From assembly GCA_965153455.1 (NCBI GenBank), contig OZ234493.1:23116213-23180212 (forward strand): a stretch of DNA of 64,000 nt, written 5' to 3'. This document shows positions 1 through 64,000 of this stretch, piece after piece. Source of the DNA: Sphagnum compactum. Its lineage: Eukaryota. Made by a program: the position numbers and the translations under genes. Under the pieces are notes generated by a model. The model was not told the origin of the DNA and ran no database searches. It was given only the letters and a program-made list of their open reading frames with translations. Within the stretch, counting starts at the first letter, position 1; each line of letters opens with the position of its first letter.

Positions 1-1533
1 GCACCCAGGAGTTGCATGCTATCTGGCACAAACTCCATGTCTGCAACAAAGTCATCATGTGCTTTAAAGCTGCTGCAGCATACATTTTGTCGTGTGTCCC
101 ACACCTGTTAAGTTTCCAACACCCATGATTATCTGGCCAGAAACACTCCCCCAGCAACAGAAATTTGATTGCAATCATTCTCTTGTCATGTGTCCAACAC
201 CTGTTATGTTTCCAACCCCTGTGATTACTTGACCAGAAATAGTTGGGTAGCAATGGAAACTCAACTGGAATTATCCTCTCAGCAACAATTACTATTCTGT
301 GCAGGAAGATCTTCCCATAAGGATTAAGAAATTCATTCAGAACTTCTCCAATCTTATGAGTTAAATCAACCTGAATAGAAACAAGAGATGACATAATAAA
401 AATGACTTAACAACAGGGAAAAGAGGAACATCAACCGAAGTATAAGAGTGTGATACGAGACTGACATACAAAGGATTACTAATTCTACCATTGTAAGTGG
501 CAATGACAATTTCTGGAATTATCAGTTGCATACATACCTTGATAGTGCCTTCATCATCACCAGATGCAATGGACCAGTCTGTGGCATTGATAATACGATT
601 GATTGCCACCCTTCACACACAACCGTATCTTGCAAATAAGGTTATGGAATACCTAGAACATCAACAAAGTTTGCAACAAAACAAGAGAAACTAAATCCAG
701 TTTCTGTTGGGGTACAGAAGGCTATCATATTACATTCTCAAGAGAGTTCTGGAATGATCCTGAAAGACAAACACATTATGTAACATACCCATGTGCACCA
801 GTAAGACGAGCCACTGCTTGACCAGTCTCAACATCAGTGGCAACTATGGAGCAATCTGGTGAACCTGTCAGAAGCACTACAAGAAAGAGAAACAGGTAGT
901 GAAAGTAAGCAAGTCTCCAATTGTGACAGGCAGGCAGCAAGTTCACAAGAAAGAATATTCAATTCATGTGCACTACGATGATGCAATGGTAGAGGGGGAC
1001 AAACGTACATCGGCCATCACCAGTAAATCGCACAGCACGACAGGATTCACTGTGTGCACTCACATTCCATTTCCTGCCGCAATACCCAATTTTACATAGC
1101 CGTGCCATAAAGAAAATACAAGCTCACTAAGCTGCTTCTTGACCATCATGTGGGAGGATAAAAAAACGAAACTCACCTTTCAGGCTGCCGTCCATCTCCA
1201 TATTCGTAGCTGCATGAGAACACAAGCCTCCTCTCAATCAAACCATATATCTTTCCTCACGGTTTGCAATGCTTGCAGCCACAAGTGATTCCATCAACGA
1301 CAGTGAAAATTCCACGATCACTGCTAAACACTCAAGGACTTAAAGAGGTTGTAAGCAGCGTCGAGGTTTGGAGCAAAACACTTTCCTTTCCGCTTATAGG
1401 TTGCAAGAGAGAGCAAAACTCACAGGTGGAGGCGGCCAGTAATGAGGCTGACAGCGACAAGCGAAGCCGAAGGATGGAATGCGAGATCGAAGGGTTGTGT
1501 GCCCACGTCTATGTCCACTACGGCCTCCCCCAT
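1..1533 (-). CDS. WDR55: WD repeat-containing protein 55-like, 5' part; exons 1424-1533, 1177-1209, 1009-1073, 789-876, 538-610, 1-104 (continues beyond the window)
   Basis: GT-AG splicing keeps one frame: MGEAVVDIDVGTQPFDLAFHPSASLVAVSLITGRLHL-YEYGDGRQPER-KWNVSAHSESCRAVRFTGDGR-LLLTGSPDCSIVATDVETGQAVARLTGAHG-VAINRIINATDWSIASGDDEGTIK-VWDTRQNVCCSSFKAHDDFVADMEFVPDSMQLLG. AHSESCRAVRF, ASGDDEGxIKVWDTR and AHxDF are typical of plant WDR55. Confidence 0.9.
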
Positions 1534-1778
1534 CACTGCTGTTTCTTCCTTGGAATTTGCCTTCTTTGCCTTCGCTGTGCAACACACACTTACACGCACA
1601 CGCAAAGGAGAGGAGGAGGAGGAGGAGAGCTCTTCCTTCGCGTTGGTCTTATTAGGGTTATTCGAGCTTCAAACCCTAAAAACGCTAAAACCCTAGCCGG
1701 TGCATGCAACGTCGTCCTAGGATATTTGTGTTGACGGAGGACGGGAAGTGCAGGAGTGAGACTCGCGGGCTGGTTACA
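1534..1778. promoter_or_regulatory. Short bidirectional promoter with telo-box motifs
   Basis: 245 bp between divergent ATGs (1533 minus, 1779 plus). TTAGGGTT at 1652, AAACCCTAA at 1671, AAACCCTAG at 1688. Confidence 0.65.
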
Positions 1779-2501
1779 ATGGCCATTGCACCGAAGACCA
1801 TGCTGGTACTGCGGCGAGCTATGGCCACGGCATCAGAAGCCACTGCTGTCCAGGCTGCCTCGAAGAAACCAGGGGAAGGACATCCCAAGAGGAAGAACTT
1901 GTTTGACGTGGTGAAGGTGCTTCCGAACTGGGGCTTAGGCAGCAGGGTTGCCAAATCGCATTGGAATCCAGAGACATTCTACAAAATCACCGAGATCAAA
2001 TTGTACAAGGTAAGCCTCTTACTTGTAGTATGCATATGATATTATTTGTAAGAGGGTTTTGTTGCATTGACAAGTAGCTGATTTGTTTTTACTTGCAGGA
2101 TCCAGGCCATGGAGCTGCCTGGGGTATCTATCATGAAGCAGGCAAGCTCCCCTTACCTTGGTCTGTTTATCTTCTTGCCAACTTTCTGTTCTAATTGCGA
2201 ATCATCAGTTGCAGATCGGTAGCATACAGAGCCATATTGCTGTAAACATTATTGAAGATCTGGCTTGGGAAGATAACATGTTGAAAAGAGGAGGCAACTT
2301 CTTTGGCACACAAAGTGAGATTCTGCGGAGGTCACAAAGGAACCCTAAACCGTAAACCATACAATGTTATGTACAGGTGTAGAAGCAGGCAAGTTGCAGA
2401 AGATAGGTGGTGCAAACAAGAGGTGTTGGAAGCACATAGAAGACACAACTTCACAGACTTGGAGAACTGTGGAAAAATCTCAGGTACCATCTGAAGCATG
2501 A
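1779..2501 (+). CDS. Mitochondrial ribosomal protein S34 (mS34)-like; exons 1779-2009, 2099-2141, 2377-2501; 132 aa
   Basis: Spliced product MAIAPKTMLVLRRAMATASE...KRKNLFDVVKVLPNWGLGSRVAKSHWNPETFYKITEIKLYK-DPGHGAAWGIYHEAG-VEAGKLQKIGGANKRCWKHIEDTT...SEA*. LPNWGxG, AKxHW, HGxAWG and KRCW match plant mS34. The Ala/Arg-rich N-terminus fits a mitochondrial presequence. Confidence 0.85.
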
Positions 2502-5500
2502 AGATGGAAGCCTGCTTTGTTTTGCTCGAGTGCAGAATGTAGATCTCCTACAACAAAAGTTACATTGCAAGGACCGGGGCAGCAGCTCCAGGATCAGCAA
2601 AGACATCACAGTGGCAGCGTTATGCAAAACTCATTATGAAACAGTGTTATTGGTTTTGAGAACCACAATCTCTTGGAACAAAAGTACCCCATTTCTCCTA
2701 AATTTCAAATCACAGATCTCCAGTTCCTTGATTTCTCTCTACAAATTAGGCACCTGACCATGGCCACAAATACTAGGCACCAAACTATAGGGAGAGAGCT
2801 ATCCAGGAGAAAGAGAGCTAAAATACCAAACAAGATGAGAAGGGCGAAATTTAGAGGACACTTTAAGATCACATTATTGAGAAAGAGAGCTGAAATGCCA
2901 ACTGGGATGAGAAGGGTTGAAGATGATGAGGACACTTACAGATTGCATTATTCAGACTTCTTCCTATTGGTACTGGTGTGCCAATTTCTGTGTGATCGTC
3001 AATGATGCTGTTGCTGCCATGGCTGGTTCCTCTGCATGTTACTCATCCCCACATGAGAAACAATACAGTGGCAAGAGCAGCTACTGTGAAGTTTCAAAGA
3101 CTCATCAGGTCACTGGACTCCCTTGGTAAGACTGAACTTGCCTCAGACAAATTGTTGGTTATGAACTACTGCACTCCCTCTGATCAAGCATGTTCTCACA
3201 TGTAAGAGATTTGTACATTGTGTGTTGGATGTCAACCGATGCTCTCCTTTCTTTTGAGAACAGAACTTGACATCAGAAGAACCTCCAAAGTTTCACATCC
3301 GAGAGATTAGATGTTTCACATAAGAACTTGATAGGGGGACTGTAATGCTCTGGCAGCAGGCAGTGCACCCTATGAACCCGGGGTGGAGCACAAGTTCCGG
3401 GGTGTAAATCCCTGCCATCAGGGCATTACCCAGCCTAATGATCAAGACAGCGCAGCATGGCGGGGAAATTATGAAACACAATTTCCAGCTATACTGTAAT
3501 TGATATATAAAATGATCTTTGCCGTCAACGGGTGACCAAAAATAATGTGTACCACTTGCTTTTTCCATTTGTGAAGAACAAAAAGATCTCCATCCATGGG
3601 TGACTAGGGTAGAGATATGCCCCCCAGCGAACATCTCTCTGTAATCAAATGTTGGTCTAGTGCAAACTAGTGTTGAAGAATGGTCGCATGCATGTGGATC
3701 AATGTTCAAAAAAGGTCTTATGATTGAACACTTTCATCTTGAGAAATTGTGTTTGGTTCTTTTATTGAAATGGAATGTTGTTTTCGTGTGTGGTTATGGG
3801 TGTTGGAAAAAGACAATAGTAAAAAATCAATAGACATTGTTATATGAAAATATGTTTGGTAATGGGAGAGGAACAACACATTTTCATGCATAAGGTGGAA
3901 AATATTTTAGTCAAGTTTTGAGCATTTGGTTATGGTGTGTTTGGAATAGTCTAAGAAAAGATGTAAGCAATTTTTCTAAAGGCAATGTTTGGTTTACATG
4001 TGGTTTGGACTTATTTTCACAAAACAACATCAATAGATCCATCCAAAAACGATGTTTGGTTGTGGGGGTTTGTTTGTCACATTAAAAGGCATGCAATTGT
4101 TCATAAATAAACCTAAGAAAGTCTTCCCACATTAAATCAACATCTTCTATGCATTTGCAAAATATGAGAAAATATATATACTGGTGATCGATATAACTTA
4201 GCTAATCCCTTACTTTTTTGAATCTCCTTGATGCAACACTTTAGACTATAAATTGTTAGATCCAATGTAATCTAAGTATTTTTTGAACCTTTGGTTGTAA
4301 TTTTGATTTACGATTTCTATCCCTATCTTTGATGATGATTCATTTTTACATGCTTTAGTTTCACCTTGAAATCTAGTGTTTGCAAATCTACTTTTGAATC
4401 TTGCTATAGTTTTCTAACTATTTTACTTTCTTTTTAAGACTTGATTTTTGTACATAGAATTTTATAGTTGACTTACATGATCTATTTCTACTAATTTTTT
4501 TGAATTGTCACTTGTTCCTATATTTCTCAACATTATAACATTAGGACCTAAAAAATTTAAGTAGAATTGAAGTTGTTCTTCTATTTTAGAGGACATACTT
4601 AGAAAGAATTTAAAAGTAAAAATGAATTGCTCATTTGATTTCAACCTCAATTTAAATTTGAACTTGTGCTGAATTTTTTTGGAAGGAAATGCAAAGTGCT
4701 TGGTAGAAATTTGCAAGGGTCCCTCCTTTGGATTATTTGGAGGACTTAAAAACGTGCTTCTTTTTAGGGCTCAAAAATTTTATGTCCTTTGGTGATTTTT
4801 GTGCATTGTATACTTGTTAAATAAAAAATATGTGGCATGAAAATCAAAATAGAACGTTTTGTGTATGATGTATGGGAATTGTGTTGATTTATTATTTGCT
4901 TTCCATGGCATGATTTAAAACGACACTTGGCTCTTTTGATAAAACACTTATATTATAAACTTTTTTGACTTAAAAATTATGATGATGTGGTGGAAATCAA
5001 GGATTGGATCAATGGCCAGCTTGTCCAAATTTTGATGGGAGCAAATAAACAAAGAAATGGTACCTTGAGGCTTACCATGAGGAATTTGTTGTATTATGGG
5101 TGCAATCACAAAAACACAACCCACTACTCTTGGAACTAGTTTTTAAAATTGTGTAAATGGAAGCAAATCATGTGGAAATTTATTGTGAAATGGAAATCTT
5201 TTCATGTAATATCATTTAATATTTTTCAATTAAAGTTGATGTAAATCTTGAAGTGTTTCAAAGAATTTTGGCATGTCTAGAATGACTCTATTAACATTGT
5301 AAACAATTTTAACAATCCTTTTGTAACGTCATATCAATTGACACTTTTTTGAGGTTTTTGAAGCTAACTTTCATGCTTTCAATGCATTATTATTTATCAT
5401 CAATTTTGGTTTTATAATACCATTTTTTGAGAAATATTACCATAATTTCAAATAAATTAATCTTGAATCACTATGGATGGAGTAAAAAATCGAATTTTTA

Positions 5501-7859
5501 ATTTAAAAATATTTTAAAATAATTATAATGATTTGAAAAATCAACTTGAAATTATTTAGACTTATACTTGTAAAGTTAGTTGGAATTTGACTAATTTGTA
5601 ATGAAATAGTTATAATAGAAATATGGACAATGAACAAAATCTTCTAATGTTTCTTTAATAACCACACCACAAAAGGTTGTGGATGTGCATCATGTTTACA
5701 CATTTGCACCTTTACAAAACATGATGTTAGAGGTTGATAATATATTAGTTAAATCTAAAAAAGAGAAATGAAAAATGCTTGTAATTTTGTACCTCTAAAA
5801 CACATAATCTGTGGTTATCATGGGAAAAGTTGGTTTTAAGTTGATGGTTTGGTAAGTTTATGATTAGTCAACCCACCACCATGTCCATTATCTTGTACAT
5901 CTAAGACTTGTTTGTTGTGGTTTTCATGGGAGAAGTTAGGATTGGGTTCATAGTTCAATTAGTGCATGACAAGCTCATTTGCTAGGTCCATATTTATGAT
6001 CTCATTAAGGTCCAAACATGTATTTTGTTAGAGGAAAACACAAGCAAATATGAGTTAACAAATAAAGGATCCAGCTTGGACTTTCAATTTGTTTGTATAC
6101 ATGCATGCAACATTATTGTCAATGACTTTTTAAAGCAAAATGTTATTTAGAAGTCTAAACTAAGTATGTTTCTTGTCTTATTTTTACCTCCCCTTATCAA
6201 CTTCACATGTTTTAAAGGTTAAAGGTCTAAGCTGATTAGAAATGAACCACATTGTTGGTTGCCTAGGGCCCATCTGGGGATATTACTTCCATTTCTTTTG
6301 TTAATGACATGAAAAATATATAAAGTGTAACTTATTGAAAAAACTTAATGTAAAGAGGGTGTTAGAATTGGATTATGAAAGTATATCCAAAATATGCTAA
6401 ACTTGATTGTCAATTGACAAAAAATCTAGGTTTTCCAAAGTACCATAGTACTTTGGTAGCTTTGACAAAATGTTGAAAATTTCAAAAGATAGGTTTTCCA
6501 AATAACAAAATTTTTGTGAAGGAAAATAAAAATGTTTTGGAATATTCCAAAAAAATTATTTTTCGACATCAAATCCTTAAAATTAATTAATTACTTGACA
6601 AAGATGTTTTGAAACCCAACTTATACTACATGACATTTAGGAAGGGTTTTAAAAAGAAATCTTGGTGGCATCTTTTGGAGAGCATTTTAGGCTTTACCAT
6701 GTTTTAAACCAAAGTTGTACAAGGAAAGATTCATTGTTAACTTTTAATGTCATGATTAAAAGAAATGTTATTTTCAAAGTGATATCCTATTAAATAACCA
6801 ATGAATTGTTTAAAACCTATATACCCATTTATCATATATTATTATGATTTATGACATTCACCATAATTTCGTCCTGGTCCACATGATCGCGAACACCACA
6901 AAACCATGACAACTGCCATTGCCAAACACCAAAAAAGAAAAAGTCAAGTTCATGATTAGGAATAGTAGCATAATCAAGAAGAGGACCAACATTAGGGCAA
7001 TGAAAGACATTGTCACAATTAGGAAGAGGACCAAGCTCGTGAACAACATGCCTTGGAAAAAATGATGTAATCATCGTCATTTACAACATGTGTGAGCTTG
7101 TGAGCATGAAGTAAGCTTGAAGAAGCTTGAAGCAAGCCAAACAACACCACCCAAAAAAAGAAGCTAACAACTGATGATGATGAACAAGTTGAGCACAAAC
7201 CATAAACCCTAAAAAATGGCCGAAATTGGAACTGATTTTTTTCAAGAAATCTGATTCGATTTTGGTTTTGTGCTACTTGTGGATCCAGATTGCATTCCAG
7301 TAACCTCTTCAAACTGGGGGGTTGGTTCTCCCCCCCACCCGCCCTTTGTAAATCCTGCAAATGAGACGTACCCTCACTATTGTGGAGGTAAATGACATGA
7401 GACAGATGTGCCTCCATTTGACAGTAAAGCTTTTCTCTGAGTATGTACATTTCACTCAAATTCAAAGGTGGGGGGGAACAACATGCCCTGTTTGTTTGCA
7501 CGTGGACATATGGTGCTTGAGTTTGGCCCAGGTGGCTCTGAGAAACAATCAACCATTTTGCAACTTGAAAAGAGAGAAAAGCAGCTGGAAAAGTTTTGAG
7601 GCAGGCAGTAGTGATTTCATCATTCAACCCCATCTCATCCATTGTCTCATGAAAAAGGCCATATCCTTCCTTCATGGTCCCTTTTGTTTGCTTGAAGAAA
7701 AAGGCAATGGGTCAACCAGAAATATATATATAACACTTTAACTCCTCCAAGAAAATTAGTTGAAGTCAACTTGTCAAAGTAGCTGAGGAAAGGCAAATTA
7801 TGGTATTCCATACATGATGGGTTGCAAATCTGCCAGTTTCTGCACACATGTTTTCTGTT

Positions 7860-7970
7860 CACACTGGGGAACTGGATTTTCTGTGTCCAAACCCCCCTTC
7901 ACACTGGTGAAGTGGATTTTCTGTATCCAACCAAGTTCATACTAGTGAACTGGATTTTATGTATCCAACC
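7860..7970. repeat. Minisatellite, ~3 copies of ~39 bp (acactggtgaactggattttctgtatccaacc...)
   Basis: Three visible diverged copies. Confidence 0.7.
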
Positions 7971-8872
7971 ATTTTTGTAAGTCCCTTTTTTTCACTTTGA
8001 TTTGTCTCAACATTTTCTTCTGCTTCACTAATCTGCATGCCTTGGGTGGACCAGCAGCACCTACACTGGTACCATGGTGAAAAGCCCAAATATTTTTTGA
8101 TTAGTTGCTACTACACGTTCTAAAACTACTCCTAACACTAAATTAGGTCCAATGTCATCATATAGGCTCGAGAGCTAATTATGCCAAGTTCATGGTGACC
8201 ATATTCCTCGTGTGGGGCTCAACAAAATTGGTCCCCGGGACCAATTCCATAGCTCATAAATTTGCAGAAATTTGTTCACCTTTGGGGCTACCAATTTCCC
8301 CCCAAAAGTGTGAGGATGCAAAAGTCAGCATATATTTGGCCCATAGCAAATGTGGTAGAAACTATGAAATTTCTGGAGTTTGAATTCCTTCATGGTCACT
8401 GTTTTGACTGGATTACAAAAAAAGTGTTCCAAATATGACTTATGAAGAAACTCTCAATAAGTTTTGAAATTGGGTAGGCAAGAGCACGTTTTGCTAAAAG
8501 AAGAAATAAAAGGATTTTTTTTTTCCCATCAATACATATTTTTCCATGCTCACCGAAGCTCTCTTCTCATTCACCTTTGACAATAAGTAATGCAAGCCTT
8601 GTGGGGAAGGTTTGAGCAACTATTGCCGACTATTATTAATTGTAAGGGTGGGTGCAATCGGAATTAAACGAGTCAAAAATCATGTTAGATCCAAATGAAA
8701 ATTACAAAAAAATTAGGAAAAGGTTTATGTATCACCATTTGAAAATCATGCTAATCATAGCAAGTTATGTTAAATGATTTATTATGAATATTAAAAAAAT
8801 TAATTAAAAATATTTTTAATTCAATTTTAAGTTTTGGTTTGAATAATAACCTTTGCAAGAGTGCATCCCAAT

Positions 8873-8877
<5 letters not shown>

Positions 8878-8907
<30 letters not shown>
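8878..8907. repeat. (GT)n microsatellite
   Basis: Direct reading. Confidence 0.95.
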
Positions 8908-8910
<3 letters not shown>

Positions 8911-11148
8911 GTGATGTTGCTTAAGTGACAATCATCCATAAATATATTTAGAAAAATTTGGTGATATTCAAAATATGAAAATAAAAAATCTTAAGCAGAC
9001 TTTCATATTTTAAACAATTGTGACAACTTTTGACAATTTCTTTTGGTATTTTTGGTGAATTTGTTTTTTGGGAAAAAACATAGAATTTGTCACAGAATAT
9101 TCTTTTTTAAAAATCCTTTTTGCAAAATAGCAAAAAATAACCACAAAATAAATCAGTGGTGCAACCATTGTGTCCCATAGTGTTCATTTCGTGAAGAGCC
9201 CTTCAAATTTCTTCAAACCAACTTGTTTTAATAGTAAAAAATTGGATGACAAAAAATTACAAGTCACATTAAAATATAGTTACTATTGAAGAAAATGTAT
9301 AGTTTAAATTTAAAAACAAATACATTTGAGTTTTTAATATGTATGAATTTCGAGATTTCTTTGCCATAAATGTTTCTTTTTTCAAATTTGTGAGGTGGGT
9401 GGCATGTTGGTGATTATCCAATAGATAGATGACTTACCCGAATTTGGCTACACACCAGAGAAGATAGTACAAAAGCCTAGATTTCATGCCATAGTTTGGT
9501 GACATGCTACAGCCTAGCGTCTCAAAATGGCAACTTCAAAAAGCTTTTCCTCATACTTTGGGCATAAAGGGTCTTTTTTAGAGTTTGTACTTGTTGCAAG
9601 CCCTTTTTTTTTTGGTCGCCAAGTAGCAAAATTTGCCAAAAAGAAAAGAATTGTTTACCATATGTCAACGGGGTTTAATGTAATTGTTGTACAAAATAAA
9701 ATGTTAGATTGCAATGTTAGATTTCCAAAGAAGTAATAATAAGGGCTTGCCCTAACCAAATTTCCTTTTCTTAGAGTCTAGGTTCCTTCTAACAAACATC
9801 TTCCCCCCGAGACTTCTCAAAGCCTATTCAACCATGTTAATATCTACCAAACATGATAATCTTCCAAGATATTGTTTTGGAAAATACAATGTTTTGATTT
9901 GTTTAAGAAACTATAGAAATGATGGGAAAATGTACATTCCTCTAAGGTAATCATATTGAGAGACAACACTTAAAGTTGAGGAAGTGTTGAGCTTAAAAGT
10001 ACAAGCCATCCATGGGATAAGAGGCAAGTTACTTAAACATGAGTTGGTGGGTGCGCGGGTTACACATCGATCCTAATGCACTTGGAGAAATGTACAAGCC
10101 AATTCACCAGCCACACCAGGGGGAAAAATAAAAGTTGAAATCTTGCACACACATTGCCTTTCTTTTCAAGACTCCAACATCACAAACACTTTTTGTATTA
10201 TTAAGCTGAACACTTCTTGAATGAGATTATATTGTGAGACATGTAAAAATATACAAGGACATGTTTGAAAAAACATTAGACATTTTATTCAAATGCATAG
10301 CAATTGGAATATATTACTTGAGGTCTATCACATGTTTTTTTTTGGGTGATATTTACATAAACACATTCGTCTTCCCTTTGAAGTTAAATTGTTTAGAACT
10401 AGTTCACTAATTGGTTGTTAAACCAAACCTATTTAAGTGTTACGAGAAAAGATAAACATCCAAAACATTGTCAAACATCCATTATTAAGTTGTTGAACTT
10501 CCTTTCTATACTTCGAAACACTCGATTGAAATAAAGGTGACATCTATCCATAAAACATGTATGAAAAAAATTTAAATTCAATTTACAAATTCAAATCCAT
10601 AAAACATCAATTTAAATTCTAAGTAAATAATTAAAGTATCTTAAGCACAAACCAATTTTGAATATATAATTTCACTTTTGAAAGCCCTATTTTTGTGGTT
10701 TGTTGATGAGGCTATGTAAATATGATTGGAGCTTGCTCTCTTCTTTTTGCATCCTTATTATTATTGACTTCAAAGAATGACCTTCCAAGATTCTCATCAC
10801 AAATATAGTGATAGTTCTAGACTCACAAGAGGCAGAGTACCTTTGAGTAAGGATGGTATGTATTATATAGTTTGCAACTCGTGCATCCCACTATTTCTAT
10901 GTGGCCCAACTTGTCCCTTGGACTCACGACCATATTTACTATATACCTTGTAACTCATGTGTCTCACACCCAACTTACTTTTGTGGGTCAAGCTCTTGTG
11001 TGTCCTATATCGTATTGTATTCAGGATTTGGGTAGTTGAAAAGTGAACCCTAGGAAAAGAAAAAAAAACAAGTTTTTAAACCTTGTGATAGCTTGGCACC
11101 ATTTTTAATAAATTATTTAGCGGTATGGTGTCAAAAATGCCTTCAAAA

Positions 11149-11349
11149 TATTGTATTATATTGGTAGGTATTGATTGTTATCATTAATGGATGATAAAAA
11201 AAAAATTGTGGAGATATTGTATTACATTGGTAGGTATTGGTTGTTATAATTAATGGATGATTAAAAAAATAAAAATTGTGAAGATATTGTATTACATTGG
11301 TAGGTATTGATTGTTATCATTAATAGATGATAAAAAATAAAAATTGTGT
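11149..11349. repeat. Tandem repeat, 3 copies of ~65-70 bp
   Basis: Unit atattgtattacattggtaggtattgattgttatcattaatggatgat(a)n-attgtg repeated three times. Confidence 0.85.
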
Positions 11350-12067
11350 TTTTGAACTTGTGATAATCGTAATTCTTTTTGTCATATCGGTGGATGTCTC
11401 CAAATTCTAAATTATTGATTTTGGGATGTGCTCCATTTGTTTTTTCATTCGTCATTTTGAATGATTTCATTCAAAAAAAGAGAGACTTCATGTGAAAACA
11501 ACCCAGCTGTGGAATTTTTGTCTTCAGTGAGATCTCAAATTAGTAGATAGTGGTATCAGAAAATGTTACAAACTTTGCTCATTGCTCATGCCGAGTCCAG
11601 TAATAAGTAAAAATACCCTGCACGGCCCCACCCCACATCACCACTTAATGAATTAATTGCTTCGTATAGACTTATACGAGGAGGAGAAAAGCTGAATTGT
11701 GTGCATGGGAAAAAGAAGGGTCAAACTCCGCAGCCAAATTTGCCCCGACATGGGCACAAATTGAAAAAGTCCACGATTCTCACAAATTGCATCCACGTTA
11801 CTGTGACATACTTAACTAGAAGGGGGAGGAAGGTTAGGGAATGGGGATTTCTCTTGACTTTAGCATTTTGAGAGAACCCTAGAAAAAACAAGAAAACCTC
11901 TCAAGTATGACAAAGTCCAGGTTTTTTGTTGTCGGGGAGGGGGAAAGGGGGAGGTATCAGCGATTTCTTTCAAGGTTTGAAGGTTCAAAACGCCTAAACC
12001 CTAAACGAGAAGTCAAAAAAAAGAAGAAGTCTCTTAAAAACCTACCCATCTTGCACTTATCCTAGTC

Positions 12068-12365
12068 AAGTGTGTGTGTTTTTTTTTTTCCCCCTTCTCA
12101 AGTTTGTGATGTAGCTGCTCTAGCTATTATCCATAGATGATTTAACCAAATTTGGCTATAGGAAAATATGAAAATAAAATAAAATAAAGCATCCTTCTAC
12201 ATATATATTGTTGGATGCCTGCTGGGGAACCTAATATAAAAATATGGTGATATTTTTTCAAAAACATTTATTCTTTAATCGATTATTTGATATTTAGAAA
12301 AACCCAAAAAAACATTATTATTTCATTTTGAAATTAAGTTTTTGCCACTAAGAAAAAAGCCACTG
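12068..12365 (+). mobile_element. Copy of an abundant short dispersed MITE-like family with a palindromic TAGCCAAATTTGGCTA core
   Basis: T-rich 5' end, atccat...gatttaaccaaatttggcta core and A-rich end closing in CACTG. Related copies at about 8.9-9.2k, 9.4-9.65k, 15054-15346, 16.2-16.36k (reverse), 24.4-24.64k, 45.9k, 48.7-48.9k (reverse) and 51.8-52.1k. Boundaries approximate. Confidence 0.6.
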
Positions 12366-13253
12366 ATCCTAGGGTTCTGGCGACAGTTTCATTCGGTCTG
12401 CTTGGTTGACGCGACTAAATGGGCCCCAAGATTTTTGGGAAATTTGATTATTGACAGTACTCAAGACCGGAGTCTATAAGCAGTTTGGTGCCGACACACA
12501 CACTGTTCTTTTTATTCAGTTTTTTTTTTTTAATCATTTTTTATTTTTATGTAGCATTGTCAGCCATCATCCCTAACAATTGGTAAAAAAAGTTTGCCGG
12601 AAACTTTCAAAATTGTAGAAACATGGTGAAAAAAATGGCCCCCAAAAGTATAGAGAAGGTGTCTTCCTTTTTTTTCCCCTGTATCTTTTGAATTTTGTGG
12701 TTTCTAAAGTTTAGCTATTTTTTTCCAAAATGTAGGCAATTTTGGCAATGAGGCTAAAAATTGTTTCTCGAAATTGTGGCAATTTAAAAAAATTAAAATG
12801 TTTTTTTGACAAAAGACTTTTTTTTAAAAGATTGAAAATTGAGGAAATTTTCTTTTTTTACAAAAACTAATATTTAGGGAATGCCTGGGGCTTTGAATCC
12901 CAAATATTCTCACTCTCTTATTTAGATGACAATAATCCAAGTACCTAGTCAGAGTCTATCATGTTTTTCTAAGGAAAAAATTATATAGTTATTATTATTA
13001 TTATGGTTTCTAAGAAACTTTATTGTGATACTAATAATAAGCAAGAAAAAACAATTAATTAATTCACCAAATAGAACGAAAAGCTCCAAACTTGAAACCT
13101 TTCAATGTGTGAATGCCAGTGACGACTTTGTGGAAAGAGAACATCCATGAAACATCTCAACAAACTATTATTCCTGTTGAGTTACTGTCAACAGTAAATG
13201 TTCTCTCCCCGGCAGAGACTGGTCCACCCCATTCGGACTGGCATAAAAACCGC

Positions 13254-14078
13254 CAGTCTCGTTGCAGTTCTCCACTCCGCCCCACTTCTTCTTCCTCAAG
13301 CTTTCTGATCGTCCGGAGCTCTGCTGTGAGGATCTCAGGAGTTTGCTTTGAGGATCCAATTCATGAGAGCTGCTTTCAGGTGTTTTCTGAATTCTACAAT
13401 ATTTGTTCTCACTACCTGCAGCTGCTCTGGCGCAGAAGAAGAAGATTTGGGATCCTTATTATAGCTTGCTGCACAAGGTTTTTTCAGCTAGAATTTTTTC
13501 CAGAACTTTATAATATACTCTGCATTGTTATTGCATTCTAGAGCTACGAATTATTATCTGTTGTTCCTTCTCCTGGTCAGGGAATTCCTTGACTAGTACT
13601 ACCAAATTTCTTTCCAATCATCTGTGTTGTAGAACTTGTTCTGGTGGGTTTTGAATAGATTTGTCTCTCAGTCTCGTTGCAGTTCTACTACACTTTGCTC
13701 TTCTTCCTCTATCCTTAGCCTCGCTAGCAAGCTCTCTGATCGGAACTGCTTTGAGGACCCAATTCTGAGCTGCTAAATTTGAGAAGCTTTGAGGAGCTGA
13801 ATTCTACAATATTTTTTCTCACTACCTGCGCTGCAGATTTGGGGTGCAAGCTAATTGCAAGGTTTCTCAGCTAGAATTTTTCCAGAGTTTATACTCTGTA
13901 TTACATTGCATTCTAGACCTACGAATTATTATCTGTCCCTGATCCTGGTTAAGGTTTTAGAACTACTAGAGACAAAATTCCCACTACGTCGAGCTTCGAG
14001 CTTGAAGGGAGTTTGTTTACTAGTACTAATCCAGTCATCGGTGTTGTAGAGCTTCTGGTCGGTTTTCAATAGATTTGT
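13254..14078 (+). repeat. Diverged tandem duplication of ~410 bp (13254-13664 and 13669-14078) in a putative 5' leader
   Basis: Both copies start cagtctcgttgcagttct, share ctgaattctacaatattt.ttctcactacctgc and ttgcattctaga.ctacgaattattatctgt, and end aatagatttgt. Confidence 0.85.
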
Positions 14079-14159
14079 TGTGTACGCAGCTTCTAAATCG
14101 TGCATCAGAATTCTACTAATTCATAGTCAACTCGGTAGAGCTCTATCTCAGATTTGGCC

Positions 14160-14555
14160 ATGTCTCGCGCCGAGTTCGATTTGAGCCAGTACTGCAATAC
14201 TGGTGTTGGTCAAGAAATCCTAGACCCGGCCGGCCTGGGCAATAATGGTGAAGCTCCATATCAGAGAATTGCAGGCGTCATGAGCAGAAATAGTGAAACC
14301 ATTGATCCCTGGTTTCAAGTGTGTAAAGAAGCCGCTTATAATTGCAGATCATGTGCTTCCAGCAGCTTGCAGCAAGCACGCTCATGTTTGCGCGACCTGA
14401 ATCATGAGGACGTGGTGCCAGTCATTTCTTTCCGAGAGCCTCCGCACAAATGCTACGAATTCCCTTGCCCCAAGTGTCATTACAAGACTCGTCGAGATGA
14501 GAAATCAACTACCCGAGCTTTACAATTCCAGCTACTCCGATCAGTCCAGCTCTGA
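14160..14555 (+). CDS. Hypothetical Cys-rich protein (131 aa), possible zinc-binding CxxC...CxxC
   Basis: ATG in gccATG context just after a plausible acceptor (tctcag at 14146-14151). TATA-like gcataaaa at 13241, AATAAA near 14994, coding-like GC content. Motifs CRSC and HKCYEFPCPKCHY. No family recognised. Confidence 0.45.
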   Translation: MSRAEFDLSQYCNTGVGQEILDPAGLGNNGEAPYQRIAGVMSRNSETIDPWFQVCKEAAYNCRSCASSSLQQARSCLRDLNHEDVVPVISFREPPHKCYEFPCPKCHYKTRRDEKSTTRALQFQLLRSVQL

Positions 14556-17500
14556 ACTGGAACATGGTGCAGCGGATTCAAAAAGATGCTCAGCAGTAGT
14601 ACTAGATGGCAGCTCTGAAGAAGTGATCTTTGTTCAAGAGTACTTGTAATCTCACCTCAAGATCAGTTAATTTTCGGAAACTGCACAGGGTTTGTTAGAC
14701 AAGGGTCTGGATATTGAACCAGGGAATAAGCAGCACTGTGACTAAATAGCTGCATGAATTATCTAGTCACTAGCTAGTGAAATAGACTCAGCAGCTTCAG
14801 CCTAGAGTGGAATTGAATTTGAGATTCAAGGAGTCTATATATATATTCTAACATGCAGCTACCATAAGAGCTGCATGGAGCTACATGTAGCTGTAGCAAA
14901 GAGTTGTAGCAAATTATGAGCCCCTTGGACAGCTGAAATTGTTGCCAACCAGTCCTAGTGTGACTGACTACTGTGTCCTACTTCCGAATTAATAATAAAA
15001 GAGTCTATGAATCAGATCCTACAATTTAGGCTACTTCTCTATTAGCACATGACCAGTGTTTTATTTTTTCTAGGATTGAAAAAAAACTGTAACGTATGTG
15101 GCGATCATCCATACGAATACGAAGATGCAGAGAAAATGCCAGTCATCATCCCAAGGAAGATTTAGCCAAATATATGGCTATAAATCAGCTATCAAGTATA
15201 CCAAGTTGGTCTGCTTTCCAGCTAATCAGCCTTCTATACATTTCGTTACACACTGAAAACCAATTATAGAAAATTGCTTCATTGTCAAAAAAATTACTCT
15301 TAATTTCTCTTTTTGGCGAAATTTTGTCAGTAATACAAAAAGGCTGTATAATAATCGAACATATTATCCAGGCACTTATCTGGCAGAATGTGCTATAAAT
15401 GGCCCATTCCCTGTGGTTAAATGGCAGGAAACCATGGGAACATGGGAGAAACACTGAGGGAACATAAGGCAGATTCTTGTGGCCAAGCCATTGGCAAGGG
15501 TGGCCGATTCTACACAATTAAGAGTCGAATTCAAGTGCCTAAATAATCCAGCCCAGCCTCTATCGCGCATGTAATCTGTGCATAATCATGTAATCTGTGC
15601 ATAATCATTGGTGGGGTACTCATGAATGTGATACAAGATTCAAAGCAAACTAACAAGTTGTCATTGTTTGAAAGATGCACACAGTTGATCTCCATTAACT
15701 TTAATTCACCAAACCAAGTTCCAGTGTTTTGTTTCCTCGACATCTGATTGATAACTATCACTGAACCGAGGATGATCCGTGTGATAATATAGTGATTTTT
15801 CCTATTCCAATTTAAATTTAAACAAAGATCGCTATTAACCTCCAAATGCCAGAGAAGGACCCCAGAAAAATACACTGAAAAATGGACTAAATCGGTCCGC
15901 CCTGACACTTGGGGGTTAACACATGAATCATCAGCAGTTCAGTGGTAGTTATCAATCATTTGTTCCATTTATCATAGCCTACGTGTGAACAAGGTAAGTG
16001 GAAGTTATCATCATTGGTAACCACTGTGGTTGAATAATTACTACATAGTGTGAATTGGGTCTACACTAATTTCTATCACTAGGGTCTGGGGCATAACTCT
16101 TATTTCATGTTTTGATTACCAGAGATAATTAATGAACTGGACATAAAGGTTTTCATATGACCTTTTCTCTGTTTTGGAAATTTGGGGATTTGAGATTTTT
16201 TTTTTCAAATGGCCAGAATGTATATTAAGTTCCAGTAGGTACTCAATGATTCAGAAGGATTGCTTAATTTTTTAATTTCATATTTTTACAGCCAAATTTG
16301 GCTAAATATTCTTATGGATGATCATCACGAAATTGTGAAAAAAAATAAAAAAAGCTGCTGGGAGCCCTGCCCAGGGAGTTCCAGTATGACATAAGAACTG
16401 TGAACCCTAACCCCCTAGCCAGTAGGGTTGTGGGAGACTTATGAGAATACAAGGCCCAAGCTGATGGGTATGGGCGATTTCTTTCAGAATCTAATAGCTT
16501 GCAATTAGGGTATCTTAGTCCTAGCTTTATGAACTTGTGAACAATGAACTTTTCCACCAAAAACACTCCAGATCTTGTTGGAGGATTTTATGTAATGTAC
16601 ACTGTTGGGTGCTGTGTCACATAATCCCTTTGGTTCTGCCTGCCACCCCTCTTGGCAGCCTGTTGTCTGGTACATATCACATTGAGATGTGAGCTCCAGC
16701 TTATTCATGAGTCTTCCTTTGGATATGGAGGAGTAGACATTTTCAACCATAAAATAGTTTAATAAGACTCCTTTCAGATCCAGTATTTTGTTGAAAGATC
16801 CAACTGATCTTGGTGCCTACTGTACAGTACATAAGGCTGACAGCTAGAGACACATACTAAGATATTTGTACCAATGGCCATACACAGAAAACTGTCCGTT
16901 ACAGTATATGGTGAGGCCAGGAGTCGGGACTTTAGTATTGAACTCTTTTAGAGCTTTTCTCTAGCCATCTGGCATCTGCGGTGTAAAAAGCTCCTTATAA
17001 CCTTTTTTGCAATAGTCATCAATTCCAGTCCATTGCAGGAATTCGACATTTCACCACTTAAGAAAAAAAAGCTGTTCACAGCACAAGGTGGGCTCAATCT
17101 GCAAGAGACTCACGAGATAGATTGACCGATTTCCACCTTCTGCCTTGAAAGCTGGACAGGAACAGAAACAAGTACATACTTCTAATAGGTTATAATCACT
17201 ATTGAGCACTTCCTATTTGACTAGCAGAGGCTTGTATGATGACCCAGGCAGCATTTAACCCTCAACTATATTATTTCATGGAATACTTGGTCAAGGCATC
17301 TTGGGTTGCCTTGTCTCATCATCATCATCATTCCAAACTTTGTGTAAGCAAACTGACAGTGGGAGAATTGGCTGAAGAATAATATTGGATTTTGAAAGCT
17401 GCAATACCATTCCTTTTCAAAGAGCCTCCATTCACCAAACTTTCTGTGAAAAGCATTTTTTTTTAAACAAAATTTACCACATTTTGCATACTGACACAAT

Positions 17501-17967
17501 TTTTTGTTTTGGGGGAAGTTTTTTAGCATTAATGCTTTGTTTTTGGTTCTTTTGGATTGCTGAAGACACTACTGACATCATTAAACTGGAAGGAAAGAAA
17601 AACCAAAAGGGACTCTTCCTCATAATCGTTGACTAGAGAATTTTGCAAGATCAAAACAAATTGGGCCTTTTTCTTCAAAGCAAACTAGAAGGGTTGTTGC
17701 CAGATACCACCTTTTATGTTTTGGATGGTCAGCTTGAATTTTTGTCCTTCTCTGAATCTTTGCATTTGAACAAGTGAAGGCCCCAGGAGAAGGCCTAAAA
17801 ACAAGGAAATGAAATACACCAACCAAATTCTCCATAAGGGATCTAGGGTGATGAGTGTCGGCAAACTGCTTCCCTCTTCACATTACAACCCCAAGTTCCA
17901 ACCTTACTATGTTACTAGCCTATTGAGGTTTGATGTCTTGAGGATGTTGAGAATGTCACCATTTTTC

Positions 17968-18351
17968 AGCCATAGTTACCCAGCACCCACCAGTGCACCA
18001 TGAAGGATGAATGGTAAGTCGTCAGGAAACACTTTTCTGTTGGGTTCCAGTTCTCTAACTAACTATGGTGATTAGCTCAGTTACTTTTTTTTTTCCTTAC
18101 CTACCTACTAACAACCCACAAGCAGGTCATTAGTAGGTAGGTAATAAAACAGCCCTTACCTACGTATAAACCATCTACTTACCTAGAAGCTGCCTATTTT
18201 CCTAACTATCTGCCTATATATGAGACCTATTCCCTACAGAATTGGTTACCAAGGAGAAACCAAATATTACCTCAGTTGAGGTGCATCCACAACTGAGTAA
18301 TAATGAACATCTAGTGGATGGTGGCTTGGTGGGTGCTGGTTCACTGTGGCC
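17968..18351. mobile_element. Non-autonomous Mutator-like (MULE) MITE
   Basis: Termini agccatagttacccagcacccacc...ggtgggtgctggttcactgtggcc with a perfect 9-bp TSD ccatttttc (17959-17967 and 18352-18360). Homologous to 51045-51685 in the opposite orientation. Confidence 0.75.
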
Positions 18352-18529
18352 CCATTTTTCTGGAAGTTGTTTTTTTTTCTCACTCTTACCCTTGTCCTGC
18401 AACTGGAAAACTTACTAGTCTCATCTTGACCTAGACTATTGACCCGCAGGATACAAATGGTGCAACCCTGCAAAACTCTATTCATAGACACATTGTAGAT
18501 TAGGAAAATGTACAAGGGGATAAGAAAAA

Positions 18530-21500
18530 AAAGAAAACGGAGAATTTACATGACGTAAAGTTAGCTCAAACTAGATGTCAAAACCTATCCATGCCAAAAA
18601 CCAATCGATTGTAATAGGTTGGTCATATTTTTCCATATCAAAAATCGGTTGTTTGTAATAAATTAGTTGTGGAGATGGGAGATGTGTTCTAAAGGGGTGT
18701 CTTTGGTGAGCACAATGTCAACTCGTCAATGAGAGGAATTGAATGTGTTTGAAGGAAGCACATGTAGTTGTTTTCATCCCATGTGGAAGCTAGCATCTTG
18801 TGTAATGGCAGCAAAGGTGTCGTGAATTGCATCATGGGTTCTTGTGCATTCGTTGTCGTGAGCACAACATAAGAGGTGGATACTCATAGGGTTGTTAGGA
18901 TGTGTGCACACACATTGAAAGATACTTGCAATTAAAGGATGGGGCAGTCCAAGTCGTATTCAAAACATTGTGGAAAAAACTAGGGAAGCTAGTCAAAAGC
19001 TTGGGAAAATTAATCAAAATGTAAACCAAACACCCGCCCTTGGGCCATAACATGATAGAATTCAAGCACAATGGGCTTCAAATATCCCATTAGAGAGCAT
19101 TCTAGAAAGGGTATGATGATGCAGATGCTCTGAGATGGAATATTAAAGTTGAACCATTTGTTGCTCAATGAGTTATTCAAATGAAGGAAAACATGTGTGA
19201 GCAAGGGGCTGTAAGAGATCACATGGTGCCTTTAAAGTGTTGTTGAAAGGGAAGGTGTTATCATCGACTCGTGCTAAGGCTTCAAGAAGGAAGGGATGTT
19301 GATCAACCATAAACCTAGCAACTATGATTGAGGCTACAAGGCCCAACTCCCTAAATAAGCTACTAGGGTGATGGCGGTTATCGGTATGAGCCCGATGCCA
19401 TCGAAAGTTATTGGGAGAAAGGCTTGTATACGTGCTAGAAATCCTTCTAGGTTGTCAAAGGATCTTGGACCTAAGAGGCACCTAAACACCTGAAGGAAAG
19501 AGGAGTCAAAAGAAATGAAAGACTCTATGAAGGTGGAAAAAGGAGGTGTACATCGTAAGATATATGAAGGTTGTTGCATGACACAATGAGTTTGAATTCC
19601 AAAGGCTACTTGAACATTACCCATTATAAAGAGAAGATTCACATGTCAAACATCCTCTAATAAGGCATATTTGATGAAGGATGATGTGAATGATGAAATG
19701 CCCAATGGAATTCCCAAAACTATAATTCCTTTTAATCGGGTGGTAAACTGGGATGGGGTGTTGAAGCAAGGTGGTAGGCCAAAGGGTGACCATGCTACAC
19801 ATTTATGAGGTTGGATAAAAAGACCTATTGCACGAAGTTTAATTTCGAAATGTTCATATGTAAATGACACAATAAAAGGGGGACCTATGATGTCATCTAC
19901 AATGGATGGAAACATTACAACAAAAGGTGTCCCTGTACGCCAAATGATTTCACTAGATTTTGAGTGAATTCACTGGTTGTAGTGAACGGGGACCGGTGAA
20001 GAAGTAATGAATTCACTGGTCTAGTGAGCGGGGACTAATGAACTGCACCCACATTTTGTAGTAATGAAATAAATAAGAAGGGAAATGACTAACTGTAGAA
20101 CGCAAAGCCCTAAAGTGGGCTAATGCGAATAATGCCCTTCCCAAGGGATCACCTTGGCAAGTTCCATGGTAAAGGGGATGACTGTGACATCGCCTTCACA
20201 ATTATGATGGTTGTAAAATAGGGTAGATTCAAATGCATAGAAGGCACGAACAAAGGGGATGAGTTACATGATGTCTCCACCTACTCCATGAAGTTCTTGA
20301 AATATGACCCCTTTTGACACCGAATTGAAAGTGTTTGCCATGTCTATCTGGAGAACAACCTAGTCAAGGTAAAGGTTTAAGGTGCATTTAATGCCATGAA
20401 CTACTGCTTCACAACCGTCTTTAATTGCAATTCCAAATTAATGTGGGGAAAAATGTGTTGCAAAGACGTCGCGAAATTAAAGGCACAAGGCATGACTTGT
20501 GAGTCAATACAATGTTTCCCCCACTATAAGGGGAAGAACTCCGCCTAAAGGCTTGGTCATGGCTAAGAGATGAGCCATGCCAAGGACATGTGTAATTCGA
20601 GGTGGAATGTGTGACCTTTAGCAATATGAAAAAAAAGCTGAAATAAATGAAGTAATCCACTTGCTGAATCTTCTAGGTGAAAACAATCTCAAAAGTGTTC
20701 AAAAACCATCCTAGAAGAACCACTTACCGACTTAAGGGGCATGTGTTGGAATGCTAGTTTGAAGGAATCATAAAAAAGTTCGAGGTCTTGGTATGGTTCG
20801 TAGTCTTTTAAGAAAAGTGGGAAGTAACCATCTGAGTCAGGGTGTAGTGCAATGAAAGCTGAAATGTGTCAAAGGACATGGGTGCAAGGGAAAATGGTGC
20901 CAAGCCGTGGGTTGTTCTAAAATATTCCACTGCACATGTAAGAATTAGATTGTGAAAAAAAACATTTATGAGTTGGGGGTTCATGTTCAGGAAAAGGCAT
21001 TGAACTTGAACTTGTTGCCAAAGCTTGGGCTCACAAAAAAAAACTCTTTTTGCAAGTTTTCCCATTCGCTTGCTAGAAAATGCTTGAGTCAAATCCACAT
21101 TTCCCTATGCCCTTCTACTTTGCCACAAGGGGGCAAAGCGAAACACGATTGGGGTAATCAAAAGAACATGTGCCAAGCTGCCACATCAAAAGGATTTTGC
21201 GTTAACTTATCCAATGGAAAAAGAAACACCACTTGTATGTCACGTCATAGAGCGGCAAGGATGCAATTATGTAATCGAAGATGACGAAAGCCTAAATGAA
21301 AGGACCCAAGGACATCTAGGCTAATGTAAGTGGGGTGGTAACAAGGCAAGGTATTGAATCGGAATGGTCATGGGGGTTGGGATTAGATGAATTGGGTGCT
21401 TGACAGGAATGCTGATAATGGACAAAACCTCACTTGGTAAATTGGCGCCAACAAGTGGGGCAAGAGACTTTAGGTGGAAGTTGTAAACATGTTAAAGAAA

Positions 21501-21850
21501 TGAGGGTAGGTTGGGGGGTCTAATCATGTGCAACTAGAGGGGCTAGTAGAGTGGAAAGGGGAAAAGGTCCTACATGTGCATGATCAAAGGGGTTTGGGAA
21601 ATTGTAAGGTTGGGGCCTCACATTCACACAAAAGGGCTGGGGGCCAATAAAAAGAACTAATGGGTGGTAAGTGGTTTCTTTAAATGGGAGGCGAACTAGT
21701 GGGAGATGCATGGTTTGCATGGGAATTGGGGTGGAAATTAAGTCTGTGGTGGCACATGATAAAGCAAATGGGCGATGGGAATGAGGAGGTTCGATAGGAC
21801 ATGATGAATTAAAATACATGGGACGTTTGGTGCCCATGAGGAAGGAGGCC
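18530..21850 (-). mobile_element. Degenerate CRE-clade-like (RLE-type) non-LTR retrotransposon
   Basis: Interrupted minus-strand translation gives the RT motifs VGETLY, LQIDMANTFNS, QGDPLGRALFALAH and FPSIVDD, then GIIVLGIPLG, QAFLPITFDGIG and AYLGSWAL, a CCHC-like CVCTHP...HLLCCAH, and RVDIVLTKD (start of an RLE nuclease). Many stops and frameshifts. Ends approximate. Confidence 0.8.
19913..20066. mobile_element. 154-bp CACTA-like MITE nested in the retroelement RT
   Basis: TIRs cattacaacaaaaggtg / cacattttgtagtaatg (15/17), 3-bp TSD AAA on both sides, internal repeated tgaattcactggt..agtga.cggggac. Removing it and one TSD restores PSYLFPSIVDD. Confidence 0.8.
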
Positions 21851-24800
21851 TAATAGGAGCATAGGGTACACCTATTAAAAAACTACATACTACTATAGGG
21901 TAATCTTAAATCTACAAAACCAACCATTGAAGACTAAATGGATCAAAAGGATAAATATAAAAAACTACTTGAAGGTCCCTGGTTAGGGCATTATGCCAAA
22001 ACCAAACTTTAACTTTAGTAGAGGCTTAAGTGGCATAATCATTGTTGCGTTGGGTTCAACATGACCTAGACATCCTAATGCTAAAACATTGTAGGCTTCA
22101 TTCTTTGTTCCTAGTCTTGGAAAAGTTGAGATAAATAATGTTGCGCAAAAGTTTCTTAAAAAACAATTGTGGTGGACTAAATACCCTCTTCACAAATATC
22201 CCAATCCACTCCAATAACTATGTACAACATCAACAAAAAAAAAATGTTTTTTTTTTGGGGACAAATTCTCCAATCAAAAAGATTATTTTCAAGTTCTAGG
22301 CCCACACATTTAAAAAGCCATTCTACTTTATCATCTTCCATGAAAACCTAGACCTTCAAAAAACAAATCTACAAAAAATCCAAAACTCTTTCTAATAGGT
22401 TGATGCCCATAAGTTCCAATCGAGCGGTCAATCTCACTAAAATCCTAAGGGTTCCAATAGAACACAAGCTCATAATGAAACAAAAGCCTTAACTAAAACC
22501 AAAACATTGGGTGAAGGCTGAAAAAAGTAAAACTAACCCTAATTGAAATTTTCTCCACCAATTTCTTCTTCTCCATCTACTACTACATGTGGCTCCGATC
22601 CTTACAATCCCCCCGTCTACCAAGCCATTGTTCCTTAAATCGTCCTCTATTTCTTCTCAACTATCAATTTTATTGTTGTCTTGGGAGTTTCTTTTTGTTT
22701 AAGGTAAAGAATAAAACTGACACACACAACTAATTCCTAGAGAAAAAAACAACAACAGCATTGGATGATGATGTTAAAAACTAGTCAATTCTGCTACTTA
22801 CACTTAGAGAACTTCAAAGGGGGGGACTCTAAAAATTTTATTTTTATTTGGGTCCCCAAAACTAATTCCTACAGGCAAGTAAACAATTCAAATCCTTTAT
22901 ATGGGCAAACGTTTCCCATTCCCAATAAATTCCAAGGCTTGGGGCATTCCTAAATTATAGGGCCGACAACAAGACCATAGCTCAATTTGTCTTCCATCTA
23001 CTCTTTAACAATATTTGTTTTTTATTTTTTTCAAGGTTGCTTAATTGGCTACACCCAGCCAGGCAGAATGTAAAATGTGGTTATTTGTAAAAAATTTAAA
23101 TGCAATAAATTAGCTATTTCATTTTTTTGGGTAATGTTAAATTAACTATCATGTTAATTTAACATAATTTGACTAGTTAAATTAATCAAGGGGAAAAAAC
23201 ATTTTGCAACAAACACACTACAATTGCATGCACTACTAAAGGAGTTTCAAAAGACTTTGCCCATTTTCAATAACAGTGTGCTTACACCCACCCACAACCC
23301 CACCCCAAGTTCCAACTTACAACCCCAACCATATTAAACAAAAGACAAAAATTGCAAAGAATAAGTTTATAAGTATAAGTGCATGTTGTACAGTGCAACT
23401 CTTGAGTCCAAAGTTTTAACTCCAAACTCTCTAACATTCACTTTACACAAGATAACTTTCAAAACACCCAATAAAAATCTCCAAACCTACTCCATATACC
23501 TACACGACCTTTCAAAATATGTTTCAAAGCTGAAAACCAACCTATGTAATCATTTGACATGTTTGTTTCAACAAAATCAAAGAACAAATGTCTACTTGCA
23601 ATTCTTTTATGTGCAAAACTTGATCCAGAAAGGAAAAATGCCCCAACAAAAAGGGGACCAAGAAAAGAATTTTAAGCTACTTCAATAAACAAACCATCTG
23701 TCATTAAACATCAAGGCAATATCAGGCCTTCGTGTCCTTCCACTTGGTGATGGCATCTTGAAAAGGAAAATTGCCAATTGTGTACATACTCTAGAGCCAT
23801 AAATATTTGTGACTACATAAATGTAATTGTGTATAAATGTTGGCTACTTGTAGAATTGGAGGTGTAGGTTTGGCTATTGTTCATTAGAAAAGGGAGTGAA
23901 GGTGGCGATCACTCATGAAAAAAGGGAGTGGGAATGGCAAAAAGTTGATTAGCAGTGGGAATAAGAACAACTATAATGAGAGTGATGACGGAGGCGGTGC
24001 CGCTACTTTGCAAAAAAACACCTTAACTTTTTGCTAAATTTTTTTTTAATTTTTTTTTCATGCCTACAAGTAGCTTGTCCAAAAATTAAATAACCATTTG
24101 GCAATTTTTAACGACAAAAAAAATGTTGTTCCTTAGTATTGGGATGGATCTTACACCTATGAGGTAGGTGTAAATGAATAGGTGTAAGGGCTTCTTTCCA
24201 TTGGAAGGCTAAGCCTTTAGCTTAGGAAGTTTGACCTCCAACAATTGACTTAGAGGTTCAAGATTTGCATTTTAGTTTTGCAAAATAAGCAACTTGCAAG
24301 TTGTAACATTACTTAGATGCACCTACAATAAAGATATTTATTGCTGATGAAAGCCCTCAGCAACTTAAAGACCAACTCTAGCAATGTTTTTGTTAGGAAT
24401 TCTCATTTATCCCCAAAGTCAGGATCATCCATTGGAAGATGTAGTTAAAGTGGCAAGTATCCCTAAGAAGATTTTTATATCTTTAGCTACATAATGAAAA
24501 TTAATTTTATGAATCTAGTAATTTTTACTTTTCTTTTTTTTTTCCTTTTTTATGATTGAAAACCTCCAAAATTATTTTTTTCTTGAATTTATTGAATCTC
24601 TATAAAAAATTTGACAAAATTTTGCCAATAAAAAAGATGCATTTTCAAACTTGTTGTTATTACAAATGTTGTTTACAACTATTGTAATTCCATTTGCAAT
24701 TACATTTGTAACTAAAATAATCACAAATGACATTTGTAGCAAACGATAAGTCTAAAAAATAATTTTTTTAGTTTGTGTTTGACCTTAACTCCACCTTTAG

Positions 24801-27800
24801 CTTTCGAATTTCATGCTAATGGAAACCAACTAAATTATCCAAAGTTGAAGGTACATTTATTCAATGGAAAGATGCCTTAAGATCCCTCGTATTTTCTAGG
24901 AGGGATATCCATGGATATAATATGCCTTCCAAATACATTAAAAAAAAATTTAAACTACTTCAGATGGATGCAATAACCTTAATAACCATTAAAAGGGGTT
25001 CCATTATGTGGAACGTACGCAAGCATGATGGTGTGAAATTACAAATTCAGGAAAGCACAAAACATAATTTATAAGTTACCACCTTACTTGACATGCCCTT
25101 CTAGGCAGACCTTGAAGTGAGAGGGTTTGTTTAGTCAAGGCCCAAGTCCAAACCATCGTGGGGTGGCCTTTGTGGTGGCTTGGGTTGTGAGTTTAAGTGT
25201 TGGGTTGGGTTCAACTCTCAATTTGACAACACTCATGAACCGCATAAGTGTTAGCAAATGACAGTTTGAAGAAGGGGGCCCAAGGATATGTTCTTAATGC
25301 GTTAAATCCTTGAACTAAACACAAGTTTACAGTTAAGCCGAAAAATAGAAGATAGTAATCCCAAGTGACAAGGCCTTGTATCACTTGGGAAGTTTGTAGC
25401 AGGTTGAGACCCACCCAAATAGAGGTTAAAGTTAACCCTACGTTACGAAATGAGTCTTAATGCTGAAGCTCACCAGCACGTAGTTTGCCATGTGTAGGTA
25501 GTTTAGGTTTTTTGCGAAGAATGTGAATGGAGGCAAAGGTGCAAGAACACTAAAGCAAATTCGGGTATGACAATTGGTATCAAAATAGGTTCCTTGAATC
25601 ATTGGAAAAAACCTCTAGTAAGGCATTTAAAGGTGGTTTCTTAAGGCAAATGGTTTTGAAACAACCAATATTGGACATAGTGGTGGTGGTGCAGCCTAAA
25701 ACAAAAAGGAAGCACAAGACTAAGAAAGAGAAGGAAAAAGACATAGCCTTTGAGGAATTGGCCACCCTAGGTAAAACCACAATGGAAAATAAGTTGCTTG
25801 AAGATGAGGTCCAAAATCTAGGGGATATGGTCAAAGAAGAAGCTATAATGGTTCCTCCCCACAAAAGTAAAAAAAAGGGGGGAAGGATGGGGTTGGGCTT
25901 TTGGCCCAAGAAAAGACTTTTTCCCCCATTGCCCAAAGCAAGGGAAGAACTGAGGCGAACATGGGCTCGCCAATAAAAAAACCTCCCATGGCTCCCAAAA
26001 AGAACAAAAGAAAGGAAAAAGTTCATGAATCAAGCAAGGAACTTCCGATGCATGTGGACTTGCACTGTTTTGAGGAGTTTAGCGAAAATCGTGATTTTTT
26101 GTTGGGTGCAAATGGGATATCATGAACCGGACCTGCCCCCTTGGGATGGTTGTTTATTGGGTGTTTATTCCAAGATATTCTTAAAATCTTTTGAACAAAA
26201 GCCTTTTAAGAAATCTCAAATTTAAAAAAAATAATTCATCACATTATTATGTTATGGTTTACATAAAAGATTAGCTAAAAATATGTCATTGTCAAAAAAT
26301 TCAAGTTCATTTACAAGTCTTTTTACTACTTAAAACATTGGTTATAATGTTTTCAAAATGTTTTTAGGTATTTTTCATTCATTAGATTGATTTCAAACTT
26401 TTAGAGTATATATACCAATACATTGAAAAAAAAATTCCATTTGGAGTTCTTTATTTTTTTCTAAAATGTTAGATACACAAAACAAAACATTGGTTACAAC
26501 TACTTGTGTACGCGTTAGTGTGACTACACCCTACTAATTCTATTGGATCAACTCAAAAGGGGTAAAGGGGGCAAATGAGCGTTTGAACATCCAAACACAT
26601 CAGGGCATGTTTAGTTAATGGCAAAGTTGTCATCTCAATGTAGCTCTTCAAGGGATTTATAAAGTATATTATACAAACATTGAAATGGTGACTTCTTTCA
26701 TGTTCAAGTTGTGATGCATTTTCTAAGTCCATGTGAGCTTATGGCTTGTTTGTGAACCAAATTGATTTTAATATTGCTTTCATGGTTTGTGTAATTTGAA
26801 TATATGTCCATGAATTCAATTTGAAGAGTTCATCTTAATCTTATACAAGAATTCTGACATCACATTCTTTTCTCACCATGAGTAGTTGGGGAGTGTGTCC
26901 AAGGCTTACAAGTTTTTTATAATGCATTGTATGGAAAAAACTATTTTAATACCTTATGGTTAAGCCTTTGGGGATGTATCAAGTAGGAATCAAAAGTGTG
27001 TCCATAAAAAAAATAAAAATTATGTCAAATTATGAATTATTATATTATAGAATTTTGACAACTAAGTACATTTATTATGACTTTTACAAAAGGAAAAACA
27101 TTTTGTGCATGGTAGGAAATATGTGTGTTTCATGTTCAAATTCATTTTTCAATTGCAAATGTGAATTAAGTTAGTTAGATTTTATCTTTTAAATCAAATA
27201 AATTGTGTCTTATTAACTACATTTGGTCAAAAACCACATTGATTATTAATCCAGAAATAAGGTAGGTGAACAAAAAGTTGAAAATAATGAAAGGTTAGTG
27301 AATCAATCTTAACATTGTTTATTCAAAGCAACTTGGACCAACATAATGTAAAAGGTCTTAACAAGTTGGCATGTACAACTTAACAAGACATTACAAATTG
27401 ACTACCATAATACCTTTACCATTTTGGTTACAAACTGTCGAATAATTATTCAAATTTGAAATTTTAACTTTGGCACCTAGTGTTTAATTCTGAAATTTTC
27501 GATAGGTAATGATTATAAAAAATAGTAAACATGGTTTTATTAATGTTGTGGAGCAATCTAATGTGTTTAGATTGCTGCAGTTTTAAGTCACTTTCATGGA
27601 AGGTCAATGATTGAAATATTGATACTTGAACTTTTAAATTTATTAACATTTCGGCACAAATTATGAATAATTTTCCAAAAGTTCAGCAAAATGAAAATAA
27701 TTTAATTTATGCCAAAATGGTAAAAATATTACAATATTGTTGGCCAATTTTCTAAATTAGTAGTTTTGAGACAAATTGAAAACCAAAATATGAAAAATTA

Positions 27801-30800
27801 ACTATTTTTACCAAAATTTCCATCATGTTGGTGATTGAAAATTTTAAAAATCAATTTTTGATTCTTAAATTTTCTTTTAGGTGAAAATTCTCTAAACAAA
27901 AAAGTTTGTATGTGATCATGCCATAAATAACAAGTGGATTCCACCTTATTTAACATGTTGAATATGGATGTCAAATTGAATTGATGGCATAGTCATGCAA
28001 TGTCACATCATGTCATGTCAGTGTCCTATTATTGTGTCATTGTCACATCATCTAAACAACATGTGAAATATCAATAAAGAGAATTCCTTGTGAAATGTTT
28101 TCACACCCAAAATGGTTGTTTTGCAATGTGCACCCATTACCCCCAAACCTCAAACTTTGCACCCCCACAACTCCAACTTTAAACCCTTAATAGACACAAT
28201 TATTATAGCATAGGGAAAAAAAATTATTACATTGTAGATATCTATATTCAACATATTTTAATAATAACATAAACAATGGATGCAATTGTAACATTTACTT
28301 CAATTAATGACAAAGTATCAAACCATCACCTTCATCAAATGAATATTGGTGATGAATGTCATGCTTGCCCACTAGCTTCATCAACTCTTCATGATTGGTG
28401 TAGACACATATGAGAATTTGCCCAAATTTTCAAACAAATCATTACACACAATTTGTGTGCTAAAAATTGTGTGACATTTATAAAAGCAATAAGAAAATTT
28501 GGTCCACAATGTTAGTTATAGCTAAAGAGACATGTAGCACAAATATCAAGCAACTCATGTAACATCATCATCCTTGCAAATCATCTTGACCTTATGAATT
28601 TTCAAGTGGATCCCTTCACATACATCCAACATAAAAATAGCAACTCAAACATCCTTGCATTTATTGTATTGACCTAACATATTTGGCACTAAATAATTAT
28701 GAGTAAAAGATTCATGAGTTTTTAGAAACTATTAAGGTGTACATTAAGGTGCATTTACATTTAGAATCTTGACACCATGGTGTAAAGGTGAATTTCTTAA
28801 TGTATATGTCAAATTCCTATGAAAAATTATATAAAATATTTGGCATTAAAATGTTCAACCTACCAAGGTAATGCATGGTCACATATCTTTTTCACATTCC
28901 AAACTATTGTGATAAATTATAACCACAACTAGAATGTTTAGAATTTTGAACAAAACTTATAGGTAACAACTAACATTGGAAGCTTCTACCTTTGTCTTTT
29001 GGAACCTTTGTTACACATGGTAATAATTATTGTCTTTTAATTATCTCCAAGGTAGAATAATTAAACTTTAATTATTGTGACAAATCTAGTAAATCCAAAT
29101 AGTAGGAGTATAACCATATTTTGTGAATTTTAATAATTTATTCTAGAAAGTGGTACATGGAAAATATTCACTATGGTTAAAGATATGATTTGAAGATTAT
29201 TTCAAAAAGTAAGTTGGTAAGTTGACTTTGAAAAGATAAAGTGAGCAAATTTTAAAAAGATGAGGACATCCACGTGTTTATCGATGGTGGGGAACCTCTT
29301 TTCTTCCTCATTTTTCTACATTTATGGTTTTTTTTTTAAAAAAAATGTTTGTTGGAGAAAACTTGGATGGCCCATTTGTTTTAGTCTAATTTAATAGAAT
29401 TAGAGGAAGATTGGGAGAGACCTTGGGAGAAGTTGTATATGCTTGGTAAGTAATACAATTGTGTAAATTCGATGGAAATAGACTTATGTTGTATGATTCC
29501 TCAAATACATGGAAGGTGGTTAAAAAAATATTACTATGAGGGACAAGAAGGTACTTATTGAAATTTTTGGAACATTCCATGGTTATTGTAAATGTAGGAA
29601 GAATAACTTTACTTATATTTTCCTATTTACAGATGGTCAAACACCTTGCATTAGGTGATGTAGGATGGTAATTACTTTATGAAGTTGGTTATATAATTAT
29701 AATCTATAATTTTTTTTCCCATGATATAACTACTTAGTTTTGTTGGTTTGCAACTACTTGCTAAACAATAGCTACAACCATGGAAGGTAACAATAGTGGT
29801 GGAAAGAATCTCACGTTGATATTCAAGTAATCTACACCTTTTGGTACAACTCACAATACATAAGAAAAGTTTAAGCAAGAAAGTAACTATTTTCTTGCAT
29901 CACAATGACCATTTTTTGGTTGTTTTTTACTTTGTTTCATATTGTTGGCTTTATTTTCTAGATGGTAGTTTTATTTGATGGTAGTAGACTAGGCAATAGG
30001 CGTCTTTTCTTATGTTTTATGTGTTTTCATATTCAACAACCCTACTTGTTCACTTGAGATTGTCAGGATTGCAGATATACAACCTTTCCATGTGGAAATT
30101 CTCACTTTAGGTTACCATGGGTGAAGGAGGTTTTAATGTTTTAACCAATGTTGGCAAGTTTTTCATTTAAAAAAAAACTTTCAATTTGGTTTTGATGTTG
30201 AATGTTTGTTGGTTAGGTTCTTTGAGCGTAAGTTTCAACCTAGTTTTTTACATCTCTAAACCTTATCCAATTCTGATTTTGGTTCATTTTTTCACATTCA
30301 CAAACTTATGAGCATGGCTTAAAAATTAGGCTTAGTTCCATGTTACACAATCTTCAATTGAATAGTGTATGGGTATAATTTTACAACAAATTAAAAAAAA
30401 GGATTATATAGATATGGAGTTTATAATTAATTAGAATTGATCAATTATTTATAACATTTAGCCTAGTTGCAAATTTTTGAAAGAAGTTTGCCTTACATTT
30501 ACTTAAAGAACATAAACAACAACCATGACTAGGAGCAAACCTTGGATCTCCTTCCATTTAAAACACTACACACTAAAATAATCAAGCCCTTGCCCATTAT
30601 GTTGGGTAAGGGCCAAGCAAATTGATTGGTGCAAGTTTGGTGACAAATTGAACATGATGGGCAATTGTGAGACCATTTGGTTTAGGGTGACAAATTCACC
30701 AATTTTTTTTAGAATTCATGTTCAATAAAAATTTTGATCACTATTATGAATGTATGATTATTTGGAAGATTATGTCGTATAAATTGGTCAAAAAAATGAC

Positions 30801-30856
30801 ATAATATGCCACCCTAGACCTTGATGTGAAGGGAGAGTTTTTTCCTAAGGCCCTCA

Positions 30857-31026
30857 TTATGTTTGAAGGTAGATGAATGAAAGCATTAACCTTAATTTTT
30901 CGGTTGGAGAACATAATGAAAGCGACAAAGCTTCTTTGGGATGCCTTGACTATGTTTGAAGGTGGATGAATGAAAGCATTAACTTGTGTTATTCAATTGG
31001 AGAACATAGTGAATAGGACAAAGCTT
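30857..31026. repeat. Tandem duplication, 2 copies of ~91 bp
   Basis: tatgtttgaaggt.gatgaatgaaagcattaac...ttggagaacata.tgaa...gacaaagctt occurs twice. Confidence 0.75.
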
Positions 31027-31281
31027 GTTCCCATTGCTTTCATTAGTTTGAGAGTAGATTCTAGGTAATTCGTTAAGCATTTTGGCTAGAACCATGTTGA
31101 TTCACTCAGGTTGGTATTTACATCATGTTCTAAAAAGGTTTCCAAAAAAATTTATCTATCTATGATGAAAATAACATTAGTAAAAATACAAGTAGACATG
31201 TCTTCAACTTGTGTTATAATGAAAATAACATTAATAAAAATATAAGTACACATGTCTCTAACTTATTTTTTAAGTACTAAT

Positions 31282-31820
31282 AGGGTAGAACTGCCCATCA
31301 CCAATCACTACCCTATCACCGATAATTTCTTTACATCTTTATCATTTATGTCTTATTTTGAGTGATTTAAAATGTTATGGGAAAGCTACCTCAAGCTCTA
31401 GAAATGATTTTTGAAGTGCAAATGAAAAGGAGTAATAAAAAAAACAAAAACAAAAATAAGCTTTCCAACTCACACAACGTGTTTTTTCCCTTTTTTTTTT
31501 TTTTTTTTTTTGGGACCCCTCTTACTTTCAAAGCTTCTCACTTTTTCATTTCCTGTTCATTTTAAACAAATTAAAATGCTATAAGAGTGCCACCTTCAAT
31601 TCTACAAATCATTTTTCAACTCTAATAGCAATAGAGGAACATACAAGAAATTTCTTGGGTAATTAGGAATTGGCTTTGTAATGTTTGATGATTTTTAATG
31701 TGCTAGATGCGTCAATAGGAGGGGTTAAATTTTTTTTGGACACTAGGAACAATGGAAGCCTCTCCTTGGATCCAGTCTACCCTGAATGCTTAAATGATCG
31801 TTCATAGGCTGTTCTACCCT
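31282..31820. mobile_element. MITE-like element with AGGGTAGAAC terminal inverted repeats; related inverted copy at ~44.0-44.62 kb
   Basis: agggtagaac...gttctaccct flanked by aat on both sides. gtagaac..catca..aatcactaccctatc recurs reverse-complemented near 44584-44617. Confidence 0.6.
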
Positions 31821-34242
31821 AATGCACTCAAGCTACCTACACTAGTTTGACGCTTTTTAATAACCAAGAATGTAAATAGAACATGTCTCTTGAAAACACC
31901 TCACAACTTGGTAGAAATGAATGAGGGTGTTCACATGTGTGCTTAAGCTTAAGAACATAGAGAGAATTGAGGGAGGAAGCCTTCACCAACATAATGCAGA
32001 TTCAAAAAATTGAAAAGACATGCAGATCGAAATCGAAGAGACATGAACAATTGCCCAAAGGGCCATTTGTAAATTGAAGGAATAACAAGAGTTGCCACAT
32101 TGCCCACCATGGGTTAGAGGTAAGTTAGATAACAAAGGTGAAAATTCTACAGTGCATTATGTGAAAGGTAAAACCTTATGGAGAGGGCATTCTCAAAATA
32201 AAGAGCCTAGGATGAGACGATAAACAAAGTCTAGCCCCACATTTTAAGAATGTTCCTCTCCCATGGGCTTTACTTATTGCAAAGCACAAGGCAAAATTTG
32301 TCATGAACCAAACCTATGTAGATCACAAAGCCTATGAGTGAGAGGGTTCTTATGCCTACTCCTAAATAGTGGGAGGGTTCTTACACCTACAAGTAGGCAT
32401 AATTTCCCTCCCATCCTTGAGAGGTAAAGCATAATATCCCTCCCAATTTGTAAGAGGGAAATAAATGGATATAAAGGTGCCCTCCACATACACTACAAAT
32501 TTTCTGCGGGTGCTTTACATGTAGGTGTGAGAGAGAAGCATTAGCCAGTGTAAAAAAGACCTATGAGAATGACATCCATTTGGATGATAAATATTCAACA
32601 CACTAAATTGGAAACACATGGTAGTTAGCATAGTGAAACCGAAGTGGATCATCCATCAAGGCCCAAGCCCTAAAACTTACATGACTTCACACTATCGTCA
32701 CGCAAGAAGTCGATCGGTAGCGGTGTAGCTTCTCGCCTGTGCGCAATCATCTGGCACTGATTTGAGCAGAGCTGCGAGGGGACTCAAACGAAACATGTCG
32801 TGTAGGGACATTCTCAACTCATTTCATCTGCTCGGGAGTTGTGCAGCGAGCAGTGAGTTGAGAGAGTCTGCTGAAGAAGCTGTTTTGGTTTCCGATACGC
32901 TCTGCTCACTGGTGACTTTGTTATTCCGGCGCCAGCGAACTCCAAAACTGTTGGAGAGGTTGGTTGTTTTTTTTCGCTTGGTTTGTATCGGATTCTTCTT
33001 CGTGACATGTCATGGCAGTGCGCCGACAAATAACCCTTGGCTCGCGCCGCCGCTTTGGTCTTATCTTGCGTGAGTGACAGACTTTCCCTCTACTTCTGGT
33101 TCTGTTCTCAGCAATTTTGTTTGTCCCGATGTGCCGTATGTGATGTCGATTAGTTCACATTTGAGCAAGGTCTTGAGGTGTTCAGTCGTTTTTCCTTATG
33201 CGAGTTTTCCGACTCCTGAAGCAGCATGTAGCCCTAAGGATTTAGTGCGACACTCAGAGTCCTGCTTGGTTCGGCAAGCTTCGCGTCATTCTTCTCTTTC
33301 ATCATGTGTACGCATTAATCTATAGCTTGGTAAAGAGTCAAGATCGAGCGATTTCTCTGAAGCATTGGACAATATGAATCGCACGTGACAGGTTCTGGCC
33401 ACAGGGCCCTTGCCTCTTGTGGTGGAGATGTTGGAACAACTGCAGCAGGTCAGTTCTCAGGCTTGGTTTTTGAATGAATGTCGCTGTTAATAAATGCCGA
33501 GTAATCTAGTTATGCAATGTCTTACTTGAACCCTCTCTGGCACAATCTATATTTATCTGAATCTACAAGATCTGATACAATCCATGCAAGATCTGTCAGA
33601 GATGGAAAAAGCATGGCCTGCATGCATGGGGTGACATCAAACTGAACTGAAATTTTGAAGTAATTTTTTGTCTCCAATTCTGAACATACAAATATCGCAC
33701 AGATCTTCACTAAAAAATATCCATGGGATTGTGCAAATTGGAGGAGGCCATAACAACTGCACTTGCTGAAGCTTTTCGGAATTAAACGCTGGATTGAATT
33801 GTATACTGATAGTGTATGTGACAACTGATGGAAGTGCAATCTCCAGCATTGTGGCTCATAGATGAATGTAGTAGATGCCATGCTATGATGAAAGTCCATG
33901 TGAGGTTGCATGCATTTGATTGGTTACTACAGTCTATGCAGGCCAGAGAGAAATACTTTGGCGGAAATTCTTTTCAGATCCTTCACAGTGGTGGGATAAC
34001 AGACCAGAGAAGGTGAATAATTTTTGTCCCAATTTCCTGATGGAGGATGTCAATATGGTTTCCTCAGTCCTTACAGCATGGTCTGCCTGAGCTGTGAGGT
34101 AGCCATGGCTGATTAGCTTGATTTGGATTTTTGGGATTTTTGGTAATAGGTGAATGCAAGATACCCTGACTTCAAGCATAAAAAGACACAAGAGGCACTC
34201 TGGCTTCAGGACCGACAAAATCCTCCATGGGTAGCAACAGAG

Positions 34243-36717
34243 ATGGTGGCAATAGCACCAGGGACTTTACAATTGGACAGTTTTTCATGGAATAAAAGGC
34301 TTGCAAGATCTGTCAAGGCTGGTCAATATGAAAACACAATCAAGCTTTTCCAACAGATGCAACAAGAAGGTACTTGTCCTGACAGATTCACTTTTGTTCA
34401 AGTACTTAATGCATGTGCTAACTTACGAGCACTTGAAGATGGGAGGAATGCTCATGAACAGACCATTCAAAGTGGATGCGTGTCTGATATCTTTGTGGGC
34501 AGTAGCCTAGTTCACATGTATGTCAAATGTGGGTGCATGGAGGATGCTATGAGAGTATTCAGCCAGATGCCCTCACGTGATGTGGTATCATGGACTGTCA
34601 TGATATTTGGACACATAAGATGTGGGCAAGGGCAGAGGGCCTTGGAGCTGTTTCGACAAATGCAACAGGAAGGTGTGCAACCAAACCCTGTGACTTTTGT
34701 GGGGGTCCTGAATGCATGTGCAAGTTTGGTGGCACTTGAAGAAGGCAGGTGTGCTCATGAGCAGATCATTCAAAGTGGTTGCGAGTCTGATGTCTCTGTA
34801 GGGAATAGCCTTATTGACATGTATGGGAAATGTGGGAGCATGGAGGATGCACGAAGAGTGTTCAGTGAGATGCCCTCACGCAATGTGGTCTCTTGGACTA
34901 CCATAATATTTGGATATGTGAAATCTCGACAGGGGCACAAGGCATTGGAATTATTTCAACAAATGCAACAGGAAGGTGTGAAACCAAATCTGGTCACTTT
35001 TGTGGGGGTCCTGAATGCCTGTGCGAGTGTACTGGCACTTGAAGAGGGCAGACGTGCTCATGAACAGATCATTCAAAATGGTTGGGAATCAGATGTTTCT
35101 ATTGGAAGTAGCCTTGTTGACATGTACACCAAATGTGGGAGCATGGAGGATGCTTGGGGAGTATTCAACAAGATGCCATCACGGGATGTAGTCTCTTGGA
35201 CTGCTATGATATTTGGACATGTGAAATATGGGCAAGGACTTAAGGCATTGGAATTATTTCGACAGATGCAACAGGAGGGTGTGCAGCCAAACACTGTGAC
35301 TTTCATGGGGGTCCTAAATGCATGTGCTAGTCTAGTGGCACTTGAAGAGGGAAGATGTGCTCATGAGCAGATCATTCAAAGTGGCTGTGAGTCAGATGTA
35401 TCTGTAGGGAGTAGCCTCATTGACATGTATTCCAAATGTGGGAGCATGGATGATGCTTGCAGAGTGTTTGACAAGATGGTGTCCCGTGATCTAGTCTCTT
35501 GGAATGTCATGATGTTGGGGCATGTGAAATGTGGACAAGGACAGAAGGCATTGGGACTATTTCGGCAAATGCAACAGGAAGGTGTGCTACCAAATGCTGT
35601 GACTTTCATGGTGGTCTTAAATGCATGTGCCAGTGTAGTGGCACTTGAAGAGGGAAGGTGTGTTCATGAACAAATCATTCAAAGTAGCTGTGAGTCCGGT
35701 GTGTTTGTGGGTAATAGTCTAATTGACATGTATGCCAAATGTGGGAGCATGGAGGATGCCTGGAGAGTGTTTAACACAATGCCGTCACGAGATGTGGTCT
35801 CTTGGAATGCTATGCTTGGAGGATTTGCATTGCATGGGCATGGTGAGGAAGCTCTGGCACATTTTGAAAGAATGTGTGAAGAAGGTATAGAGGTAGATAA
35901 TGTCACTTTTGTTTGTCTTCTGTCCGCTTGTAGTCATGCAGGCCTGTTGTGTGAAGGCCTGCGCTCTTTTGGTTCCATGAGCACAGTTCACAAGATTTCT
36001 GCAAAATTGGAACACTACACCTGCATGGTTGACCTTCTTGGGCGTGCCGGCCATCTGCATGAGGCAGAGGATATGATCAAGATGATGCCCTGTAAACCAG
36101 ATGTGGCTGTGTGGATGGCCTTGCTTGGTGCTTGCAGAATTCATGGTAATGTGGAAATGGGAGAACGCATCGCAAAGCACATTCTGGAAGTGGACCCTGG
36201 AAATGCTGCAGGGTATGTGCTGCTATCAAACATCTATGCTGCTGCTGGCAAGTCGGATCTGAGTGAGAAAGTTCAATCACAGAGAAAGGAAAGGGGTGTG
36301 AAGAAACAGCCAGGTCGTACCTGGATTGAAGTTAATAATGAGGTGCATACATTTGTAGTAGATGATCAAGATCATCCCCAAATTATAGAAATCCGTGCAG
36401 AACTGAAGCGATTGTACGGGCAGATGCAAGAGGCTGGGTATGTGCCAGATACAAAATTTGTGCTACATGATGTGGAGGAAGAAGAAAAGGTGTATCATTT
36501 GTGTCACCATAGTGAGAAACTGGCTATTGCATTTGGGCTCATCAGCACACCTCCTGGTACTACACTCCGGATTTTCAAGAATCTCCGAGTATGTGGGGAC
36601 TGCCACACTTCCACCAAGTTCATTGCAAAACTAGTTGGGAGAGCAATCATTGTCAGGGATGCCAATCGCTTCCATCACTTTGAGTGCGGTGTTTGTTCTT
36701 GCAGGGATTATTGGTGA
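34243..36717 (+). CDS. PLS-class pentatricopeptide repeat protein with E1-E2-DYW deaminase domain (organellar C-to-U RNA editing factor); true start uncertain (ORF open from 34150, possible upstream exon)
   Basis: Five P1-L1-S1 triplets plus P2-L2-S2 (18 PPR motifs), E1/E2, PG box (PGRTWIEV), HSEKLA, CGDCH and terminal CSCRDYW. Uninterrupted reading frame. Confidence 0.95.
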
Positions 36718-39700
36718 TGCCAGCAATCTTTTCTTCAATTGCTTGGTCACATTCCTTCACTTGAGCATGCAGAGTTGTATTTGTGATATCAAGATTTATG
36801 GTGTCCATGACGGAGACCCTTTGGTAAAGTAGTGCACACTTGTGGTAAGTAGAGGAACTTCAATAGTCTAGAACTAGAAGAAGATTTGAAGACATGAGAA
36901 TGTTTGGGAAGTTGATGAGAAGAATTGTCATTGATTCATATTGTTTGTGTCAGAGCTTCACTTCCATTTTCATCACACTATGGATGGAGGTTCAATACTC
37001 TATCTTATCAGTGGAATTCTGGGAATTCTGTTAGTTCAAATATGACCATGGAAAACAACTTGTTAATAGTATGTCTTTGATTTGCAATAGAATTCTGTTG
37101 GTTTATGGCAAATGGAAGAATGTCTCTACTTGCTCTCAATGCCAACAGGTAACATAACTCAGCCAACATCCACAACTGTTTTGAGTGGGAAAGACAAGTT
37201 AGAATGGCAGCACATGCCTTGGGAACGTTCTTGAGCTTGGATGCTTTTATCAAATCATCAGAGCAAGAAATACAAATAGATTCAAGCGGAAGAAGAAATA
37301 TGAGTACAACAGTGGATGCGGATTTGTACCTAGCATGGTTCTTAAGATTCCCACTGAAGAATATGGCATACCTGCAAGACTCAATAGTGATCAAAGTCAA
37401 GCTTTGTATGGTGTCAATTCTTGCTATGGTAATCTGTACAGTCTGATAGAAACTCCAATATCAGAAGCTGTGACACAAGCCACTGTATTGTGCCTATGAT
37501 GCTAAAGCCTTTGTCACTATGACAATCTGGAATCCACTTTGAGGCACTCCATCTCATTCATCTGAAGTCAATTTGGAATTGGAGATGACAGTGGATTCCA
37601 TGTCAAACATGAGGCTCGACAGTACAGTATATGGCTGGAGGTATTGGAGATTCTGCACGAGGTTTTGTCCATGCTTCTTTGATGAAAGGTCATTGACACC
37701 TATTTCTTTTTCTATATTCTGCAAGAGGTTCTCTCATAGTACAAGGTACATGTAACAACCATTTGTTGATGATGGAGAAGACATTAGACAGCTGACTTTC
37801 TACATCACCTAGAAGCAAGCAGTAGGAAGAGCCTACAGCCCTCACACTTCAAGATTTTTTAAAGTAGGATGTTCAGTGGTGTTGCTCACAAGCCTCACTG
37901 AACTGAACCAGTACAATTACTGCTGCAAGTCTTTGGGAGAGAACTTGATAAAGCCAAGCTCAGAAGAAGCAACGATTTCATCTCCCCCACCCCCTTATGC
38001 ACGGGTCTTTTCTTCTTTCAATACCATTTTGTATAACTCAATGCATAGATTTTTTTGGAAAGCTTTTCCAAAATAAGTGCACATTTGTTTTATTTGAACA
38101 AGTTATGAAAACAAAAGTTCATTTCAAAGTTTGGATATATGTAAGAAGACTTGAAATGGACTCATGTTTATACTTTTGTGCTTACACAATTTGTGATGAT
38201 TTGAAATTCTAGTAATTAAGTTGGATAAAGAGTATTGGTCTTGTGGCCATGGAAGTGTGAGGGGTTCAAATTCTTTTTTGTGATACCTTATTCATGCCTT
38301 CATGCTTACATGTATCCTCCATGCCTAAATGGCTCATATAGTTACATGCCTAGGGGACACCCACACCTACATGTTTAGTGGGCTACAAAATTAGATGCCT
38401 AAAAACCTACATCTTACATTTTGCATCCTCAACTAGCCTCATTGGATAATTGTAATCTTTTAATAAATAAATTTTAATTTTGTAGTCATGAAATGCCACC
38501 TATTAGTCTACATCATCTAGCACCTATGTCAACTTTTAGTCAAAACAAACAAATTAATTTGTTAAGTCCACATTAGCTAGCATTATGTCAATTTTTAGTC
38601 AAAATAGACATGACATGGACACAACTAATTACTCTATAGTATATGATATGATTAAAGTGCTATTTTATGTTTTTTGTAAATGATTGGTTCATATTGACAA
38701 TAGTGTCACCTTATCTAAGGGTTTATTTCTATTAAAATTCAATGATAAAAAATAAAAAATAAGACACAATTTGTAGTAATGAGTCATTGAACCCTTGATG
38801 AAGGTTAGACAAACATATTGCCCCACTTATGGGAATGAAAAATTTGCAATCTCCTCAAAGGGAGGTAATAACCTTAGTTAAAATGAAAAGCTAGTTAATC
38901 ATGTTTAGTTGACAAGTTAAATGTTTCCATACATCATTGAACCTCTACATAATTGTGTAAAACAAAAATTTCAATCATTATTGTCCTTGTGTGCCAAGTA
39001 TGGCATGAAAGTTGTGTTGTTGGTCTATGCCATATACTTGGGTTTAAATATTGCAAACATTTTGTTTCATAAACATAATGTTGGTCATGTCCATCAATTA
39101 ATTTAAAATATCAAAATTACAAAGTAGGTCGTTGCGTTGCACAAATATTCAAGCCCACCCACCTAATGGCTTTCCTCATTACTTTTGAATGCACACAACC
39201 ACAACCTTTGTATATTTGAAATGTAGAAGTGGTTATACTTTCAAATAATTTATCTATTTCAAGTGAAATTAAATAGGATGGCATGTTTAATATCACTTGC
39301 ATGTTGTCAAGGGGTTTAAATTGTAAAAAATACACCGTAACAAAAACATATGACAAAATAATTGGCATCTTTTAGTGCAAACATTATGTGTTGAATTGCT
39401 TGTTCCAACTATGGGATTCTTCATGACAGAAATTGTGATGAAACAATCACATCATTATCTTAGTAATATCACCTTTCACAAATCAAATATTTGAATTAAC
39501 AATGCGAATATCACATTTTTGTAAGATTTCGTGGGTAAAAAAACACCATCATCAATAACCTTATTTGAACACTTTTTGTCTAGATCAAATGTTGTTGCAT
39601 CACCAAAACATTTCAACTTTTGTCACATTTCTTCCAATGAGCCATTTCAATTTGGAACCATGTTCAACTTTGGATATATGATTTTTCATGAATCAATTCA

Positions 39701-40924
39701 CTTACAAGTTTAATGAGTTTTTATAGGTGTTTGTTTCAAAAAAATCATTCCCGTGTAAGTATTTGTTGTGTTCAACAATGCATTTGACATCATGACAACA
39801 ACTTTTTTTTGAACCCCTTATAAGAGACTTGACAAAAAAGGCAATTCTAAAAGATAAAATTACCTTTCAAAATGCAAGGCAGCAAGGGCCAAATATTCAA
39901 CTTTTTTTTATGTCAATATGTCAATAGATAGCTTGAAAAGAAGATGAAGAAAGAGTTGAACATATCCTATTTGTTCAATTCCAAGCCAAAAAATCCTTTG
40001 TTTTTTGGGAGACCTCCCTAAGTGTAATTTCGCTTCAAGTTGGTGTGAGGAAGTTTCACATAGTTTCCTCGTGGTGGGGATGTTTTGCTAGCAAGGAATA
40101 ATGACTTGTGACATAGGTTTATCTTAGATGTAAAACTAATGGAACTCTTTGTTTGTGAAGTAGGGGAAGGTTGTGCTATCAATGCTTTAAACCTTGAATG
40201 CTTTTGGCCTTAAGCTTGGACCTTCATTCCTAGGGCATAATAACTTAATAGCAAGCCCTTCTTCATACATGAAACATTATTAATGAAAGTTGCAAGATTG
40301 ATTGATAAATCTAAAACATTTTATAGCAAAGTTTTTTTCCCCAATTTGGGACATTGGGATGTTTGGAAATCAATGATGTCATGAAATGATAACATAAACA
40401 TGCAAGACTTTATTCCCCAAAGAAAATAAAAAATGAGAGAATTTTTTTTAGAATAAACAAAAATAGTGAGGAAAAAAGAAAAGATCTTGAATGAATGACT
40501 AACTTTTACATGTTTAAATGATTTAGACCTTAGAACCTGAACTAGAATACATTTTTTAGCAATTTACCACATATAAAATGTTTGAAGTTTGGCAAGCATT
40601 TGAAGATGAGAAGTATCCAACCCCAATACTATTGCATAATTTTTGTAAAAGTTTGAATCTTTTGAAAAGTTGTTGAAGCTTGTTGTTTGAATAAAATTAG
40701 TAACAATGAAAATGATGGACCTTTCATACCCCATGCATTGGTGGCACAAAGATGTAAGAAATGATCAGGTAGTTTGTATGTGTAAATAAGTAAAGATTTT
40801 TATTATTAAGGGCAGGAAACACTCTCTTAGTTTTGATATTTATTATTTTGTTTTTTTTGTTTGGGTTGTCTTTTAAGTTGGAAAACCATGTGTAGAAATT
40901 GTGTGAGACAAAAGATTTACACAA

Positions 40925-41160
40925 GAAGGGTCAACAATGGCTATGTTTGTGAAAATCTAGATGCCATCCTTGGAAAGGACAATGTAGATGTGTCATTTGG
41001 ATGTTTGAAGCGTGAAAGAGAAAAGAACATGTAATTGCTCCCAAACCATGCACAAAAAATGGCTTCTTTTGCAATGGATGCAAAGACATGACATATAACA
41101 TCATGAATCCATGTGCATTCATTATCATGGGTGTGTCATAATAAATTGATATCCAATGAT
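40925..41160 (-). mobile_element. Short fragment of the CRE-like retroelement 3' region (zinc finger/RLE)
   Basis: Minus-strand remnants DNECTWIHDVI..VFASIAKEA and IVLSKDG are similar to the 18.7-18.9 kb segment. Confidence 0.5.
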
Positions 41161-44100
41161 GGGTTGAAAAGAAGGCCTATTATTGATCAATGAGACAAGA
41201 GAAGCCGTATTCATAATGTGGTTGAAAAGATTGCTTTAATGATGCTTGGAACATTGGTATATTTTCTTTCACCCCAACCACTACTATATACATGAATAAT
41301 TTAAACTAACATTTGAATTTAGAACATATTATATATTTTATTTATACATGAATAATCTAAATTAAGATTTGAATTTAAAGCATATTCTCCACATTTTATG
41401 AAAAATAATTTACCTTTTATAACCACTTAGAATTCTTGAGGTTGTAGGTATTTTGGTATAGCTTCCATTTGTGCTTTATGAGTATCTGATCTTTTCAAAT
41501 TCACACATCCCAAGTATATCTTGAACATATGAAAATATGGCATTTTTAATTTAAAAAGCTTTTGAACTAGATGGATTCTTGATTTCAAGAAGGTTATTTT
41601 TTATATTTGTTGGATACCACCTACATTTGAAGAGTATCATTTTGTTACCTATTTATAAATGAAGTGAATGCTTATATGTATATATCCTTTATTTATCAAT
41701 AAATGTAGTAAATTTTGGTCATTGAAAAATATTTAGGCTTATTCATAAATGTAATAAACCCCTTTAATTTATCCCCTTGTTTTTTTCATATATTTTTATA
41801 AAAAAAAGTGAAATTTTTTTCCAAATTTTCCTCTATGCCAACCTTTTCCAATCATGCATGAACTCTAGTATCAATTTGAAGAAATTATAATATCATCCTT
41901 CATGTTCTAAAGGCCGGCAAAAGAAATCCTACTACCCCTAGATATAACAATATCATTTGATTTGTACCATGAATGTTCTTTTAAATTTTAGCATGGCAAT
42001 TGAGAGGTAACCCTTGACATTCAATTTTCATGATAATTCTTGGTTGGGACTATAGAGACTAGAATATGAAATTTGGAACAAATAGAAAAAAATGAAAATT
42101 TCTGCACAAATAAGATGAACTAGGAAGAACATATATGGGCATTACAAGCATAAGCATTTTGGTCACACACCCATGGGCCACATGCTTTCACATCTTGCAA
42201 CATCCAAATGTATCTTTTGTTATTAAATATGAACATAATGCACTTGTTTAAATTTTTTTCAAATTTATTGTACTTGGGTGAAAGCATGGTAAAATAAACC
42301 CAAAATGTAAAATGTTGCAACAAAATATTTGGGGCCTTTGAATAAAAGGAACAACATGTAGATGATTTTATAGAAATAATATAAGTTTTTTTGGGTGCAT
42401 TCTTTTTTCTTCACTATTTTTGGCATTACTTTTCAAAGCTAAATTGATATAATTATATAGTGGTGTAGGTGGTTATTGGAAATTATTCTAATCTATACAC
42501 ATAAACCTTGAACATTGTTTGGACATTGAATGAACTTCAATATTTGTGATGGTTGAAGTTTTGATCTTATGAACTTGATGCTAGAGTGTTGTAATTAGAC
42601 AACAATAGAAGGTTTATAGTTGAGAATTGCAATGTTGTCTATACATTAATTTCCATTGTTGACTTTAGCAAGAAAGGAGAAGAATGCATATATTTCATGC
42701 TATTCATTGGGATAATTTTGTTTTTGAACATGAACAATTGTTCAAATAGTATATTAACATTCATCTCTTGTGAATCAAAATTTGAAATAATCAAAGAAAT
42801 TGACATGGAGAAACATGGCATCTCCAATACTTGAAGGAGAAAGTAAGAGAATATCACTATAATATATATATATACAATGAATATTGAGGCTAACATATTC
42901 CATACATGGAAATGTTTATCATAAAATATTTAAAAAATCCTTTTTCAATTCACTTTCTTGAGGTCTATAAGCCCATGTACACTGTAAAAAAGGGTTGTTG
43001 GCATGAGAACAAACCAAAGAGAATGTGTTGAGAGAACCAAAGAAAAATCCACTTAAGTGCACATTGAGTTGAAGTGAGCTCTTAAAAAGCTGGCAGAAAG
43101 CTGATGGGGCTATTGAGCAGTGGTTGAAGTGGAGGTGAAAAACAGACAGAACAAGAAGAAAAAGGGCAGACTATGTTATATAATTCTAATTAATGGGCTC
43201 CATGTTCCAGGGAAGAGAAAAGGAAGGTACCCTCTTCAGCTGGGCTGTTTTTAGGTTTACTCCAAAGGTGTCCTTATCAAGTTCCCAATTTGTTCCCATT
43301 AGGTTCTCAAAATGTTCCCATTAGGTTCTCATTGTGTTCCCTGACATATCCCTAATAACACCTCATTTTTTTATCCCATATTGTTTGACCTCGGTTCAAC
43401 TTCCATGTTTGGGCAGGGGGTCGGCGAGTAGGGGATTGGGGCGGGGTGGGGGGAGACAAAGGGAAGTATGACAAAATATGCTTCTATTTTGGGGAGGGAA
43501 GCATATTTAGGCTTCAATGTTGGGGAGTGCCCCATGTTCCAAAAAATTGGTGATGGGCCAATCAAATGGCTTCTTATGCAAATAAAATAAAACTCTAGTG
43601 ATGATGGTTCATCAAAGTTGGTTTCGGTAGGACAACTTTAGGTTCCATAGATGCGATAAATGTGTGGTAAATTGAAATTTTGATGAGTAATCACATCCAC
43701 ATAGAAGATGACAAGCATTGTTAGATGGGCCATTTTTTTAATTCATTGAAATTGATTATTTTAATGACTAATGAAGCCCTAAAGTTGACCAATGAGATTG
43801 TGGCCCTTTTATACCAATGTATACTATAATAATATACTCATGGATCCTTCAATATAGATAATGAAATTTATTATAAAATAATATTACATAAAATTACTTT
43901 TTTAAAAATAATCATTGTAGGGCCCAAAAATCAAAATTGATACCCAAAATTAAATGTACCATGCTTTTGGAACAACTATATTATATGTACTATAACACTT
44001 GACTTAAAAGTGCTCCAAAGGGGGTCACCATAGTGTGCTTTCACCCTTTGGTTGTCACTAAGTTTGTTCCTTTATTTGTGGTGTCCAAAAGAATTGAAGC

Positions 44101-47100
44101 CCTCCTCTTGGCATATTTAAGGCACTAAAAATCGTTAAAAATGACTCAAATATGAGAAAGTTATGACTTCCCAAAGTGTGTGTGTGTGTGTGGGGAGGGG
44201 GGGGGGGGTTGTCAAAAAATAGAAATGGAAAACAACCAAATAACTAAAAGATTACAACCGAACAACTAGAAATTCCTTGGAAGTTGTTTTATTGCCTTTG
44301 TAACTCAAAGATGATTTGCAAAGCTTAAAGTGACGTTCCCATATCACTATAAATCACTCAAATTGAATAAGAAATTAAAATGTTGTGAGCTTTGGAGGTA
44401 GGAGGGGTCTAAAAGGGAAAAAATGTGTTTGTAGCTTGAAAATAATTTTTTTTCTTATTATTTCTTCATTATTCTTTTTCCTTGGTAGGTCAAGGATGAT
44501 TCATAAACATTAAATTAATGATTGCATAACTTTTCAAATTACTCAAAATGGAAAAAAGATGAAAAGAATATGAATAAATGTTCGATAGGGTAGTGATTAA
44601 TGATGAGTGGTTCTACTTTAAGTAAGCAAATAAAGTCAATAAGCAAGTAAATAAATAAAAAAAACTAACTAATTAATTAATCACCTAACAAAAATAAACA
44701 AGTCACCTACTCATTTACCAACTTATCTATTACATTACTCCATTATCTATAATAGCTCTAGTAATAGCAATTATTATTCTATAGAAATTATCATCAAATA
44801 ATTAAGTAGTTAATAATAATAATTCATCATTATTTTTTAATAAAATTTATGTGACTAATTAATTATCAATTTTATATGTGACTATTAACTATCAATTTTC
44901 AACTAGCTAATAATTACTAAATTATAAAATTAGTCAATGGTTATTAATTGTGATTAATTACAAAAAAAAATTAGATAAAATATTAGTCATTTAGTAATTT
45001 TAAACTTTAACTATAAAGAAACTATAATATCAAAACCATTTAACCTTAATAATATAAGCTTGAAATTTACATTGATTATTGCGTAATGTAATTTAAAATA
45101 TTAATATGGAGTTTATTATTATTTAAAAAATGGTAATCTTTGATTATCATTTATGTCATATATAAGACACAAAGACATGACATGCAAATCATATTTATAT
45201 ACAGAAATTTAATCATATATATATGTAATCATAGTGCAATATATAAATTAATCACATATTGTAAGGTTTTATTTTAAAATTGAATAATGATTTGAATAAT
45301 ACAAAAAATTGAAGTAATTAGTGAATTACTTCAGTGAGTTTTCATATTCACGAATTGCATCTACTAAAGGTGGACTTGAATGCATCAAGTTTTCTGTAAA
45401 GTGAAATGGTTCAAAGGTATAGTGGCCTAATTCACTTTGAAGCAAAATGGGACAATGAAATTGTGAACCCAAAGTGAACCTCTAGTGATGTACTAAGTCC
45501 AAATTCTTTTTTTTGTCTTCATAATGAAGAGGGGACATGTTTTGGACCCATTTCTTTTGTAGTGTATGTACATGTTTGTATACTACTTTTGACAATGATA
45601 AATAATATATAAGTGATCAATTTAAAGGGTTTTTGAAAAACTTAAAATAACATGTTATGAATAAATAAATAAATATTTATTTATAATTGAATATTGACCC
45701 ACAATATTTGTAAATGTGATTTAATTCAATTTGCATTCAAAACTATGTTCATTAAGTCTTTAAAAATGTTATTTTCATTATGTTAAATACATGTCCTTTT
45801 TGAGAAATTGTAAGTTTTCATTTTTCCCAATATGATTAGATATAAAGTTGTTTTCTTTCCACTTTTTTGATGTTGTTTAAATGGTAATGATTCATAAAAA
45901 GATTTTGCCATGTTTGGTTGTAGACAAGTTCTAGATTTGGAAACTTGTTTAATTCTTTCAATATTATGGCTATTTACTATTAACCTATTGTAAAAATTTC
46001 ATGATATAAAATTTTAAAATTGACAACATTTGATTTTTTTTAAAAAAAATCCTTTGTTGATGTTGTTCCCTCTTAAATTGGAAACAATTGGACACAAGAA
46101 AGAACATCAATATAACCTTTTAGATCAAAAGCATATTTGTTTGACAACATTATCATACATTAATATAAATGATTAGTTATACAACTTTGAAAAAAATACC
46201 ACAACATATTTTTATTACTAGTTTTTCAAATGATGTAATAATATATTTACCCTTCATTTCTTTTGTAGAAGTACAAAAAACATAATTTGGTGAAAATTAG
46301 GCATTAAATAGTTGGATTAAAGCCCTTCCCCCATTTTTGATTTGGTGGCAAATTTTCATAACTTAGTGATTTTTGGAGAGAAAACTGGGAAATAATGCAA
46401 ATTCAAAGAAAAATGCAAAGAAAAACTAATTTGGAAAAAAATTGAAATCACAAAATTGAAAGAAAAAACCAGTACTACTAATGAATGAAAATTTAAAAAT
46501 AATTTCAATAACTCCAACCTTAAACCCATAAATAGTTCCAACATCAAACTTCATTAAATGTTTTTAAACAATCCAAGGTTGTCAAAAATGATGTGACATA
46601 CCATTTTTAAGTTAGTTATCACATCAATCGTGATGCATAAGTGTGTAAGGTCAAACATGATGTTGATGAGACATTCCCATAGTAAAAATAAAATTATTAT
46701 TTTTGACTATGCAAGTAAATTTAATTATTAACTATTAATAAGTTCATAATTAATTATAAGAATTCATATTTCATTAATAAATCATCTCATTACTGGATGT
46801 GGTTGCTAGAGTATGATCAAAGTGTAAACCTATAATGATTGAAAATTTTAATTGTTTAGAAGATGATTATAATCCAATTGCCATTTCTCAATGGTCAAGA
46901 TTTTATTTTTACTTTTTGAGATTGGATTTAAGTCATTGAATAATGACCAAGGTGTGGACCACTCCTGACTGAAAATTTTGGCCATTCAAATAACAACCGA
47001 AATCAATTCAATGTTTTTCGAAGGTCAAATTTCTTTTTCAATTTATTTGTTTATTTATTTATCACTTTCAAGACTAGACTTAGGTTGCTAGACTACAATT

Positions 47101-47109
47101 AGGGTGTGG

Positions 47110-47741
47110 GGGTGAATGCATAATAAGGTGGCTCACTTTTTGAATCATGATGACCATTTTTGCAAACTGCCCTTTCTTTGTACACCTATAACAAATAATA
47201 AAACTTATCAACTCAAAAATTTGAAATTGATTATAGATTAATTACTTGATTACAAAAATACCTACGTAATTATTTTTCAATAAAAGTACACCAACTTCTC
47301 ACAATGGACTTTTGAAGTACAAAACTATGGATTAGTCAATAGATTGGAGTGGTAGAAAATTTAAAAAGTTGATATTGAATTCCATTCCAAATTATCTATA
47401 GGGACTCAATATATGTTGTAACATCAAATAATAAACCTTTAAGTGAAAGTTTTCCCTCAAAAATCACAATCAAATATTAATTAAGGACTTTTGAATGGTC
47501 AAAATTGAACCATATTTTTATAAGTCCTTAGCATAATTGCTTTTTCTTAAATTTTTTTTGTTTTAAAGGTGTATATATTTGGAATATGTAGGTGGGCACC
47601 TATTAATATGGACTTTATTGCTTTCGATACATGAACTTTATTACCATTGAACCCATGGTACCAAAAAAATTCAAAAATTTAAAATTGTAAAGTGGATTTT
47701 TGTTTTTTCAAAAAGTGAGCCACCTTAGAGTGCATACACTC
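47110..47741. mobile_element. Non-autonomous TIR element with 4-bp TSD (Sola-like), inserted in another repeat
   Basis: TIRs gggtgaatgcataataaggtggctcactttttgaa / ttcaaaaagtgagccaccttagagtgcatacactc. GTGG duplicated at 47106-47109 and 47742-47745. Confidence 0.7.
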
Positions 47742-47887
47742 GTGGACTGACTATGACTGAAATTTTGGCTATTCAAATGGTGACCGAAATTTTGGCTATT
47801 CAACACTTTTTGACGATCAAGATTTTTTTAGTTATGTATTTTTTTAAAAAAAATTTAACCACTTTTACCAATTGGGACTAGATTTAA

Positions 47888-48070
47888 GGCTGATTTTCCC
47901 TTTCAGCTAGGCAACGCAAGTCAAGTTAATTTTCTCATTTCGCTAAGTAAGCCAAACAAGTCACACTAATTTTCCCTTTTAGTTAAACAAGCCAAGCAAA
48001 TTAGGTTAATTTTCCCCTTTAGCTAAGCGAGACAAGCAAGTTGGGCAAGGCTAATTTTCCCCTTTAGCGA
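47888..48070. repeat. Minisatellite, ~4-5 copies of ~41 bp (taattttcccctttagctaagcaagccaagcaagtc...)
   Basis: Diverged copies visible by eye. Confidence 0.7.
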
Positions 48071-51044
48071 ATTGAGACTCAATTTAAGTCATTGAACTAC
48101 AATTGGTGTATGGATCAATTGTGACCAAAAGTCTTGGCCATTCAAATGGTGATTAAAATTTAGTTAACATTTTTCAACAATCAAGATTTTTTCAATTTAT
48201 TTTACTCTTAGGACTAAAGTTGTTGAATTACGATTGGGGTGTGAATCACTTGAGACTAGAAATCTTGACCGTTCAAAAGGTGAGCAAAATCTAATTGTCA
48301 CTTTTCAACAATCAATATTTTTATAACAAATTAAGTTTTTTCTTGTTTACTTTGAGAACTTGATTCAGGTGTTGGATATAATGGATTGGATTTTTTAGTT
48401 TTTTGTGATTATCATTGTTAGTCACCATTGGAATAAAGTTTTTACCTTTACATGAAAAGTTATTTCTTTGATTAAGGTTGACCCCAAATTGACCCTAGGT
48501 TGACCTTGAATTGATGTGACATTGGAGTTCGTTGGTGTCAAAATAGACATGATTAACATGACAAGCTAACATTGATAACCTTGAAACAAAATTTGAAATT
48601 ATTATTTTGAAAACTGAAAAAAAATATTCATGATGTAATGGAATTTTTTTTGTTTTGAATTTCCACCATTTTTTGAACATAAAAAGGGGCCATCAACCAC
48701 AATATTTTTTAAAAAAATTCAAAAACGAAAATTATAAAAAACTTAAATGGAAATTGAAAATTCTACAATAGGTTTTAGGACTTGTAGCTAGAATAGAAAA
48801 TGATTTAAATTTTTTTATATTTCCAAGTATGGTATGTAACTAAAATATGGCTAAATTTTTTATGAATAAGATTTTTGAATAACACCACTAACATCTTCAA
48901 GTATATGTGAAGGATTAAATTGTTGTGTGTTTCAATATATACTAATAAATGCAATATCCAACATTTGAGTAATGATTTCAATTGGTTCAAAGTGGATGAT
49001 TGAACTCATGTATAGATGTTGGTAGTTCAAAAAATGTGCAAAAACTCAATAAACCATTCAAGTATAATTGCAAAGCATCAATTTACATATGTTTCAATAT
49101 ATTTTAATAAGTCCAAGATGCAACTTGTGAATAATAGTTTTAACACATTAAAAGTGAATGGTTCAATTCATGTACACATGTTAAACATTGAAAAGATGTG
49201 AAAAATCATTAGTTCATTCCAATATAAATGTGAGGTCTTAAATCGTTACATGTGTTTTAATAAATTATGGTAAATGTAAAGTACAACCCATGAACAATGG
49301 TTTTAATATGTTAAAAGTGTATGGTTCAATTCATGTACCATGTGAACAATTGAAGAAATGTTTTAAAAATTTATTAACCTATTATAATGCATTGTGTAAA
49401 TAAAACTAAAGATTATTTCAGTTTCAAGTCAACAAGTTTGAAATGATTAAAAATTTAGATAAGTTTAAAATTATATTCATAAGTGAACATTGTAATGAAT
49501 GTTACAACTATAAACAATATTGATCATTAATTAATGTAACAAGTCACTTGCAAACTAAAAATGTCTGAATGTGATTGAAATATAGTCAAATTAAATAGTA
49601 GTCACCATGTGTGGGAGAGAAAAAAAAGAAAAACAATTCTTGTGAAAGGTGTTATCTCGTCTTGGACGGTTCTTAGAATTGAGTTGAAATTGACTCAATT
49701 TTCAAGCTAGTTTTCACCTCGAAGATAGTTAAGCATTACCATTTTTGTTACCCATTTTTGGAAATTACCCCCTTTAGTTATCACTTGATTGAAACAATCC
49801 ATTTTTTCAAAAAAAAAAATCCAAAAATCTGAAAACCACCTAAGGTAATTCAAGATATCTAAGGTAGTTTTTTGTTATAGGGTCTAGGGGTAGGGGTAGT
49901 CTAGGGGTAGGTAATCTAGGCAATCCATGTCTATTAGTTGTTTGTGCATCCTGATGTGAGTGCATTCCAAAGCTCAAAGTTTGTTTTTCTTCAATGGGTC
50001 ACTTTAATTGGCCGATTTTGATTGGCATTGTTCTTAACGTTCCCCAAATAGAAGCTTTTAACTACCAACACAATGATGGGGGAAAGGTTCCTCTTTAATT
50101 TAACTATATATAATACAAGCTCACATTCTTGGAAACAGGATATGGAACAAAGGATATGGGACAAACTATGGTGCAATTAGGGACTATCTCTACACTTTCC
50201 CTTTGGGCACAAGAGACAAAGAAGCATGATTTGAGCAAGTGAATAACTTATGAGCCACTAATTCTTCAGTCACCAACCTGATATAAACCGTCGGTAGAAC
50301 CAGACCTATCAAACCTGTTTCTCAAGAATGTGAAAATTTCCTAAACCCCAGTTTTAACACTCATGAAATCTCACTTCGCTGAAAATAAATGATACGCGCT
50401 TTCTTGGACAAGAAATTCTATAACATTTCAATCAGTTTCCTGGCACCGAGTTGACAAATTTGGCACCCAAGCTGTCAAGCAATCAAGTGAGCTGACAAAC
50501 CCTGACAAACGCATTCAAGTATTCATGCCCATACCAGTGACTGCGCCAATGAAACCGCGAAACGAACTGTCTTGAATCTGAACAAATTGAATAAGAGATC
50601 GGATTATAGTCCCGATGCTCTCAACAGAGTAGGGGAAGGGAAACTAATGGCGTTGGTTTCGCTGGTGAGACACGGCAGCAAGTTGCAAATGAAGCTGACG
50701 ACAATTAGGCTAGGGCCATGAGATCAGTGAACTATATCACCCACCAGCTGCGCACCATGACTCCGTTGAGGACATTCGTCCTAAACTGATACGACATAAA
50801 CAGACTATACAGTGGTGGTTGTACCGGTGGGTTGCTGGTTCACTGTTGCCGGCAGACTATGAACAGGATAATCTTTTACCGACTGTGCGAATATAACAAC
50901 GGATCTACAAACGTTGGGTACATACCAAGATATGGATTGATCAGTTTGTGTTTGATGAGTTTGGTTTTAAACAGTTGTAGTGGAACTGGTCGGCAACTGA
51001 AACAAGTCTGCTAATCTAATCAATCACCTAGCCAGGATCAAGTG

Positions 51045-51685
51045 GGCAACAGTGAACCAGCATGCACCATCCACTGGATGCCTGATAATACTCAGTTGTG
51101 GATGAACCTCAACTGAGTTGGTATATGGTTTCACCTTGGTAAATCAATTCTGTAAGAAATAGGTCTCACATATAGGTAGATAGGTAGGAAAAGTAGATAA
51201 CAAATAGGTCTCATATACAGGTAAATAGGTAGGAAAATAGATAACAAATAGGTCAAATATATAGGTAGATAGGTAGGAAAATAGATAACAAATAGGTCTA
51301 ATATATAGGTAGATAGGTAGGAAAATAGATAATAAATAGGTCTCATATATAGGTAGATAGGTAGGAAAATAGATAACAAATAGGTCTCATATATAGGTAG
51401 ATAGGTAGGAAAATAAATAACAAATAGGTCTCATATATAGGTAGATAGGTAGGAAAAACAGTAATTACTAGGTAAGTAGATGGTTTATACATAGGTAAGG
51501 GCTGTTTTTATTACCTACCTACTAACAACCTGCTTGTGGGTTGGTAGTAGGTAGGTACTTAAAAAAGGCAACTGAGCTAACCACCATGGTTAGCTAAGGA
51601 ACTGGAACCCAACAGAAAACTGTTTCCTGACCACTTATCATTCATCCTTCATGGTGCACTGGGTGGGTGCTGGTTCACTGTGGCT
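51045..51685. mobile_element. Non-autonomous MULE-like MITE carrying an expanded 44-bp minisatellite
   Basis: Termini ggcaacagtgaaccagc...gctggttcactgtggct. 9-bp TSD gatcaagtg/gaacaagtg (8/9). Reverse-complement homolog of 17968-18351. Confidence 0.75.
51157..51457. repeat. 44-bp tandem repeat, ~7 copies
   Basis: aaataggtctcatatataggtagataggtaggaaaatagataac starts at 51157, 51202, 51246, 51290, 51334, 51378 and 51422. Confidence 0.95.
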
Positions 51686-52351
51686 GAACAAGTGGGCTAG
51701 ACTGAAAAGAAATTAATAATGTGATAGTCCTCAAGTAGGCGACTCTGGTCTACTTGAGAACTTGCATGACGATGCAGCAGCTCAATGTTTTTCCAGGAAT
51801 TATTTTTTTTGTTTGTAGCCAAAGTGAGGATCATCGCCAGGAAGATGTAGAAAAAGTGGCAATCATAGGTAGAAAGATTTAGTCAAAATCTGGCTACAAA
51901 CCCGAACATTTCATACAAATCTTTCATCCTCCTTTATATTTTTGGCTAGTTACACAATGAAAACCAAAATTATATAATAGTAAACCTGATGGTTTTTTTA
52001 CCTTTTTTCCCCGTCACTTTTGGCGACTGAAAACCTCCAAAATCACTTATTTGGCGGAATTTAAAATTGTAATGTCGGTTTTTGGCAAAATCTCGCCAAT
52101 TAAAAAACTAAAGAACAAGTTTAGCAGAGTCCTGAAGGCGCTGGCTGCTTCAAGCCTCAAGGACTAGTTCAAATACCAGCTCTCCAAGCAGCAGCTGTGT
52201 GCATCGTGTGCAAGTTGCAACGTATACATGAGCTCGTAGAACATCTGTTTCACTCCGTCGTCCCTCAACTCCACTTCCTTCTATTTCTGCAGTTCAGTTG
52301 TTGCTGCTTAGTGTTCTATATCCAGCGCTGCCGGGAGACGACGTCCACAAC

Positions 52352-53325
52352 ATGGCAACAACAACAGTCAAGTACGTCGATGCTGCATAACTGGCTGTTT
52401 CTATACTCCAGCTAGCTAGTTATCTCCTGCTGTGCACTGTAGCTGCTCGTGATGTTGCTAAGTTGTTGCGCTTGATCGTTGTTCTCTGTTTCTCACACAA
52501 GTTTTTTTGACATCAACTCATCTCCATGAACTAGACTTCGAGATTAGTATTTCCCCTAAATACATTTCGAGAATGAGCAAACGCTGAAGTACCATAACCA
52601 GGGTCCATCTGACTATAGCTGCCAAACGTGTACGTGCAGAGAAGGGTACTAATGCATTTGTGGCGTTTTGGACAGACAAGTCGATCTGAAACTTGCATAG
52701 AGAACGATGACGGTAGTCCTTGCATGAAATAGATTTCAATTGAAGTTGTCATGAACATTGCAAAACTATTAACATTGCAGCTTGACACATATAAGACCGG
52801 TGTCGCGAGACAAACCAGCTGTAACCGGCTGCACTCTCAGTAACTGCGATCGTTTCTGTTACATTGTTCGTTTTGAAAATTTTCTTTTCATGTAGCATAT
52901 TTCAAGCTTTAATCACGAGTGGTGAGAAATTTCCTGTCGCGAATATGAGAGTTGAAGGGTGTTTGATCTTCTGGAAACTAAAAAATAAGGTTGGATAATA
53001 TATGTGCAGATCATCACTGCCTGCCGGCCTCTTACCGGTTGTCATAGCATTTCTTCTGATGACGACCCCGGCTTTATACGTGACCTGCGACATCGTCACG
53101 GCCGACGTGAACGCATTCGCCTGTCCCTATGACGGCTGTGACTATATCGCCACAATTCCGGAAGGAACAGCAGTATTCGTATACTGCATAGCTAACGGCG
53201 TAGACATCAACGGTGATTCGCAATGGGATTACGTGGGATTAACTAGCGATGGCACCTTAGTTGGCTATGTGAGTGATTATTACGTCGATTGTGACGGAGT
53301 AGCTTGTGTTGGTCAGAGTTGCTAA
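52352..53325 (+). CDS. Small secreted Cys-rich acidic protein with a microbial SH3b-like domain; exons 52352-52371 and 53010-53325 (111 aa); alternative single-exon start at 53002
   Basis: caacATGG start, AA|GTACGT donor and tgtgcAG acceptor join in frame to give MATTTVKSSLPAGLLPVVIAFLLMTTPALYVTC-DIVTADVNAFACPYDGCDYIATIPEGTAVFVYCIANGVDINGDSQWDYVGLTSDGTLVGYVSDYYVDCDGVACVGQSC*. Signal-peptide-like hydrophobic stretch. The GxxVxxxC..GxxINGxSxWD...GYVSDYYV pattern resembles actinobacterial/fungal SH3b modules. Confidence 0.75.
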
Positions 53326-53868
53326 GGATTGCGCAGTAGATCACTACTACTTGACCTGATGATCACCAACATAAGTACTTCCGCTCATTGCATGTGATTT
53401 ATAACACCCAATTCCTACAGTTCCCAATCTTCTCCCAGTCCTCAAAGATGCTTTGGTGATCAGTTGTTGATCATCATCTCCATGTCAAAGTACCTTTCTT
53501 CAACTAGTATCGTAATTTGTTTGTTCCAGCACGTCATTTTGCTGATCATAATGCAGCCCTTCTTGACGAATTCTTGATATTATGTTTGTAGGTAATAACT
53601 AGTGATGATCAGCTGCAAGTGTATTAAACTTGTTTCTATAGTGCAGCCAGCTCCAATACGCTCAGTCCATGCCGTTGAAGTAAAGACACTGCATGTATCC
53701 TGGCATGTGTAATGTTGGAACTGTGCCACCAAAGTGTACTACACTCGTCTCCAGACAATAAATGTCAAGTGAATTTTGTTGTTATGATTTTGTCTTTGAT
53801 TTCATTATGATTAAGGGGTCTTTGACAAGAGGTATACTAGACGCTAGTAGACGACATCAGTTCGCTTA

Positions 53869-54168
53869 GAGCATCTCCCACGCAAAACTGTAAACAACTA
53901 CTCTACTTAAAAATAAAATAGTGTTTAATGATCACTGTCCCCACCCACAAACGTCATAAAAGTCCTTTTAAACACTCAATGACCATTTATGTCTTTACAT
54001 CTGGACGAGTAATAGTCACTGTATGTCCAAATCCAAGATTTGAAAGGGGTTGAAATGACCACTTTAAATGCAAAATGGACATCAATACAGGCGCGCAGCA
54101 GGATTTAAGCTATCCTGCTGCAAGGTTTAATGAAAAGGGATGTTTGCAGGTGTGGGGTGGAGACACTC
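53869..54168. mobile_element. Tourist-like (PIF/Harbinger) MITE
   Basis: TIRs gagcatctcc / ggagacactc with TTA target duplication (53866-53868 and 54169-54171). Confidence 0.7.
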
Positions 54169-56255
54169 TTATAACAGCTTATGGTAAATGGGGATTGTTT
54201 GTGGGCAAAAGGCTAGGGACCTATGGTGGTACCTTGACCTTTTTGAGTGAGACGTCTTAGGCCAAGTTGACACTAGGAGTCAGGGTTGTTGTTCAACCCA
54301 AATCAAGCATTCCTATTGGTGCAAAAGTTGAAATCGGCCCTAAGGGCTTTCACTAGGAGGGTGAAATAGAAAAAGTATTTTCAATCTGCCACAAGCTACT
54401 AATAAATGCTGAACTTTATGGCCTTGTATTGGCCCGAAGGCTCAAAAAAAGGATACCATTGAATTTGGGAAGCCAATTTGCAACCCTAGGGCCCAATGTT
54501 CCAGCATTTTTTAATATCTTGAGGTCAATGTTCTAGCATTTATTAGTAATTTTGGGCAAACAACAAGTCCAAAATCCTCAAAGCTGGCCCCAAGTTTTTT
54601 GGGCCCTGACTTCTAATGTAAAGCAAGCCCTAGTGGCCATATTAAGCCCCAAAAATGTTAGATTTGAACTCGGAGACACTGATTTATTCTACACAAGGGA
54701 TATTGGTAATATGTCAAAATAATTTAAATGAATTTTGGGATGTTTACCACAGTACCAATGTGGGCGCTTGTTCACCCAAGGCAAACGCTAGGATGGAGGG
54801 AGTCCTAAAATAAAGGGCTGTAGTAACAGTCCTGCACCCCCACATTTTAGGAAGGTCCAGCGACCCATGGTATTTACACAGCTAGTAAAGACCTGCTAAA
54901 ATTGTGTATTGGTAGAGTGTGCCCAGTAAAATTGGCCTTTACTGTTCTGTATGCATGAAAAGTTACAGAAAAACTCCCTGGATTTTGTCTGGGCTAATAT
55001 AAATGCAGACATTCACAATGGCCAGGTGAAGACATATCTTGCACGAAACGACTGTTTCTCAATGGCCATCTCCACTGATTGGCCCATGTGGTGAGAGTAA
55101 AATAGTCTCTCATCTTTTACAGTCCATGTTTTCAGGTTCATGGCTGGGAAAGGGGGGACAAACTAAACAGGTCACACTGGATGTGTAAATACTGACAGAC
55201 GGGTTGCCGCTGGGCATCCTCTTAGCCGAGGACAGGTATACATTCAGCAAATTTTTTTGTTTCTCCTTCAAGCGTTCTTCTGTTTTGGGAAGGATCTTCC
55301 CTTTTGTGGAGGGATATTCTGATTTTGAACTGCTCTTCTGTTTTTTGGCGGATCATTTGGTCTGTTTAAAATTTGTGGCAATATCTTTACCTTGGGCAAC
55401 ACCCTTGGATGAGGGCATTACCAGACAGCACTCTAATATTTTTCAGTAGTATCCAAATCTCAACAGACAAAAAGAATGAACAGGATCCAATTCACTCCAT
55501 CTCCATTAAGTCCTGTTCGCTGCAACACTGAAAATTTGGTGAAATCAGTTTGTGTACAGAGACATCTTTTGTTGTAGCGAGCAAGTGTTGCCTGATTCAG
55601 AACCATGAACTCATTATTACATTGCGACCCACAACAACATGCTATTATATGGACAGTGTAAACAACAGAGCGTGTCCATAGGTTTTGCTGAAAAGCATGA
55701 CATGAATTCAGGCCTAAGCTCTAACCTATTCAAAATTTTCAGAGCTACCAAATGAATTTCAGGAGATTTATATTCACTGGAATCATTAATTTCAGCAAAG
55801 GCTGATTGTGCATCCATGAGATATGATGAGTCCTGATCACTGGATTTTTGTGGTTGTGAGTTTTCGCTATTTGTGATTTTTTGGAAAACTTGTTCATTCA
55901 CAAAAAATGTCAGCATTTTTGTGAAATCAATTTATCAAAAAAAAAAGCCACTGGTTCTGATGATGTGACAAAGTGGGATAAGAAATGTAGAAGAGATAAG
56001 TAAGCCATATAGGACTCTGTCACTTCTCAGCCCTGGCAGGAGGGTTTGAAGTACATCCTTGTAGGCTACAAATTATTTCGTAATAAATTTCAGTAGCAAA
56101 AAGCTAATTGCTCCTTGTAATCCTCTAGTTAAGTTAAGCTGAGGATTCGGATTTGGATTGGCCTGCATTGGGTGAACAGGCATGCATAGTGATACCATGG
56201 TAAAACCTGCCATTGATTTTTAGTTGCTTGTAAACATTGTGATAGCCCATCCTAA

Positions 56256-56582
56256 GGGCGACTTTAGAAAAGGATCCAAGGTCCAGGGACCATCAAGCAA
56301 TCTTATTGGTCAAAAGCTTTAAATTGGTCCCAAGGCCTTTAGACAAGGGTCCACGACCAAAAAGTGACAAATTGAGGCTAAACCTACATGGCACCTGTTT
56401 TGGAGGGAAAATCAAATTGGTTCAGAACAAAAAACAGTGCTAAAAGGAGAGCTCCTGATTTGGAGAACCAAGAATCAGGCTAGGGACCAAGGTATAGTCC
56501 AACTCAAGGATTCAATTTGCTTAAAATCAGTCCAAATTGGTTCCTACGAAATTGAACCCTTGGACCCTCGTCTAAAGTGGGC
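56256..56582. mobile_element. Probable PIF/Harbinger-type MITE
   Basis: gggcgactttaga...gggtcc at the left and ggaccctcgtctaaagtgggc at the right, with TAA on both flanks. Confidence 0.5.
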
Positions 56583-57738
56583 TAATGCTAAATGAGGGGT
56601 CTCCTGTTTTAAATTGTAATAGTTTCCCTGGCTAAATATCTATAGCCACTGAGCAGCCTTCCTAAAAAGGTCGAGTTACTGATGTGGGTGCAGCAGGTTC
56701 AACCTGGGTGTACGCTGAAGTCCTTCATGAGGAAAAAGCTCTGATCCTTGTAACTATGGTTTGCAGTTTTGACAAGGAGGTTTGATTTCCTCAAGCTGTC
56801 AAGGTAGGGAGCTTAATGCACCTAGAAATATGAGGTACTTGGGACCTAAGGCTTGGCCGAGGGCGGGTCTTGTGATGAGTCTTGTTTAATGCGGACCTGT
56901 TAAGTTCCAGTTCTTAGATTTGGACAGTAATGAAATGCCCAAACCAGCTGATAGTGGCTTGAACCTTATGACATCCAAGGATGGACCTCATGTTTACAAT
57001 TCAAATGAAAAAGAAATTTTGTTGACTTTAGTCAAAACTAAAATGACCCAAATTTCTTTCAAATGTGGAATTTAGACTAATGTTGTGCGGTCTTCTTTTT
57101 TTTAAAGAAAACAAATGACATTCTTTGGACCCTATGAACTATGGAACCTTAATGCATTATCACAATGCAAGTTGTCACATTCCTTGCCACCTAAGTACAC
57201 AAATGTGCTTGATCTATGGTAATGTCAAGAAATCTAAAGGTTGATTAATATTAAAAGGCTTGGGCATGTGACCATTGAAAAGTAAAATCCTTTTACATTT
57301 GGTCCAAAATGCAAAAGGTGGTCAGTTTGGGTGTACACCAAGGTAGTTTTGAGCCCAAGCCCAAGCTATTGGCCTTGGATGAATTTGTTTTTTTAAATTT
57401 TTACTAATGGAAATAGCCATTAGCCCATGGGATTCAAGGAAATCTTAAATGCTGAGTCATAATATTTTATTGTCATTTATTCATTTAATTAAAAGGTAAA
57501 GTTGGAGGAAATTTTTGGATACTCCCCCTCCAAATACTACCCCTAAACCCTATACCTAGTTTTAGAATGATAATTTTTTTAAATCATTTTTTCGAAAGTT
57601 TTTAAAATTTGAAATTTATCAATAATAATTTCACTAATAGTTAATTATGAACCTAAGTTAAACACCTAAGAACCTTCACTAAGTTATCTTTCTTAAATTA
57701 AAAACCTAGCCCACCTAAACATTTAATTCACCAACTTA

Positions 57739-58752
57739 GGGTGCAAGTGTGAAAGTTTGAACCTTTCACCTCCTTTCACTTCCATGTTTAACCATTGACC
57801 AATCTTTAACTATTGAATATTATTTAAATGAATGATAATTTTTTGTCATCACATATTAACATGCACAATTTTTTTAATCCTAAACTATTCTTGGTTATTT
57901 TATAACAATTTTTACCATAGGCTATTCTAAGTTATTCTATCGTAAGTTATTATTGATTATTATATTATAAATTTTTGTTGGCTATTCTATCAGGCTGTTA
58001 TTGGCTATTTTAAATTATTTTAACATAAACTATTGTTGAATATTTTATTGTAAGTTATTTTTGACTATTTCAAACTATTTTACGATAGGTTATTGTTGGT
58101 TAGTCTAAATTATTTATCGTAGGCCACTTTTGGTTATTCTATTGTAGGCTATTATTGAATATTATATCATATGTTATTTTTTATTATTCTAAGTTATTTT
58201 TGGTTATTTTACTTTAAGTTATTATTGATTATTTTAGATTATTTTACCTTAGGTTATTCCACCTTAAGTTATTATATGCAATTTCTTAATATGTTATTTT
58301 ACCTTTAGGTCATTCCATTTTATTTAAGGTTATTTTAAGTTATTATACCTTAGAATAGGATAGCCTATAATAAAATATAGTAAAATGACTTTGAATAGTT
58401 TAAAGTAACTTTCAAATAACATATTATAGCTTAATATAAATAACCTAAAATAAAAATCCTGTAATAATTTAGGGTATAACTTAAGGCATAATAACTTATA
58501 GTAAGTTAGGGTATAACTTAGAATAACCTAAGGAAACTTAAAATAACATAACATATTCAAAACAACAACATAAAGATAAATCTATTTTCCATAATAAATT
58601 ATAATAGTCAATTATGTTATTTGGCAATGAAACATGAGATTTACATAATTACCTTATAATGAAATAACTTTAACTAAGTGAAATCATTAAGGTGTAGTGA
58701 ACCTATTTCACCTTTAAGGTCCCATAATGATTTAGGTTAGTGAATTGCACCC
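57739..58752. mobile_element. TIR element (GGGTGCAA...TTGCACCC) with an internal AT-rich fold-back array
   Basis: Degenerate (ggttatt/agttatt)n at ~57880-58350 followed by the reverse-orientation (aataacc/aataact)n at ~58350-58560, inside 8-bp inverted termini. Confidence 0.5.
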
Positions 58753-58753
58753 C

Positions 58754-60050
58754 ATTTTTGTATTAATGTTAAATTATCAAATTTACCATTTCAAATGGCT
58801 ACTTTGTTTTATGAAATTTTGGTTAAGAAAAAAATGTTGGTGAGATTATGTGTAGGGAATTATCAAACATCAAATGTTCTTGTAAATGGTGTTGATGGAT
58901 TTTTAAAAATTTATAAAAATTATTTCAATATTTTTAACCTAGATAAATTTTCATAATTTTCAGATTAGACATAATACAAAAATTATTATTTACAAATCTA
59001 TGAAGAATTCTTGAAGATTGAAAAAAAATGGATGCCACTTGAATCTAAAATTATCTAATATAAGTAAAGAGTAATCCTTTTCACATTATCACGAGAATCC
59101 AATTCCTAATTCAATTAGTTATGGCACAAATTGTACATCATTTACAAGGGTTGATTATTGATTGTTTAGCATTTCATTCAAGCAGCATGACAAAATATGG
59201 TTTAACATATACTACATTATCAAGGGTTCATTCAAAAGAACATTTGTATTTACTTTCCCCAATATTTTATAATTTTTTAGAAATCGATCATCTTGTCCAA
59301 GAAAAAATGTTTCAATTAAGAACAAATGCATAATACAAACTTTCTATTGTTTATTTAAAGTCCTATCATTTAAATTTTTAATTGTACAATCTTTTAATAC
59401 TTGTTATTTAACATTACATTTTGAAAATATTCTTGTGGATCCAAATCTATTACCATATCATTTTGTTTTAAATGAATTTTTTTTTATGCATTTGAACTTA
59501 AAATTTTTACAATGTTTTATCACAAAAGTTCCATCTATTATCATGTTACGATGAACATGGCACTATCGTACTTTATGATGAAAATGTGTCATTGATAGAA
59601 AGCACAACAATCATAGATTCTAGTGTTGAATTTATCACCACATTTTTTAATAACACATGAGAAAACTTATATATAATTGCAATATATAAACCACCCAAAA
59701 TGCAAGTGTCACATTTCAATTTGATCCTAAAGAACATTATACAAAAAAGGCTTTAACATTGTTCAACTATAATAACTAGAAATTTCAATATAAAATTCTT
59801 AACAAAAACAATTCAATCATTAACATTACAGGCACTTATGAATAAATAAAATTTTAAACTCACTTTTTTAGAAAACACCACTATTAATGATACACAAATA
59901 GATCACATATGGACGAATGCATCAATACAACAATGTCATTTTGGATCAACACAAGCATATTGGACAAATCATAAACTTGTCCATTTTGCTTTCAAATTAG
60001 CTAATTATTTCCCCCAATTTGTATTATCACATAATACCACAAAGTGATTT
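58754..60050 (+). mobile_element. Decayed Helitron/Helentron: PIF1-type helicase C-terminus followed by an APE/EEP endonuclease
   Basis: GNYQTSNVLVNGVDG (~58856), ITRIQFLIQLVMAQIVHHLQGLIIDCLAF and GLTYTTLSRV (59088-59230) are helicase motifs. IAIYKPP (~59680), IDHIWTN (59898) and YWTNHK (59958) are APE-like motifs. Stops and frameshifts present. Confidence 0.75.
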
Positions 60051-61028
60051 GATAAGTTGTTAAAATGAAATATGCTAGCAAAACAACTTGAAAATCATAA
60101 TAAAAAGGCTCTTAGAAAACAATTGCAAACCTTGAACTTGAATTTATTCAATTCGAGCTAATAGTCCAAATGTTATATGACAAGTCAACTTTATTTGCCC
60201 ATGATGTTTATATAATTGAAAATAATCCGTCTATAGTTAATTCGTAATTTTCTTTGTTTTGTTTGTAACAAGTGTTTGCAATTAAACATTTAACTTATTT
60301 AATTTATAATCATTATCATATTTATGAAAAATATATTTCATGATGAAAACACTTTATATCACAACTAAATAAGAGGTTGAAACTTTTGTAAGATCATTGT
60401 CATAACAAAAATTTAGTTATCTTATTTAAAATTTGAATATTTGGGTCCAATAAATTATAATGAAAGTGAAAACAAAATAATACAATAAGAAAATAGGTCA
60501 TGCCCAAACCTCTTGACTAACTCACTCTTCTTTGTATTTAGATGTGATACATAAAACCTTTATAAGGACTTTAGTGAACTCCATTGTATAAAAATGCAAA
60601 AATCAATTAAACCAAATTAGCAAGATTAGTGAAATTAGCAAATACAAATAGAATTATAGATGTGATACTTAATGATGAAACTTTTCTTTATCATAATTGC
60701 AAATGCAAAATTGTTGCACACAACAATAGCAACAAAATGTGTGCAACCATTTGTTTGTTCGTTATAATTCTATCAAGATGTTTGTTCAATAAATTCTTTA
60801 ATCTTCTTTCAATGAATGTTCATTTTGTGCGTTAGTTGTTCAATTATTTCATTTTCTTAATCAACATGCATCAATGTTTTCAATTGCAAAATTTGTTATG
60901 TGACTGTAATAAATTATGAAAACATAAGTGGTTCAATATTGCAACTATAATAATCTTGACGTTATTACATGCATGTATAAACACATTTATGCACATACAA
61001 ATAAATAACATATACAAATAAATCACAC

Positions 61029-61032
<4 letters not shown>

Positions 61033-61060
<28 letters not shown>
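61033..61060. repeat. (AT)n microsatellite
   Basis: Direct reading. Confidence 0.95.
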
Positions 61061-61065
<5 letters not shown>

Positions 61066-63690
61066 TGTACAACATCTTATCTATTGGCAAAGCTAGCATG
61101 TTTGTGATGCCTTGTTGTCTTTCACCCTAGTGTGGAGGCCACTGAATATGTGCAAAGAATTAAATGCATGACACTTGGATAGTATCGATCAAGATATTTT
61201 ACTCTATTTAAAGTTTTTATAAAATGATAAGCTTAAAAATCTATATGTTTCATTTTAGGACCTTGGTTTCCATTGATCTTTCGAACTTGAAGGATAGATG
61301 CTCAAATTTCAAGGAGATCAACATTTTATCTATTTCCATCAATTGTTTATTTGTTCAAAATGCATTTGAATTTCGAGAAATTGCACATTGGATGAAAATT
61401 CAAAATTGAGGCAAACTTTGTCAAGGAAGGCATCCACATAACATGGCCACCCCACCTTGGGGAAACTGTCCAAATACTAGATACAACAAGGGAAAATTAT
61501 AAAGAAATTGCACCAACTTCATTGGGGGAAGGCATCCAAAGAAGTTGCACAATGAATGAAAATCCAAGGAATTTGACCACACTCTCAAAGAAGGCATTGT
61601 GCAACAAAAGAAAATATGAAGAAATAGGCCCTACTTCAATAAGGAAAGCATATGGCGGACTTGGTCACACTTCACTTCACAAAAGTTGCACAATGGATGA
61701 AAACCAAAGAAGTTCGTCCCACTTAGTACCCAAGGAAGGTATTTGAAGAACTTTCCAAAACTTTGAAGTTATTTTACACAAGCTAGCATTTGAAAAAGAT
61801 GGTTCTTAAGAAAATGAATAAGTGATAAAGACTAAATCACCATCAAATTTGATTTTGTGTTAAATTCTGGACACCTATCAAGTGTTCCTTGCATCTAGGA
61901 AACAGGGTGTTATTATGTACTTAAGGCTAATGAATTCTTCTTCCAAACCATTGTAAATTTCTATGATTATGGTGAAATATTGTTAAAAGTATCCTTGTTT
62001 ATAAAGTTGTTAATGAGCATGGTTTGAAGCTCAACATTATATTACAATGATATTAATTTATTACATAAAAATAATGTTGTTTTTCTATTTGTCCATCCAT
62101 GCCATCCAAACCTACTTCTTCCAAGCCTCAATGTTGCACTCCTTTCCTTTGCACACACACTTACATAGACATAAAAAAAACACATGCTAATTTACATTTT
62201 CATATCTGTGTTATATATATTAAAATAATTAAATAACCATGTCTGATAAGCTTATCTACTTGATCTCTTTCCTTTACAATTTTGAGATCTAACATAAATA
62301 ATGATGAACTATAAAAAAACCATATGAAATCATAGGGGAAAAAATAGGGGGAAAAGGGGGAAGGGAACCTTTTGTTCAAATTGGAACCTTGCCCTTGCCC
62401 ACCACTTGTTTTGATGAAATCACTAATGGTTTTGTGCAATACATCAATGTTGTATCACTATCTTAAGGTGGTCACTCTTTGCATCAATTGCTTGCCCTTT
62501 GCGTACTTGGGCATCTTAGACATAATCGTAAACAAGATAAATGCCAATATTTATCCTTATTTATTTATACCTATGATAAATTTTGGCAACTGATAAAAGG
62601 TAAACTTATTTAATGAATCAACATTTTTCACTATGTTCAAAATTCCTTTGTAATTATCAGAGTGCAATGGGTGTTAGAAACTGCACAAAACCCCCGCAGG
62701 GTATCGGAGTTGATACTTGCCGTTACTTAGACATCCGGTTATGATATATAATCATGGTTATTGAAAAATCAAAATGCCTGGTTATTACATAGTAACCATG
62801 GTTCTCAGCTTTTTTAGAAGTCAGACGAGTCCCCGGAAAGCTTCCAGGTCTTTGATGGTTCTTTCATGACACCCGGTGGTTCTTTGAGAGTTTTTTTGAA
62901 ATACACAGAACTGGTGGTGGTTTGGTTCCGACTTTTCAAATACCCAGACCCGACGGTTCTTTGGTTCTGAAATTTTTCAAATGCCTGCTGGAACAACGGT
63001 TCTTTTATTCTGATTTTTTTTTCAAATACGAGGAACCAACAAAAATCGAAGGACCACCTCACATTCGTAATTTATCAATGTTGGGCGGATATTAAAAATT
63101 GGCTGAAAATCGGGCAAAGTTTCAAGCCGGATTTTAGTTGAATACCTCCGAGTATTCCCGGGAGTCATACCCTGTTGGAAACCTGTTTATTGTTAGTGAG
63201 AGCCGGTCACTTGAAATCATGTCTTTACTTATTCATAATTGATACCCCATCAAAGTATGAAAAATATCAGGATCAGAGTTTTTAATTCGACCTAATATTT
63301 TGCTACATTCAATAATCATTTTAGGTGTTAAGTAAGATTATAAATTAGATCTGAAATAGTATAAATTTTTAAAACCAATATGTGAAAATTGTCTTTGAAT
63401 ATTGATGAGAGTCTGAAACGTGTGAGACCCAACACTTTGAATCCAGATGAAAATATTTTTCTCAAATTGTTGAAACCGTGCTCCAGTCTTTAGAAAAATA
63501 ATTTAAATTTTAAAAAAAAATTGGTCTTATAAACTCTTCTAAAACCTGGACCCAACGGGTCTTTTAAAAACCTGATAACCGCCCAGCGCTGGTAATTACG
63601 AAGCAAAAAAATCTCCAAATTGGGAAGTTCAGGAAATTGAAGAAGAGGTCCCCCAACGAGGTCCCAATTGGACGTCTCAAAGGACGGCAA

Positions 63691-63806
63691 AAACCCTAAC
63701 GGAAGCCCTAATAAGATGGGCTCTTTGTTTTCTTTCTCCCGTCTTCTGCCGCGCGGTCGTGTGCGGAGCTTCCGGGAGCTCGCTCCTCCTACCTGAAGCA
63801 ACCATG
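63691..63806 (+). promoter_or_regulatory. Promoter, 5' UTR and first exon ending at ATG of a gene continuing beyond the window
   Basis: Telo box AAACCCTAA at 63691, site II-like TGGGCT at 63717, pyrimidine tract 63721-63747, then aaccATG (63804-63806) immediately followed by GTACGC and a T-rich intron-like sequence. Confidence 0.55.
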
Positions 63807-64000
63807 GTACGCTGATCTTTTGGTTCTGTTGCGCTTTACCATCCCCCTAGGAGCCTTTCTTGTGGAGCCCGAGTGAAGTTTGAGATATTCGCAGTTTTAT
63901 GTGCTTTTTTTGGCTGTTTTTGTGACAAAGCGTAATATAAATTGAAGGAACGGGATCGTTATTCGTCTTCTGGTATGATAGAAGCTTTCATCAGCTCAAG

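Follow-up and report, generated by a model that had tools for sequence, protein, structure and literature searches.

The window, a 64,000-nucleotide stretch of Sphagnum compactum DNA, carries at 52352-53325 on the forward strand a Sphagnum nuclear gene that consists of two exons, is spliced and is abundantly transcribed; it is the only copy within these 64 kb. The encoded precursor of 111 aa combines a signal-like hydrophobic N-terminus with an acidic domain of 78 aa that contains six Cys residues. The features are as follows:

51044-51691 (strand not assigned): dispersed repeat upstream of the gene, context only; second copy at 17962-18352 (-), 80-87% identity
52221-52351 (+): 5' UTR, start approximate; the first positions covered by RNA contigs are 52221-52231, with zero word depth over 52150-52205
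52352-52371 (+): exon 1 coding, 20 nt, ATG GCA ACA ACA ACA GTC AA, i.e. MATTTV plus 2 nt of a Lys codon
52372-53009 (+): spliceosomal intron, 638 nt, GT..AG, phase 2
53010-53088 (+): exon 2, signal-peptide coding part, KSSLPAGLLPVVIAFLLMTTPALYVTC; hydrophobic core LLPVVIAFLLM
53089-53322 (+): mature SH3b-like domain (predicted), 78 aa, six invariant Cys, acidic, hypervariable
53323-53325 (+): stop codon TAA, read from the sequence, closing exon 2 (53010-53325)
53326-53776 (+): 3' UTR, end approximate; RNA contigs reach 53776-53800, with AATAAA at 53757-53762

A spliced and transcribed moss gene

In the sequence, the start codon ATG occupies 52352-52354, exon 1 ends with the letters AA, and the intron runs from the donor GT (52372-52373) to the acceptor AG (53008-53009); across the junction, AA joined to A rebuilds a Lys codon (phase 2), and the product reads MATTTVK followed by SSLPAGLL. 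The joint 52371>53010, which skips 638 nt, was found in RNA contigs of three of four runs, two of which (X1 and X2) are metatranscriptomes, while the third (X4) is labelled 'RNA?'; the fourth, a raw-read poly(A) run (X23), yielded 0 reads on this stretch and carries no weight as a test. The sequence-only reading had proposed precisely this model with canonical, in-phase splice sites and had named RNA evidence for the junction as its check, and both the letters and the RNA bear it out. Word depth is 183-607 in the exons and, over most of the intron, 11 (X1, X2) or 0-4 (X4). The RNA contigs are assembled and 90-99% identical to the window, and therefore their source is probably close relatives or other copies of the gene rather than the exact window allele. 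Further spliced forms are represented by a cDNA-like contig (L008) and a protein (P0022); the annotated Sphagnum proteins P0003, P0013, P0014 and P0020 have an identical N-terminus, and P0019 differs from it by one change. At a paralogous locus (L013), the intron position and phase match those of the window gene.

The gene was said to be flanked by host MITEs. A dispersed repeat is indeed present upstream, with a 44-nt tandem array (family D1) inside it at 51146-51497, but within the 64-kb window we saw no repeats immediately adjoining the gene or downstream of it. The host context, which the MITEs had been taken to indicate, is better supported by a plant PPR-DYW gene at 34150-36717 in the same window and by synteny in independent assemblies than by the repeats. 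Together with the spliced RNA, these observations place an expressed gene in the host chromosome, and the view that it is not a contaminant holds. The idea that the gene is an artefact, whether through contamination, contig chimerism or pseudogene decay, could draw on the fact that the window's own protein has no Pfam match; however, it is refuted by the PPR-DYW neighbor, by the removal of a spliceosomal intron in RNA, and by synteny with twelve loci in other assemblies, in all of which the frames are intact. The dN/dS ratio (omega), which lies well beyond 1 and not close to it, and the confidently predicted fold, both described below, point in the same direction, and the probability of an artefact is practically nil.

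The signal-peptide part is almost invariant across 20 aligned Sphagnum sequences, in agreement with the signal-peptide-like N-terminus originally noticed, and the protein is presumably secreted. If the putative cleavage site is placed after a Cys residue, the mature part has 78 aa, 6 Cys, 11 Asp, 1 Glu and no Lys or Arg, exactly the composition first reported. An earlier cut, after TPA, would add a seventh Cys, which is absent in two of the 19 Sphagnum sequences covering this column (of the 20 aligned). The depletion of basic residues is a trait of the genus: at most two Lys plus Arg occur in 21 of 22 Sphagnum variants, compared to 3-12 in the nine other plant-like members tallied. The Cys residues include a CxxxxC motif in the RT loop and a C-x3-5-C-x4-C tail. 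As expected from the sequence-only reading, no catalytic domain is encoded in the 111-aa precursor. A word-based search for longer, fused relatives returned two proteins, neither of them plant-like, although this type of search provides weak evidence.

Fold of the mature domain and its known counterparts

The AF2 model of the mature domain (pLDDT 94.9, pTM 0.84) comprises seven strands and confidently predicts an SH3b fold; a model based on the alignment of 20 Sphagnum sequences alone reached a pLDDT of 52 and was discarded. Structure alignment (VIA-align) of the model with the fungal chains 8b2s, 8b2f and 8b2g gave Z scores of 13.0, 12.8 and 12.7, respectively, with an rmsd of 1.4-1.6 A over 71-72 residues and 26-31% identity, and the superposition is full-length (model residues 4-81 on residues 1-72 or 1-73 of the fungal chains). 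The same three chains are the best Foldseek matches (E 2e-5 to 1.5e-4), the top matches being all SH3b or SH3 domains, and a phmmer search of the PDB identified four fungal SH3b chains (E 0.0011-0.037).

At the level of sequence families, the window's own protein has no match in Pfam, but two variants from syntenic loci, P0013 (30.3) and P0020 (31.1), pass the SH3_3 gathering score of 27. Searching with a profile built from the Sphagnum family yielded 231 proteins at E<=1e-3, and SH3_3 is detected (E<=0.001) in 33 of the 40 profile matches that were scanned. Similarity and the predicted small beta-barrel thus both place the domain in the SH3b superfamily (SH3_3, PF08239, clan SH3), as suspected from its motif and now supported by the fold prediction and Foldseek comparison that had been suggested as a check. 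The nearest named cluster in the ESM Atlas, a 73-aa Ascomycota 'putative SH3b' family (score 0.92), is regarded as a lead only. A match to NCBIfam GsmA, which at 15.9 bits falls short of the cutoff of 240, was not used.

[quoted passage not shown] 2023, PMC10394673), which has 73 aa against 78 in the moss and shares the fold over the whole domain. There, GH24 and GH184 muramidases employ such an SH3b domain as a module that binds bacterial walls. The two proteins have in common the motifs VN..., G..V.i.C...G..vnGd..WD... and YV.DYYV. On the other hand, the same text states that two disulfides, C9-C53 and C33-C72, are 'conserved in all examples', and in the moss protein only the latter would have an equivalent, formed by the Cys of VYC and a C-terminal Cys; counterparts of C9 and C53 are missing from the phmmer alignment. 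In their place, the moss protein has the CxxxxC of the RT loop and the additional C-x3-5-C-x4-C tail. Moreover, the moss protein stands alone, whereas the fungal CWBD belongs to an enzyme with a GH24 or GH184 catalytic part. The moss protein is also set apart by its plant gene, which has an intron, by its strong acidity and by its hypervariability.

Bacterial SH3_3 domains, known from wall hydrolases and from small secreted Actinobacteria-like proteins, are found by the Sphagnum-family profile; in comparison to them, the window allele lacks recognizable Pfam similarity, is eukaryotic, is interrupted by an intron, stands without an enzyme partner and probably forms extra disulfides. The next-best structures after the fungal chains, with Z scores of 8.9 and 8.0, are those of NlpC/P60 proteins from Trichomonas vaginalis (PDB 6BIQ, 6BIM), likewise a eukaryote with SH3b modules, but there the modules are fused to an active NlpC/P60 peptidase and share 10-11% identity with the moss domain. 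Stand-alone SH3 domains in a wall context, also without a catalytic domain, are reported from the lysis modules of Drexlerviridae phages (PMC13164509), although the setting there is phage-borne, intracellular lysis.

Distribution and origin of the family

The best-scoring named matches are all from Sphagnum, and the gene had initially been viewed as an oddity of one plant. This view has to be abandoned: Physcomitrium patens, Marchantia polymorpha and M. paleacea possess homologs that share its Cys tail at the C-terminus, and by sequence the family is common to mosses and liverworts. Among the matches listed (150 of 231), the named plant ones come from Sphagnum, Physcomitrium and Marchantia only, and among the 30 clusters with retrievable names no vascular-plant or algal homolog was seen. 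The listed matches mostly look bacterial or fungal, and the nearest relatives outside plants are, as had been recognized from the motif, fungal lysozyme-associated and Actinobacteria-like proteins, one of the bacterial ones being a named Curtobacterium protein. The RT-loop motif R-x-C-x-x-T-S-C, present in many variants, is also encountered in small proteins of high-GC bacteria and agaric fungi. Finally, two proteins from the EukProt eukaryote transcriptomes carry a plant-like Cys tail and group beside the bryophyte sequences, and one of the two (P0074) combines SLT with SH3_3.

In a tree of 101 rows and 83 columns, 50 of the 97 inner branches are open, fungal and bacterial rows are intermixed, and no donor group is picked out. 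The AU test does not reject a grouping of all 36 plant-like rows in one clade (p-AU 0.879), and the tree constrained to contain it scores 25.7 lnL units above the free quick search. Since the domain is overwhelmingly microbial, the horizontal origin proposed earlier is plausible, but because of the Physcomitrium and Marchantia homologs any such acquisition must be old, dating back at least to the common ancestor of mosses and liverworts. A vertical distribution across green plants, which the sequence-only reading had named as evidence against itself, is touched upon at least within the bryophytes. We consider that the domain was probably acquired from a microbe before the moss-liverwort split. 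The NlpC/P60 genes of Trichomonas vaginalis were gained by lateral transfer.

A recent acquisition confined to Sphagnum would agree with the ranking of the named matches and the microbial domain type, but it is contradicted by the Cys tail shared with Physcomitrium and Marchantia, by a plant-like clade that is not rejected and the better likelihood of the tree constrained to it, and by the intron position common to two Sphagnum loci separated by a dS of ~1.1, and is extremely unlikely. Alternatively, there may have been no transfer into plants, the family having come down by vertical descent from an older gene of eukaryotes or streptophytes, perhaps an SH3b-tailed transglycosylase, and having been lost from vascular plants. 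The EukProt proteins beside the bryophytes, including the SLT and SH3_3 combination, are what this scenario would predict; however, the eukaryotic occurrence is patchy, the listed matches are mostly of bacterial or fungal appearance, and the nameable clusters revealed no vascular-plant or algal member, which leaves it a competitor of the ancient transfer, albeit an unlikely one. Our literature search retrieved no paper on bryophyte SH3b proteins and none that names Mp5g08700 (Marchantia) or PHYPA_023104 (the Physcomitrium homolog). A bryophyte pangenome study reports 1,809 orthogroups of HGT origin (PMC12513842).

Divergence among syntenic copies and a possible function

Twelve metagenome loci are syntenic with the window. 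Their UTRs, intron and signal-peptide coding part are 94-100% identical to it, and in six of them the identity is 96-98% in the 5' UTR and 100% in exon 1; across syntenic loci, it is 94-96% in the 3' UTR and, at the nucleotide level, 96-99% in the signal-peptide coding part. The coding sequence of the mature domain, by contrast with these parts, drops to 80-86% identity in the diverged copies, with 43-48 nonsynonymous against 2-2.5 synonymous differences. Substitutions fall at codon positions 1 and 2, not 3, and dN/dS exceeds 1 in 30 of 36 pairs, with a pairwise maximum of 6-8, while dS of the mature part (0.04-0.05) is about the divergence of the intron. The maximum-likelihood omega (GY94) is 4.35-4.54 (2dlnL of 32-34 against omega=1, p ~1e-8); recombination among the copies could inflate this tree-based test, but the pairwise counts are independent of any tree. 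Throughout the copies, which may be alleles, orthologs of different species, homeologs or large segmental duplicates, the Cys framework and the core (SQWDYVG, GYV.D) are unchanged. This hypervariability of the mature domain by amino-acid-changing substitutions at syntenic loci is the new observation of the present work.

Two other explanations were rejected. A pseudogene or relaxed constraint is at odds with an omega significantly above 1 and with the retention of all frames, Cys and core residues, and a mosaic created by gene conversion from an old paralog is at odds with the synonymous divergence of the variable part, which equals that of the intron, unlike in the true paralog (dS ~1.1). We interpret the pattern as strong diversifying selection among copies of the locus, and this interpretation forms part of our best reading, to which we assign a probability of about 0.5: the gene would encode a secreted, stand-alone SH3b binder of microbial cell walls under diversifying selection, the binding itself being suggested by the predicted fold and by analogy to the fungal module. 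According to this proposal, the conserved signal peptide would direct the precursor into the secretory pathway, and the acidic domain without Lys or Arg would be released to the moss wall or water space, where it may attach to a ligand on microbial surfaces, for which the peptide moiety of peptidoglycan is the most likely candidate, by a face built of the RT and n-Src loops together with the 3-10 helix. As a catalytic domain is lacking, its effect would come from binding: it could mark or agglutinate cells, block the turnover of walls or display fragments to receptors. Diversifying selection would reshape the loops of the binding face, as expected for a microbial arms race or partner choice, and the unusually fast evolution of the mature part suggests a function in interactions with microbes. 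The fungal CWBD attaches to Micrococcus cells but not to cellulose, and a triglycine sits in it between the RT and n-Src loops (PMC10394673). The predicted site in the moss protein may differ from the fungal one, as it has no counterpart of the disulfide C9-C53.

Proteins of reproduction and self-recognition typically evolve rapidly as well, SH3 folds accept many types of ligands, and a conserved signal with a hypervariable Cys-rich mature part is known from conotoxins, plant defensin-like proteins and NCR peptides. The moss gene displays all features of this class (a conserved signal, a hypervariable mature part, fixed Cys and omega>1), and the mussel MgCRP-I family is reported (PMC4558851) to show a similar architecture and the same mode of evolution, although the moss fold is unrelated. 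It could therefore be argued that the protein serves as a secreted ligand in recognition between plants, be it in gamete, self/non-self or developmental signaling, with SH3b as a stable scaffold that has no role at microbial walls, and the missing fungal-type disulfide would fit such a use. However, unlike those peptide families, the moss gene appears to use a microbial-type wall-binding domain, the closest structural relatives of which are all wall-binding modules of lytic enzymes; furthermore, contig depth is high in field moss and plant metatranscriptomes, mostly of vegetative shoots, and the family persists in both mosses and liverworts despite their different reproductive biology. We find this alternative distinctly unlikely.

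Bryophytes have retained a peptidoglycan layer around their plastids, and since the named plant homologs are all bryophytes, the domain might bind this layer instead and aid plastid division or envelope maintenance. Yet the N-terminus is hydrophobic and of the secretory type rather than a Ser/Thr-rich transit peptide, six Cys residues that presumably form disulfides suit the oxidizing secretory route, and a housekeeping ligand would not drive omega to 4-8, which renders a plastid role very unlikely.

Among the possible uses of a secreted microbial-wall binder, it is tempting, though tentative, to consider a hypervariable recognition repertoire built on a domesticated wall-binding module, the variants of which read different chemotypes of peptidoglycan cross-bridges and stem peptides or escape microbial counter-measures, so that the moss sorts, holds or suppresses bacteria in and on its water-filled cells. 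If so, the Sphagnum-specific loss of Lys and Arg may keep the protein off the moss's own cation-exchanging acidic walls, and immunity or symbiont choice in bryophytes would have an extracellular arm that resembles lectins, evolves fast and lacks a known counterpart in seed plants. Sphagnum peatlands depend on a tight association with nitrogen-fixing and methane-oxidizing bacteria and, to our knowledge, almost nothing is known of how the moss recognizes or controls them.

The locus also offers a clean case of a microbial-type domain that has long been kept in plants, at least since the moss-liverwort split, and was later drawn into rapid adaptive evolution; omega values of 4-4.5 averaged over an entire domain, as found here, are rare, and the intron and synonymous sites serve as internal controls. 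It yields a small, readily expressed, predicted-secreted protein with a confidently predicted wall-binding fold, and its natural variants, which differ almost solely at amino-acid-changing sites, amount to a ready mutational scan of the likely binding face. Physcomitrium and Marchantia are transformable bryophyte models in which the relatives appear to be single-copy. The combination of the predicted fold, the variants and the relatives in model species makes the reading of bacterial walls by an early-diverging land plant directly testable.

Gene structure and transcripts

The window is Sphagnum nuclear DNA. The closest protein matches of the gene under study are Sphagnum proteins with 87-90% identity (S. 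fallax 87%, S. balticum 90%), together with a metagenome protein at 95%, and an intronless gene at 34150-36717 encodes an organellar RNA-editing factor of the plant type, a hallmark of land plants. The two-exon model with canonical, in-phase splice sites that the sequence-only reading proposed is indeed present, as seen in the following features:

34150-36717, + strand: PPR-E-DYW editing-factor gene, an intronless open frame of 855 aa with PPR repeats, E and E+ motifs and a DYW deaminase domain
51044-51691: dispersed repeat, with a second copy at 17962-18352 (- strand), 80-87% identity
51146-51497: tandem array of about 6-8 units of 44 nt, inside the dispersed repeat
52352, + strand: start codon ATG
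20 nt from 52352, + strand: coding exon 1, final nucleotides AA
52372 and 53008-53009, + strand: intron borders, GT and AG, respectively
53010 to the TAA stop at 53323-53325, + strand: open frame of exon 2

The splice junction restores a Lys codon and yields a precursor of 111 aa, which reads MATTTVK, then SSLPAGLLPVVIAFLLMTTPALYVTC, then D.... The same protein start is found in annotated proteins of S. balticum, S. troendelagicum and S. jensenii, and in the metagenome protein P0022 the reading runs from the 5' UTR across the spliced junction. The dispersed repeat of 51044-51691 recurs in the syntenic loci described below, where it again precedes the gene.

RNA-type contigs of two metatranscriptomes (X1, X2) and of a run typed 'RNA?' (X4) were aligned to window 52150-53800, and the predicted joint 52371>53010 (638 nt skipped, GT..AG) was found in all three. 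Word depth is 183-607 over the exons, 11 (X1, X2) or 0-4 (X4) over most of the intron, and 0 in the bin that precedes 52206; one of the metagenome loci of the family, L008, is itself a spliced, cDNA-like contig. The RNA contigs are 90-99% like the window, so they probably stem from near relatives or from further copies of the locus. What they demonstrate is the predicted splicing of this type of gene and its abundance in metatranscriptomes of field moss, rather than expression of the exact allele of the window. An upstream ORF of three codons (ATG AGC TCG TAG, 52228-52239, + strand) lies right where transcription seems to begin; it may or may not be included in the mRNA, as the RNA contigs start at 52221-52231. 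In the 3' UTR, word depth rises to 890-1600 at 53382-53549 (several contigs, two metatranscriptomes), compared to about 340 over the coding exon; this piece may be either common to more gene copies or transcripts, or a repeated element.

A predicted secreted protein with an SH3b fold

Secretion of the protein is suggested by its hydrophobic core, LLPVVIAFLLM, and by a domain rich in disulfides. A recount of the mature part, which follows the Cys of ...YVTC, agrees with the composition reported earlier: 78 residues with six Cys, 11 Asp, one Glu and no Lys or Arg. The six Cys are invariant across 20 Sphagnum sequences, and a seventh, which closes the signal region, is substituted in two of the 19 that cover its column. 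Lys and Arg together number at most two in the domain of 21 of 22 Sphagnum variants and 3-12 in nine other plant-like members, Physcomitrium and Marchantia included, and by this tally their scarcity would be a trait specific to Sphagnum. The walls of Sphagnum are strong cation exchangers, in acid water, and hence an anionic protein devoid of Lys and Arg would be expected to stay mobile there.

A Pfam scan of the window's own protein returned no match; P0013 and P0020, homologs that represent two variants of the same locus type, pass the SH3_3 gathering score. A profile built from 20 Sphagnum sequences and searched against 1.84 billion representatives matched 231 proteins at E<=1e-3, and SH3_3 was detected at E<=0.001 in 33 of the 40 matches scanned, in many cases next to a CHAP, NlpC/P60, amidase, glucosaminidase or LysM domain in one and the same protein. 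The top of this search also holds P0026, P0028-P0031 and P0033 (624-963 aa), only because their repeat scores add up: they comprise a conserved N-terminal domain, which in one protein gives a weak MUG113 match, then a membrane-like segment and 4-8 tandem SH3_3 repeats.

The sequence-only reading had assigned the protein to the SH3b type, and structure prediction bears this out and sharpens it. An AlphaFold run on a shallow alignment was discarded (pLDDT 52); the model obtained from 68 sequences, with the mature domain of the window first, has pLDDT 94.9 and pTM 0.84. Foldseek ranks the cell-wall-binding SH3-like domain of fungal muramidases (8b2s, 8b2f, 8b2g) at the top (E 2e-5 to 1.5e-4, TM 0.76-0.82), and VIA-align superimposes model residues 4-81 on these chains with Z 13.0, 12.8 and 12.7, respectively (rmsd 1.4-1.6 A over 71-72 residues). 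Ranked after them are Trichomonas NlpC2 (Z 8.9), the SH3 domain of a phage endolysin (Z 8.0) and further SH3b/SH3 domains. These matches show that the SH3b reading is correct, with the binding modules of fungal muramidases in particular as the nearest relatives of solved structure. A phmmer search of PDB sequences likewise returned four fungal chains (E 0.0011-0.037).

The published account of the fungal domain (PMC10394673) describes 73 aa that bind Micrococcus cells and not Avicel, hold a triglycine between the RT and n-Src loops, and carry the disulfides C9-C53 and C33-C72 in all examples its authors found. The moss protein shares counterparts of C33 and of a C-terminal Cys; however, according to the phmmer alignment it lacks C9 and C53, and instead its RT loop contains a CxxxxC pair and its tail has the pattern C-x3-5-C-x4-C. 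Thus, it represents a distinct subtype that stands alone, outside the strict fungal family.

Diversification of the mature domain

Used as a query on metagenome contigs, the Sphagnum alignment recovered 22 loci. Of these, 12 (L001-L012) share synteny with the window: the sequence flanking them aligns to 48.9-57.0 kb, in one case on to 62.1 kb, with 86-95% identity. Six syntenic loci were compared to the window segment by segment.

Nucleotide identity of gene segments in syntenic loci to the window
5' UTR: 96-98% (six loci)
Exon 1: 100% (six loci)
Intron: 95-97% (six loci)
Signal-peptide coding: 96-99% (six loci)
3' UTR: 94-96% (six loci)
Mature-domain coding: 86% (L005), 82% (L007), 80% (L010 and L011)

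In L001 and L002 the mature-domain coding segment is 96-97% identical, on a par with the other segments. A single metagenome supplies five different syntenic versions, and two such genes lie on one 24-Mb contig of S. balticum; the copies may be alleles, orthologues, homeologues or large segmental duplicates.

Between the mature domain of the window and those of L007, L010 and L012 there are 43-48 nonsynonymous and 2-2.5 synonymous differences (Nei-Gojobori; dN 0.28-0.33, dS 0.04-0.05, dN/dS 6.3-7.8, binomial p 3e-4 to 9e-4), with dS equal to the divergence of the intron. Differences are distributed over codon positions 1/2/3 as 19/21/5, 23/19/5 and 23/22/6. Among nine distinct haplotypes, dN/dS exceeds 1 in 30 of 36 pairs, p<0.01 is reached in 16 of the 36, and the six pairs at or below 1 are the closest ones, with 3-14 nonsynonymous differences. 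Over 77 gap-free codons, omega under the one-ratio GY94 model is 4.35 (F1X4) or 4.54 (F3X4); the likelihood-ratio test against omega=1 yields 2dlnL 32.1 and 34.2 (p 1.5e-8 and 4.9e-9), a tree-based result that recombination among copies could affect. Relaxed constraint is ruled out, since it cannot produce omega above 1; a patchwork derived from an old paralogue would carry synonymous changes along, and almost none are present.

Neither the Cys framework nor the core (SQWDYVG, GYV.D.YV.C) differs between copies, down to the nucleotides. The most variable positions fall in the RT loop (CPYDGCDYIA) and the following turn, the sequence around the n-Src-type loop (IANGVDI) and the tail, and include the Tyr in the 3-10 helix; mapped by secondary-structure position only, these would be the parts that surround the ligand site of SH3 domains, the fungal one included. 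As the likeliest function we propose, at roughly even odds, binding of microbial cell walls outside the cell, by a face that evolves under an arms-race-like regime. The main competing explanation is a recognition role unrelated to microbes.

Distribution and origin of the family

The family is not an oddity of this plant: cluster look-ups identified homologues in Physcomitrium patens (PNR35205.1), Marchantia polymorpha (Mp5g08700 / MARPO_0086s0074) and M. paleacea (KAG6547887.1). The Physcomitrium and Marchantia proteins share a C-terminal Cys tail with several sequences from public run assemblies and metagenomes. Tail-bearing plant-like members score 69-108 bits against the domain profile of the plant-like group, being partly its own training set, and the best other sequences score 67.5, 63.7 and 57.2 bits. 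Named relatives outside plants are fungi, agarics as well as zoopagomycetes (Crassisporium, Mycena, Crepidotus, Ramicandelaber), and a Curtobacterium, and the contigs of many others resemble high-GC bacterial DNA.

The horizontal acquisition postulated from the sequence stands only in part. That the gene came from a microbe is plausible, since this type of domain is overwhelmingly microbial and occurs only in patches among eukaryotes; in our reading, any transfer is older than the moss-liverwort split. The donor could be either fungal or bacterial, and the tree (101 rows, 83 columns) does not choose, as 50 of its 97 inner branches are open. A single clade of 36 plant-like rows is not rejected (p-AU 0.879, constrained tree 25.7 lnL units above the free quick search), in a test weakened by the choice of the group after its scores and tail motif had been seen. 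The tail also occurs in two proteins from EukProt eukaryote transcriptomes, P0074 (SLT transglycosylase followed by SH3_3) and P0172 (SH3_3 alone), which could represent the enzyme-linked ancestor type of the bryophyte miniproteins; a possible alternative to transfer is vertical inheritance from a more ancient lytic enzyme of eukaryotes. Our literature search found no paper on the SH3b family in bryophytes, although the family may already stand as a bare orthogroup in the supplementary lists of large HGT catalogues.

We regard the family as old in bryophytes. Sphagnum has a second locus, of the P0027 type (L013 1900-2448; L014 2499-2822), which differs from the window gene in its signal peptide and shows dS of about 1.1 and omega 0.22 relative to it; its intron, of 210 nt, likewise lies in phase 2 and interrupts the corresponding Lys codon.
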